Below, piece by piece: positions 1 to 64,000 of a stretch of 64,000 bases of DNA. The notes under the pieces are model-generated. The model saw only the letters and a list, made by a program, of their open reading frames with translations, was not told where the DNA came from and ran no database searches. The position numbers and the translations under genes are program-made. Source of the stretch: Octopus vulgaris (lineage: Eukaryota); contig OX597821.1 of the NCBI GenBank assembly GCA_951406725.2, positions 11,532,001 to 11,596,000 of the forward strand, given 5' to 3'. The first letter of the stretch is position 1, and the number at the start of each line of letters is the position of its first letter.

Positions 1-169
1 AACTCCCTTCAGGCGCGTTTTAAAATCTAAAAAAAAAAAAACGCTGAAATTCTACTGTGTGCCTGTCAGTCGGCCTGTCTGTCGATGGGTCTATCCTGTC
101 TAGACTACATTTGGATGCAGCAACCCCTGTTTTGCGGTCCTCTTTCTCAATGAAATATCACACTAATGA

Positions 170-390
170 CTGATAGGTGGATAGAGAAAGAGATAGAAAG
201 AGGAGAATATAGAAGAAGGAAGGGACAGAGGAGGGAAGGAAGGAAGGAAGGAAGGAAGGAAGGAAGGAAGGAAGACATGAAGGAAGGAAGAGAGGAAAGA
301 AGAGAGGAAGGAAGAAAGATAGAAAGAAAGAAGAAAGTAAACAAGAAAGAAATGGAGAAAGGTTAGTCGCAGAAAAGAACGAATGAATGA

Positions 391-449
<59 letters not shown>

Positions 450-571
450 GAAGGAAGGAATGAAGAAGGAATGATAGAAAACGATAGAAACGTAGCGTGA
501 AAGAAGAAAGTAAACAAGAAAGAAATGGAGAAAGGTTAGTCGCAGAAAAGGACGAATGAATGAAAGAAGGA

Positions 572-623
<52 letters not shown>

Positions 624-1150
624 GAGAAAGAAAGAAAGAAAGAAAGGAAGGAATGAAGAAGGAAAGATAGAAAACGATAGAAACGTAGCGTGAAAGAAGA
701 AAGTAAACAAGAAAGAAATGGAGAAAGGTTAGTCGCAGAAAAGAACGAATGAATGAAAGAAGGAAAGAAAGGAAGAAAGAAAGAAAGGAAGGAAGGAAGA
801 AGGAAAGAAAGAAAACGATAGAAAAGTAGCGCGAAAGAAGGAAGAAAGTATGAAAGCGGTGAACAAGAAATATTGAAAGAGAGGAATGTTAGAAGAAGGA
901 AAAAGGAAAGGAAGAATAAATAAGAGAAAGGATAAGATACGAAGGGAGAAAGAGTGAAACTAGGGAAAGAAAGGAAACGAAAGGGAGGAAATAGATAAAT
1001 ATAGAAAGAAGGGAGGAAAAAAGGAAAGAAAAGGAGAGACAGACGGCAGAGAAGGAAGAAAGAGAATAAGTAGGAAAAGAAGAAAGACAGAAAGAATAGA
1101 AGGGAAAAAATTATTAAAAATAAATCTGAGATGGAAACGGGAGGAGGAAG
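170..1150. repeat. Polypurine (GAAA/GGAA)n tract containing three ~173-193 bp tandem units
   Basis: The anchor GGTTAGTCGCAGAAAAG recurs at 361, 534 and 727. Units differ in the length of the internal (GAAA)n. Confidence 0.9.
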
Positions 1151-1154
1151 TCAA

Positions 1155-1300
1155 GAGACCGCGCCTATATTTAATGATTGGTCAGCAACATAAGATCGAA
1201 AATGAGTGGTTTGGCCCGCGGGCCTACTTCAAACGATTCTCTATAGCATCTTTAAAAACTGGCTGTGATCCGCCAAAGCCGCCGTCAGCGGAATCTGTCT
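1155..1300 (-). promoter_or_regulatory. Possible promoter-like CpG-containing unique patch
   Basis: The minus strand reads TGACCAATCA (CCAAT at 1177-1181) then TAAATATAG. A perfect 12-bp palindrome GGCCCGCGGGCC lies at 1213-1224. No downstream gene is visible in the window. Confidence 0.2.
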
Positions 1301-1585
1301 CCAGATCTGCTTTGTACTCACACACAGGAAGACATACACGAAGGCTTACATCCGAATAGTCTCACACACAGCTAGCGATAAACACACGCATGCATCTTCA
1401 AACATACATACATACACATACACACACGCACACACAGAGATACGCATGCAGACGGATGTGTAGTTTGATGCATGGTTTTACACACGCACGCAGTACGCTT
1501 TAAGTCTTCTGTTAAACACCAACCTCTGTCGTCCCTTTAACATTCTTAGTCACTGTCCATTAAATATTTGAAATAATAGCACATT

Positions 1586-1620
<35 letters not shown>

Positions 1621-1672
1621 TACACATACATATAGTATATCTGTATGTATGTACGCATTTATGTGTGTACGT

Positions 1673-1893
1673 CTGGCAGAAACGTTAGCATGCTGGGCGA
1701 AATGCGTAGCCGTATTTCGTCTGCCGTTACGTTCTGAGTTCAAATTCCGCCGAGGTCGACGTTACCTTTCATCCTTTCGGGGTCGATAAATTAAGTACCA
1801 GTTACGCACTGTGGTCGATGTAATCGACTTAATGCGTTTGTCTGTCTTTGTTTGTCCCGTCTATGTTTAGCCCCTTGTGGGTAGTAAAAAAAT
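1673..1893 (+). mobile_element. SINE family A (tRNA-derived)
   Basis: A-box-like TGGCAGAAACG, B-box GAGTTCAAATTC and core CCTTTCATCCTTTCGGGGTCGATAAATTAAGTACCAG. Many copies occur in the window. Confidence 0.85.
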
Positions 1894-1944
1894 AATATAT
1901 ATATATACACACACATATATATATATATATATATATGTATATCA

Positions 1945-1985
<41 letters not shown>

Positions 1986-2014
1986 CATATATATGCATAT
2001 GTACACACTCACAT

Positions 2015-2045
<31 letters not shown>

Positions 2046-2125
2046 ATATATGTATATCCCTATACACAATACATATAATTACGTAATGGCCTTAACTTTT
2101 ATTTACTAAACAAAGTATGTACATA

Positions 2126-2742
2126 TTCTTTTATTCTTTTACTGTGGCCATGCTGGAGCACCGCCTTTTAGTCGAAGAAATCGACCCTTGGACTTTGTAA
2201 ACTTGTTACTTATTCTATCGGTGACTTTGCAGAACCGCTAAGTTACGGGGACGTAGACACACCAAGATCGGTTCTCAAGCGATGGTAGAGGGACAAATAC
2301 ACAAATACACAAATATATACACACAGTAATCCCTCACCATATCGCGGTTCACCTATCACAGTTCACTGATCGCGGTTCACAGATCACGGTTTATTATTTA
2401 AGCTTACCGCGATTCCTCTGTGGCGTTATTTTGCAATTATAATAAAATAAATATATACAAATTATAAAAATAATTAAAAAAATATACAGTAATGTTTCTA
2501 CTTCGCGGATTTTCACCTATTGCGGGTGGTTTTGGAACGTCACACCCGCGATAGTCGATGAATTGCTGTGTATATACACGACAGGCTTCTTTCAGTTTCC
2601 GTCTAACAAATCTACTCACAAGGCTTTGATCGGCCTGGGGCAATAGTAGAAAACACTTAACCAGTGTGCCACGCAGTGTGACTGAACCTGAAAGCGTGTG
2701 GTTGGGAAGCAAGCTTCTTACCGCACAGCTACACTTGCGCCT
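2126..2742 (-). mobile_element. SINE family B copy interrupted by a MITE
   Basis: Matches the family B copies at 21684 and 50359 in reverse. Its internal microsatellite is split by the 2324-2568 insert. Confidence 0.8.
2324..2568. mobile_element. Tigger/pogo-type MITE
   Basis: Imperfect ~24-bp TIRs CAGTAATCCCTCACCATATCGCGG ... CCGCGATAGTCGATGAATTGCTG. The CAGT terminus is typical of Tigger/pogo. Confidence 0.7.
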
Positions 2743-2834
2743 ACATACGCAACTCATTGGATCTATCACTCACTAATCTTTAAGTAGTAATTGTTTTATT
2801 ATATATATATTTTTTTTTGTCATTAAAATCACTA

Positions 2835-3133
<299 letters not shown>

Positions 3134-3696
3134 ATTTTTAAAGCACGATTTATTTGTGATCAGATTTGTTCGAAAACCGAAGGTCTACTGTATAACATAT
3201 GCGAATTCTGTGTGAATTAGAAAATAGCAGCAAGTAAAATTTTGTAGACAGATGAGACTCCACAGAGAAACCCTTCAAAGCAGTTCCCCAGAATGGCCCC
3301 AGTCCTCTCTAATTAGTATACCTCTTATTTTTCTATGTTTCCGTACGTATACCTTGTTTTGTTTATCTAATACCTGTCCAGACTGTACGGTTTTGATTGG
3401 CAATTCGGCTTTACCATATAAGGGTAGTAATAATAAATATGATTATTGCATATCTTTAATCTATGGACATATTATGTCATGCAATAGTTTTCTGACGTCG
3501 ACAAATGCAGCACAGGTCCGTCCTAAGATATACTAATATTTAAACTATTAGCATGAAGTTTAGTGCGCTAATAATACTGCCATTTAACTCTATAATGTAT
3601 CTCTTGGTTTATGGTTCCCTTTGATTATATCTGATTCCGCACGTTTTGGCGGTAGTTTCAATGTACAAATATGCAAGTTTAACTATAGTATATCCT

Positions 3697-4100
3697 AACT
3701 TGCTTACCAACCACATGGTCTCGGGTTCAGTCTCACTGCGTGGCACCTTGTACAACTGTCTTCTACTGTAGCCTCGGGCCGACCAAAGCCTTGTGAGTGG
3801 ATTTGGTAGACGGAAACAGAAAGAAGCCCATCGTATATATGTATATGTATATGTATATATATATATATATGTGTGTTTGTGTGTCTGTGTTTGCCCCCCC
3901 CCACACACACACATAACATCGCTTGATTACCGATGCTGATGTGTTTACGTCCCCGTAACGTAGGGCTTCGGCAAAAGAGACCGATAGAATAAGTATTAGG
4001 TTTACAAAGAATAAGTCCCTGGGTCGATTTGCTCGACTAAAGGTGGTGCTTCAGCATGGCCGCAGTCGAATGACTGAAACAAGTAAAAAAAATAAAAGAG
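3697..4100 (+). mobile_element. SINE family B (5'-truncated)
   Basis: CTTACCAACCACATGGT...GGGTTCAGTC head remnant, internal (TA/TG)n and 3' end CAGCATGGCCGCAGTCGAATGACTGAAACAAG. Confidence 0.85.
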
Positions 4101-4188
4101 TGGAATATTTTGATAAAATATAAATCGTTGTATGTATGTGTGGTCGGGAATATCACTTGTATATGTATGTGTGTACCCCCATACCCCC

Positions 4189-4564
4189 ATGATGGAAGCA
4201 CTCCATCGGTTACGACGACGAGGGTTCCGGTTGATCCGATCAACGGAACAGCCTGCTCGTGAAATTAACGTGTAAGTGGCTGAGCACTCCACAGACACGT
4301 GTACCCTTAACGTAGTTCTCGGGGATATTCAGCGTGACACAGAGAGTGACAAGGCCGGCCCTTTGAAATACAGGTACAACAGAAACAGGAAGTAAGAGTG
4401 AGAGAAAGTTGTGGCGAAAGAGTACAGCAGGGATCACCACCATCCCCTGCCGGAGCCTCGTGGAGCTTTAGGTGTTTTCGCTCAATAAACACTCACAACG
4501 CCCGGTCTGGGAATCCTACGACCGCGAGTCCGCTGCCCTAACCACTGGGCCATTGCGCCTCCAC
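4189..4564 (-). mobile_element. SINE family C, tail type 1
   Basis: tRNA-like head GTGGAGGCGCAATGGCCCAGTGGTTAGGGCAGCGGACTCGCGG on the minus strand. Candidate TSD CATACCCCC at 4180-4188 and 4564-4572. Confidence 0.85.
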
Positions 4565-5379
4565 ATACCCCCCCCACACACATATATGAGGAGTTTTATT
4601 CATTTCCCGTCCACACAATCTACATACAGGGATTTGGTTGGCCCGAGGGTATAGAAGACACTCGCCCAAGGTGTTATGCAGTGGGATTGAACCATGTACA
4701 ATATGGTTGGGAAGCAAACTTCTTACTCCACAGCAACGCCTTGCCATAGTTTCTATTCTCTTTTTTCATCATATGTCTTTTTTTCCTTTGAATGCCAAAG
4801 AATAGTGTGTCAAATATTTGGAAAGCGAATCCTTCTGATCAACTTAATCTTCGTTATTTTATCAATTATCTTTTGATTTTAGCGTTTTGTTCTCGAATTA
4901 TTTTTCTGAATTTGTATTTATCTACAGCCATTGCTCCATTAATGCACTCTATACATATTAATACGAGTATCTGTATAGAATGAATTCTGCCGAATACATT
5001 CCATGTCTATGACTATCTAATGAAAATTATTCGCTAAGAGCAAAGTCTGATGATTTACCTGCCATGAATAGTTCTGAAGAGTAATCTGTTCGTTATGCTA
5101 CAGAATATATTTATGAGTGAACACATATACATGCACGCGCACATATACACAAACACACATGCACACACGCACACGCATACACACATACACACACGCATAC
5201 GCACACACTCACACACACAAACACATATACATATATTAATATGTATATTGATTTATATGTGTTTCCCGAATGATGTAGCATAATGTCGTTTATGAGACAA
5301 CCATCAACAAATGGATAAACATCAATTCATTCATTTTATTTCTCATATTTGGCAAATTGTTATACACACACGCATACAT

Positions 5380-5410
<31 letters not shown>

Positions 5411-5688
5411 CAGAATAAACACAGAGATAAACACAAAACCAAGGGCTCATATTTTGGATGCATTTAATGCACGTTTTTCTTGTACTTATGTAAGATAATC
5501 ATTATATTAATGCTACTTTGTTCAAACGGCTTTTCACAATATAAATGGTAAATAAAAATTCATCCGGTATGTATTGCAGCTTTCCAGCTGGTTATATAAA
5601 AACCGTCTTATAGCAGAAAAAATAAGGAAGAGAAGATAGCGCTGGAAAATATTATGTGAATGAGTATACACATACATTTATACATATA

Positions 5689-5764
<76 letters not shown>

Positions 5765-5765
<1 letters not shown>

Positions 5766-6152
5766 GAGCAAAACGCCCCCCGTCCAATTGTCGGTGCTGA
5801 GTTGTCAAACATTTAAACCAAATTTTTTGGGCTCTCTTAAACATACTGCATTTTTTGGAATTATTTCAAGCCAGCCGGCTTTTGTCTTGCGCAAACTGCA
5901 CGTGCATTATTCTCGCGTAAGCATAGTATCGATCGCAACAGCTGACGTACTTGCGCGAACAAATGCACGTTCCCACGGCTTTATCGACTGCATTCTCCCC
6001 TAGAATCAATTTTTGTAATTTTTTCAAGACTTATACATGCCCTGATACCGTCGGTATCTACGTATCAAATTTGTGTGCAATCGGATGGAGGATGCCCGAG
6101 ATCCTCGAAGACACACGCAAACAGACAGACAGAACGGATTTTATATAATAGA
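5765..6152 (-). mobile_element. Non-autonomous Helitron (family H2)
   Basis: The minus strand starts A|TCTATTATATAAAA with (CTGT)n near the 5' end. It ends in an imperfect CCGAC..GACGG hairpin and CTCG|T (degenerate CTAG). A 3'-end fragment recurs at ~14985-15050. Confidence 0.65.
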
Positions 6153-6539
6153 TATATATACATGCATGTATACACACGCGTGCACACTCTCACACATATT
6201 TATTTATTTTTTTTTTAGATCATAAATGGTAAGATTACTTATATACTAATTAGTATCTGTCACCTTTTATGATATAAAATATACTTATTTGATGCTCTCT
6301 TTCGTATAGAATTTTCCATCAGATAATGTTTTAATCACTGTCTGACATAACTTAATTGATGTTATACAACAATGAAATGTGACGCAAACACACACGCACA
6401 TACAAAGACAAACACTAGCGCGCACACACACAGAGACACAGAGGCACACATATACATATTTGTACAGACGTGTATGTGAGGGTTTACACGTATGCCTACA
6501 TATCTTTACAACGACGACGCACGAAAGCGAAGAGGAAAC

Positions 6540-6921
6540 AAAAGAAGAAGGAGGAGGAGGAGGAGGTGATGATGATGATAATGATGATGTCGACGACGAC
6601 GGTGATGATGATGATGACGACGACAACGACGACGATGCCGACGACGACGACGGTGGCGATGTGGAAGAAGAAGAAGAAAAGGAGAAGAAGAAGAAGAAGA
6701 AGAAGAAGAAGAAGAAGGAGAAGAAGAATGAGAAGAAGAAGAAGAAGAAGAAGAAGAAGAAGAAGAAGAAGAAAAAGAAGAAGAAGAAAAAGAAGAAGAA
6801 AAAGAAGAAGAAGAAAAAGAAGAAGAAGAAGAAGAGGAAGAAGAAGAAGAGGAAAAAGAAGAAGAAGAAGAAGAAGAAGAAGAAGAAGAAGAAGAAGAAG
6901 AAGAAGAAGAAGAAGAAGAAG

Positions 6922-6953
<32 letters not shown>

Positions 6954-6968
6954 GAAGAAGAAGAAGAC
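6540..6968. repeat. Compound trinucleotide repeat (GAG)(GAT)(GAC) followed by ~300 bp (GAA)n
   Basis: Directly visible. It produces the spurious poly-K/R/S ORFs. Confidence 0.95.
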
Positions 6969-7428
6969 AGTGAGTAAGAGAGAAAGTGAAAGAGAAGGCT
7001 GAAGCCAGCTCCTTCTATTAGATAGATATTTTCACTCGTAAAATGCAATGGCAGATTTCCAGATTTTTCAATCTCTCAGAAAATTCCGACTTTCTTATTG
7101 GTTGAGTTTGCCGATCATAACCTCATTATCCATCAGTAGATAATGGAGATCGCTGTACAAAGTATTTAGAAATTAGAATGTTTGAAGAATATTTTATGAA
7201 ACTCGTTGTAGCTTGCTACTGTACAGTGTGGTGACGAGACATCACGTTGGAAAATCGCTGAGACAGACAAATGAGTGAGATATAATCAGGCTGATCAATG
7301 AACGTATTTCCTTTAGCATACACACATATACACACATGTACTTAGAGACGAATAGAAGATAGAACAAAAAAAAGAAAGGCCGAGAGATCGATAGATTAAT
7401 AGACAAGCAGACAAATATAGATAGATAG

Positions 7429-7533
<105 letters not shown>

Positions 7534-7618
7534 GGATGGATAGATAGATTCGTATCTACATAGGTGGATAGAAGATTAGACTGATAAGTAAATATGCAAG
7601 TGTATGTGTATGTATATA

Positions 7619-7685
<67 letters not shown>

Positions 7686-7792
7686 TATAAGTATAAATAT
7701 ATAGCTAGGCTCGTAGATAGTTAGGTTGAAAGCCAGACAGAGATAGATAGAGAAATAGACGGGATGTACGGACGATCGAGCAATCGAGTGAT

Positions 7793-7858
<66 letters not shown>

Positions 7859-7963
7859 ATTTATATTTATATTAATATATAGGTAGGAAGGTACGTAAGC
7901 AGGCAGGCGGACAGGCAGATAGATGGATAGAAATCTAAACATGAGAAAGGAAGAGGAAAAGGG

Positions 7964-8030
<67 letters not shown>

Positions 8031-8075
8031 GGACCTTGAAAATATTGACATAAAAGTAGAAAGGTAGATAGATAA

Positions 8076-8140
<65 letters not shown>

Positions 8141-8142
8141 TG

Positions 8143-8181
<39 letters not shown>

Positions 8182-8856
8182 TGACTGATACAAATAGATA
8201 GATAAAGAGAGAGTACGCGCGCGTGTGTGCGTGTTTGTGTGTGTATGTGGGTATGCACTATAGTTATTAAAACGTCGTTATGTTTAAATGGGTTCAAAGA
8301 CATGCAAAAGGGAGACTTCAAGGCCAGCCGTGAGGAGAAAAGCAGGTGAATAGGAACGGCCATAGATTGTGTGTTTGATGCGAGGACCGTGTTCATATTT
8401 AGCTATGCCAACATTGAAGACTTCACAGAGAACGAACTCCACACAACTTGCAAGTACAAAGTGATCTGAGGTCAGCAATGAAAAACTGAAGTAGGTGCCA
8501 TTGTGTGGTATATGGAAGTGTGCGAGTAGGTACGTGTTTGAAACTCTCTCTCTCTCTCTCTCCCTCTTCCTCTCCCTCTTCCTCTCTCTCTCTCACGCAC
8601 ATACTCTTACATACACTTTCAATGTGCGCGCGTGTGTGAGTTTAATGCGTTAGAGTCCGCATTTATATGTGTTGGTGTAAATAGGTACTTTGTGTTCGTT
8701 TGCAAATAGTTGAGTTCCCTCGATTTTATATACATGTTCGTACAAACGTATGTATATATATAGGCGCTTATATGCACGTATGTACCAGTACATATATATA
8801 TATATGTGTGTGTGTATATATATATATATATGTATGTATATATACATATATATATG

Positions 8857-8888
<32 letters not shown>

Positions 8889-8891
8889 CAC

Positions 8892-8940
<49 letters not shown>

Positions 8941-9197
8941 CATATATATATATATGAACATATATTTATGATGTATGGCCGTGTGTGGTAGTTATGCATG
9001 AGTGAATGTGTATAGGGATGAATGTATGTATATATCTGTATGTATGCAAATATGCTTGTGCATATATACACACGTTTGTGCGCACACACAAACACACACG
9101 CACAAATGTGTATATGTGTGTATGCGTGCGTGTGTGTGTATTTATGTATATGGATGTGAATGTATCTCTGCATGTGCGCATATATATATATATATAT

Positions 9198-10400
9198 GAT
9201 TGATTGATTGATTGATTGATTGATTCTAGTTTCAGCCTATGAGCTGTGGCCATGCTGGGGCACCGCCATTTGGTGTTGCTACTTGGTTTCACTTCATGGA
9301 GGCTTTCTAGCAACTGCTATTTGGTGCATGAGAGAGTTCGATGCAGCTGCCCTCATCTGCCCCTCCTGCCGTGAAGTTGGTTCATCTGGGACACCTGACA
9401 GGAAGAGATCCAGCTTCATTTTAAAGACATCTGTATCCACCCCATGCAGGTCTCTCAGGTTCTTCGGGAGGATATTGAAGAGCTGTGGGCCTCGGAAGCC
9501 CAGGCTATCACAGAATCTTGTCCTACATCTTGATGGCAGGTTTGGAGTCCTAGGCACCACGCAGTGGCGCCCAGTTCTGGCATTTGCGTAACTCTCGATG
9601 CCAAAGTTCAGGACACTTCCCTCCAGGATCTTCCAGATGTATATTATGGCATATCTTTCCCGCCTACGCTCCAGGGAATATAATTTTAATCTCTTGAGTC
9701 TTTCCCAGTAGCTTACATTCTGCATAGAGGCTATCTTCTTTGTGTAGCTTCGTTGGATCGCCTCAAGTTCTGTGATCAACTTGACACTAGATGGTGACCA
9801 TAGCTGAGAGCAATAGTCAAAGTGGCTTAGGACAAGTGTCTTCCAGAGGACCATCATGGTTTCTTGTTCTCTTGTTCTAAAGGTTCTAAGAATCCATCCA
9901 GCCAGCCGTCTACATTTCATTGTCAGTTTAGCAACATGTACATGAAAGGTCGCGTCATCACTCATGTGAATACCCAGGTCACGCACTGATTGTGCCTCTG
10001 GGATTGCAATCCCTCCGGGTCCAGTGTATTCATTGGGTATTGCATTCAGTTTTGCATGCTGATAGTATAAAGCTTGAAACTTTCCAGCATTGAACTGCAT
10101 GCTATTGTTTTTAGCCCACTTGTATATTTCGTCCAGCTCACATTGCAGGTGTTTAGTGTCCTCAGGGTTCTGTATTGCCTGTGAAACTTTTGTATCGTCT
10201 GCATAACTTGTGATCGTGGCTCTCTGCGTGGCTGAGGGCATGTCTGAGAGGGCCATTATGAACAGTAGTGGTCCCAGAACAGTGCCCTGCGGAACACCGC
10301 TCACTATTTGTGTGTTAATGGAGGTGGCCCCATTGGCTACTACCACCTGACTTCTATCCTTCAGAAAGTCATGAAGCCATTCTCCCAGTTTTCCAACTAT
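9198..10400 (-). mobile_element. 5'-truncated CR1-group (CR1/L2/Crack-like) LINE, RT C-terminal half with an open frame
   Basis: ORF 9294-10400 contains SGVPQGTVLGPLLF, YADD, FNAGKF, VRDLG and SLERRR. A short 3' UTR and (AATC)n tail follow, and (TA)n flanks both sides. Confidence 0.92.
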
Positions 10401-10563
10401 ATATATATATATATATAAAAGCAATTAAGATTCAAGTCAATTCTAATGAATTTACTTGAATATGGTACTTAACTTAGATGCACCAGAAAACTATATGGTG
10501 TTAACCAATACAGTAGTGTGGGGTGATTATAAACGAGAAAAGAAGCAACAAGAATGGATTAGT

Positions 10564-10654
10564 TTTTAGTACAATTGTTTCATACAAAGACAGGCTTTAT
10601 TAAAAGTTGCAAATATTGCAGCAGATAAAAGTGTCCCGTACTCATCAGCTAAAA
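10564..10654 (-). ncRNA. Type I hammerhead ribozyme motif (canonical core)
   Basis: Minus strand: stem I TTTTAG / CTGATGA / stem II GTACGGGAC...GTCTTTGTAT / GAAA / palindromic stem III CAATTG / TA / stem I' CTAAAA. It lies in a ~590-bp segment (10418-11010) bounded by (TA)n. Confidence 0.75.
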
Positions 10655-11014
10655 TACATATGAGTTCTCCAAACATCTTAGTGGGTGAGGCTACACTCAT
10701 GAAGTATTGGAGATAATTTCATTTAAAAGCAGATTCAGGTTGTAAACAGGCTTCCAAAGTTCTTTAATGATGATGCACAGTCTTATCACATGTTTTAAAA
10801 AAGCATATTAGTTTCACAGAGAAGTTTAATCCATCCATAGTGTAGGTGTAAATTTCCAGAGATATGAGGAGGTATTTCATACTCACAGACGATGAATTTA
10901 TCCATGGTTAATTCACAATGAGGTGGGTATAATTTCATGCTATATTATAAGGTATTTGCCACATTACTGTTCTCTTCACAAAACTGCTATGTTATGACTT
11001 CTAAAGGCTGAAGG

Positions 11015-11076
<62 letters not shown>

Positions 11077-11080
<4 letters not shown>

Positions 11081-12415
11081 AGGAAAAATTTTTTAAAAAA
11101 ATGCAGAATGCTCAAATGAAAGAAAATTTTAATAAAATGAGAAAATGATAAAATATATAAATGTATATTTGTTCAACCGGTTTTCGTCATTGTATGACTT
11201 GTCAAGAATATTTATGTTTTAAGAAGTTTTTTTAAAATTAGAAAGGGGAAAAAAGAAAATTGCATTGTTTTTTGTAAAAGAATAATGATAAAAATGTACA
11301 AAAATTAAAAAATAAGTTCTCCGATACATTGTGAGTTCGTTGTGTATCTTGCGTTTTATGGTTGTTTACGAAAAAATTACCTTGAGGTGTTAAGATCCAA
11401 AGGGATTAAGAGCATGTGTTGTGTTGTGTTGTTAAATTCAGCATGTTTGCAGGACAGGAAGTAGTAGTAATTGTGGTCCTGGTTCTTCAGTTCCTGTGTT
11501 GTGAGTAAGGGGAGACAACTCTTTTGAGTTCTTCAATAAAACCCAAATTATAAAACTATCATTTTAGCTTCATTTGCATTATCTTTTTTATATAATTGCT
11601 TGTTAACTTAACTTTCAGATTTTAACACTTTATTTACATTATTTTCTAATAATATAAATCTGCATAGACAATTGCATTTCAAATTGTCATATCATTTATA
11701 ATAAAAATGATAGTAATAACAACAATAGTAAAAATGATATTTAAAGAATATAAGTTTTAGCTTGAAGTGATGAATGCATGGTATCTTTATATATTTGTGT
11801 TAGTCCATCCATGAAAAGTGATGTAGAGAAAGGAAGTTTGATCAACGAGGAGTTTGCATATTAAGTTGTGTTTGGAATTTTTCAATAAAGAGATTCTCCT
11901 TGTTAATTCTCTCCTGTGTGGTGATCCCGTCTTTACATTGGTAGAAGGGGAATATATAGAATTTGGGGTTTAAGTCGTTAGCACATGAGTCTAAGTGGTC
12001 ACTCAGTGGAATTTGTCGGTATTCCGGGAGATTTATTTGTTCTTTATGCACCGTTACTCGTTTACGTAACGGGAGACTCGTTTGTCCAACATAATTATGT
12101 TGGCAACCAGCGCATGTGAGAACGTAGATAAGGTTCTCGGAGGAACAGGAGAAGTTAGTCTTGATTTTAAACTTCGTACCTTGTTTGAAGGTAAATTCAG
12201 AGCCTTCAAGTAGAAAGGAGCAGGTACCACAGTTTGAGCGTGCACATTTTTTTTACTGTTGGGGGTGGATGTGGTGTGTGAAGTTTGGCATTTGTCAAGA
12301 GTTTTTTTTTTGTCAAGAAATTTTCTTTCATTTGAGCATTCTGCATTTTTTAAAAAAATTTTTCCTTACTTATCATTTCTCCACGTGCGGTCAACACAAC
12401 CCCACCATTTATTGA

Positions 12416-12417
<2 letters not shown>
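11077..12417 (-). mobile_element. 5'-truncated Penelope-like element (Neptune-type) with inverted terminal segment
   Basis: GIY-YIG coding fragment, AT-rich 3' region, ~53-bp inverted repeat (11077-11129 vs 12318-12370) and (TA)n on both flanks. Confidence 0.85.
11842..12246 (-). pseudogene. Penelope GIY-YIG endonuclease C-terminal fragment
   Basis: Manual translation extends the 69-aa ORF upstream in frame: CARSNCGTC...NFSCSSENLIYVLTCAGCQHNYVGQTSLPLRKRVTVHK...HL...ERINKENLFIEKFQTQLN. This gives a Cys linker, LIY..YVG and the conserved R, H, E and N residues. A frameshift lies in the poly-A just upstream. Confidence 0.88.
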
Positions 12418-12487
<70 letters not shown>

Positions 12488-12889
12488 TGTGTGTGTGTGT
12501 GTGTACTCAAGTTTATAACTATATGTATACCGTTAAACATTTGATGGCCGAATTCCGCTTCGCATTCACAAGATCCGAGTTTGATTTTATTGCTTGGCAT
12601 CTTAAGCAAGTATTCTTTACAATAGACATGTAAGCGCTGTATGTAGAACTGCCAAGACCGAAAAGTATGCGGAGGACATTCGATAGACTTTTACCTTTAT
12701 TTCAAAGGTCCAGACTCACTGTATGACGCTGATTTTCACAGAGCTTTAAATTAATGTAATTTGCTTGATTCAACAGCTGGCTGAACGAAAATCGCCGAAG
12801 CTGATTACACACACACACACACATATATATATTTATACGCATATATATATATATGTATACATATATACAAATATATATATATACATATA

Positions 12890-12984
<95 letters not shown>

Positions 12985-12986
<2 letters not shown>

Positions 12987-13225
12987 GGCTCACTGGTTAG
13001 AGCGGACTCACAATCATGATGTATTGAATTCGATACCCGACCGGGCTGTGTCTTGTGTTCTTGAGCTGTGACGTCACTGCTGCTAAGCTATATCGGTATT
13101 TGCTTTTCTTTTGGACAACATCGGTAGCGTGAAAAGGGGAGGCTTGTACGCATGTGCGACTTCTGGTTTTCTATAAACACCCTTACCTTGACTTGTGCCT
13201 CACAGTGTAGCTTTCTTGATGCAAT
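12985..13225 (+). mobile_element. SINE family D (degenerate, internally deleted)
   Basis: tRNA-like head TGGCTCACTGGTTAGAGC...TTCGATACCCGACCGGGC. The tail matches the reverse complement of 43886-44224. Confidence 0.7.
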
Positions 13226-13229
13226 TTTT

Positions 13230-14078
13230 AAAAAAATTAAAATAACACCGACTTCTCATTTTAACAGATATATTTACCAAAATTACATTAAAATATCTTG
13301 AATACTAAATAGTAAATTCATTCAATAAAATCGCCATTGACTTCAACCGAGCTCTCCAGACAACTTCAGAATATCATGCAACTCTTCTGATTGTCGCTTT
13401 GTTTGAAATTGTGAATGCTGCCAAAATCCTTGCCTTCAGTCCATGTTTGGTGTTACAAAGAATTTTGTTGGTTTCTCACTCAACTGCGCCCTACACATTA
13501 TAATCAAAGGGTGTGCATTATGGGCAGTTAGCTGGTCAGATGTTAGTGGTGATGTGGTCGAAGAAATTGTCTGACAGCCATGACTGTTTTCCTGCTTGTG
13601 TGCTATGGTTCAGAGTCCTGCTGCCAGACATAGGGTCTTCCAGCAGCCACCCTCTTGATCCAAGGCAGCAGTACCTGCTCCAGGCACTTGATGTAGGCTT
13701 CCGGGTTGAGTTTGGGGCTGTGTAAGAAAATGAATGGAGGAATAACTTCGCCATCACTAGTGATCACTGCAAACACCATGCTGTTGACTGCATGGTTCTT
13801 TTTATCACACTCGGTACATGTCCTCAGGTTGCACTGCCCTCAGATTCACATCAAAACACTCTGAAATGTTCGTATTGGAGCATCTGGCGCGAATGCTAAG
13901 CAGTACAGCATGTTGTTTCCAAATTTCTGGCAGAGTGAATTGCGTCATGGTGCTATTTTTCTCAGAGACGATGCTCAACTCACCCTACTATACTGTATAG
14001 TCCACAAAATCAAAAATGAACAATGCGCATGTGCGAAATAAAAGTAACAAATGGCGACAATTTACCCATTGCATCCTC
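13230..14078 (-). mobile_element. Decayed Tc1/mariner-superfamily transposon, DD37D (maT) type
   Basis: The TIR at 14051-14078 matches the TIR at 53701. Decayed QQD...SDNFFDHITTNI...PFDY motifs with stops and frameshifts. Confidence 0.8.
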
Positions 14079-14642
14079 TACATATATATCTAAGGCGACA
14101 TCTGAGCGTTCAGATTTTGCCACACGACCTTCACCAATGATTTCTTTATAGTGATCAAATGTTCGTGCCACGCCATTAGCTCACTCTCTCTATCAAATTG
14201 ATGTTGTCTGAACAGTTGTACTGTGTGCCGCGTGTCAGGTGTCGAAGTGATCACAGAGTAACATGAGATGAAGTGTTTTCCCCAAGACCATACCTCAGCG
14301 CCCGGTCTAGGAATTGAAATCACGATAGACCATGTTTGCAACACCTTACGAAAGCAAGGACGGAAAAAAAACAGAATGTTACACAATTACAAATGCAATT
14401 AACAGGACATAACATCAGGTGTCTTTCGACTAAGGACGAATTAAATTAAGCTTACGGCAGGGACATAAGATCTAACAGGCACAGGGAGGTATATAGATGT
14501 TGCACGGATGGTTGTCGAACCAAGAAAGAAAGGTCAGGCCTGGCCGAATACCGGTCACGCGGGGAGAGAATAGAGAGAGGTAGAGGCAGAAGGATAGAAG
14601 AATTAAGGAGGGGGCGATTAAAAAATGAAAGAGACACAGTGA

Positions 14643-14677
<35 letters not shown>

Positions 14678-15786
14678 CACACACACACACACACAGACAT
14701 ATGCTGCGCATGCATGTTTATAGTTTTGAATTTATGGATCTGTATGCGTATATATCAAGTATGCGTATATTTGTTGGTGCGTACTATGTGTATAAAAATG
14801 TGATAAGCTTCTTGCGTATCAACATCTGAGCTCCTGTAAATTGTCTACGCTTTTGAAAACATATACGGACATATGTATACCTATGGATATATACTTACGT
14901 GCGTATGTGTAGACATACATTTGTAGGTAGATGTACATCCGAATGCTTATATGACGTAAATGTACATATTTTTTAGTGTTTATATGAAAGTACCCCCATG
15001 CCATATGGACAGTGCTGAGTTGTCAAACATTTAAAACAAATTTTCTCAAAACAACTTGTCCTACGTCCCATAGGCCTCCACTTTGAGAGACACTGATTTA
15101 ACCTAAATTTGAAACACTAGCAAAAGAAGAAATAAAGATAGACTTTTTTTCTATTCCAAAGAAAAACGATTTTAATCACATAAATATGCAACCGAAGAGT
15201 TTAAAGTACCAGAAATGATAAGGCTGTTGGCTGGGAGAACACAAATATGGTTTAAACAGTAAACTTGGCAGGAAAGAAACGTGCCTTTAAGCAGTACAAA
15301 AACAACAAAAAATGGAAGGTGCAGTTATGTACAGGTTGACAGAAGAAAACCAGGACAAAAACGATGCAAGCAAATGGGTTAGCTGGAGGTAAATCTAGAT
15401 GGAAAAGCATGATGAACGAAGACGGCAGTGATGACAATGATGATGATGATGATGATGATGATAATTCTCGTGCTTAAGCATCTCCTCCAACCATCACCTC
15501 TCTAACTCAACCCCATAATTTTAACTTCATATGTTCACAACCTACCTACATTACTACAAACACTTTTCGTCCCCACTCATTTGTTTTAATCCATATTGTT
15601 ACTCAACCACCAACATCAAATACCCATGCACACGAGCATACACGGAAACATGCGATGAATGTCGACTAGTTAGACGAGTATGACCTTTCATGTTGTTTCT
15701 GCCGGTTTCAGACTTGTTTACACATTTTTTATAACCATATATACATACGTACATCCATGCTTGCCTGCATACAGACAGATATACAT

Positions 15787-15830
<44 letters not shown>

Positions 15831-15832
<2 letters not shown>

Positions 15833-16036
15833 CGGGAAGCTTTATGAAAATAAACAAAAGACGAAGGCAGGTGGAGTACAAACAAACAATTGTATTAGTA
15901 TGGCGCTCAGGAATATAAATAAAACAAGTCTTTTACGTTTCGAGCCTAAGCTCTTCAACAGAAAGATACACACAAAAGAAACACGGAGAGAAACAAGGAG
16001 AGAAAAAATGCGTGCAGAAGCTAGCGATTCAACATG
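15831..16036 (-). mobile_element. Short (TA)n-anchored element with a hammerhead-like motif (15929-15966), probably Penelope pLTR-derived
   Basis: Near-identical copy at 59112-59320. Minus strand: TCTTT-CTGTTGAA-GAGC TTAG GCTC-GAAA-CG-TA-AAAGA. Confidence 0.65.
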
Positions 16037-16199
16037 GCGATTCTGGCCAGAAGTGGGAGACCAAACATGAGACGCAAGAGCGAAAATAGGGGAGATAACA
16101 GGGTTAAATGACTTCGCCCCAACATAAGGGTGCGTGTATATATATATATACACATAGGTACATACATTTATACAAAGATACATATGTAGTTACATGCAT

Positions 16200-16310
16200 A
16201 CACACATCCGTACACACTTTGAAACATACATACATACATACATACATATACACATACATACATACATACATACATATACACATACATACATACATATACA
16301 CATACATACA

Positions 16311-16341
<31 letters not shown>

Positions 16342-16522
16342 TTACATACATACATACATACATACTTACATACATACATACATATACACATACATACATG
16401 CATATACACATACATACATACATACATACATACTTACATACATACATACTTACATACATACATACTTACATACATACACACATACATACATACATACATA
16501 CATACATACATACATACACACA

Positions 16523-16554
<32 letters not shown>

Positions 16555-16585
16555 CACATACATACATACACACATACATACATAA
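16200..16585. repeat. (CATA)n microsatellite
   Basis: Directly visible. Similar long tracts lie at 22400-22870, 55640-55980 and 57100-57250. Confidence 0.95.
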
Positions 16586-17483
16586 GAGCTTATCTATTGT
16601 CTTCTTCATTGAATTGTTCTTTCTTCTCGGCGTTTTCCCACTCTGCCTCCCCAATTCTTTATTTCATTTGTGACCATGGCAGCCATCGGTTTTTCTCATA
16701 ATTAGGGTTGCGTAATTGGTGCCGGAATAATTGTTTTTCGGTAATTGGTTTCTAGCTTTCTTCTTCCGGATTCGCATTCAAATTATCTTTCGTTCATCTA
16801 CCGGGAAGTAAATGCAATTAGGTACCAGGTATTTGAGTAAAGCGTCTACGTGCTGAGGATGTTGCTGTGCGCCATCACAGAGTGCTGGGTTCAATGTTTT
16901 TGCAAGCAGTGAGATAGCTCTGTAGGTTTTTCGGACCCTACCACTACAGCACCGAAAATATCCGGGACCACACGCAGGTGTAGGCGACGGGATATCTGTG
17001 CAACCGTTAAAAGTTTGTTTAGTCAGATGTTTTGGCTTTGATCGATAAATCTATGTCACCATCAGGGCAGGAAGTTACAGAGAGGTTTCATTCATTCTGT
17101 TGAAAGAAAAAAGAACGAAAAAAAAACCCAAAGAAGTACCTGAAATAAACAGAGGCAGTGTTATTGCCTGTATCTTTTGCTGACATTGGAAAACTGACCA
17201 CGTCAAAGGAAATCAATATTATTTTTCATGAGTGATTATATATCTAGTTAAAGAATTATTTATAAGGGGACTGATAATGATTCATTATTTTAGAAACCTC
17301 TCAATCAACTCCTATGACTTTCTGACATCTAATCAATGGATGTAAGAACGTGTGTATGAATGTTGGTATGCATGCATGTACCCACGTATGTGTATACGTC
17401 TGTATGCATATATGAATCTATCAATGTGTGTTTATATATAATTATATATATATATAATATTTATATACACACATACTCACACA

Positions 17484-17533
<50 letters not shown>

Positions 17534-17934
17534 TATATACGTATATACCTATCTACTAACGCAGATATCTCTCTCCCTCCCTCTCATTTCCCCCTCTCTC
17601 TCACCCCTCCCTTCTCTCTCTATCTATACATATATATAGATAGATAGTTAGACAGAGAGAAGGGAATAAAAGACAGTGAAGAAAGAGAGAGAGAGGGATG
17701 GGAAGAGAGATAGCTGCATTAGTAGATAAGTATATGAGGATATATTTGTGTGTGTTTGTGTGTGTGAGTGTGTGTGTACAAATATATATATATATATATA
17801 TATAGCAAATGAAAGACGTCTGTGTGCGTGTGTATACATTCATATGGCTGTTAAACAGGCGTGTGCCTAGAGTGTGTGAGTGTATGTATAGCTGTGCTTA
17901 TTCATATTCATAGATATTCTCATACACACTAAAC

Positions 17935-18110
17935 CGTTAATCTCTACCTTCTTTTCTCTGTCACTTTTTCTCTCTGTCAATCCTTTCTGTCGAAGAGCGT
18001 AGGTGCGAAACGTCAAATACATTCCCATTCTTCCCGAGTGCTAAACTAATACATTTGCTTGTTAGTCTTTCATCTTCCTTCGTCTTTTGTCTTTTGTAAA
18101 TGTAAACTGT
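17935..18110 (+). mobile_element. Diverged relative of the 15831/59112 element with a hammerhead-like motif (17984-18017)
   Basis: TTT-CTGTCGAA-GAGCGTAGGTGC-GAAA-CG-TC-AAA, then ACTAATACA...CCTTCGTCTTTTG shared with the 15831 element, ending in (TA)n. Confidence 0.6.
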
Positions 18111-18564
18111 ATATATATATATATATATATTTATATATCAATGAGTAACGAAAAGGGACATGTGCCAATTCATTACGGCCGTTTCAAGCGATTCTTTTAT
18201 TTGATTAATGCAAACATTACATCATTGCAAAGAAACTGTTTTCATCGGAAAACTGCATAGACTTACAACAGTGTTTCAACATATTCGTATTACCAACGGT
18301 TCTAAGATATTTACATTGATACTGGTGCTATATCTTTGGCATACACTGCAGGAATATCAAGTGCAATCACTTCTGCAAACAGAGTATGATATTTATCTGA
18401 TATTGTTCGGGTGTGCAGATTAGATTGCTGTAACAAAGTGCTTCAATTTAGGTTTCAACGGCATGAAACCAATAGCAGCTACTATTTATGTATTGTGTAT
18501 AATAAATGATGTCGCGCACATGGAGTACTTCGTTTGTTCCAGTAATGGAAGGGTAAAGTCTCTT

Positions 18565-18606
<42 letters not shown>

Positions 18607-18798
18607 TCTTTCTTTCTTTGTCTGTTTATGTACAATTATATGACGGTTAAACAGGCTGAAACTTCGAAGTCAATATGACGCTTGTTGTTAAAGAATCATA
18701 GATATATACACTCTATGAAAAGAAAAAATCGATCAATTTAAAGTAAAATTAGTTTTAAAAATGAGTTTATGTATAAATACATACATACAAACACACAC

Positions 18799-18862
<64 letters not shown>

Positions 18863-19002
18863 TTTCTGAAATAAAATTTGTATATATATATATATATATA
18901 TGTGTATATATACAAATTGGATATTAATTTGATAACATCAATTTTAACATCAGTGCTCTAGCATATAAAAAAACTAAGATTCAGTAAATAGTATTTCATG
19001 CA

Positions 19003-19456
19003 TAAATATAAGAGGGAATTTTTTTAACCACTATGTGGAAACCCTTATGCTAGAAGAAAATCCGCTATGGTCTTAACCACTAAGAATTGTTCTCCAGATA
19101 ATTCAGCACATACGAAGATTTTGAAAATAACCGCAAACGTAATAGGTAGAACTACATGCATTTTCGACCTCTAGTTGATATCTCGCGTGAAGTTCTACAA
19201 AGTATATTCTGCATAGACGATCATACTGATGATCTACAGATAAATTGTCCAAGTAAAATTACGTAATTTGTTGATAGTGAAACAATTGTTTATGATTAAT
19301 CTATATTTTTGGTACTTTTCATTTGTCTTGCTCGCTTACGTTTCTGGTGGGCTAAATTTTCTGGAAAACAATTCCTAGCGGTTAAGACCATAGCGGATCT
19401 TCTTCTAGCATAAGGGTTTCCATATCGGGGTTAAAAAAAAATCCCTTTTATATTTA
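19003..19456. mobile_element. Long-TIR MITE / foldback element
   Basis: ~105-bp imperfect inverted repeats (19003-19110 vs ~19348-19456), including GGAAACCCTTATGCTAGAAGAA / TTCTTCTAGCATAAGGGTTTCC. Confidence 0.8.
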
Positions 19457-19505
19457 AGTATATATATATAGAGAGAGAGAGAGAGAAAGAGAGAGGGAGA
19501 GAGAG

Positions 19506-19544
<39 letters not shown>

Positions 19545-19588
19545 GAAAGATAGAGAAATTTCTGAAATAAAATTAGTATATATACATG

Positions 19589-19673
<85 letters not shown>

Positions 19674-20261
19674 GAATGTATCTGGTGGACGCGTCTGAAA
19701 GGATTGGAGACAAACACTTTCCTCTCTGGTCAATCTCTCATCAACTTCTTCAAGTACCACTTGAAAAGGAAAGTGAGAGTAGAGAGGCAAGTTTTGTCTA
19801 GCGAATGTTTTAAAAAAAGATGGGTGAATGTAGCAAGAATGGCACGTATGAATGACGAAGCCACCTTGAGCATAGTCCTATGAACCCAGAAATCGAAAAC
19901 AGAGAGTTGCTTATTTGCAAAAAAAAAAAAAGAAATATAAAATGTGACATCATTGACCGAGGTTACCGTGGTCTTTTCCGTAGGCTTTTCTTTGCACGGG
20001 TAAACCTCACCTGTCCTCCCCTTTACACTTCATATTGACATTTCTGTGATAACGATCCCTATTGATCAATTTTTTTTCCTCCCCCCCCTTTTTTTAAACC
20101 CCCTTTTTTTTGTCCTCTATCTCTCCTTTTACGATCCCTTTTGATCGAAACTCCCCCTTCCTTTTTTTTTTTTTTTTTTTTTTCTTAAACCTTCAAAAGA
20201 AAAGCTCTACCTTGTAATTTGTTCTATCTGTGTGCAGCCCTGTGTGGCTAATAAAGAAACA
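19674..20261 (+). mobile_element. 3' end of a Tx1/L1-clade LINE embedded in (TATC)n
   Basis: An open 69-codon frame 19674-19883 reads ECIWWTRLK...FKKRWVN...*, resembling L1/Tx1 ORF2 C-termini. A T/C-rich 3' UTR and AATAAA at 20250 follow, with (TATC)n on both sides. Confidence 0.65.
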
Positions 20262-20543
<282 letters not shown>

Positions 20544-21199
20544 GTGTATATGTATAAAAATGTATTATATCGATTATATCGAAAACAGTCAACTTTTGTG
20601 TTCGCCATTTGCTGGCTATATAACGAACAGAAATGCTAGCAACAACAATAGGAGCAACAGCGTCCACATAACTATACCAACTGTAGCATTATCAATAAGA
20701 CTATTATTTCAAATAATCACATTTAATACAAAATTCTTCCGCATTTTTCTTCTTCGCTCTCTCATATACTTAAAGGATTAAAACGCAAGAGAAAATTACT
20801 ATGAAAACTAATCCAATATTTGTAATTTTACTCATTATAGCTGTAGGTTCTATTGTTGTTGTTTTTGTAATTCTTGCTTTTGTTGTTATTGTTTTTGATG
20901 AATTCTTTTTGTTTTTGTTGTTGTTGTTCTGTTCTTTCCTGAAAGGAAGACGTAATTGTCTTGCTGCGTGCTGACCAAATTCTTAAGTCTTTCATCTCGC
21001 TGTGTAGGCATTCCGATATAATTACAAAGAATGTCCGCGTATATTTGTGTATGTCTATAGATGCTTAAGAATATGTATGTATATATGTATATACATATGT
21101 AGTTGTGTATATCTATAGATACATATATATATAGATACATATATATATATATATGTATACATTTATGTATGTATATATATATGTGTGTGTGTGTGTGTG

Positions 21200-21240
<41 letters not shown>

Positions 21241-21683
21241 TGATAGATATAGATACATATGTGTTTATATATGTATCCAAATACATATAAGGAAATACGC
21301 ATATATAAACATATATATGTCTTTGTGTGTGTGTATGTATATGTGCGTGTCTATAGATATGTATATAGGCACTTCGAGGTACATGTATGAGTGCAACCAC
21401 ACTCACATTAATTAAATACACGTATGCTTTACTAATTTGTTGAGAAAGAAATAGTTGTATACGCAGACATATATTTCTCATTAGCACGTATCAAAACTTA
21501 TTCATATCTATATTTAATTATTGTTCATACAAGCAAAAGGACGTATACAATTACACACGCCGCATGCAAAATACACACACACAGACACACACACACATAC
21601 GCCATGTGAAATGCAAGCCATCATCTCGTAATAAACTTTCTATTCTATCTACATTATATATGTGTGTGTATATATATATATAT

Positions 21684-22085
21684 AGGCATAGGAGTGACTG
21701 TGTGGTAAGTAGCTTGCTTATGAACCACATGGTTCCGGGTTCAGTCCCACTGCGTGGCACCTTGGGCAAGTGTCTTCTACTCTAGCCTCGGGCCGACCAA
21801 AGCTTTCTGAGTGGATTTGGTAGACGGAAACTGAAAGAAGCCCATCGTATATACGTATATATATGTATGTGTGTGTATATGTCTGTGTATCTGTATTTGT
21901 ACTCCCAACATCGCTTGACAACCGATACTGGTGTGTTTACGTCCACGTAACTTAGCGGTTCGGCAAAAGAGTCCGATTGAATAAGTACTAGACTTACAAA
22001 GAATAAGTCTTAGTGTCGATTTGCTCGACTAAAGGCGGTGCTCCAGCAAGGCCAGGGTCAAATGACTGAAACAAGTAAAGAGAGT
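21684..22085 (+). mobile_element. SINE family B, full length
   Basis: A box GTGACTGTGTGG, B box GGTTCAGTCCC, ACCTTGGGCAAGT, internal microsatellite and a LINE-like 3' end. Confidence 0.9.
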
Positions 22086-22278
22086 ATATATATATATATA
22101 AATATATACATATATATATATATATATATATTGATAAAAATGGTTAGACAACAAAAGAATGAAAGAGACCTCGATATTATGTAAATAGAGGAATTTATCT
22201 ATAAAATATATATCAGCCAAGAGAATTGCAAACGTCACTGAATGGAGCGCCCCTACATATTTTACGGGTTTGAGCTTC

Positions 22279-22342
<64 letters not shown>

Positions 22343-24867
22343 CTCGTGTGTGTATGCCTGTGCATGCGTGTTCGTGTGTTTGTGTATATATATACCTGCA
22401 TTTATACATACATACATACATGCATACATACATACATACATACATACATACATACATACATACATACATACGTACAGACATACATACATACATACATACA
22501 TACGTACATACGTACATACATACATACATACATGCATACATACATACATACATACATACATACATACATACATACATACATACATACATACATACATACA
22601 TACATACATACATACATACATACATACATACGTACATACGTACATACATACATACATACATACATGCATACATACATACATACATACATACGTACATACG
22701 TACATACATACATACGTACATACATACATACGTACATACGTACATACACACATACATACATACATACGTATATACATACGTACGTACATACGTACATACA
22801 TTCATACATACATATATACGTACATACGTACATAGATACATACATGCATGCATACATACATGCATACATACAGCGGAAGAGAATATTCAATCAAAAGTTC
22901 AGGAAAAACTGAGTATTCATGGCGAATAAATGCAGTACTTACATCTCTTGTACGCTGACTATGAATACTGATTTGTACCTATCATTTTTTTTAGGTTTTG
23001 TGTCTACAAATTTGCATAAACACCCAGAAATATTTTGTTTCACGGAAAAAGAGCAACAGAGAGTGACGCAACTACTCCAAACCTACTCTGTAAGTGGCAC
23101 AGTGAGGATTTATAAGACATTCTCAAAATTCTCTGTCTGAGATTCTTATGCGATCAGAGGCACACACATGCGTGTATACCTATACAGGTTGATCAGCTCA
23201 TCAACTCAATATCATCATAACTTTCATAGCTCAAAATGTCTTGTCCCTTTGTAAGCAGCCGTTGTGAACGGGCTCAAGAAGAACTTGAATTAAACTCATG
23301 AAAAAACATATATAGATACACAGCTGTGTAATCGTATCGCTTTTAATCGATGGTAAAGTCTTTATATTGGATGGAGATAAAACTTTTATATGGATAAGTC
23401 CAATTTAACCGCAGAAACAAAAGGGACGACGGAATCTCCATAACGGAATCATGTTGTTTTGGAGGCTCTTTTCTTGGACCGCCTGTTCTATGCACCAAGT
23501 TTGAGATGCTTTGACACATGATAGAGATGACCTTGTCAACAGAATACTTGGCGTGGTTTTCTCTTTGCACTAACAAATAAATATCTTGTGGATTTCCCCA
23601 AGAACTCGGCAGAGAGTTATCTCTTTCAGTTTCACTATGGTGATGTTCTTGGCTTCCTTAGTTCATTAACTGTGTTAGGTACAAAACTTGTTCACATTTT
23701 TTCAGAGTAAGTCTAAATGCATGACCACCAATCGAGATGAAAGCTACATGACAAGTTATTCCAAGGATGACCACAACTCAGGTCAGTATCATGTACCTTT
23801 CGTTTTATGGCGCTGAAAGTAACAAAGGTTTCCCTACACGCAAGGAAATTCTCTCCAGTGAGTTTAAATAAGCCTCAAAACATCTGACAATCAAGCGTTA
23901 CAAGATTAGCAGGACCTTGTTTCTAGAGGGTAAATGTAAAATGCATTATTCTCCAAGGACCAGAAATTTTGACTACGAGGAAGATGTTTAAAATTCGCCT
24001 TGATAATATATGAGGCAGATTCCCATGAGGGCTCAATGCATCTTATAGATTGTGTACAAAACCAAAGTAGTGATTTACAGTGATATTTCAATGCAATCTC
24101 GCTATCACTGTTCAAGGGAAGCTGGCCACTGCTCTTTTGCTGAATATCAAACGATATCGTATGCAATACGCTGAAGAGTTCCACACCCTAATAGATAAAG
24201 AAGATGACTCAACTACAATACTATTTTCAGGGACACACATAATGAAATTCAGGTGCTATCAAACCTATTGGGGAAGTTGAAATTCCTGGCATAGTACTGT
24301 GAGATACATTTCTGCTGCGGTTGCTTAAAGAAGAATTCTGTCAGGTAAATAAAAGGGGAATATTGTGGAGTATACGAGTATGTTTTATGGAACTTAAGTG
24401 TTTATTTCCCCACTTGGTTTTCTCAGCACCACGCTCTTTAGGTGAGAAATGTAACAACTCGGTTTAATGTTGTATTAGTATTTAGTAGTGTTGAGGTGAT
24501 CGCTTAATTGTGTCTGGTCATAGTCTTCCTTTCAACTGTTGTTGATTGGTTTGTATATTTTGACTTGTCAAAGGTTATTTTTTGCGAAGTTATGTATATT
24601 TCATATTTTTTTGTATTTCTTGAATCGGTGAGTGTATGTTTTGAATAGTTTTTGCTTTGTTTGTATAGTTTAACTTACATTGGTTTGTATATTTACTGAG
24701 TAAAAGCGATTTGTCGCTAACAATACCTTAGTGGTAGAACTTTAACGAAAAGTTGAGAGAAAAATAGAAGATGATGATGATGATGATGATTATGAGGTGA
24801 ACGACGACGATAATGATGGTTTCCCATTTTGCCATAAGGGCAGTGCTTTTGGAGGAGAGAGATGTCG

Positions 24868-24988
24868 ATTACAAGGATGATAGGCAAAGTCGATCTTGGT
24901 AGAATTTGAACTCAGAACTTAGTAACGGGCGCAATACAACTGGGCATTTCGTCCAACGCGCTAACAATTCTGCCAGCTCGCCGCCTTC
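24868..24988 (-). mobile_element. SINE family A, 5' part
   Basis: GAATTTGAACTCAGAAC...TTCTGCCAGCTCGCCGCC matches the family A head in reverse. Confidence 0.75.
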
Positions 24989-24989
24989 A

Positions 24990-25026
24990 ATAATAATAAT
25001 AATGATGATGATGATGATGATGGTAA

Positions 25027-25060
<34 letters not shown>

Positions 25061-25074
25061 GGTGGTGATGATGG

Positions 25075-25132
<58 letters not shown>

Positions 25133-25161
25133 GGTGGTGGTGGTGGAGGTGGTGGTGGTGG

Positions 25162-25205
<44 letters not shown>

Positions 25206-25302
25206 GTGGTGGTAGTGGTGGTGGTGGTGGTGGTGTTGATGATGGTCATGATGGTCATGATGATGATGATGATGATGATGATGATAATGATGATGATGAT
25301 GA
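24990..25302. repeat. Alternating (ATG)n/(GTG)n trinucleotide array
   Basis: Directly visible. It produces the spurious poly-M/V and poly-I/T ORFs. Confidence 0.95.
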
Positions 25303-25840
25303 TGCCCTGATGCAGTATCATGCAGTGGCTCTCATGGCTTCTGATCTTAACTAATTGGAAGTAAGATGGACTACAGCAAATATTCTGCTCAATACCACAG
25401 ATTTGCTTGTCAGTTGTTTGACCTTAAACAGTTGAGCATCTCCCTTGGTGACTGACGATATGTTATTTTTGATCAAGGGCAACAGTAGTGGAAGAGCATC
25501 ATAGCCATGTGTTGAAAGGAATTCTTCAGAGTTTAGATACTCCACCTCTGCAAACATGAGTGTTTCGTTCAATATCCTTAAATAACACTTATTCAGGGAC
25601 ATTTTGAGCGGGATGGACTACTCGACTTGAAGAAAGTTCTAACCGGGCCCCACCTGTAAAGTCATGCACTGTTTATCAGGATATGAGATCACCATGTCGC
25701 GCATATATGTTTATGATGCACGTGCCTGGTGTACCCTTATAGACGAGTAGTCATGATGGGTATACTAGGCTTCGTATATTTCCCCCTGTATCACTTTGAT
25801 GGCAAGCACTGCTCTCTCAGTCAGTAATAATAATAACAAC
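25303..25840 (+). mobile_element. Interspersed repeat with an (AAT)n tail, possibly a non-LTR (R4/Dong or RTE-like) UTR derivative
   Basis: The internal part recurs at ~41850-42010 (AGCAAATATTCTGCTCAAT...TTTGACCTTAA). The element ends in AATAATAAT. Confidence 0.6.
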
Positions 25841-26437
25841 TACTACAAAAACGATAATAATGATAATAATAATCATTTCTACAATAGGCACAAGGCCTGC
25901 AATTTTGAGGGAAGGGAAGGGCTAGTCTATTACATCGGCCCCTGTATTTGTCTACTACATTATTTTATCTACCCTGAACGGGTTGACATCAGTAAGATTT
26001 AAACCACAAGGCAAAGAATCGGAAGTTATGCTGCTAAGCATATTGTCCCGAGACGTGAATGATTCGTAATACTTCAAATACTTTGAAAGAAAAGTTGACT
26101 AAAAATATTTAAAAACCTTGAGATTTTCACCTTATGGATATGGTCACCTAAACCATATCAGCAGCACTTGAACGATATGAGTTAATCAAAACGGGCTAGA
26201 AAAAATAATCACCAACAAATTCCCAGTAAACAACACCATGCTAGAACATAAACGAAACAATACTGATAAGAATAACACATATACTATGGAGGGTACTGTC
26301 CAGAAATTAACAACGTCTATCTTGCATAACCGGCGGGCCATAGTTTTGGTCTCGTTGATACGATATAAACGCCTGAGACGTATTTTAAATTAATGATGAT
26401 TTTGATGATGATGATGACGACAGCGTATATACTGATA

Positions 26438-26481
<44 letters not shown>

Positions 26482-27069
26482 ATAACGGTGACGACGACTA
26501 TGATGATGATATTAATAATTCATGCGATGTTGAAGGCTGTATCTGGGGTAATGAATATATATTAAACAAAGAAAACAATTGCTTGAGAGGCTGTAATGGA
26601 TGAGAACGTAGATAAAAGAGTAGAATATATGTTTAAGGACACAGAATGTTAGGATAGGAAATAAAATATATAATTGTAGGTAGAGGGGGAAAAAAAAACT
26701 ATGAACAAATGAAAATCATAAATGATTTAAAGAGAGCTACTGACGGCTAACTATTAACAGTTAATGACTTACAAATACATCAGAAGAATGTGGTTATATA
26801 GTGATAGCAAAATAACATTACAGAAAATAACAACGAAATATAGAAAAGAAAGGGAAGACTCTTTGTTGCCTTTAAAACGACTGTGATCTACCGATGGCTA
26901 AAAGCTTCCTGGCGCAACCAGTTGAATGGTTGGCGTATGCACGCGCACTTGCATATCCATATACATTTGCGTGTGTGTCTGTATGTCCACAGACACATAT
27001 ACACATGCAGACACATACACACATACATATGTACGTGTATATGTATATATATACAGATATACATATGTA

Positions 27070-27121
<52 letters not shown>

Positions 27122-27124
27122 AAC

Positions 27125-27241
<117 letters not shown>

Positions 27242-27946
27242 TACTCACAGACATATATATACATACATGTATATATATATATATGTATATATATATACAC
27301 GCATATGTTTATCTATATGCACACACATACACATATATATTATATATACACAGATACATTCATAAAAATGCTTGCAGGTAAAAAAGCAAACGTACGAGTG
27401 ATAATGTTCTCAACTGCGACTGGAAAAGTTCAGACCAGATAGTGGCAGCTTAAAATTAATTCAGCTGAAGTTGAAACTAAAAATGAAAAATAAAAATGTT
27501 GCTTTTAGTTTCATTCAAATGTAAATGTAGAAAACTTCTGTAGAGTCTAACTCCTCCGTCGACAGATGCTCTTTGTAAAAATTCCTAGTAAAAACTCCCG
27601 CTGAAATAAAATATAGTGCATGAGGACGAGAGGTGTATGAAACGCTCGTATACAATGGCGACGTAGCATGTCTCATAATTTTTTAGTTTTTCAGAAATGG
27701 CTGCGTGGTATGATGCTCGCTTCTCAATCACGTGGTTCTGGGTTCAATTCCACAATGCGGTGCTTTGGGCAATTGTCTGCCACAATAGCCCCTGGCAGAA
27801 ACTGAAAGACGGAAACTGTAAGAAGCTCATCGTATATATAAACATATTTGTATGTATGTATGCATGTATGTATGTATGTATGTATGTATGTATGTATGTA
27901 TGTATGTATGTATGCTCGTACGTATGTATAGATGTATGTGTGTGCC

Positions 27947-27986
<40 letters not shown>

Positions 27987-27987
27987 A

Positions 27988-28378
27988 CTAGCAGTATCGC
28001 CCGGCGTTGCTCGGGTTTGTAAGGGAAATAAATATATAAGCATTTTTAGAGATGTAAAGTATAATAGCCATCTCAATATGGCTAACCACAAAGGGGGGGT
28101 GTTACAGTAGCTTTTTACGTTCTGAGATTTAATAATAAATTTTTAGAGAGTTACTTCCCTTATATATGCCAAAAATGCATTAAAAATGGGAAAAATTGAT
28201 GGTAATTTTTTTTTTTAATCGTAGATTCATCGTAGGCGCGCGCTAATACCCAGAAGGGCTCGATATGAATCGATAAGATACCCGGTTTTGGTTAAATTGC
28301 ACCGCAAAACGTGGGAGTAGTTAGGAATCTAAATCGTAGGAGACAGACAACACACAACCTCACTTTTATATATAAAGA
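27988..28378 (-). mobile_element. Complete non-autonomous Helitron (family H1)
   Basis: Minus strand: A|TC start, 3' hairpin CCCGAGCAACGCCGGG, 8-nt spacer and CTAG|T end, with no TSD. A second partial copy lies at 36335-36584. Confidence 0.85.
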
Positions 28379-28382
28379 TTAT

Positions 28383-28720
28383 CACTGCGTGGCACCTTGA
28401 ACAAGTGTCTACTACTATAGCCTCGGGCCAACGAAAGCCTTGTGAGTGGATTTGGTAGACGGAAACTGAAAGAAGCCCGTCGAATATATGTATGTGTATA
28501 CGCTTGTGTGTCTGTTTGCCCATCGCCCAAACATCGCATGACAACCGATGCTGGTGTGTTTTCGTCCCCGTATCTTAGCGGCTCGGCAAAATAGACCTAT
28601 AGAATAAGTACTAGGCTTATAAAGAAAAAGTCCTGGGCTCGATTTGCTCGACTAAAGGTGGTGCTCCAGCATGGCCACAGTCAAATGATTGAAACAAGTA
28701 AAAGAGTAAAAGCGTAAAGG
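28383..28720 (+). mobile_element. SINE family B (head missing)
   Basis: Runs from CACTGCGTGGCACCTTG through the 3' end AAACAAGTAAAAGAGTAA. Confidence 0.85.
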
Positions 28721-29364
28721 TATATATATATATATAAATATGTATATTTATATGTGTATGTGTATATATATGTATGTACACACACGCGCACACACATATA
28801 TATACATATAAATGTATATATATATACGTCTCTGTGTGTGTCCTTATGTGTCCTTTATATTATTTATTCATCCCCGAAGCGTAACGGTTCGGTAAAAGAC
28901 AGGTAGAATAGATAATAGGTTAAAAACAAAATAAATAAAGAAACAAATAACTGCTGGGGTCGAGTGGTTAAATGAAAATTGCTCAAAGCCCCAAAGATAC
29001 ATCTCTACATAAAATAGTCAAAATAACGAGTAACTCATTAAGAAAAAATATACACAGTTAGTAATTGTTAGGTTTCTGGATATTAAAGAAATCGGAGATT
29101 CAGAAAGAGCAGACCCGCTTGTATAATATCGAAGAAGAACAAAACAACAAACACGAATTGAAAAATGATACTACTCTGGGGAAATAAAACGAAAGCGGTA
29201 GAGAGAACCATTATATGGTCATCTGGTCTACTAGAAATAACAGCAAAATTCCATGCATTGCACACTGTATAAAGGAAATGATGGGATGAAATGCTATAGA
29301 TCAATCAGACCTAATGTTGAACTAAATAACAACAGTAGTATTTGCAGGAATAGATGTATGTGAA

Positions 29365-29525
<161 letters not shown>

Positions 29526-29529
29526 ATAT

Positions 29530-29811
29530 GTGGAGGCGCAATGGCCTAGTGGTTAGGGCAGTGGACTCGCGGTCGTAGGAAGGATCGGGCGTTGTGAGTG
29601 TTTATTGAGCAAAAACACTTAAAAGCTCCACGAGGCTCCGGCAGGGGGTGGTGTACTCTGCTGTACTCTTTCACCACTCTTTCTCCCACTCTTTCTTCTG
29701 TTGGCCTGCTCGCTTAGCCAGCGGGGTGGCGTCATTCGAAGGCTAAAAAACAATACTGACCAGCGATGTGTAACTACATCTGATGGACTGGTCGGTCACG
29801 TGATCACGTGA
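29530..29811 (+). mobile_element. SINE family C, tail type 2
   Basis: Family C head with tail TTGGCCTGCTCGCTTAGCCAGCGGGG...GGTCACG, shared with 59410-59689. Confidence 0.85.
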
Positions 29812-29854
29812 TATATATGCATATGCATGCATATACACCTAGATATATATATAT

Positions 29855-30112
29855 GTGGAGGCGCATGGGCTAGTGGTTAGAGCAGAGGACTGGCGGTCGA
29901 GCGATCCACCTAAGCTCCACGCGGCTCCGGCAGAAGGTAATGGCGAACTTCTACTGACTCTTTCGCCACAACTTTCTCTCACTCTTTCCTCCTGCATTTT
30001 GCAACTCACCTGCGACGGACCGGCTTCCCGTCCAGGTGGGGAACCTATACGCCAAGGAAACTGGGAAACCGGCCCTTATGAGCCAGGCGTGGCTCCAGAA
30101 GGAACAAAAAAA
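29855..30112 (+). mobile_element. SINE family C-related, tail type 3
   Basis: C-like head and body (CTCTTTCGCCACAACTTTCTCTCACTCT) followed by a different tail CTGCGACGGACCGG...GAAACTGGGAAACCGGCCC. Confidence 0.75.
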
Positions 30113-30145
<33 letters not shown>

Positions 30146-30166
30146 TATATATATGTATGTATATAT

Positions 30167-30239
<73 letters not shown>

Positions 30240-30587
30240 TGAGAATGTGTGTCTGTCTGTGTGTTTCCCTAAAATTTGAGAACATTTTTTTTGCAGTTTC
30301 ATCTCCCTTCGAAAAATTTTCTCGGATTTATGTTTTAAACATCTGAGCTTATAACACTTCAGATAATAAATTTTAAATTTTCGAGAAAAACATCAAACTG
30401 AAAGAAAAAAAACTGTTACCGGAAGCTTATCCTCCATCCCACCCAATATTTTCCTTTCCGTTCGTAATCTAGGATGCTTAAAACAACACATCCGAATATA
30501 TTAGTGTTTTGGCGCCCAATAAAATTTCTAGTTGCATTCTTAAGGAACGCTTTTCTCTTTTTCTTTATCTCTTTCTCCCTCTCTCCC

Positions 30588-30626
<39 letters not shown>

Positions 30627-31118
30627 GTGTGTATACACAACATATATATATATATATATATACACACATGTATATATATATATATATATACATATATATA
30701 TACATATTCATATATACATATATATATATATATACACATAAATATACATACATACATATGTATATATATACACACACATATATATACATATTTATTATTA
30801 TTATTACTAGCATTGTTGTTATACATACATACAAACATACATACATACAAACATATGTAATGATAATAATAAGTGGATGTAAACGCATGAACAAAATAAG
30901 AATAAACAAAAAACAACAACAAAAACACAAAATAACAATTTACATGAACGTATATAAACAGAAGATACAAATATTACAGGTATCCCCCCACATACACACA
31001 CTAAATAAACATAGACGCACATAGAGATATAAGCATGCGCAAATGAAGACATACAATAGAAATATAAAATGGCTGACGGTTAGTAAGGAGAGACACAAAT
31101 AAGAAAGAAGAAAACAAA

Positions 31119-31163
31119 GGACCACTGATGCGGTCACAGGAGTGTGACGAAAGATCTCTGGCC
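31119..31163 (+). ncRNA. Type I hammerhead-like motif (A9C core variant)
   Basis: GGACCA-CTGATGC-G-GTCACA GGAG TGTGAC-GAAA-GATC (palindromic stem III)-TC-TGGCC. Confidence 0.65.
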
Positions 31164-31890
31164 GAAATAAGATTAAGATTAATGTAAAAAACAAATAACA
31201 CTGAAGCAAAATAACACCAAATATATAGTGCGTGTGTTTTTATAAATATAACAATATATATATGCAACATACCAAAAGCTGAAAATTATGAAAAATGATA
31301 CTGAAAATAGATAAGAAATAAATTGTAGGGCTCGAGACTATGGTGGTCGCATGGCCTACTAGAAATAACGACTCCATTTCTTGAGAATCTGAAAAGTTAT
31401 ATCTTAAGATTACTGGATAATTTCATGTGATTTACAAGAAAAAAAATTGCTGGGAGTGGTATTGGTGGAATATTTTTTAATAACCAGAACCAGTCATGAT
31501 GTAAACAAAACCAGCAGCATCAGTTTTTTTTACAAAAAAAAAAAAAAGAATATAAAACTAGATCTGACAATAAGGCGGATATAATACAGGATATCTATAA
31601 GGTTATATTACACTCAGTGTGACTTCTGAGACATATATCTGATGGATCAGATCTGGACGAGAACCTTTTAATTGTTTCATTGATTGCCTGCATCCGTTCT
31701 GTGGCATTGATTTGAAAGATTTTAAGTCAAGCAAATTGACACCAGTATTTACTTTAGTTTTTTTTTAAAGAAGTCAGCTAGATATTTATCCATCTCTTTT
31801 GCCGAACTGCTCGGTTATGCGTACGTAAAAGATTCAGTTACCCAAGTTGTCAAGCGGTGTGGGGTCAAACCAAAGCAAAAATGCACACAA

Positions 31891-31921
<31 letters not shown>

Positions 31922-32364
31922 CACTCACACTCACACACATATACATTCATATATGTATATACATACATACATTCATACATATACATACATATACATGCAT
32001 ACATACATACATTCATACATATATATGTATATATACACGTGATGGATTCTTTTAGGTTCCTTCAAGTAAATCCACTTATACACCTTCGGTCGGCCCGACA
32101 CTTGCCCAGATACTAAGACCTAATAGCACTTGCGTCATCTCTCTTTCTAGGAGAGTAGGGTGTGATATATGAGCTGTTTACGTTCGACCGTCTTGAAGCA
32201 CCCTTGTAATCAAGTTTGGAGTGTTAAAAACAGAAGATGAGGCAATTGATACGTAGAATAATGTCTTTGTAATTAGAGCAGCTCGAAATCTTTGTTGGTG
32301 ATGTCTAGATCTGATAAGTTAAGAGAACTATTTCAGAGTAGAAGAAAAATACATTGTCATGTAA

Positions 32365-33690
32365 AGACTGCTCAACCACTCAAATGTGGAAGTCATATAT
32401 CTCGACTTTGCAAAGGTCTTTGATAAATTCGATCGTGGAATGATATGTCACAAACTGAGTGATCTTGGCATAGTTGGAAAATTGGGAGAATGGCTTCATG
32501 ACTTTCTGAAGGATAGAAGTCAGGTGGTTGTAGCCAATGGGGTCACTTCCATTAACACGCAAATAGTGAGCGGTGTTCTGCAAGGCACTGTTTTGGGACC
32601 ACTACTGTTCATAATGGCCCTCTCAGACATGCCCTCAGCCACGCAGAGAGCCACGATTACAAGTTATGCAGATGATACAAATGTTTCACAGGCAATACAG
32701 AACCTTGAAGACACTATGCATCTGCAATGTGAGCTGGACAAAATATACAAGTGGCTGAAAAGAATAGCATGCAGTTCAATGCTGAAAAGCTTCAAGCTTT
32801 ATGCTATCAGCATGCAAAACTAAATGCAATACCCAATAAATACACTGGACCTGGAGGGATTGCAATCCCAGAGGCACAATCAGTGCGAGACCTGGGTATG
32901 TACATGAGTGATGATGCAACCTTTCATGTGTATGTTGCTAAATTGGCAATGAAATGTAGGCGGCTGGCCGGATGGATTCTTAGAACCTTTAGAACAAGAG
33001 ACCAGGAAACTATGATGGCTATCATCATATACATGATGGTCCTCTGGAAGACACTTGTCCTAAGCCACTTTGACTATTGCTCTCAGCTATGGTCACCATC
33101 CAGTGTCAAGTTAATCACAGAACTTGAGGCGATCCAACGAAGCTACACGAAGAAGATAGCCTCTGTGCAGCATAGAAGCTACTGGGAAAGACTCAAGAGA
33201 TTAAGACTCTTCTCCTCACAGCGTAGGCGAGAAAGATATGCCATAATATACATCTGGAAGATCCTAGAAGGACTTGTCCCAAACTTTGGTATTGAGAGTT
33301 ACACAAATGCTAGAACTGGGCACCACTGCATAGTGCCAAGGACTCAAAATTTGCCATCAAGATGTAGGACAAGATACTGTGATAGCCTGGGCTTCAGAGG
33401 ACCACAGCTCTTCAATATCCTCCCGATGACCCTAAGAGACCTGCATGGGGTGGATGCAGATGTCTTTAAAATAAAACTGGATCTCTTTCTGTCAGGTGTC
33501 CCAGATGAACCAACTTCATGACAGGAGGTGCAGATGAGGGCAGCTGCATCGAACTCTCTCATGCACCAAATGATTATTGCTAAAAAGCATTCGTGAAGTA
33601 AAATCATGTAGCAACACCAAATGGCGGTGCCCCAGAATAGCCACAGCTCGTGAGTTGAAACTAGATAAAATAAAATAAAATAAAAAATAG
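32365..33690 (+). mobile_element. 5'-truncated CR1-group LINE of the same family as 9198-10400, pseudogenised
   Basis: YLDFAKVFD, SGVLQGTVLGPLLF and YADD motifs. Frameshift near 32755, 21-bp insertion at 33019-33039, premature TGA at 33519 and an (ATAAA)n tail. Confidence 0.92.
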
Positions 33691-34369
33691 AAAAATAATA
33701 ATACAATTTGGTGTAAAATCTTTGTTTTATTCGAATTCCGTACATCGGAAAAAAATCCTTGGTGATATTTTCTTCCGGTTCTTTACATTCGCTGTAACCT
33801 TCCGGTGGCAACAAATCATGACATCCGTTATGTACTAGATATAAGAATTTCTACCGTTTCGTTCCTTTAGATTTGCCGCGTGGTGCCTACGATAGGAATG
33901 AAATCTTAATGGGAGAGACGGTTTACAAATACAGGATAGGAAGTGGTAGGCAAGATATAGTGCACCTAGGAAGAATAATTTTGGAAGTGATGAGTAGGAT
34001 CGAGGCGAGAGCGATATTGGAGTATTACCGGTGAACGGAATTGTCCAAATGACTGATTATTCCTCATTTTACGGAAGATTTCTATGGTTTTCGAAGATGA
34101 AAGCAAAGGTGAAAAAGAAGGAAAATGAAATAATGACTTATGCGTAACCATCAATCTCTGTGTCAGTCCATGGAAGTAGACTGGCAGTCAAATGAGACAC
34201 TAATACTACGAATAAAGATGACAGATATAATTAAATCAACCCCGCATAACACTTACCCCTCACATAAATCCTAATAATGTCATAGGCACGGCACCTCTTC
34301 ATATGACTAAATATTAAAAACTAAAGGAAAGGCCTTTATACACACATACATACATACATACATACACAC

Positions 34370-34434
<65 letters not shown>

Positions 34435-35225
34435 AACATATACATGTATATATATATATATTTACATATACGTATACATTCACATAGATACATATGCATG
34501 CAGAATTGTGCCTTTTGGCGTGTATTCGTGGATATGTTTGGGTGTATATGTGTGAATATTAAACATATATACTTACATATAATTGTATGTGTCAATATAT
34601 ACATATATAAACGCAGACACATTTGTATGTGTATGTATGTAGAAATGTATGTATGTATGTATGTATGTATGTATGTATGTATGTATGTATGTATGTATAT
34701 TTCGTGAGTATGTTGCGTATGCAGCGTGAGAAACTGCTTATTAACTGACAGGCGAGATATGAGGAACGTATTTAAAAGACATCATAATGATGGGCAATAT
34801 TGTTGGTGGTTTAGGTTTTGAAGCTTAACCATATTGACGGATGGGGAGACAAATGTAGGTAAGGTCTTCCACAGATAGATGGAGAAGCAGGAAGATAGAT
34901 GCATATATGTGTGTATACACACAAAAGTACATACACACTCACATATATGTATACATCTTATATATATATTTATATATATATATATATAAATATGTGTGTA
35001 TACATACATACGTACATACACACACATATATGCATACATCTTATATATTTATATAAATATATATATATATATACAAATATAAATCTGTGTATATGTGTAG
35101 GTGTTTATATATATATATATACGTTTAAATATTATTGGCTAAACTGGCAATATGACCATTCCGAAATATAACAATATATATATATACACATACATATATA
35201 TATATATGTGTGTGTTGCGCGCGTG

Positions 35226-35292
<67 letters not shown>

Positions 35293-35351
35293 CAAATCGA
35301 AAATAGATGTGAAATTAAAACAAAATTCAACAGGATATATACTATACACAC

Positions 35352-35399
<48 letters not shown>

Positions 35400-35405
35400 A
35401 AGAGA

Positions 35406-35450
<45 letters not shown>

Positions 35451-36334
35451 AGAGAGAGACCAACAAAAGAATATGCAGGTAACATACTTAAAATCAGTGT
35501 AACTATCTGGTAATATATATAATTACAGAAAATTCTCCAGCGGCGCCTTCCGCAGAGTTTTAACTTCATAAAATTATAAGTGCATTTCTTTTACTTCTTT
35601 TACGTATTTGTCTGCGACCATGCTGGATCATAAGAAAAGTGGGGAATCAATGAATGATCGAACATTTATACTTTCATTATTGTACTAGTTTTAGATTTTG
35701 GATTACCTATAATTATTATTGATTATCTCAATCCTAATACATTGTTTGATATCTTTATTAGAGATTTGTATTTCCTAAAAATCTAAGTTTACTTGTAACA
35801 TAAATGGACGTAAGTTAAATGAGTGATTTACTCTCGCAGTTTCCGTCTAATATATTGACCAATCAGAGGTTATAGCGTCGTGAAATTTTTGATAACTTCA
35901 GCATGGTCGTCCAATCACTTATAGATATATTCACCAAATACTTCATAATGTGTCAAGCATAACGATTGGCCACAAAGCCACGTAGTTGGGAAGCGAATTT
36001 TAATAATCATGCAACCGTAAAGGATCACAGCTACTGTACTACGGACATGTGATTACAAAGTCAGAGGAAAGAATTGCTAGACGGAGTTTTCAAGCCGAGT
36101 CGACCGGCGGGAGATCTAAGAGTAGACCGAGAATGTGATGGCTGGATAACTGCATAGTCTCAGATTGTCACGCTTGGGAATATAATCAGAATTTGTAATG
36201 ACGATTGCCTCTGACAAGGCCCTATGGAGAAGCTGCTTGAATACTCTATCCCCACAATACCTCCAATGAATATTGGGCAGAAAATATGTAGGGATATGTG
36301 GATGTCTCGATACCAACACAATATTTGATATTTA

Positions 36335-36584
36335 TAGGCATTTTTAGAGAGTTACTTCCCTTATATAATAGCAAAAATGCATTAAAAATGGAAAAAAATG
36401 ATGGTAATTTTTTTTTAAATCGTAGACTCATTGTAGACGCGCGCTAATACCCAGAAGGGCTTGATATGAATAACGACTATAAGATACACGGTTTTGGTTA
36501 AACTGCACCGCAAAATGTGGGAGTAGTTAGGAATGTAAATCGTAGGAGACAGACACCTCAGAACTTCAGTTTTATATAGAGAGA
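36335..36584 (-). mobile_element. Helitron family H1, 5' portion
   Basis: Closely matches 28140-28378 and retains the A|TC start. Confidence 0.8.
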
Positions 36585-37261
36585 TTTAATTTTACCTGTG
36601 GCACAAATAGACTTAAGTCGAGAGACAGAGAGAGAGGGGGAGAAAGAGAGAGAGAGAAAGAGAGCTACTCGTATATTTTGCGTCTCACAAAAGCATTGGA
36701 GGGTATTGTGGGGTGACAGATTGAAAAATCATGTTTAAAATTACATGAGTGGGATTTTCATAACTTCAGTTTGGACGCTCGGTTTCTTTATAGTTATTCA
36801 CTAAAACTTCATAAGGTGCGGAGTATAACGATTGTATATAAAGCTATGTGTTTGCAGCCATTTGAAATTATTGCATTTGAACTTACTATTAATACAACAC
36901 ACATTGAGTCATGCATATATTAAACATAAGTGCAAATGTTCAATATTCTTTAAAAGAAAGTCACTGAACTATTATACATTTGAATACCGCATTGAATTAA
37001 TTGTAATATAAGGCCATATAAAAGAAATTGATTATTATAAAATATGCAGGAAAATGTCATTATATTTATTGCAAAATATAATTTTATGATATCATTCTAC
37101 ATGTCACGACATGTGCTGGAATGCAACGTCTTCAAAGGGAAATAACTTGGTCAATATTAATGCAATAAAAATGTAAACTTTTTCTTTTAATGACTATACG
37201 CACACAGATATATATATATATATACATATTACGTACGTACATACATGCATGAGTGTGTCTG

Positions 37262-37374
<113 letters not shown>

Positions 37375-37528
37375 GTATGTATGTAAGTATATATATATTA
37401 CACACACACGTATGGATGGATGTATGTCTGTATTTATGTGCATACGTGTATATATATATATATGTATATATATATACATACATACATGCATCCATACGTG
37501 TGTGTGTAATATATATATACTTACATAC

Positions 37529-37690
<162 letters not shown>

Positions 37691-37999
37691 GGAACATACA
37701 TATTATGTGTGTGTGCGTGTGTGTCTTTGTGTGTGTATATACGTCTATTTTTATGTAAAATTACGAACAAAGATATTTAGATATTAACAAGAAAAAGCAC
37801 TGTATGCATATGTACGTTGAGTACAGTATTCTTTTTCACAGAGAATACACTGACAGTCCGCGTTACGTTGATGGCATCAACAACTACAGTACATAGAGTT
37901 CGTCGAAGTGGAGTGGCTGTGAAGTCACGGCCGGTCTTCTCTGTGTACATATACGTCTGAGTGTTCAAGTGTATTTTGTGTAGTTATATGTATATATTA

Positions 38000-38397
38000 T
38001 TTTCTACTCTAGGCACAAGGCCTGAAATTTTGGGGGAGGGAGCCAGTCGATTAGATCACCCCAGTACGCAACTGGTACTTAATTTATCGAACCCGAAAGG
38101 ATGAAAGGTAAAGTCGACCTCGGCGGAATTTGAACTCAGAACGTAAAGACAGACGGAATACCTATTTCTTTACTTACCCACAAGGGGCTAAACACAGCGG
38201 GGACAAACAAGGACAGATAAACGGATGAAGTCGATTATATTGACCCCAGCGCGTAACTGGTACTTTTTTTATCGACCTCGAAAGGATGAAAGGCAAAGTC
38301 GACCTCGGCGGAATTTGAACTCAGAACGTAAAGACAGACAAAATACACATAAGGATTTCGCCCGACGTGATAATGTTTCTACGAGCTCCGCCGCCTT
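38000..38397 (-). mobile_element. Two abutting SINE family A copies with different tails
   Basis: The core occurs twice (38080-38150 and 38270-38335). One tail is TTTCTACTCTAGGCACAAGG and the other is CCCACAAGGGGCTAAAC. Confidence 0.85.
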
Positions 38398-39177
38398 AAT
38401 GCATGTATATAATATAAATTCTATGTGAATAGGTTGTAATGGCGAACAAGTGGGGACAGCATTTTGGTTCCTCAACGTTCTCTTTCGTGTTTTATCTGTA
38501 CCACTTTCTTGAGTTATTCTTTTCGTTTTGCTTTTAATTTTTTAAAATTTTTGTTATTTTCACTTAACACGACCGCAAATTTTCCCAAATCACCAGGCAA
38601 GGTTATATGAACTAATTTGAACTGTTTTCCTCGTATATCTTACACACTTTCTTAAATCTTTTATAATTCTCAAAATTCCCATTTATTCCTCCATGTTCTT
38701 GGTGAGCGAATCATCTCATATTTCTACTTTGCCTATTTTATTTGTTTAAAATTTACCTTGAAGATGGCGGAGATTTTTGCCATGATGTAGTCCATGAATG
38801 CACCAACAACAATGCTGCTGAAACCCCACTTGTGTTCTTATCGTGGCTATGAGTTCTTTTGACTCGTATTTCTAACAATATTAGTGCTGACTAGCGCACT
38901 TAATCGCTTCAGTGACGTTTAAATGTTTGCCTTTCTGTTGAAAAATTCTAACGAGCCACCCTTGTAATTCATCCTTAGTTATAATTATATATCTATAAGT
39001 ATACTTTGACTAATTTAACCCAAATGGCTCTTTGGTACGCTACACTGATAAATCATTAATTAATGGCTTCATCCTAATGCAAACATATAAGATGTTAATG
39101 ACCAGATCGCGTTTAAGTAAAAGAGAATGTTTCAATCATAACTTATTGGCTAAATAGAAAGTTTAGCTGCCGTTATA

Positions 39178-39405
39178 TATTTCTTTACTACCCACAAGGG
39201 GCCAAACATAGAGGGGACAAACAAGGACAGACAAAGGGATCAAATCGATTACATCGACCCCAGTACGAAACTGGTACTTTATTTATCGACCCCGAAAGGA
39301 TGAAAGGTAAAGTCAACCTCGGCGGAATTTGAACTCAGAACGTAACGCCAGACGAAATACTGCTAAGCATTTCGCCCGGCGCGCTAACGTTTCTGCCAGC
39401 TCCAC
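39178..39405 (-). mobile_element. SINE family A
   Basis: Full head, core and tail in reverse. Confidence 0.88.
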
Positions 39406-39546
39406 CACTGTACTGGCTTACTAATACTCCACATAGTACAGAATTTGTTGTTGCTATTAATTCCTTATAATTAGGAAAGAACATTATCATACGTAGTAAT
39501 TATTATCAAGAGAAAACCCCATCCTACCTAACGCTACAGTTGTGAC

Positions 39547-39650
39547 CATCCTATATAGGGTGGGGCATAAGTTACCATCCTAACCATCCTATATATCCTA
39601 TATAGGGTGGGGCATAAGTTACATCCTATATAGGGTGGGGCATAAGTTAC
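39547..39650. repeat. Three copies of ATCCTATATAGGGTGGGGCATAAGTTAC
   Basis: Directly visible, with short partial repeats between copies 1 and 2. Confidence 0.9.
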
Positions 39651-41662
39651 ACACCAGAACATTTGATGAAATTGTAATTAAAATTAAAGCGTGTTCTTTT
39701 TTAATGAGCAATATATATATATATATTAAAAGAGTTTTAAACTCGTGACTTTTAGCCGAGCCCCTTTTTTATTCAAACATACTGTCTTTAAGACTGTACT
39801 ATGGAATATATTCTTTCTCTTACAGTAGCGAAGTGAATGAGAGAAAGATTTGGCTCCTATTTCTTGCAAGTCAAGTACTAGCATCAGTATTTCCCCTTTG
39901 GTTACTTAATGGCGTTGCTCTTTCTGTGGATTTTAATGCTAACAGTTGGATTTTCTGCTAGGTGTGATGAAAGTATTGATTAGAGGATGTAAAACAAGGA
40001 TAAGGAAGGAGAGTAAGGAGGAGGGAAATAAATCAAAGAGGAAACGGAAGAGGGAAATGAAGGATGCTGATAGAGATGGTGATTATGGTATTGGGGCACT
40101 TGTAAAGATGCTGCTACCGATGATGATGGTGGTGGTGGTGTTGGGGTTGGAAGTGGGTAGTTGGGTAAATGTTTATAATGATAAGGTGTAAAATGACATG
40201 GATGGCAGTAGAACCACATTTTCTACCAAATATTTCCCATTAAATCACCGCCATTGGCAGACATACACATGCGCAAACACAAACGCATATACACACGCAC
40301 GCGTACATACACACGCACGCGTACATACACACGCACATTAAAACAACAACAACAACATGTTTCTGACAATATTTTGAATGGACATCACAAGGAAAAGAAT
40401 AACAAAAAAATTAATATTAAAAACGGATTAAATGAGCATCAAATGAGGATTAAAATATTTCAGTTTTTATCTGCAATACTAATCAAGCTAACAGGAAAAT
40501 CAATAGAACAGAGGTCAGAGAAATGCTCCATTTGCCGAGTGTCAAGTCATTTTGCGGTGTTTGCTGTTTAATCATTTGGTGTTTAATAGTGGCAAATGCA
40601 ATCAAAAGTCATTTCACACAATGAAGTCGCAGATTCAACTACATTCTATAGAACGTTGAGCAAGCGTCTTCATTTGTTAGTTTCAAGTCATACCAAACCG
40701 AAATTTTCCAGTGACACTGGACCAAAGAAAACTGCAAGGAAACTCATTGGATGAAATGGAGCTCTCGTTTCTTTTGGACCAGTTCACCCATGATGTAGCA
40801 GGCCAATAATGAAAGATATTCCGGCCTTGACCATCTTAAATTTTGTATAAGTCTACTTTGCCGAATAGGTATATTCTTTCTACAACTCTGATGTATGGAT
40901 TGAATGAGATTTGGCTGCTATTTTTAGAAAGTTGGATGTCACATAGAAATAACTAAATTGTCTCATGGACTGAGTTTTTAATTCAAATTATCAACCTTGT
41001 CAGAATCTGTTATGTTGTGTCTGCATGAGAATTACATTAAATAAACAAACGTCTACGGATTACTCAACCACTTAAATGCTAATTGTTTGGGTAAGATGCT
41101 ATATTAATGGAACAGCTAATACTGTCATTCGAAACTCAGGAAAGATCCATCGTCTAGTTGGGGTTTAATACAGGACAGTGCAATAGGAAAAAACTGTTGA
41201 AGTACGGATAAAATGATTTACTGTATTTAGTCAAGATAGTGCCGCCGTGTAAGATGCAAGAAATGGGTTCAGCAGTTAGAAAGTACACAGGCCAAAGAAA
41301 AAAAGTACATGCGTTCATGACAAGACACATTACATCAGGGACACCACCTCAGAAGAGAGCATCAGGACTGACATCATACTAAAAGAAAGCTAAGCGATCA
41401 AACATAGAAGAGATATTTTAGAATTACTCAAGAAATAAACAAACATTTATGAAAACAAAGACAATATTTCCTGCAGACCAGCGATAGAGAAAGATCAAAG
41501 AAGTCTTTAAATGAGATAACACTGTGTTATTATTTTTTTGTCTTTGGTCAGTAACTGTTATTTCCTACTTGCTTCTATCTAGAAATCAAAGAAAGTGACT
41601 ACTATTACCTTCAAAATTTGTCTTCGTTTCCTGGATATCAATATTTTGAACCTGAAATATAT

Positions 41663-41832
41663 ATTTCTTCATAACCCACAAGGGGCTAAATATAGAGGGG
41701 ACAAACAAAGGGATTAAGTCAATTACATCGACCCCAGTGCGTAACTGGTACTTATTTAATCGACCCCGAAAGTATGATAGGCAAAGTCGACCTCGGCGGA
41801 ATTTGAACTCAGAATGTAACGGCAGACGAAAT
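41663..41832 (-). mobile_element. SINE family A (head truncated)
   Basis: Core and tail match 39178-39360. Confidence 0.8.
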
Positions 41833-43409
41833 ATGAAGCAGGAATATCGTTATAGCAAATATTCTGCTCAATTCCACTGATTTGCTTCTCAGTTATTTGA
41901 CCTTAACCATTTGGGCATGCCCCTTAGTGGCTGACAATATGTGCACCTCTAATAACGAACAGGAGTAGTGGAAGATCGTCATGTGTGGAGAGGGATTCTT
42001 TGGGGTTTGGATAAACGTAGCAAAAGCAAAGCTTGAAGGAAATATTAGCCATTTTCATACTTTCTAGGGATAAGCAAATATGAAATAACAGTTGCTACCC
42101 AAGAACAAATATCGTGTTACACAGTGTAATTAGTTAAACCCAATTTGAGGAGGCTGAGTATTCCTACACCAAGCAAGATCCCAAAGCTCAGGAGAGAAAC
42201 CTGAGAGGTGCGATCCACTCGTATTATTATGATTTGAGTTTATGCAACTGAAAAGGCGGGGAGGATTTCGACGGAGAATACTTTAAATATTCAATGCAGT
42301 GAACATTAATAAGTTAATTAAAAATAATTTTGCGATAGAGAAAAACTAATATTAGTAAACGTCAAATATAATCTTAATCATTCAAACAAGCGCAGGATTG
42401 ATCTTCGGGCATGTTTAAGTCTAATTAGACATCATCACTGAAGCAGCTTGTTCCGCATATTGAGTTGAAATTTTCCTGTGATCAGGAATCAAGTGTTGAT
42501 TCAAAATGCTATAAACTTTATACACTTTATACGAATGTGATGATACACACTTTAAATATTTGCATTGATATAAAAACTCATTATTTGGTATTGTAAAGTA
42601 GGGACTGTAATTACAGAATCATGCATCAGAGAGTGTTTCATGCGACATCATATTATATGGTCTTCGAGCTGGAATTCCATAGGATTGCCCAATACGATCG
42701 CATCATACTCACTTCATCAAAGTAGTGAAATCATCATCATCATCATCATCATCATCTCTACTTTTATCAGGTCCCAGTATGATATCAAAATATGTCCATT
42801 GCATTCTTTCGCTTTACATACGGACAATCAGAAACAGAAAAGAGAGGAAATGGCCAAATTTTATCCCGTATTCGAAAAAATGAGCTGAAACACCGATCGA
42901 GACTTTTATCAACAGTTTTCGTGAATCTCATACCAGCAACAGATTTGGTGATATCTGGTTATGAACTCATGGTCTTTTGTATAATATTGTGTATTCAAAT
43001 AGAGAAAAATAGTGATTTCCACCAAAAGAAGAGAATTCTACCTGGTTGCCCTAATTGGTAGAAATAGTAATTAAATTCTAGCTACAATACCTCTGAAAAT
43101 CAATAAAATGGTATGTTTATAACTGAATTGCTTTTGCTCGAAGGTATCCTAAAGCAAAGCTAACAGGGGCCTAAATAATGAGGGCAGTACCACTAATAAT
43201 AAGAACAGTTAAAGAAACAAATACGAGGCCAGCTATATACACAAAGCATTGAAAATCACATCTGCAGCCACTTCTACAGATTTGAACTGAGGTACCTGAG
43301 GTACTACGCACAGAATAGAAGCAAATGAATAAACTTGGATACACGTGTTAGATACTTCCGTGTGCACATCGAATTCTACATATAGTATAACCCAAATAAT
43401 ATGCACAAT

Positions 43410-43598
43410 GCCTTCGCGAAATGCTAGATTGGGGGCCCAAACATCCGAGTTCTTTTACAGGGCTTAGAAAAACTGAACGACTGCTGCAAAAATATGTGAA
43501 ACTAAGAGGTGAATATGTTGACTAAAATCATAATTAACTGATCTCCTTGTATTATATTTTTTTTTTCCAAAACCAGGAAATTTTCAGCACCACCTCGT
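43410..43598 (+). mobile_element. Mariner 3' end with TIR
   Basis: Decayed C-terminus (VKLRGEYVD*) then CCAGGAAATTTTCAGCACCACCTCG followed by TA. Homologous to 2835-3030. Confidence 0.65.
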
Positions 43599-43885
43599 AT
43601 GTCAATCCTAATCTTCAGCTAGAGAAATATCAAAAGTAGTATTCATTTCAGGAGAGTTGATTAAAACAAGGTGAAATGACATACTTTGCTTTGGACCACA
43701 ACGCACTTCCTACTCTAGAATGGAAACCACAAATTCCTGATCGTGAACCAAAACAACTAGGCCTTGCACCATCATGAATTTAAACATATGCAACCATCCA
43801 TCCATAAATACACAACATCTATCTATGTATCTTCTCTCTCCCCCTCTCTCTCTCTATATATATATAGATATATAGATATACATGC

Positions 43886-44224
43886 TAAGACCCCCCCCCC
43901 GGTAATGACTGACCATGGGATTGCACCTAGAAAGTTACCCTCCCAGGCACAAGTCCGGGCAATGATGTTTATGGAAGACCAGCAGTCGCCCATGCATACC
44001 GGCCTCCCCTCGCCATGCCACCAGTGTTATCGAAGGAAAAGGTAAAGGCCTATACAGCTTGGAACATGTGACGCCGCAACTCATTTCTACAGCTGAGTGA
44101 ACTGGAGCAACGTGAAATAAAGCGTCGTGCTCAAGAACACAACACGTAGCCCGGTCCGGGATTCGAACTCACAACCTCACGATCGTAAGCTCGACGGTCT
44201 TACCACTGAGCCATGCGCCTTCAC
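43886..44224 (-). mobile_element. SINE family D, full length
   Basis: Minus-strand head GGCGCATGGCTCAGTGGTAAG...GAGTTCGAATCCC with A and B boxes. The tail is shared with 12985-13225 and 49635-49828. Confidence 0.85.
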
Positions 44225-44243
44225 TTATATACATACACACACG

Positions 44244-44274
<31 letters not shown>

Positions 44275-44364
44275 GTGTGTGTGTATGTACATACATATAT
44301 ATATATATCTGTGCCTGTATATATGTGCATGTAGTATATGTATGTATGTATATATGTATGTATG

Positions 44365-44405
<41 letters not shown>

Positions 44406-45552
44406 CTTAAAGTTTCAATATAGGTAGGATCAACAAAATTACTCTATCCCGTGAGAGATAAACAACATTTGATATACAGAATTAAAAGAGAGCTACTAAC
44501 TAACTTGTAAGATGCACATCAAAATATCATAACCACAAAGTTGGATAGCAATGTATGATATCTGAAGACCAAATGTACACTATATACAATCAAGTGGAGA
44601 ATCGTGGAAAAAACTTCGCTATATATAAATGAATTAAAGATATGCAAGTTATGTGTAGCTGAAATATAACCCAAAAATTCTACCACGCTACTTAATTCCA
44701 GATCCGAAATTTTTAACAAGTCTACGCACATATACAGGTTTCTTTTGTTGAACTGGAGGACACCACATGATCCGGACTGAGTAATTATCTCCCAGACTAT
44801 GGACTCCTTTCTTTTATATTGCTCTTCACCAGTTACATTAATTATGGTTTCTACAGTCTAAGAGGACAAAAATCTTGGTCTTCTTTACTTTTACTCTTTT
44901 TATTTTTGTATCAGCCTTCTTTGTGTTTTGTTACTCGTGCTTCCTTATAGTATTTACAAAGAGAACCTCTAATCACTCATACAAGCAATGTGTCCAGTCC
45001 AGCGTAATCGATGCTGGTCCACCAACGTATCAATACTCAGGAAGCTGACTCTCCTCAAGACCTCCGTGTCTGGAGTTTGCAAGAACAAGCCAATATTCAG
45101 AATGTGTCTGAGACATCTCTTATGCAAGCGTTCAAGGACTTGAACACGATGTCTGTAAAAGGCCCAGTTTTAACATACGTACGTACATACATACATACAT
45201 ACATACATACATACATACATACACGCACATACACACATACGCAGACACAACTTATATATCCCTGTGTATAAATGTATGCGTTTGTATGTGTGCATGTATG
45301 TTTAAATATAATTAAAACCTCTTGCAGTGTCCAGCACACAGCCCCCTAGGAATCAGAACTAGCATTTACACCACCCGTGAAATTTTGCGTACTTGAACGC
45401 GCGCGTATGCTTGACAAAGAGAGAGGTGGGAGAGTATAGTACCGTATTATGCATATGTAAAGTTGCACGAAACAACACAGATGTATACACGTAGGCGTGT
45501 ATATATGTATGTATGCACGTATGTATATATATATATATACATACACGTTGGC

Positions 45553-45595
<43 letters not shown>

Positions 45596-46300
45596 TATAT
45601 AAATACATGTATGCATGTACGTATGTATGCATGTATGTATGGACGTACGTGTATGTGTGCTTAGGTGTCTCTGATAATTGTATTTAAAGTGAGAGAGGTT
45701 TTAAAAGTGAGTGATATGGAAAAAAGTAATGTGAGAGAAAGAGAAAGAGAAAGAGAAAGTGAGGGGGAGAGAGATAGAGAAATACGTGGTTATAAATTAC
45801 ATTAAATGATACAATGAAAAAACTTAACACGTAAAACAATGTAAATCTTCTGTAAAAAAAAAACAACAAAAAAAACAATTACAATACAAAGAAAACTGAA
45901 ACAAGAAATTTGGTATTGTTTTATATATGGAAGAAATCCGTGTTATTTGAATTTAACTAACAGCCAAGTGATTCCGTTATCATGTTTAAATGTTCAGAAT
46001 CTGCATTGCCTTTTAGCCATTTGCTGAACATTTCTGTACAACTAATTTCAATTTTGTAATATTGGAAAATATTTTTTCTACTTCTCATTCACTAAATTAC
46101 TAAATATTCGTATAGTAGGTTCTTATTCTTTTTAATTATTGACATAGCATGTCATTTTTGCTCTCCTTTTACATTCCATCAAGTAGACTAACTCAGAATT
46201 TCTCACTATTTTTTTTATTTTTTGGAGGTGGTGAGATATGTGGAATCAGTTAGTTATTGTACTCACTAAAGGCTAAAAGTTCAAATCCTATAAAAGTTTA

Positions 46301-46485
46301 CACTTCTATGTTTAAGAGATGAGGAATTATCTGCATTATTTACATACAAGGGATATTTGTCCTCATCTTGTTTGTTATTAACACAACGTTTCGGCTGATA
46401 TACACTCCAGCCTTCTTCAGGTGTCTTGGAAAAATTTCGAACCTGGGTTCTCATTCCTAAGGTATATTTTTCGATGTTGTTATTG

Positions 46486-46524
<39 letters not shown>

Positions 46525-46616
46525 TTACTGCTTGGAATCGAACTTGGAATCTTGGGGTTAGTAGCCCACGCTCTTAACCACAACGCCATATGCCCACGGT
46601 CATATGGCGTAGTGGT
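46301..46616 (-). mobile_element. tRNA-headed element with an (AAT)n linker and a hammerhead-bearing tail, 12-bp TSD
   Basis: TSD TATAAAAGTTTA at 46289-46300 and 46617-46628. Head at 46521-46595 has A box TGGCGTTGTGG and B box GTTCGATTC. An inverted copy of the head tip sits at 46598-46618. Confidence 0.8.
46381..46424 (-). ncRNA. Minimal type I hammerhead ribozyme motif
   Basis: Minus strand: ACAC-CTGAAGA-A-GGCTG(loop)CAGCC-GAAA-CG-TT-GTGT. Confidence 0.8.
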
Positions 46617-46659
46617 TATAAAAGTTTAATATTCTGTATTTTGTTTATCAAAATGCCTG

Positions 46660-47430
46660 AGGCGACGATCTGGTAAAATCTTAGTACGCCGGACAAAATG
46701 CTCAGCCACATTTCTTCCGTTTAAGTTCTGATTTCCGCAAAGGTTGACTTTGCATTTCAACATTTAGTTAAATTTAGTATCAACACTGAAGTCATGGACA
46801 AGCCCGTTCCGCAAAATTTGAGGCCTTGGGCTTATAGTATAAAGTTTTATAAACGTGCCCGAAGTGGCGAACTGGCAAAATCTTTAGCATTCAGGACAAA
46901 AAAATTAACGACATTTCTTCTGTCGAACATTCTAAGTTCAACTCCCACCGAGGTTAGCCTTCCTGTCATAATTTAGGGATCGTTAAAATGATACACAATG
47001 AAGTACTGGAGTTGATATTATCGATTAACTGAATGCGGAGATCTAGCAGAATCGTTAGTACGCCGGGCGAAACTCTTATGTGTATTTCGGCAGTCGTTAT
47101 GTTCGGAGTTCAAATTCTGCCGAGGTCGACTTTGCCTTTCATCCTTCCGGGATCGATAAATTTAGTACCAGTTACGAACTGGGATCGATCTAATCGACTG
47201 GCTCCCTCTCCAAAAATGTCACGCCTTGTTCCTAGAGTATAAAAGAATCGTTAGATCCCCAGGCGAAATGCTTAGCTGTATTTCGGCAGTTCTGAGTTCA
47301 AATTCCGGCGAGTTCAAATTCATCCTTCTGCAGTCGATAAATTAAGTACCAGTTAAGTACTGGGGTCGATTTAATCGACTACCCCTTCCCCAAACTTTCA
47401 GGCCTGATGCCTATGGTAGAAAGGATTTTG
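46660..47430 (+). mobile_element. Cluster of four same-orientation SINE family A copies
   Basis: Heads or cores at ~46660, ~46862, ~47034 and ~47245. The first two are strongly decayed. Confidence 0.75.
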
Positions 47431-47997
47431 TCGATTAACTCCCTTCCCCTTTTTTGTCGATTAACTCCCTAAAAATACTGAATTTGCATCAAAATTTGAA
47501 TTTAAAGAAGCTTTATGTCCCCTTTATTAGTATTAATGTTTAATGTAATAGACAGAGTGTATGTCATAAGCAAATTTTGATAATTTGAATCTGAATATGT
47601 TTTTTGTTCAAAAGCTGCAACAGATATAGTTTGGAAATTATATTTATAAGTAATGTACCGTTACACACTTTTATCTACATAATGATAGATTAATCTCTGC
47701 CCATGAGAGGCTTCATTGAATCTTCATCTCTGCAATTAATGATCAAAAATCTAATTGTTCAGATGTCGAAGCTGTTTAAAGATAAAATGTCGTGGAACCC
47801 AATATTATTTTGATAAACGCATATACTAAACTTGTGAAAGAGTTAGGCATCTAGGTATAGGACTAAGTTTGAAATCTAGTCAAATTTAAGCATTAAGAAT
47901 TACTCCCACCCCACCCTGTTATCTATTAGCGCATGTTTCAACATCTTTACATGCGTGTACATGTGCTGGGATATGGCAGAATCATGAGAACCTCTGA

Positions 47998-48791
47998 GTG
48001 ACAATCTTGCAGTATTTTTTCAACTTTTTACGTTCGAATCTCGACGAAGTGATATTGGCTTTGTAATTCTTTGCATCTATAAAATAAAGTAACTGTCATC
48101 AGTTAAAGTCTTAGATTATTATTTGTGAATATAAGACAAATTCAGCATTCCAAATTTATGTATAAACCGTGCTGGTATCATGTTCTCTAACATGCATAGT
48201 GTGGAAGAATTTCCATGATGAAAAGCATTTCAATGCTTCTGTTTTTAGATATTGTATCTTTTTTATTGTCGTAGCTCTTAGTATTTTATTTTTACATCGT
48301 GGCTTGTTGTTGTAGCATTAGTTTTTATGTCGTTACATGTTTTGGAATTACGTAAAAAATAAACAAATACGGTAAAGATACAACATAGAATTGTACGTGG
48401 TATGTGTAGACAGATGTATGATGTATTTATAAGTTATTTTTATTTTTCTATTTCTAAATTTTGATTTCGCTTTCGTTAAAGTTTATTGAAACCATTAGAA
48501 GAAAAAAATAAAACTCGATATATAAATTTAATACATAGCAACATGCTCAATTCACAGATGTATACATATACAGGGATGTACAAATACATATACAAACCTA
48601 TGCGCACACGCAAGCACACACACACATATACACACATACACGCACAAATATATGTATATATTTGTGTGAATGTATAAATAAATTAACGTGTACATGTGAC
48701 AATCTTGCAGTATTTTTTCAACTTTTTACGTTCGAATCTCGACGAAGTGATATTGGCTTTGTAATTCTTTGCATCTATAAAATAAAGTAAC
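47998..48791. repeat. ~96-bp direct repeat (47998-48093 and 48696-48791) of a decayed family A SINE
   Basis: The two blocks GTGACAATCTTGCAG...AAATAAAGTAAC appear identical by eye. Confidence 0.85.
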
Positions 48792-48927
48792 AGTCACGTA
48801 CAGAAGTTATTTTAATCGACTCATCCCCTGCTCTCAGATTTCTTGCGTGGTACCTATGTTAGAAATAGTTATGAAAACAATTGAAAGTTTAGCCATACTA
48901 AATTTGATTAATATTATTTTGAGGCGT

Positions 48928-49828
48928 GTGGAGGCGCAATGGCCCAGTGGCTAGGGCAGCAGACTAACGACCGTAGGATCGCGGTTTCGATTCCCAGACC
49001 GGGCATTGTGAGTGTTTATTGAGCGAAAACACCTAAAGCCCTACGAGGCTCCGGCAGTGGGTGGTGGTGAACCCCGCTGTACTCTTTCTCCACAGTTTTC
49101 TCTCACTCTTTCTTCCTGTTTCTGTTGTACCTGTATTTCAAAGAGCCGGCCTTGTCACACTCTGTGTCACGCTAAATATCCCCGTTAAGTGTACACTCTT
49201 TTACTTGTTTCAGTCATTTGACTGCGGCCATACTGGAGCACCGCCTTTAATCGAGCAACTCGACCCCGGGACTTATTTTTTTGTAAGTCCAGTACTTATT
49301 CTATCGGTCTCTTTTGCCGAACCGCTAAGTAACGGGGACATAAACACACCAGCATCGGTTGTCAAGCAATGCTAGGGGGACAAACACACTCACACAAACA
49401 CACATACGTATATCTATATATATACATATATACAACGGGCTTCTTTCAGTTTCCGTCTACCAAATCCACTCACAAGGCTTTGGTAGGCCCGAGGCTATAG
49501 TAGAAGAGACTTGCCCAAACTGCCACGCAGTGGGACTGAACCCGGAACCATGTGGTTGGTAAACAAGCTACTTACCACACAGCCACTCCTGCGCCTCGTG
49601 TCTATGGAGTGCTCAGCTACTTCCATGTTAATAAATGAGCTGCGACGACACTAGTGCCAAGCTGTATAGGTCTTTGTCTTTCCCTTAGATAACATCGGTG
49701 GCGGGGAGAGGGAGGCTGGTATGCGTGGGCGACTGCTGGTCTTCCATAAGCAACCTTGCCCAGACGTGCGCTTTGGAGGGTAACTTTCTCGGAGCAATCC
49801 CATGGTCATTCATGACCGAAGGGTGTCA
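48928..49828 (+). mobile_element. SINE family C copy split by an antisense SINE B and continuing into a family D tail
   Basis: The C body breaks at GTACAC (49196) and resumes at CGTGTCTATGGAGTGCTCAG (49597). It switches to the D-type tail at ~49635. Confidence 0.8.
49197..49596 (-). mobile_element. SINE family B, full length, nested
   Basis: Near reverse complement of 50359-50757. Confidence 0.9.
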
Positions 49829-49849
49829 CAACAATTTTGAGTTGTATTC

Positions 49850-50045
49850 CTCAGCATACCCGATAAAATGCTTAACGACATTTCCTTCATCTTGACGCTC
49901 TGAGTTCAAATATCTGCTGAAGTCGACTCTGTAGTTTATCCTTTCGGGGTCGATAAAATAAGTACCAGTCAGGCATTAGGCTCGACATAATCGACTAGTC
50001 TCCTCACCCAGAATGTCACGTTTTGTGTCTGTGGTAGAAAGAATT
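49850..50045 (+). mobile_element. SINE family A (degenerate)
   Basis: GAGTTCAAAT B box and ATCCTTTCGGGGTCGATAAAATAAGTACCAG core. Confidence 0.75.
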
Positions 50046-50358
50046 ATTATTATTGTTATGCTTTCGTATTGCTTCGATTTATAGGAGTTGTACCATAATC
50101 TCAACTAGAGACGTCAGGGGACAACAAGGTTTTGCATCTGCAGATTCTATCAGTTGAGGTGCCATGCAGCTTAAAACACTGTCATCTGTGGCAGGAAGAA
50201 AAAACACAGAGTGATTCAGGTCGCATTTACATGGAGCGGAATTTACTTAGAATATGTGAAGTAAAACTCAGAAGAAAAGGAATTAGTAATTCCTGTTGCA
50301 GGATTATACAGTACGGCAACTGAGTGAACTGGAGTAAGAAGAAATGAAGTAATTTTAT

Positions 50359-50757
50359 AGGCGAAAGGTGTGGCTGTGTGGTAAGTAGCTTGTTTACCAA
50401 CCACATGGTTCCGGGTTCAGTCCCACTGCGTGGCACCTTGGGCAAGTGTCTTCTACTATAGCCTCGGGCCGACCAAAGCCTTGTGAGTGGATTTGGTAGA
50501 TGGAAACTGAAAGAAGCTCGTCGTATATATGTATATATATATATATGTATGTGTGTGTGTCTGTGTTTATCCCCCTAGCATTGCTTGACAACCGATGCTG
50601 GTGTGTTTATGTCCCCGTTACTTAGCGGTTCGGCAAAAGAGACCGATAGAATAAGTACTGGGCTTACAAAAGAATAAGTCCCGGGGTCAAGTTGCTCGAT
50701 TAAAGGCGGTGCTCCAGCATGGCCGCAGTCAAATGACTGAAACAAGTAAAAGAGTAA
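50359..50757 (+). mobile_element. SINE family B, full length
   Basis: Complete head, internal microsatellite and 3' end. Confidence 0.9.
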
Positions 50758-50990
50758 CGAGATCAGGTTGGTTTGCGTGTATTTCCCGATCTGTCGTAAC
50801 CTCGGCATTCTAGGCAAATTGTGATGGATTGTGTTCCCAACAATAGATTTTGTTAGGAAGGTTGTATGTGCGACATATTGACCAGTGTATGTACTGAGCC
50901 GTCTTGTCATGCTTTGCAAGTATTATGTTGGTGCCAGTCTGCTGCGCCCAGAGATTGTGGTTGATTGTCTCTCGTTGCCTTTCTCATAAA
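50758..50990 (-). pseudogene. R4/Dong-like non-LTR fragment: zinc knuckle plus restriction-like endonuclease
   Basis: Manual translation with frameshifts gives ETINH-ISG(R)SRLA..Y..HDKTAQYIHWSICRTY...TDREIHANQPDL, matching the RHD..IHW..PD signature of RLE-type elements. Confidence 0.7.
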
Positions 50991-51202
50991 AATTAGCAGG
51001 GAGATGAAAAATGTGAGGGCAAAATATCTTATTAAAATATTTCGATATTGTCAAAATGATCTTTTCACTCACTGCGCCTTAGTAATCTGTCTGTCTCTCA
51101 CTTTATATATATTATATATGCTTGGGTGTCTGTATGAGTGTGCGTATATGTGTGTGTAAGTGTGTGGTGATGTGTGTATGTATGTGTATTCGAGTGTTTA
51201 TG

Positions 51203-51276
<74 letters not shown>

Positions 51277-51296
51277 ATATATATATATATATACAT

Positions 51297-51581
<285 letters not shown>

Positions 51582-51604
51582 ATATATATATATGTATATG
51601 TATG

Positions 51605-51712
<108 letters not shown>

Positions 51713-51947
51713 AAAATGCTTATTTCTAATTTCCACAAATGGGGCTCCAGGCACGACAAACCCTACTCCTATGGAACTATTTTAGGGGTGCGCATGGCAA
51801 AATTTTGGAGGGAAGATTTATGAATTCAAGCGTCTATGTAGGTTTAGCCTTTGCTCGCTTTCTTCAAATATTTTGATGTCGCATGGTCAGAAGGTTTGAG
51901 GTACGTAGCATTTGATAAATCTATGATAAATCTATTTCAATGGAAAG

Positions 51948-52060
51948 CTGTGCTGAAGAAGGATGTGAAATATATATGCAATATATATGAAATATATATC
52001 AAAAGTATATATGAAATATATATTCAATATGTTTATAATCCAGAAACATGATGTTCACAG
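51948..52060 (+). ncRNA. Type I hammerhead motif with an enlarged stem II (copy 1)
   Basis: CTGTG-CTGAAGA-A-GGAT[~73 nt AT-rich]ATCC-A-GAAA-CATGATG-TT-CACAG. Confidence 0.65.
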
Positions 52061-52599
52061 ATAACCACCAGACTTCGTTTTCGAATATCTATTCCTTCTG
52101 TTTTGCATATGTGAATTACAGGGTTTGTCGTGCCTGGAGCCCCATTTGTGGAAATTAGAAATAAGCATTTTTGACTGCTATTTCTACTTTTTTCGGTATG
52201 CGGTCAAGCAACCTGTTGCCTGTCCCTTTTTCTTATATACAATATATATACTGAACTTTACAGAAGTTCCTGCCGGTAATCGGCTATATTTACATACCGA
52301 ATTCTACCAGTAAATAATTGTGGTCTTTTTTTAAAAACCATTATAGAAATTATTTACCCTTATTATTATATTACTAATTGGATTTTTCACTCCCTTACGA
52401 CAACCCAATAGTTTCAACTCCTATGGAACTATTTTTGTGGTGCGCATGGCAAAGTTTTGGAGGGAAGATTTATGAATTCAAACGTCTATGTAGGTTTAGC
52501 CTTTGTTCGCTTTCTTCAAATATTTTGATGTCGCATGGTCAGAAGGTTTGAGGTACGTAGCATTTGATAAATCTATGATAAATCTATTTCAATGGAAAG

Positions 52600-52712
52600 C
52601 TGTGCTGAAGAAGGATGTGAAATATATATGCAATATATATGAAATATATATCAAAAGTATATATGAAATATATATTCAATATGTTTATAATCCAGAAACA
52701 TGATGTTCACAG
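52600..52712 (+). ncRNA. Type I hammerhead motif with an enlarged stem II (copy 2)
   Basis: Same motif, 652 bp downstream of copy 1. Confidence 0.65.
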
Positions 52713-53035
52713 ATAACCACCAGACTTCGTTTTCGAATATCTATTCCTTCTGTTTTGCATATGTGAATTACAGGGTTTGTCGTGCCTGGAGCCCCATTTG
52801 TGGAAATTAGAAATAAGCATTTTTGACTGCTATTTCTACTTTTTTCGGTATGCGGTCAAGCAACCTGTTGCCTGTCCCTTTTTCTTATATACAATATATA
52901 TACTGAACTTTACAGAAGTTCCTGCCGGTAATCGGCTATATTTACATACCGAATTCTACCAGTAAATAATTGTGGCCTTTTTTTAAAAACCATTATAGAA
53001 ATTATTTACCCTTATTATTATATATATATATATAT

Positions 53036-53245
53036 AGGGAGATGTGCTTGCATAGCAAGTGATTTGATCTGAGATCGTGTGCTGGAACGAAAACAATTGC
53101 AGCGTGGAAGGTGTTTGTAAGCCATTTAAGAAACACACAAATGCCGTTTGATTCACTTCAACATTTAAGTTTAATTTGTCAAAATATTTTCGTCGCTATA
53201 AGACCGTGACCTGTTCACTGACAAAAATCTGTGCTGCACCTGAGA
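53036..53245 (-). mobile_element. (TA)n-anchored element with a variant hammerhead fold (53175-53225)
   Basis: Minus strand: TTTGTCA-GTGAACA-G-GTCAC...GCGAC-GAAA-ATAT-TT-TGACAAA. It has a 7-bp stem I and palindromic stem III but a non-canonical core. Confidence 0.5.
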
Positions 53246-53700
53246 AAGTAAGAGTTAGTTCGTTATATATATGTACGTATTTATGTATGTATGTATGTAT
53301 ACACGCATGTATGCATGCATGTATGTATGTATGTACGTACGTACGCCTGTGTGTATGTATGTATGTATGTGTGTGTGTGTATATGCACGCACATACACAC
53401 TATAAACTTAAAGCTATAAACCTGTAGTGATGGATAGATGTAGACTGACCACTCATCACATCAATATCAAATTTCAACCTCACCCGCCGAAACTAGGAAG
53501 TGATTTACGGCCCTCACCCCCAAGACAAAACTCTAAGACCTATTACCAGACATTTATCTCTATATCACAAAACTTTTCTTTTACTATTACTTACCAATTT
53601 TTTTTCTTTTCTTTTCTCCCTATATATATATTTATATATACATATACACACACACACACACACACACACGCACGCACACACACACATATATATATATATA

Positions 53701-54650
53701 CAGGGTGCGATAGGTAAATTGTCACCATCTTATCATTTTGATTTCTTGTATGTGCATTGTTAGTTTTCGATTTTGTAGACTACGCAGTATGGCGCACCGT
53801 CTGTGAGAAAAACACCCCTATGACGCAATTCAGTCAGTTAGAAATGTTAGAAAACGACATGATGTGCTGCTTGGCATTTTCACCGGAAGTTCAAATATGA
53901 ACATTTCAGACTGTTTGGATGTGATTCTGGGGAAAATGCAGAGGATTCGCAAAGAGTTGGATGAGTCTAATGCTGATTACGAAGGTTCGGCATCTCGAAA
54001 AACCCACTCTGATCGTTCTGCCAAGAAAAGAACTCCTGGATTCGTTACTAAGATCCAGGCCATGATTAACAACGACCCCTCCAAGTAAAATCAGGTCCAT
54101 CAACAGGGACATAGGAGTGTCTGAGTTTCTTATCAGCATGAAGACATTCGGTATTTCTCAAGGTGAGAAAGGTCCAATTTTTATGCTAAGCTGTAAAGGG
54201 CAAGAGGAAAGTCCGTTCTTTTGAAGCTTTTGAAGAAACTCAACCATCCCCTCCAACCAAACATAAGTTAGCGTTTATCAGGCGAGAAAAATTTCTGTCA
54301 GGATCAGATGGTGAACACACAGAACATCTGTTGGCTTGCTGTGCCACCAAAACATATACCTAGAGTGGTGAAAATCAAACATCCAGTCAACATCATGGTG
54401 TTTGGAGTGATCACTAGTGATGGTGACGTTATGTTTCCATTCGTATTCCCACACGACTTCAGACTCAACAAGGAGGCTTACATCAAATGCCCGGAGGAAA
54501 TAGTGCTGCCTTGGGTCAAGAGGGAGGCTGCTGGAAGACCTTATGTCTAGCAACAGGACTCTGCATCATGCCACACAAGCAGGAGAACACAGTCATGTCT
54601 GTCAGACAATTTCTGCGACCACATCATCCCTAACATCTGGCCACCTAACC
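53701..54650 (+). mobile_element. Decayed DD37D (maT) transposon, 3'-truncated
   Basis: TA then TIR CAGGGTGCGATAGGTAAATTGTCACCAT. Transposase remnants KHPVNIMVFGVITSDG...AYIK...[14 protein letters not shown]...IWPPN. Combining both copies gives 37 residues between the second and third Asp. Confidence 0.85.
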
Positions 54651-54669
54651 ACTAGGCCATTGTCCCTCC

Positions 54670-54715
<46 letters not shown>

Positions 54716-54735
54716 CATATACAAACATTGCGCCT

Positions 54736-54796
<61 letters not shown>

Positions 54797-54806
54797 CATA
54801 GCGCCT

Positions 54807-54867
<61 letters not shown>

Positions 54868-55119
54868 CATAATATATGTATATATATATATATGCATAAT
54901 ATATGTATATATATATGCATAATATATATATACATATATGCATAATATATATATATATATATGCATAATATATGTATATATATATATATAAAATATATAT
55001 GCAAAATACATGTGTGTGGCGGGGTGCAGAGTTTGGCAAAAGATTGAGATCGATAGGTACGATATATAAGCATAGACGTAGTAATTCTCTTATTCATTCT
55101 ATCTATCTCTTCCAGTTAT

Positions 55120-55186
<67 letters not shown>

Positions 55187-55868
55187 AACACACACGCACA
55201 ATTACACACTCACAAACACACACGCACAAATACTAGCAAACAGTCTCGCACACTTGCTCAATATCTTCGGTCAAAATTTTCTGCTGTTTTTTTTGCCCGT
55301 TTTTTCCCTCCAACTTTAACTTTTTCCTACATTCGTTAACATTCTCTCTCTCTCTTTCACTCTCTCTCACTCACTACTTCTGTCTTCTGATATTTTATTT
55401 TTATTACTTAAGTACCCTCTCACTATCTTTATCATCACCACTTTATTCAAAAAAAAAACTAAAACACAAAAAAAGCAGAAAAGCAGTTTTTAAAATTGTT
55501 TTATCTTTTCTGATGTATATGTACTTCTTCTCTCCAAGCCTTTCTTCTTCGCTTTGTTTTTCCTGCAACTTCCTGATGCCCCTGCGACTCCTCCCTCCAC
55601 TTTTTACTCCTTTATTTCTTCAATCCTTTTGCATGCAGGCATGTATGTATGTATGTATGTATGTATGTATGTATGTATGTATGTATGTATGTATGTATGT
55701 ATGTATGTATGTATGTATGTATGTATGTATGTATGTATGTATGTATGTATGTATGTATGTTTGTATGTATGTATGTTTGTATGTATGTACGTACGTACGT
55801 ATGTATGCATGTATGTATGTATGTATGTATATATATATATCTATGTATGTATGTATGTACGTACGTAC

Positions 55869-55899
<31 letters not shown>

Positions 55900-57058
55900 T
55901 GTATGTATGTATGTATGTATGTATGTATGTACGTACGTACGTATGTATGCATGTATGTACGTATGTATGTATGCATGTATGCAATTATCTATCTGCCTCT
56001 CGCTCTCTGTCTCTGTCTATCTCTGTGTCTATACATGCGTACGTTCATTCATAAATACATATACATACACATGTGTGTATGTGTGTATATATGTATGTGT
56101 GTATGTTTTATATGTATGCATGCATGTATGTATCAATCTATCTGTTTATCTGACTCTCTGTCTGTTCGTCTATGTATCCCTGTTTCTATGTATTTCCAGT
56201 TTTCTTCTTCAGTTATTTTTGACGTGAAATTGCTTTTTCATTCAATGTTCTGTGCCAGAAGTAAGCATTTTCTTCATCCAAATCACGTTTCAGAAAGACG
56301 GGCAATCCAAGTGTTTCAACAAAAAGTATTTAGATACCGGAAAACGAAACGAAACTTCAACAAACGTATAAATATAAAACAACAAACAAAACATCGGTTT
56401 CGAAATGTCTTAAATTTCAGAAAAAAGAACCAAAGTAAAGAGGAGTGGTTAAACAAGATATCTGGTATATCACAGTGACTGATGTCAGCTGGATAAAATG
56501 TTAACGATAAAGAAAATAAGGAGGATGGAGACAATGGTGATGATGATGCTAATACTGATGATGAGAGAAAGGAAGAAAAGTTAGTGAAGCAAACAGATAA
56601 CAAAAAGGGAAATGAAGCTGCGATTTATGTTAGAGTCGGTCAGAACTTCTATGTAATCATATGGTTCCTGGATCGATTCCGTAATGTATTAAGTGATCAA
56701 ATGGTTTCTACTAGAGTATAGGCAATCAAAGTCATTTTGAGTGAAATTTGGTAGACAGAAACCTTATGAAAGGCCGTCGTTAGTTCGCTTGCCATTAATT
56801 TACCAGAAATGAAATAATCGAAATGATGGAAATATCAACCCAGTCGGTTATGTTTCGTGAATTAATTGTCAATAGAAGAGCTGGAAAGTTTCAGGTAGAA
56901 AGATACAAAATGGTACTACGTAGAGTTCACTCAGTCGCAAGCATGGCTGCGTAGTTAAAAAGTTCCTTTTGCAGTCACATTGTTTCTCATTTAGTCCGAT
57001 CGCGCGGCCGTTGGGCAAGTGTCTTTTGCTATAAACACAGGCTGTATGTACACACACT

Positions 57059-57096
<38 letters not shown>

Positions 57097-57109
57097 CAAG
57101 CATACATAC

Positions 57110-57140
<31 letters not shown>

Positions 57141-57319
57141 CATACATACATGCATACATACATACACACATACATACATACATACATACATACATACATA
57201 CATACATACATACATACATACATACATACATACATACATACATGCATGCATATATACATACGTATATATTTACTCTTAGGGCTATTATTTTACACACTAG
57301 ATTACCCGAGCTGTTAATA

Positions 57320-57445
57320 ATCTTTTCTACTCTAGGCCCGAAAGTTTTGGGGAGGGAGCTAGTCACTGGGATCGACCTCAGTGCGCAACTAGTACTTAAT
57401 TTATCGACCCCGAAATGCAGAAAGGCAAAGTCGATCTCGGCGGAG
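57320..57445 (-). mobile_element. SINE family A fragment
   Basis: TTTCTACTCTAGG tail and TTTATCGACCCCGAAA core in reverse. Confidence 0.7.
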
Positions 57446-57990
57446 CCGTTAATAATGTCAAAACTATTGTTGAAAAATGCTCATGAAAGTTTCTTTCGAG
57501 AGTAAGAGTATGTAAATAAAATGCCAAAATAAAAGTGAAATAAAGCAATTTTATTTATCCCTCACCAAATATTAGACATCATTCTTAATGTGCTTCTGCG
57601 GATGTATATGTAAGTCTGTATGTATCTGAACATGAATGAACGTGTTTGTATGAGGTTGTGTATATGTGTACGTGGAAAATCTATCGTAATATCATAACTT
57701 GTGACGTAATGATGGATATGTTTGTGTGAGTGTGCTTGCATGAATGTGCCTAGTTTACTATTCATCTGTATGTGATATGTTCTACCGCCAGCACCGTCTC
57801 TCACTTTCTTGTGCCTGCTTTTCTCCTACTTTAAATAATTACTCAGAAAATAAGTATATACATTCAAGCACACGCAGAGCATTGTATATAATGATGCCTC
57901 TGTTATATCCACCAAATGTAAAGCAAATCTAGCGAACATTGACAGATTTTGACGGAGGTTATGTACTTCTCGTGATATAAGTTTATACAC

Positions 57991-58039
<49 letters not shown>

Positions 58040-58093
58040 CACACACACACAAACACACACACGCATATATAAGTATATTTATATATTTATGCA

Positions 58094-58166
<73 letters not shown>

Positions 58167-58245
58167 ATATATAAGTTTATGTATATATACACATATGCAT
58201 ACATATATGTATATACCTATATATGTATATATGTATATATATGAG

Positions 58246-58277
<32 letters not shown>

Positions 58278-59072
58278 TACATGTATATACGTATATATAT
58301 GCATATATATGTGTGTATATACATATATATATATAGTTATATATCTTTATATATATACACATATATATTTACATATATAAATATATACATACATATGTGT
58401 ATATATATATACATACATACATACATACATACATACATACATACATACATACATACATACACATACTTGACAGCGTCTGTATCACCTTCTCCAATCAAGT
58501 TTAAATCAAATCAACATCGTCACAGAAATTCTATAGAAATTGAGTTTACCAATTTTCCATGAAAATTTCCTGAGATTATGGGAGGGGGACAAAACGAGAT
58601 GAATGCATAGTTGGAAATATAATTTGCCAAATTAATGAAATTTGAAACTGAATTAAACCGTTCCGAGAAACTGTATTGGATAGTCTTTCACGTTCGTTAT
58701 TTAAGAATCAGTTACCAAACAAAAATAAATAAATAAATATTTTAAAAATCAAAAAGAATGTAACAGGAGAGAGAAACATAAAAAAAAATTAATTTTATAC
58801 AATTCAATGATGGCTGTACGGTTGCTTAAGATATAAATTTTAGAACTTTATCATTGATTAAAAATAATGTTTGAAACTGCCAACACATTGCAATATCCTC
58901 TCTGTCTCTGTCTCTGTCTCTGTCTCTGCAGTCTGTCTGTCTGTCTCTCTCTGCTTGCACATGCACAAACGCACGTGCGCACACGCAAACACGCACGATT
59001 ACGCGTCTGTTTGTGTATGCATGACTTGATGTCCGAGTGTTCTCCGAGTGTGTTCCACCCGATCTTGATATG

Positions 59073-59111
<39 letters not shown>

Positions 59112-59112
<1 letters not shown>

Positions 59113-59320
59113 ACGGGAAGCTTTATGAAAATAAACACAAGACGAAAGCAGGTGGAATACAAACAAACAATTGTATTAGTATGGCGCTCAGGAATATAAA
59201 TAAAACAAGTCTTTTACGTTTCGAGCCTACGCTCTTCAATAGAAAGATACACAGAAAAGAAACACGGAAAGAAAGAAGGAGAGAAAAAAAGATGCGTGCA
59301 GAAGCTAGCGAATCAACATG
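59112..59320 (-). mobile_element. Second copy of the 15831 hammerhead-like element (motif at 59210-59247)
   Basis: Near-identical to 15831-16036 and flanked by (TA)n on both sides. Confidence 0.7.
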
Positions 59321-59344
59321 ATATATATATGTGTATATACATAC

Positions 59345-59409
<65 letters not shown>

Positions 59410-59413
<4 letters not shown>

Positions 59414-59688
59414 CCTGACCGTGACCAACCAGGCTATCAGATGTTGCTAAACATTGCTGGTCACAATGCGCTTTGCATTGTTTTAGCCTTCAAATGACAC
59501 TACCCCGCTGGTTAAGCGAGCAGGCCAACAGAAGAAAGCGTGAGAGAAAGTTGTGGCGAAAGAGTACAGCAGGGATTGCCACCATTCCCTGCCGGAGCCT
59601 CGTGATGTTTTAGATGTTTTCGCTCAATAAACACTCACAACGCCCGGTCTGGGAATCAAAACCTAACCACTGGGCCATCGCGCCTCCA

Positions 59689-59689
<1 letters not shown>
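59410..59689 (-). mobile_element. SINE family C, tail type 2
   Basis: Reverse match to 29530-29811. Confidence 0.85.
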
Positions 59690-59722
<33 letters not shown>

Positions 59723-59741
59723 CATATATATATATACACCC

Positions 59742-59792
<51 letters not shown>

Positions 59793-60914
59793 TCATGCAG
59801 AATTTTTAATTCATAGCTCCATAAACACCGAAGATGTATAATCATTTCTACTATACATCATTATTCAACATTCATTTTATGAAAATTGTATATGATATAC
59901 TTTGTATTACGCAACACCAAAGTGTCTGAATTTAATTCTTTATTATTCTTAAGCGCCTACTGTTTATGAGTATGACTAAATGTATTGCTTCGTAGAATTA
60001 TCACTCCTGCCCTTGAACTGTTCATAAATTCGGCCACTATCTAAATTTCTTTATATACATCCATTTCTAATGCAAACACATCGTCCGTTTGTTGTCATTT
60101 ATTTTCGTTTTATGATTAAAATATAATTATTTTTATCACATTTTATCTTATCGCTATTGTACACAAACGAACAGTTCCCAGTGTTTGAGCTTAAACATTT
60201 GGTAAGTTAAAGATTTAAATTGCTTCTAGCTTTCAGTTTATTTCAAAGTTTATTTCTGTATAATATTAAGTGTTTCCACCACTGTCATTTTGGACCTTGT
60301 TCTCTTTTGTTTCTTTCTTTTTCTTCCTTTCTTGCATTTCTATTTATTTTTTTTTTATCTCTCTCACTTTCTCTACCCACACTATAATCTTCAAGGAGTT
60401 TCGTGCAGTTGGACAATGTAAACATCTGATCAGATGCACAAAGAACAAACTACTATGGTACCTTTCAGTAAAACAATATCACCAACTGATGAACAGAAAA
60501 TAATATTCTCTCTGGACTTCTCCAAAAACTACAAGGTAGTTGTCAAATGAGCAATATTAGCTTCAGAACCCAATGTTGCCGAAGTCGCCAGCAGACGACT
60601 CGTGCAGAGGATATCTTGTAAAGGCAACTGTTATGAGACAATGATCGCATGAAAGCCAAGTAGACGCCTATGCAAAAATATATTTTAAATCACTGGAACT
60701 TTCAGGAAATCCACACCATTCTCTAAAGCTTCAAGTAAGAACATTCTTCACAATTCTTTGTAACCTGAATTATTTGTAACTTGGTAAAACTGATTAATAA
60801 ACTCACACGCCATGTTATAGACGTTGAAATATATATTAAATCTACAGTAATTGGGATGTGGAAAATTAAATATATTACTTCGTAGAATGTTTGTCACTTC
60901 TACTGATATGCCGA

Positions 60915-61080
60915 AGGCGGCTTACTGGCAGAATCGTTTGTAAGCCGGGCGCCGCGCTCAGATTTACCTTTCATCCTTTGGGGCTCGATAAAACAAGTAA
61001 CAGTTAAATGTTGGGGTCTATATAATCGACTTTACCCCTTACATCGAAATTGCTGGCCTTGTGCCAAAATTTGAAAACAT
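60915..61080 (+). mobile_element. SINE family A (degenerate)
   Basis: TGGCAGAATCG head and CCTTTCATCCTTTGGGG..CGATAAAA core. Confidence 0.7.
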
Positions 61081-62366
61081 TATTACTTATATGGTGCATC
61101 ATTTCAAGAAAATGAAAACATTCTACTTCACATTTTCTCTAATAACAAAGTCAGCCTTTGAAGGCAAGCTGGACTCTTTTGAAGGACTTCTGCTTCTCTC
61201 TAGGAAAAATACTTATTGGATATTTACTCGTTTGGAGAAAGAAGAAGCTTTACGTCAATGATCGAGATAGAAAAATCTAAGAATGTTATTATGAAGAACT
61301 TCGATGAAAATTGTTTTTCTGTTCCTTTTATTCAATACATCCGGAGATGTTATTCACTTCTTTTACGTAGAAAATATATCTTTTTCATAATATTTTTATT
61401 TCTTTATGAAAATAAATATGAAAAAGGAAACAAATAATGATATCGTGAATCTATATTGTATCTATTTATTGTTATAATATTCTATTTGTCTGTGTATTCC
61501 AATCTGTTAGATATCTTCAGAGCAAAGTCTTTTAGAATTAAAAACAAAAGAATTATAATTGTACAGTTATGGAAATCAGATAGATTGAGAGATTTTATTT
61601 TAGTAGTTTTGCTCAAAATGATGTTATTAAAAAATGTTGTTTGTACGATTTCAACCCGAATGTGAGTCTGAAATTTATTTACAGGCAAATACTTCTTGTG
61701 GCCTTCTTAGAAAACAAGCAGCTAGCTTACTCACAAGAATGGAGTTCTTACTATGGAAATTAACCTTACAACATTAAGAAGATTTTCACCGTAATAGTAA
61801 GAAGACTTTAATATATTGATAAGCTGTTGTGCCTTTTAGGAAAAAAGTAGAATAAGAAACAAATTAACAATATATTCTTCGCAATTTATTCACTTCCATT
61901 CTAGATTGTACTGATTTCTATATGTAAAATAATACCTTTTTGAACTACAAATAAAATCTGTACGAACTGAACACTACAAATATACAGTTTTTGATTTACG
62001 CGATTTCTATAACTAAGCAATTATAATTCCCTTTAAGATAAAATTTCGAAATTGAACTGACGAAATCTAACAGTTGGAAAAATGTATATATAATTGGATT
62101 ATTATCGCATGGAATACATACAAAATAGACTAGCCATGTCATTATTTATTTGTTTCACAATATATTTCAAAAGAAAAAAGTTATTTTGCTCTCTAAAAAA
62201 GTGAATAATGAAATTGTTTATGTGCGTATGCACGTATGTACGCATGTATTACATATGCATGCATGAATGCATAAATGTGTATATATGCATACAAATCCAC
62301 AGACACACATTCATGCATTGTCTGGGTGTGCATTATATATTACGTATCTATCCATCTATCTGTCTA

Positions 62367-62440
<74 letters not shown>

Positions 62441-63241
62441 TGTGTGTGTGTGTGTATGATAAGTAATATATAATACACTCTCGCACAGATACACATAGGA
62501 ATATATGCCTGTGAATATGTATGCTAATATGTGTGTATTGCTACATAGGGGGAAGCAGATAAAGAGAAAAATAGACTCATAAAACAGTGAGAAGGATATA
62601 CGCAAAGCAGAGATCGACTTACATATATACCAATTTATGAGAAAGAAATTAAAGAGATGACAGGATATTGCCGTTGCTAGCTTTGATCGATTCATCATTT
62701 AATCGATAGCTGGACAGCGATTGACACTGATATAAGATAATACGTCGACAAATTTTCAAACGCAAACACACAGACCCATATGCATATCTATTTACGTCAT
62801 CATGAAAAATTGTTGTATAGGTAGACAAACATGTATACTAACAGACTTAAAGATATACGCGAAGATATACAGAGAGATAACTAAATATACAGTATATGCA
62901 GATTGATAAAGTTTGTTACATACTTTCATTTATACCTACATATATATACATATCTACTTAAGCTATGCAAATCTATAACATAGATGGGCAAACGTTCATG
63001 CAAACAGACTTACAGATATACATAAAGATATATTAGATAGATAACTAAATATAAACGCTGATTGTAAACTATTCGTAAATTTTCTATCTTCTAATAAAAA
63101 GTTAAGGAAAGTGAGATAATTCGGAGCGGGTGCAAAAGCACGATGGTCACTGTAAGTAATAGTTAGTCTAGACAAAAGTTCATAGACGTATTCTAAAATT
63201 CCTTTGCTATGAGGACTGGATAGTCGAACGTTTCGCGTCTA

Positions 63242-63412
63242 TGCTCTTGGTCTAAGAAAGAAGGAAAGACAGATAGATAATAGTGCTCTTGGGCTAAGAA
63301 AAGGGGTAAAACAGAAAGAAAATAGTGTCTTTGGTCTAAGAAAAAGAGTGAGACAGAAAGATAATAGTGCACTTGTTCTAAGAAAGAGGGAAAGACAGAA
63401 GGATGAGAGTGC
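63242..63412. repeat. ~42-bp minisatellite, 4 copies
   Basis: TG(C)TCTTGGTCTAAGAAA...ACAGAAAGATAATAG is repeated. Confidence 0.85.
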
Positions 63413-63956
63413 GAGCAAGTAAAACAATAGATAGACTATATGACCATCATTGACAAATTATCCAATCCTAGATGTTAAATCCAACGGCTGTCAGCAATAA
63501 CAGCTTACCTAATAGACCAAGTAGTTCAAAAACATGAGCGATATCACTGGCTTCGACGTTGGTCTTATTTAAGAATTCCCTACTTCTAAAGAGATGTCGA
63601 ACCATAGACTAAGGGTCTACGTATCCCAGCTCTTAAATACCCGTTGACTCAACGTTATTTAATCGTCCCTTGACGTATTTTGCTTTCCATCCTGCGGGAT
63701 ATCCGACACAAGTAACTCTCCTCACGCACCATGTACGGTGGCCGGTTTAGTCACCGACAACCCGGCCATATCTAATGTTGTAAATAGTTGCATCTTACAA
63801 GTAGCATTAAGAATGACCTGACATTGCATGAAGAGTGTCCTTAAACATATCCATACATAGAACACAAATAAATCTCCATCGGTTTCGACGATGTGTATTC
63901 AACGTTATGGCTAATTAAACAAGACGCTCGTTGATTTAGCTAGTAAATGGCTGAGT

Positions 63957-64000
63957 GTGGAGGCGCAATGGCTCAGTGGTTAGGGCAGCGGACTCGCGGT
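63957..64000 (+). mobile_element. SINE family C head, cut by the window end
   Basis: GTGGAGGCGCAATGGCTCAGTGGTTAGGGCAGCGGACTCGCGGT. Confidence 0.85.

Follow-up and report, generated by a model that had tools for sequence, protein, structure and literature searches.

The 340-base insertion at positions 46289..46628 (minus strand) of the window, by which we mean the whole stretch of 64,000 nucleotides of Octopus vulgaris DNA that was analysed, comes from a protein-coding retrotransposon of the Penelope type, of which it is the short terminal part. It has the look of a SINE, yet it is part of an autonomous element: its head, AAT run, hammerhead and tail together are the pLTR of a Penelope/Poseidon-type element, and the locus is such a pLTR inserted without the ORF. 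Very probably, it arose by a pLTR-only insertion of this element, which carries a tRNA-derived segment with A and B boxes in its pLTR; the element's own RT and endonuclease would likely have used uncut RNA and an AT-rich target.

Read on the minus strand, the insertion consists of a direct repeat, an inverted tip, a 2-nt loop, the head, ten AAT units, a short unique segment, the minimal hammerhead, a stem-loop, the tail and the identical 12-bp repeat again. The parts reported in the first-pass annotation were all recovered. The tRNA-like head, closest to Arg tRNAs, occupies 46521..46595 (minus strand), with its A box at 46588-46578 and its B box at 46543-46534. It is followed by an internal microsatellite (46476..46520, minus strand), made of (AAT)10 at 46520-46491 and then AAC-degenerate units, whose length differs among copies. 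The minimal type I hammerhead motif, with core and stems, lies at 46381..46424 (minus strand). At the other end of the head, a hairpin-junction loop of two bases (46596..46597, minus strand), reversed relative to the autonomous 3′ UTR, leads into 21 nt (46598..46618, plus strand) that repeat the 5′ tip of the head in inverted form, with 90% complementarity. A perfect 12-bp TSD encloses the whole, at 46289-46300 on the 3′ side of the element and at 46617-46628 on its 5′ side, and overlaps the element by 2 bases at either end, at the one with the family's terminal dinucleotide and at the other with the inverted arm. Comparison of copies delimits the pLTR segment from the microsatellite to the ATG (46455..46475, minus strand), beyond which the first 52 codons of the Penelope ORF (156 nt; 46299..46454, minus strand) are open from ATG to the element end. 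The same region contains the Penelope "tail" of about 30 nt (46299..46330, minus strand), which separates the short from the long 3′ end of the family; the copy studied here ends at the long site. A stem-loop with a stem of 8-9 bp is predicted at 46318..46367 (minus strand), with the short 3′ end in its loop, and by analogy with the system described in the accessible text of PMC11167929 it may be the RT start region.

The autonomous element was reached with a search pattern for a Poseidon-type endonuclease motif, which gave 5 loci as against 4 with the reversed-pattern control. Four of the 5 loci belong to one family, and in 4 out of 4 the head lies just downstream of the endonuclease frame. 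When copies were selected on the endonuclease, the head came right after the frame in 26 of 30, mostly about 30 nt past the stop codon, a location which does not support the initial picture of a separate SINE head joined to a borrowed Penelope tail. The 3′ module is also present in 22 of these 30 copies. Moreover, a tRNA profile matches the first 300 nt past the frame in 23 of 30 family copies and in 0 of 30 GIY-YIG loci of other families, and in nine longer stretches RT and endonuclease run into the head. The layout of the autonomous element is ORF stop, UTR of about 30 nt ending in a palindrome, head, (AAT)n, ATG, hammerhead, stem-loop and tail. At L267, the one locus of 14 that reached the junction, the tail continues in frame into the N-terminus of the ORF; the overlap of pLTR and ORF start is typical of Penelope elements, and its in-frame junction is seen at this single locus. 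The tail thus belongs to an autonomous Penelope pLTR, in agreement with the earlier proposal of mobilisation by a Penelope-like element and not by a LINE.

The single ORF encodes RT and then a C-terminal endonuclease, the Penelope arrangement. Among 150 scored copies none has a fully intact ORF, and the longest open frame, of 569 aa and spanning RT and endonuclease (L246), is 68% identical to P0004, a protein with a Pfam RVT_1 match; the RT core motif was recognised in several copies. The Pfam GIY-YIG model gave no match to the family's endonuclease, which we take to be of GIY-YIG type from its motif, and a search of solved structures gave no match. Domain order and motif place the family as probably Poseidon-type, and by inspection its frame is without the cysteine linker found before the endonuclease in the Neptune-type ORF. 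Overall, all the structural features examined mark it as a Penelope-like element. Since no ORF is intact and copies are about 80-88% identical at the protein level, the family looks inactive. No tRNA-like segment was detected in 8 distant relatives (34-42% identity), for which only 155-258 nt past the match were available in the four reaching the ORF end.

Neptune-type elements, whose 781-aa frames came from a Pfam GIY-YIG search, were considered as the partner and rejected: the pLTR was unshared in 30 loci and 20 longer stretches. Many Neptune-type loci bear a different hammerhead variant. A young Neptune-type family with many intact 781-aa frames (L097, L102, L121 and at least 14 more places), possibly still active, carries in its 3′ region a variant of the hammerhead core, U3-A8. 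The window itself contains a decayed Neptune-type fragment at 11980-12207 (minus strand), and frames resembling pieces of LINE reverse transcriptase at 9297-10424 (minus strand) and 32733-33518 (plus strand).

The family is large. The whole-element query yielded 5,041 first-look candidates, the 3′ part 2,942 and the head 1,892 (40 scored per query), while the peptide query yielded 38,125. Two insertions fell within 349 kb that had not been selected for them, which suggests a copy number on the order of ten thousand, and 20 runs from six organism codes contain most of the words of the element sequence. The claim that head and tail form one unit was borne out by separate queries. From 30 loci selected on the head we removed the window itself, the second arm of one insertion and one segmental duplicate; 23 of the 27 independent loci left have the hammerhead downstream of the head. 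Of the other four, one has only the segment preceding the hammerhead and three are without the 3′ module; two of these three have Penelope UTR/ORF sequence upstream, and the third has an upstream inverted arm together with an unrelated insertion in the AAT run. Conversely, the head lies directly upstream in 22 of the 40 loci selected on the 3′ 156 nt. L021/L022 and L080/L081 are pairs of near-identical insertions with common flanks, that is, segmental duplicates. At L089, L160 and L253, fragments of another non-LTR retrotransposon in the AAT run separate the head from the 3′ module; they resemble the R4/Dong elements, which target TAA repeats.

These counts bear on two alternatives. One could imagine that a tRNA SINE, a microsatellite and a Penelope fragment became nested by chance in a window rich in other tRNA-like repeats and microsatellites, but the identical order of parts recurs at dozens of loci within one TSD, and with 23 of 27 head-selected and 26 of 30 endonuclease-selected loci keeping that order this reading was ruled out, its probability being practically nil. 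The other tRNA-like repeat families of the window include those at 44157-44216 (minus strand), 48939-48996 (plus strand) and 12985-13041 (plus strand). The second alternative, a distinct non-autonomous tRNA SINE with a Penelope tail, living as a family in its own right at the expense of a separate Penelope element, is highly improbable. Short copies are indeed much commoner than ORF-bearing ones, 5′ ends gather at the head, and the reversed-loop copies described below, the locus copy included, may derive from earlier short insertions. Nevertheless, the autonomous element itself contains the head, at a constant spacing from the stop codon, and none of the 27 head-selected loci revealed a head family free of the pLTR. 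As an account of how the fusion originated, this alternative is largely refuted.

Comparison with 8 tRNA types, drawn from 30 tRNA loci of the same genome, placed the head above 300 out of 300 dinucleotide shuffles, with Arg as the best match, and a profile built from these 8 tRNAs matches it at E=8e-4. ARAGORN and the Rfam tRNA model made no call on the head, and the Rfam hammerhead models gave no match to the element's hammerhead; both assignments hence rest on motif, fold and family conservation. The A and B boxes are intact in the head majority sequence, and the tRNA-like segment may well act as a promoter. Most likely, the head goes back to a SINE of tRNA-Arg type, with an AAT tail, that was captured by the ancestral 3′ UTR.

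As for the hammerhead, it comprises stem I, the core, a stem II of 5-6 bp and a 4-nt palindrome in the place of helix III, and its cut is predicted after GUU, between 46385 and 46384. The fold of hammerhead plus tail reaches z=-3.15, and 0 of 200 shuffles folded equally well; another copy gave only z=-1.5. Across 84 arms the core is conserved, the most variable site being the free core nucleotide N7 (T 53, A 28), and the remaining variable positions are mostly CpG sites. Motif, fold and conservation point to a minimal type I hammerhead in the pLTR, a putative ribozyme. The first-pass annotation called the element self-cleaving, but the copies did not move in that way. They include both sides of the cut site, which indicates uncut RNA as their template. 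No more than 2 of 149 arms start within 2 nt of the cut, so cleavage does not define the copied RNA. The frame that contains the hammerhead, 52 codons from the ATG to the element end, is open in the locus copy and in 25 of 46 full-length arms. A search with the 52-aa peptide matched only 3 database proteins, with no Penelope ORF among them, and none of its 150 best genome matches lies inside a frame longer than 203 aa. Two annotated octopus proteins, P0001 and P0003, start with the element's ORF start fused to unrelated host domains, through either exonisation or a gene-prediction artefact. In some copies (e.g., L026, L069, L070, L076) the 3′ module carries a duplication of 9 nt where the short 3′ end lies; this variant may mark a subfamily or reflect slippage of the RT as it starts.

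The anatomy of the insertions was then compared across copies. Their 3′ ends are bimodal, falling at two sites about 30 nt apart, and in contigs of two other organism codes the same two positions appear again as loose ends, bordered by unrelated sequence. Inverted (head-to-head) arms were found in 65 of the 104 distinct insertions. Two complete 3′ ends are present in 50 insertions, of which 48 combine a long with a short end and 2 have two long ends, three of the four insertion samples having required a long arm and being hence blind to pairs of short ends. In the head-selected sample alone, with the duplicate dropped, 13 of 14 are mixed (p=0.0009), and the 7 hand-picked ORF-bearing copies with two arms are all long plus short. 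An exact TSD of at least 8 nt was found in 36 of 47 long/short insertions, as compared to 23 of 2162 swapped-flank pairs. Thus the optional tail of about 30 nt on one end (48 of 50 pairs) and the inverted, 5′-truncated neighbour with a short TSD (65 of 104 and 36 of 47, respectively), both Penelope characteristics, are found in this family. The accessible parts of two descriptions of Penelope elements list inverted pLTRs, TSDs of 8-10 bp, a one-sided tail of 31 bp and palindromic junctions (PMC3846280; PMC8557442).

A mechanism can be proposed from this anatomy and from the available portion of PMC11167929, according to which two RT start sites define the tail, both target strands are cut and extended, and uncut RNA is the main substrate. 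The element's protein would bind the ORF-start region of the RNA, and both strands of an AT-rich target would be nicked about 9-13 bp apart. From one nick cDNA would be primed at the long site and from the other at the short site, and the two primed cDNAs would give head-to-head arms within the TSD. A cDNA reaching the palindrome at the start of the head could fold back and copy a short inverted tip; other copies, too, have such tips, 9-27 nt long. At the locus only the long arm and the 21-nt tip (46598..46618), the probable fold-back product, would be left. The locus copy is atypical in having a TSD although its upstream inverted part is the short tip alone: in the set of 104 insertions, a TSD of at least 8 nt was seen in 0 of 39 single-arm copies and in none of the other inverted copies with only a tip or only a head. 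The 2-nt overlaps at both of its junctions suggest joining via microhomology.

Which RNA gives rise to the short copies is a separate matter. The 5′ ends of head-bearing arms, chosen on the 3′ part only, cluster at the head: 18 of 35 start within -15..+5 of it, while 6 of 35 extend more than 60 nt upstream, into the ORF. The UTR ends in a 5-bp palindrome that takes in the first bases of the head, and the palindrome alone could explain the pile-up, since palindromes at inverted junctions are general in Penelope elements, as far as the accessible text of PMC3846280 goes. The short copies could accordingly be 5′-truncated cDNAs of a full-length Pol II transcript, halting or joining at the palindrome, with the head as an inert passenger that the 3′ UTR acquired in a single capture. 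This reading shares the identity of the element with the pLTR-only insertion favoured above and differs in the source of RNA only; we give it a little less than an even chance. It agrees with the arms that run well upstream into the ORF and with the solo pLTRs and palindromic junctions known in Penelope elements (same source). In their head majority, 60 short and 31 ORF-linked copies are the same except at one polymorphic site, the divergence of the head is alike in short and long copies (0.93 vs. 0.91), and no SINE-specific head subfamily is seen in this comparison, all of which a truncated transcript would accommodate. On the other hand, first-look candidates, as rough counts, drop steeply from 38,125 (3′ 156 nt) to 5,206 (endonuclease) and shallowly from there to 2,892 (RT N-terminus), which speaks against truncation. 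So does the reversed loop: it leads 8 heads unlinked to a UTR, two of which have no inverted tip alongside, and is absent from all 38 UTR-linked heads whose loop can be read. Its confinement to unlinked heads would be expected if inverted arms were themselves transcribed, although annealing of two cDNA ends at the palindrome could also produce a reversed loop in a single event.

From the sequence features, the chances are about even that a short RNA is made by Pol III from the A and B boxes of the head, in which case the pLTR would serve as a built-in SINE as well. No T4 run occurs in the majority line of the 3′ module (84 arms). Such a Pol III short RNA would hold the protein-binding and RT-start region. 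The fuller scenario, which we put forward tentatively and with some doubt, is that a Penelope pLTR captured and uses a tRNA gene-type promoter, so that, through the Pol III short RNA, every inserted end would become a SINE able to spread further by itself, and in tandem copies the promoter may read into a terminator-free ORF. Taken further, the tRNA-type promoter of the pLTR would drive the downstream ORF in tandems, making the element a Pol III-transcribed protein-coding retrotransposon. This last proposal is unlikely. The head does lie about 140 nt upstream of the ATG, and the majority ORF has 0 T4 runs in 2,341 nt, compared with 7 over the 2,295 nt of a Neptune-type ORF from this genome, but this absence is not significant under either of two null models (P=0.12 and 0.09) and the depth at the N-terminus is low. 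Pol III transcripts are, moreover, uncapped and poorly translated, which counts against it. Internal promoters have also been reported already in Penelope pLTRs, in the accessible parts of PMC3846280 and PMC8557442.

Comparison with published systems, limited to the available portions of the sources cited, helps to separate what is familiar in the pLTR-only insertion from what is not. Poseidon of Anolis (PMC11167929) and Penelope of Adineta (PMC3846280) share with the octopus family the RT followed by a C-terminal endonuclease, the pLTR overlapping the ORF start, the hammerhead at the ORF start, the optional tail of about 30 nt on one of two inverted arms, a TSD of 8-13 bp, the palindrome at the inverted junction and the uncut-RNA template; the minimal hammerheads of Penelope elements have likewise been described (PMC4209133). 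By the descriptions in these papers, only the octopus pLTR has a 75-nt tRNA-derived A/B-box segment and (AAT)n, and pLTR-only copies dominate the octopus family.

The first-pass annotation did not recognise the architecture as a named class. For a head joined to a hammerhead there is in fact a precedent in Sm-alpha/Sj-alpha of schistosomes (PMC2770079, PMC6765202), whereas its placement in an autonomous pLTR is undescribed in the accessible text of these papers. The schistosome elements share a tRNA-derived, Pol III-type head upstream of a type I hammerhead and a high copy number; however, they are tandem SINE-like repeats whose canonical hammerheads, with helix III, cut multimers and release monomers from tandem transcripts. 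The octopus unit, in contrast, has only the minimal core, and is dispersed, head-to-head, uncut and physically the end of an autonomous element. The non-LTR retrozymes of metazoans (PMC7229834, PMC7761336, bioRxiv 10.64898/2026.07.22.740005) are, according to the same kind of partial text, also short non-coding hammerhead repeats tied to Penelope pLTRs, but they form head-to-tail tandem arrays yielding circular RNA; octopus copies occur singly or head-to-head and bear the tail signature of Penelope, and no head-to-tail units were seen in our sample, whose design was not suited to catching rare arrays. Pol III- or snRNA-type sequence inside a retrotransposon terminal region is shared with Cassandra, Helenus and Ajax (PMC10886601), and small-RNA-type sequence in the terminal region with the Tx1 LINEs that have U1/U2 heads (PMC4758252); as the available descriptions go, the former are non-autonomous LTR elements and Tx1 are LINEs, while the host here is an autonomous Penelope-like element. 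SINEBase, as quoted from the accessible part of PMC3531059, defines a SINE as the partner of a LINE. In the octopus family the 3′ end is that of the head-carrying Penelope pLTR itself, and, in place of a simple-repeat tail at the 3′ terminus, the AAT run is internal and the 3′ end a fixed unique sequence. The element hence falls outside the definition on partner and tail, though its working may be SINE-like.

The family is so abundant that it has probably been catalogued under some name. Retroposons of octopus derived from tRNA were reportedly described by Ohshima and Okada in 1994, and OR1 and OR2 among such repeats are said to be of Arg tRNA origin. Those retroposons, or the entries of Repbase/Dfam, may already include the family, whether under SINEs or under Penelope; OR2 is termed a CORE SINE in the accessible text of PMC4758252. 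The titles and abstract openings listed by the literature searches describe neither a tRNA/Pol III module in a Penelope pLTR nor a tRNA SINE mobilised by Penelope. Within that range, the tRNA-derived A/B-box module inside an autonomous Penelope pLTR is the novel part, the Penelope anatomy being already known.

The many copies of this family provide a quantitative genomic test of the two-start-site model for Penelope reverse transcription: nearly always, a two-armed insertion has one long and one short end within a duplication of 9-13 bp, a pattern formerly described on single elements. They also carry a warning, in that an abundant "SINE" of the octopus genome is a Penelope end. A Penelope pLTR with a tRNA-type promoter would offer a route for a SINE-like unit to arise from Penelope and to move by it, and may have implications for how retrozymes and hammerhead SINEs such as Sm-alpha originated.
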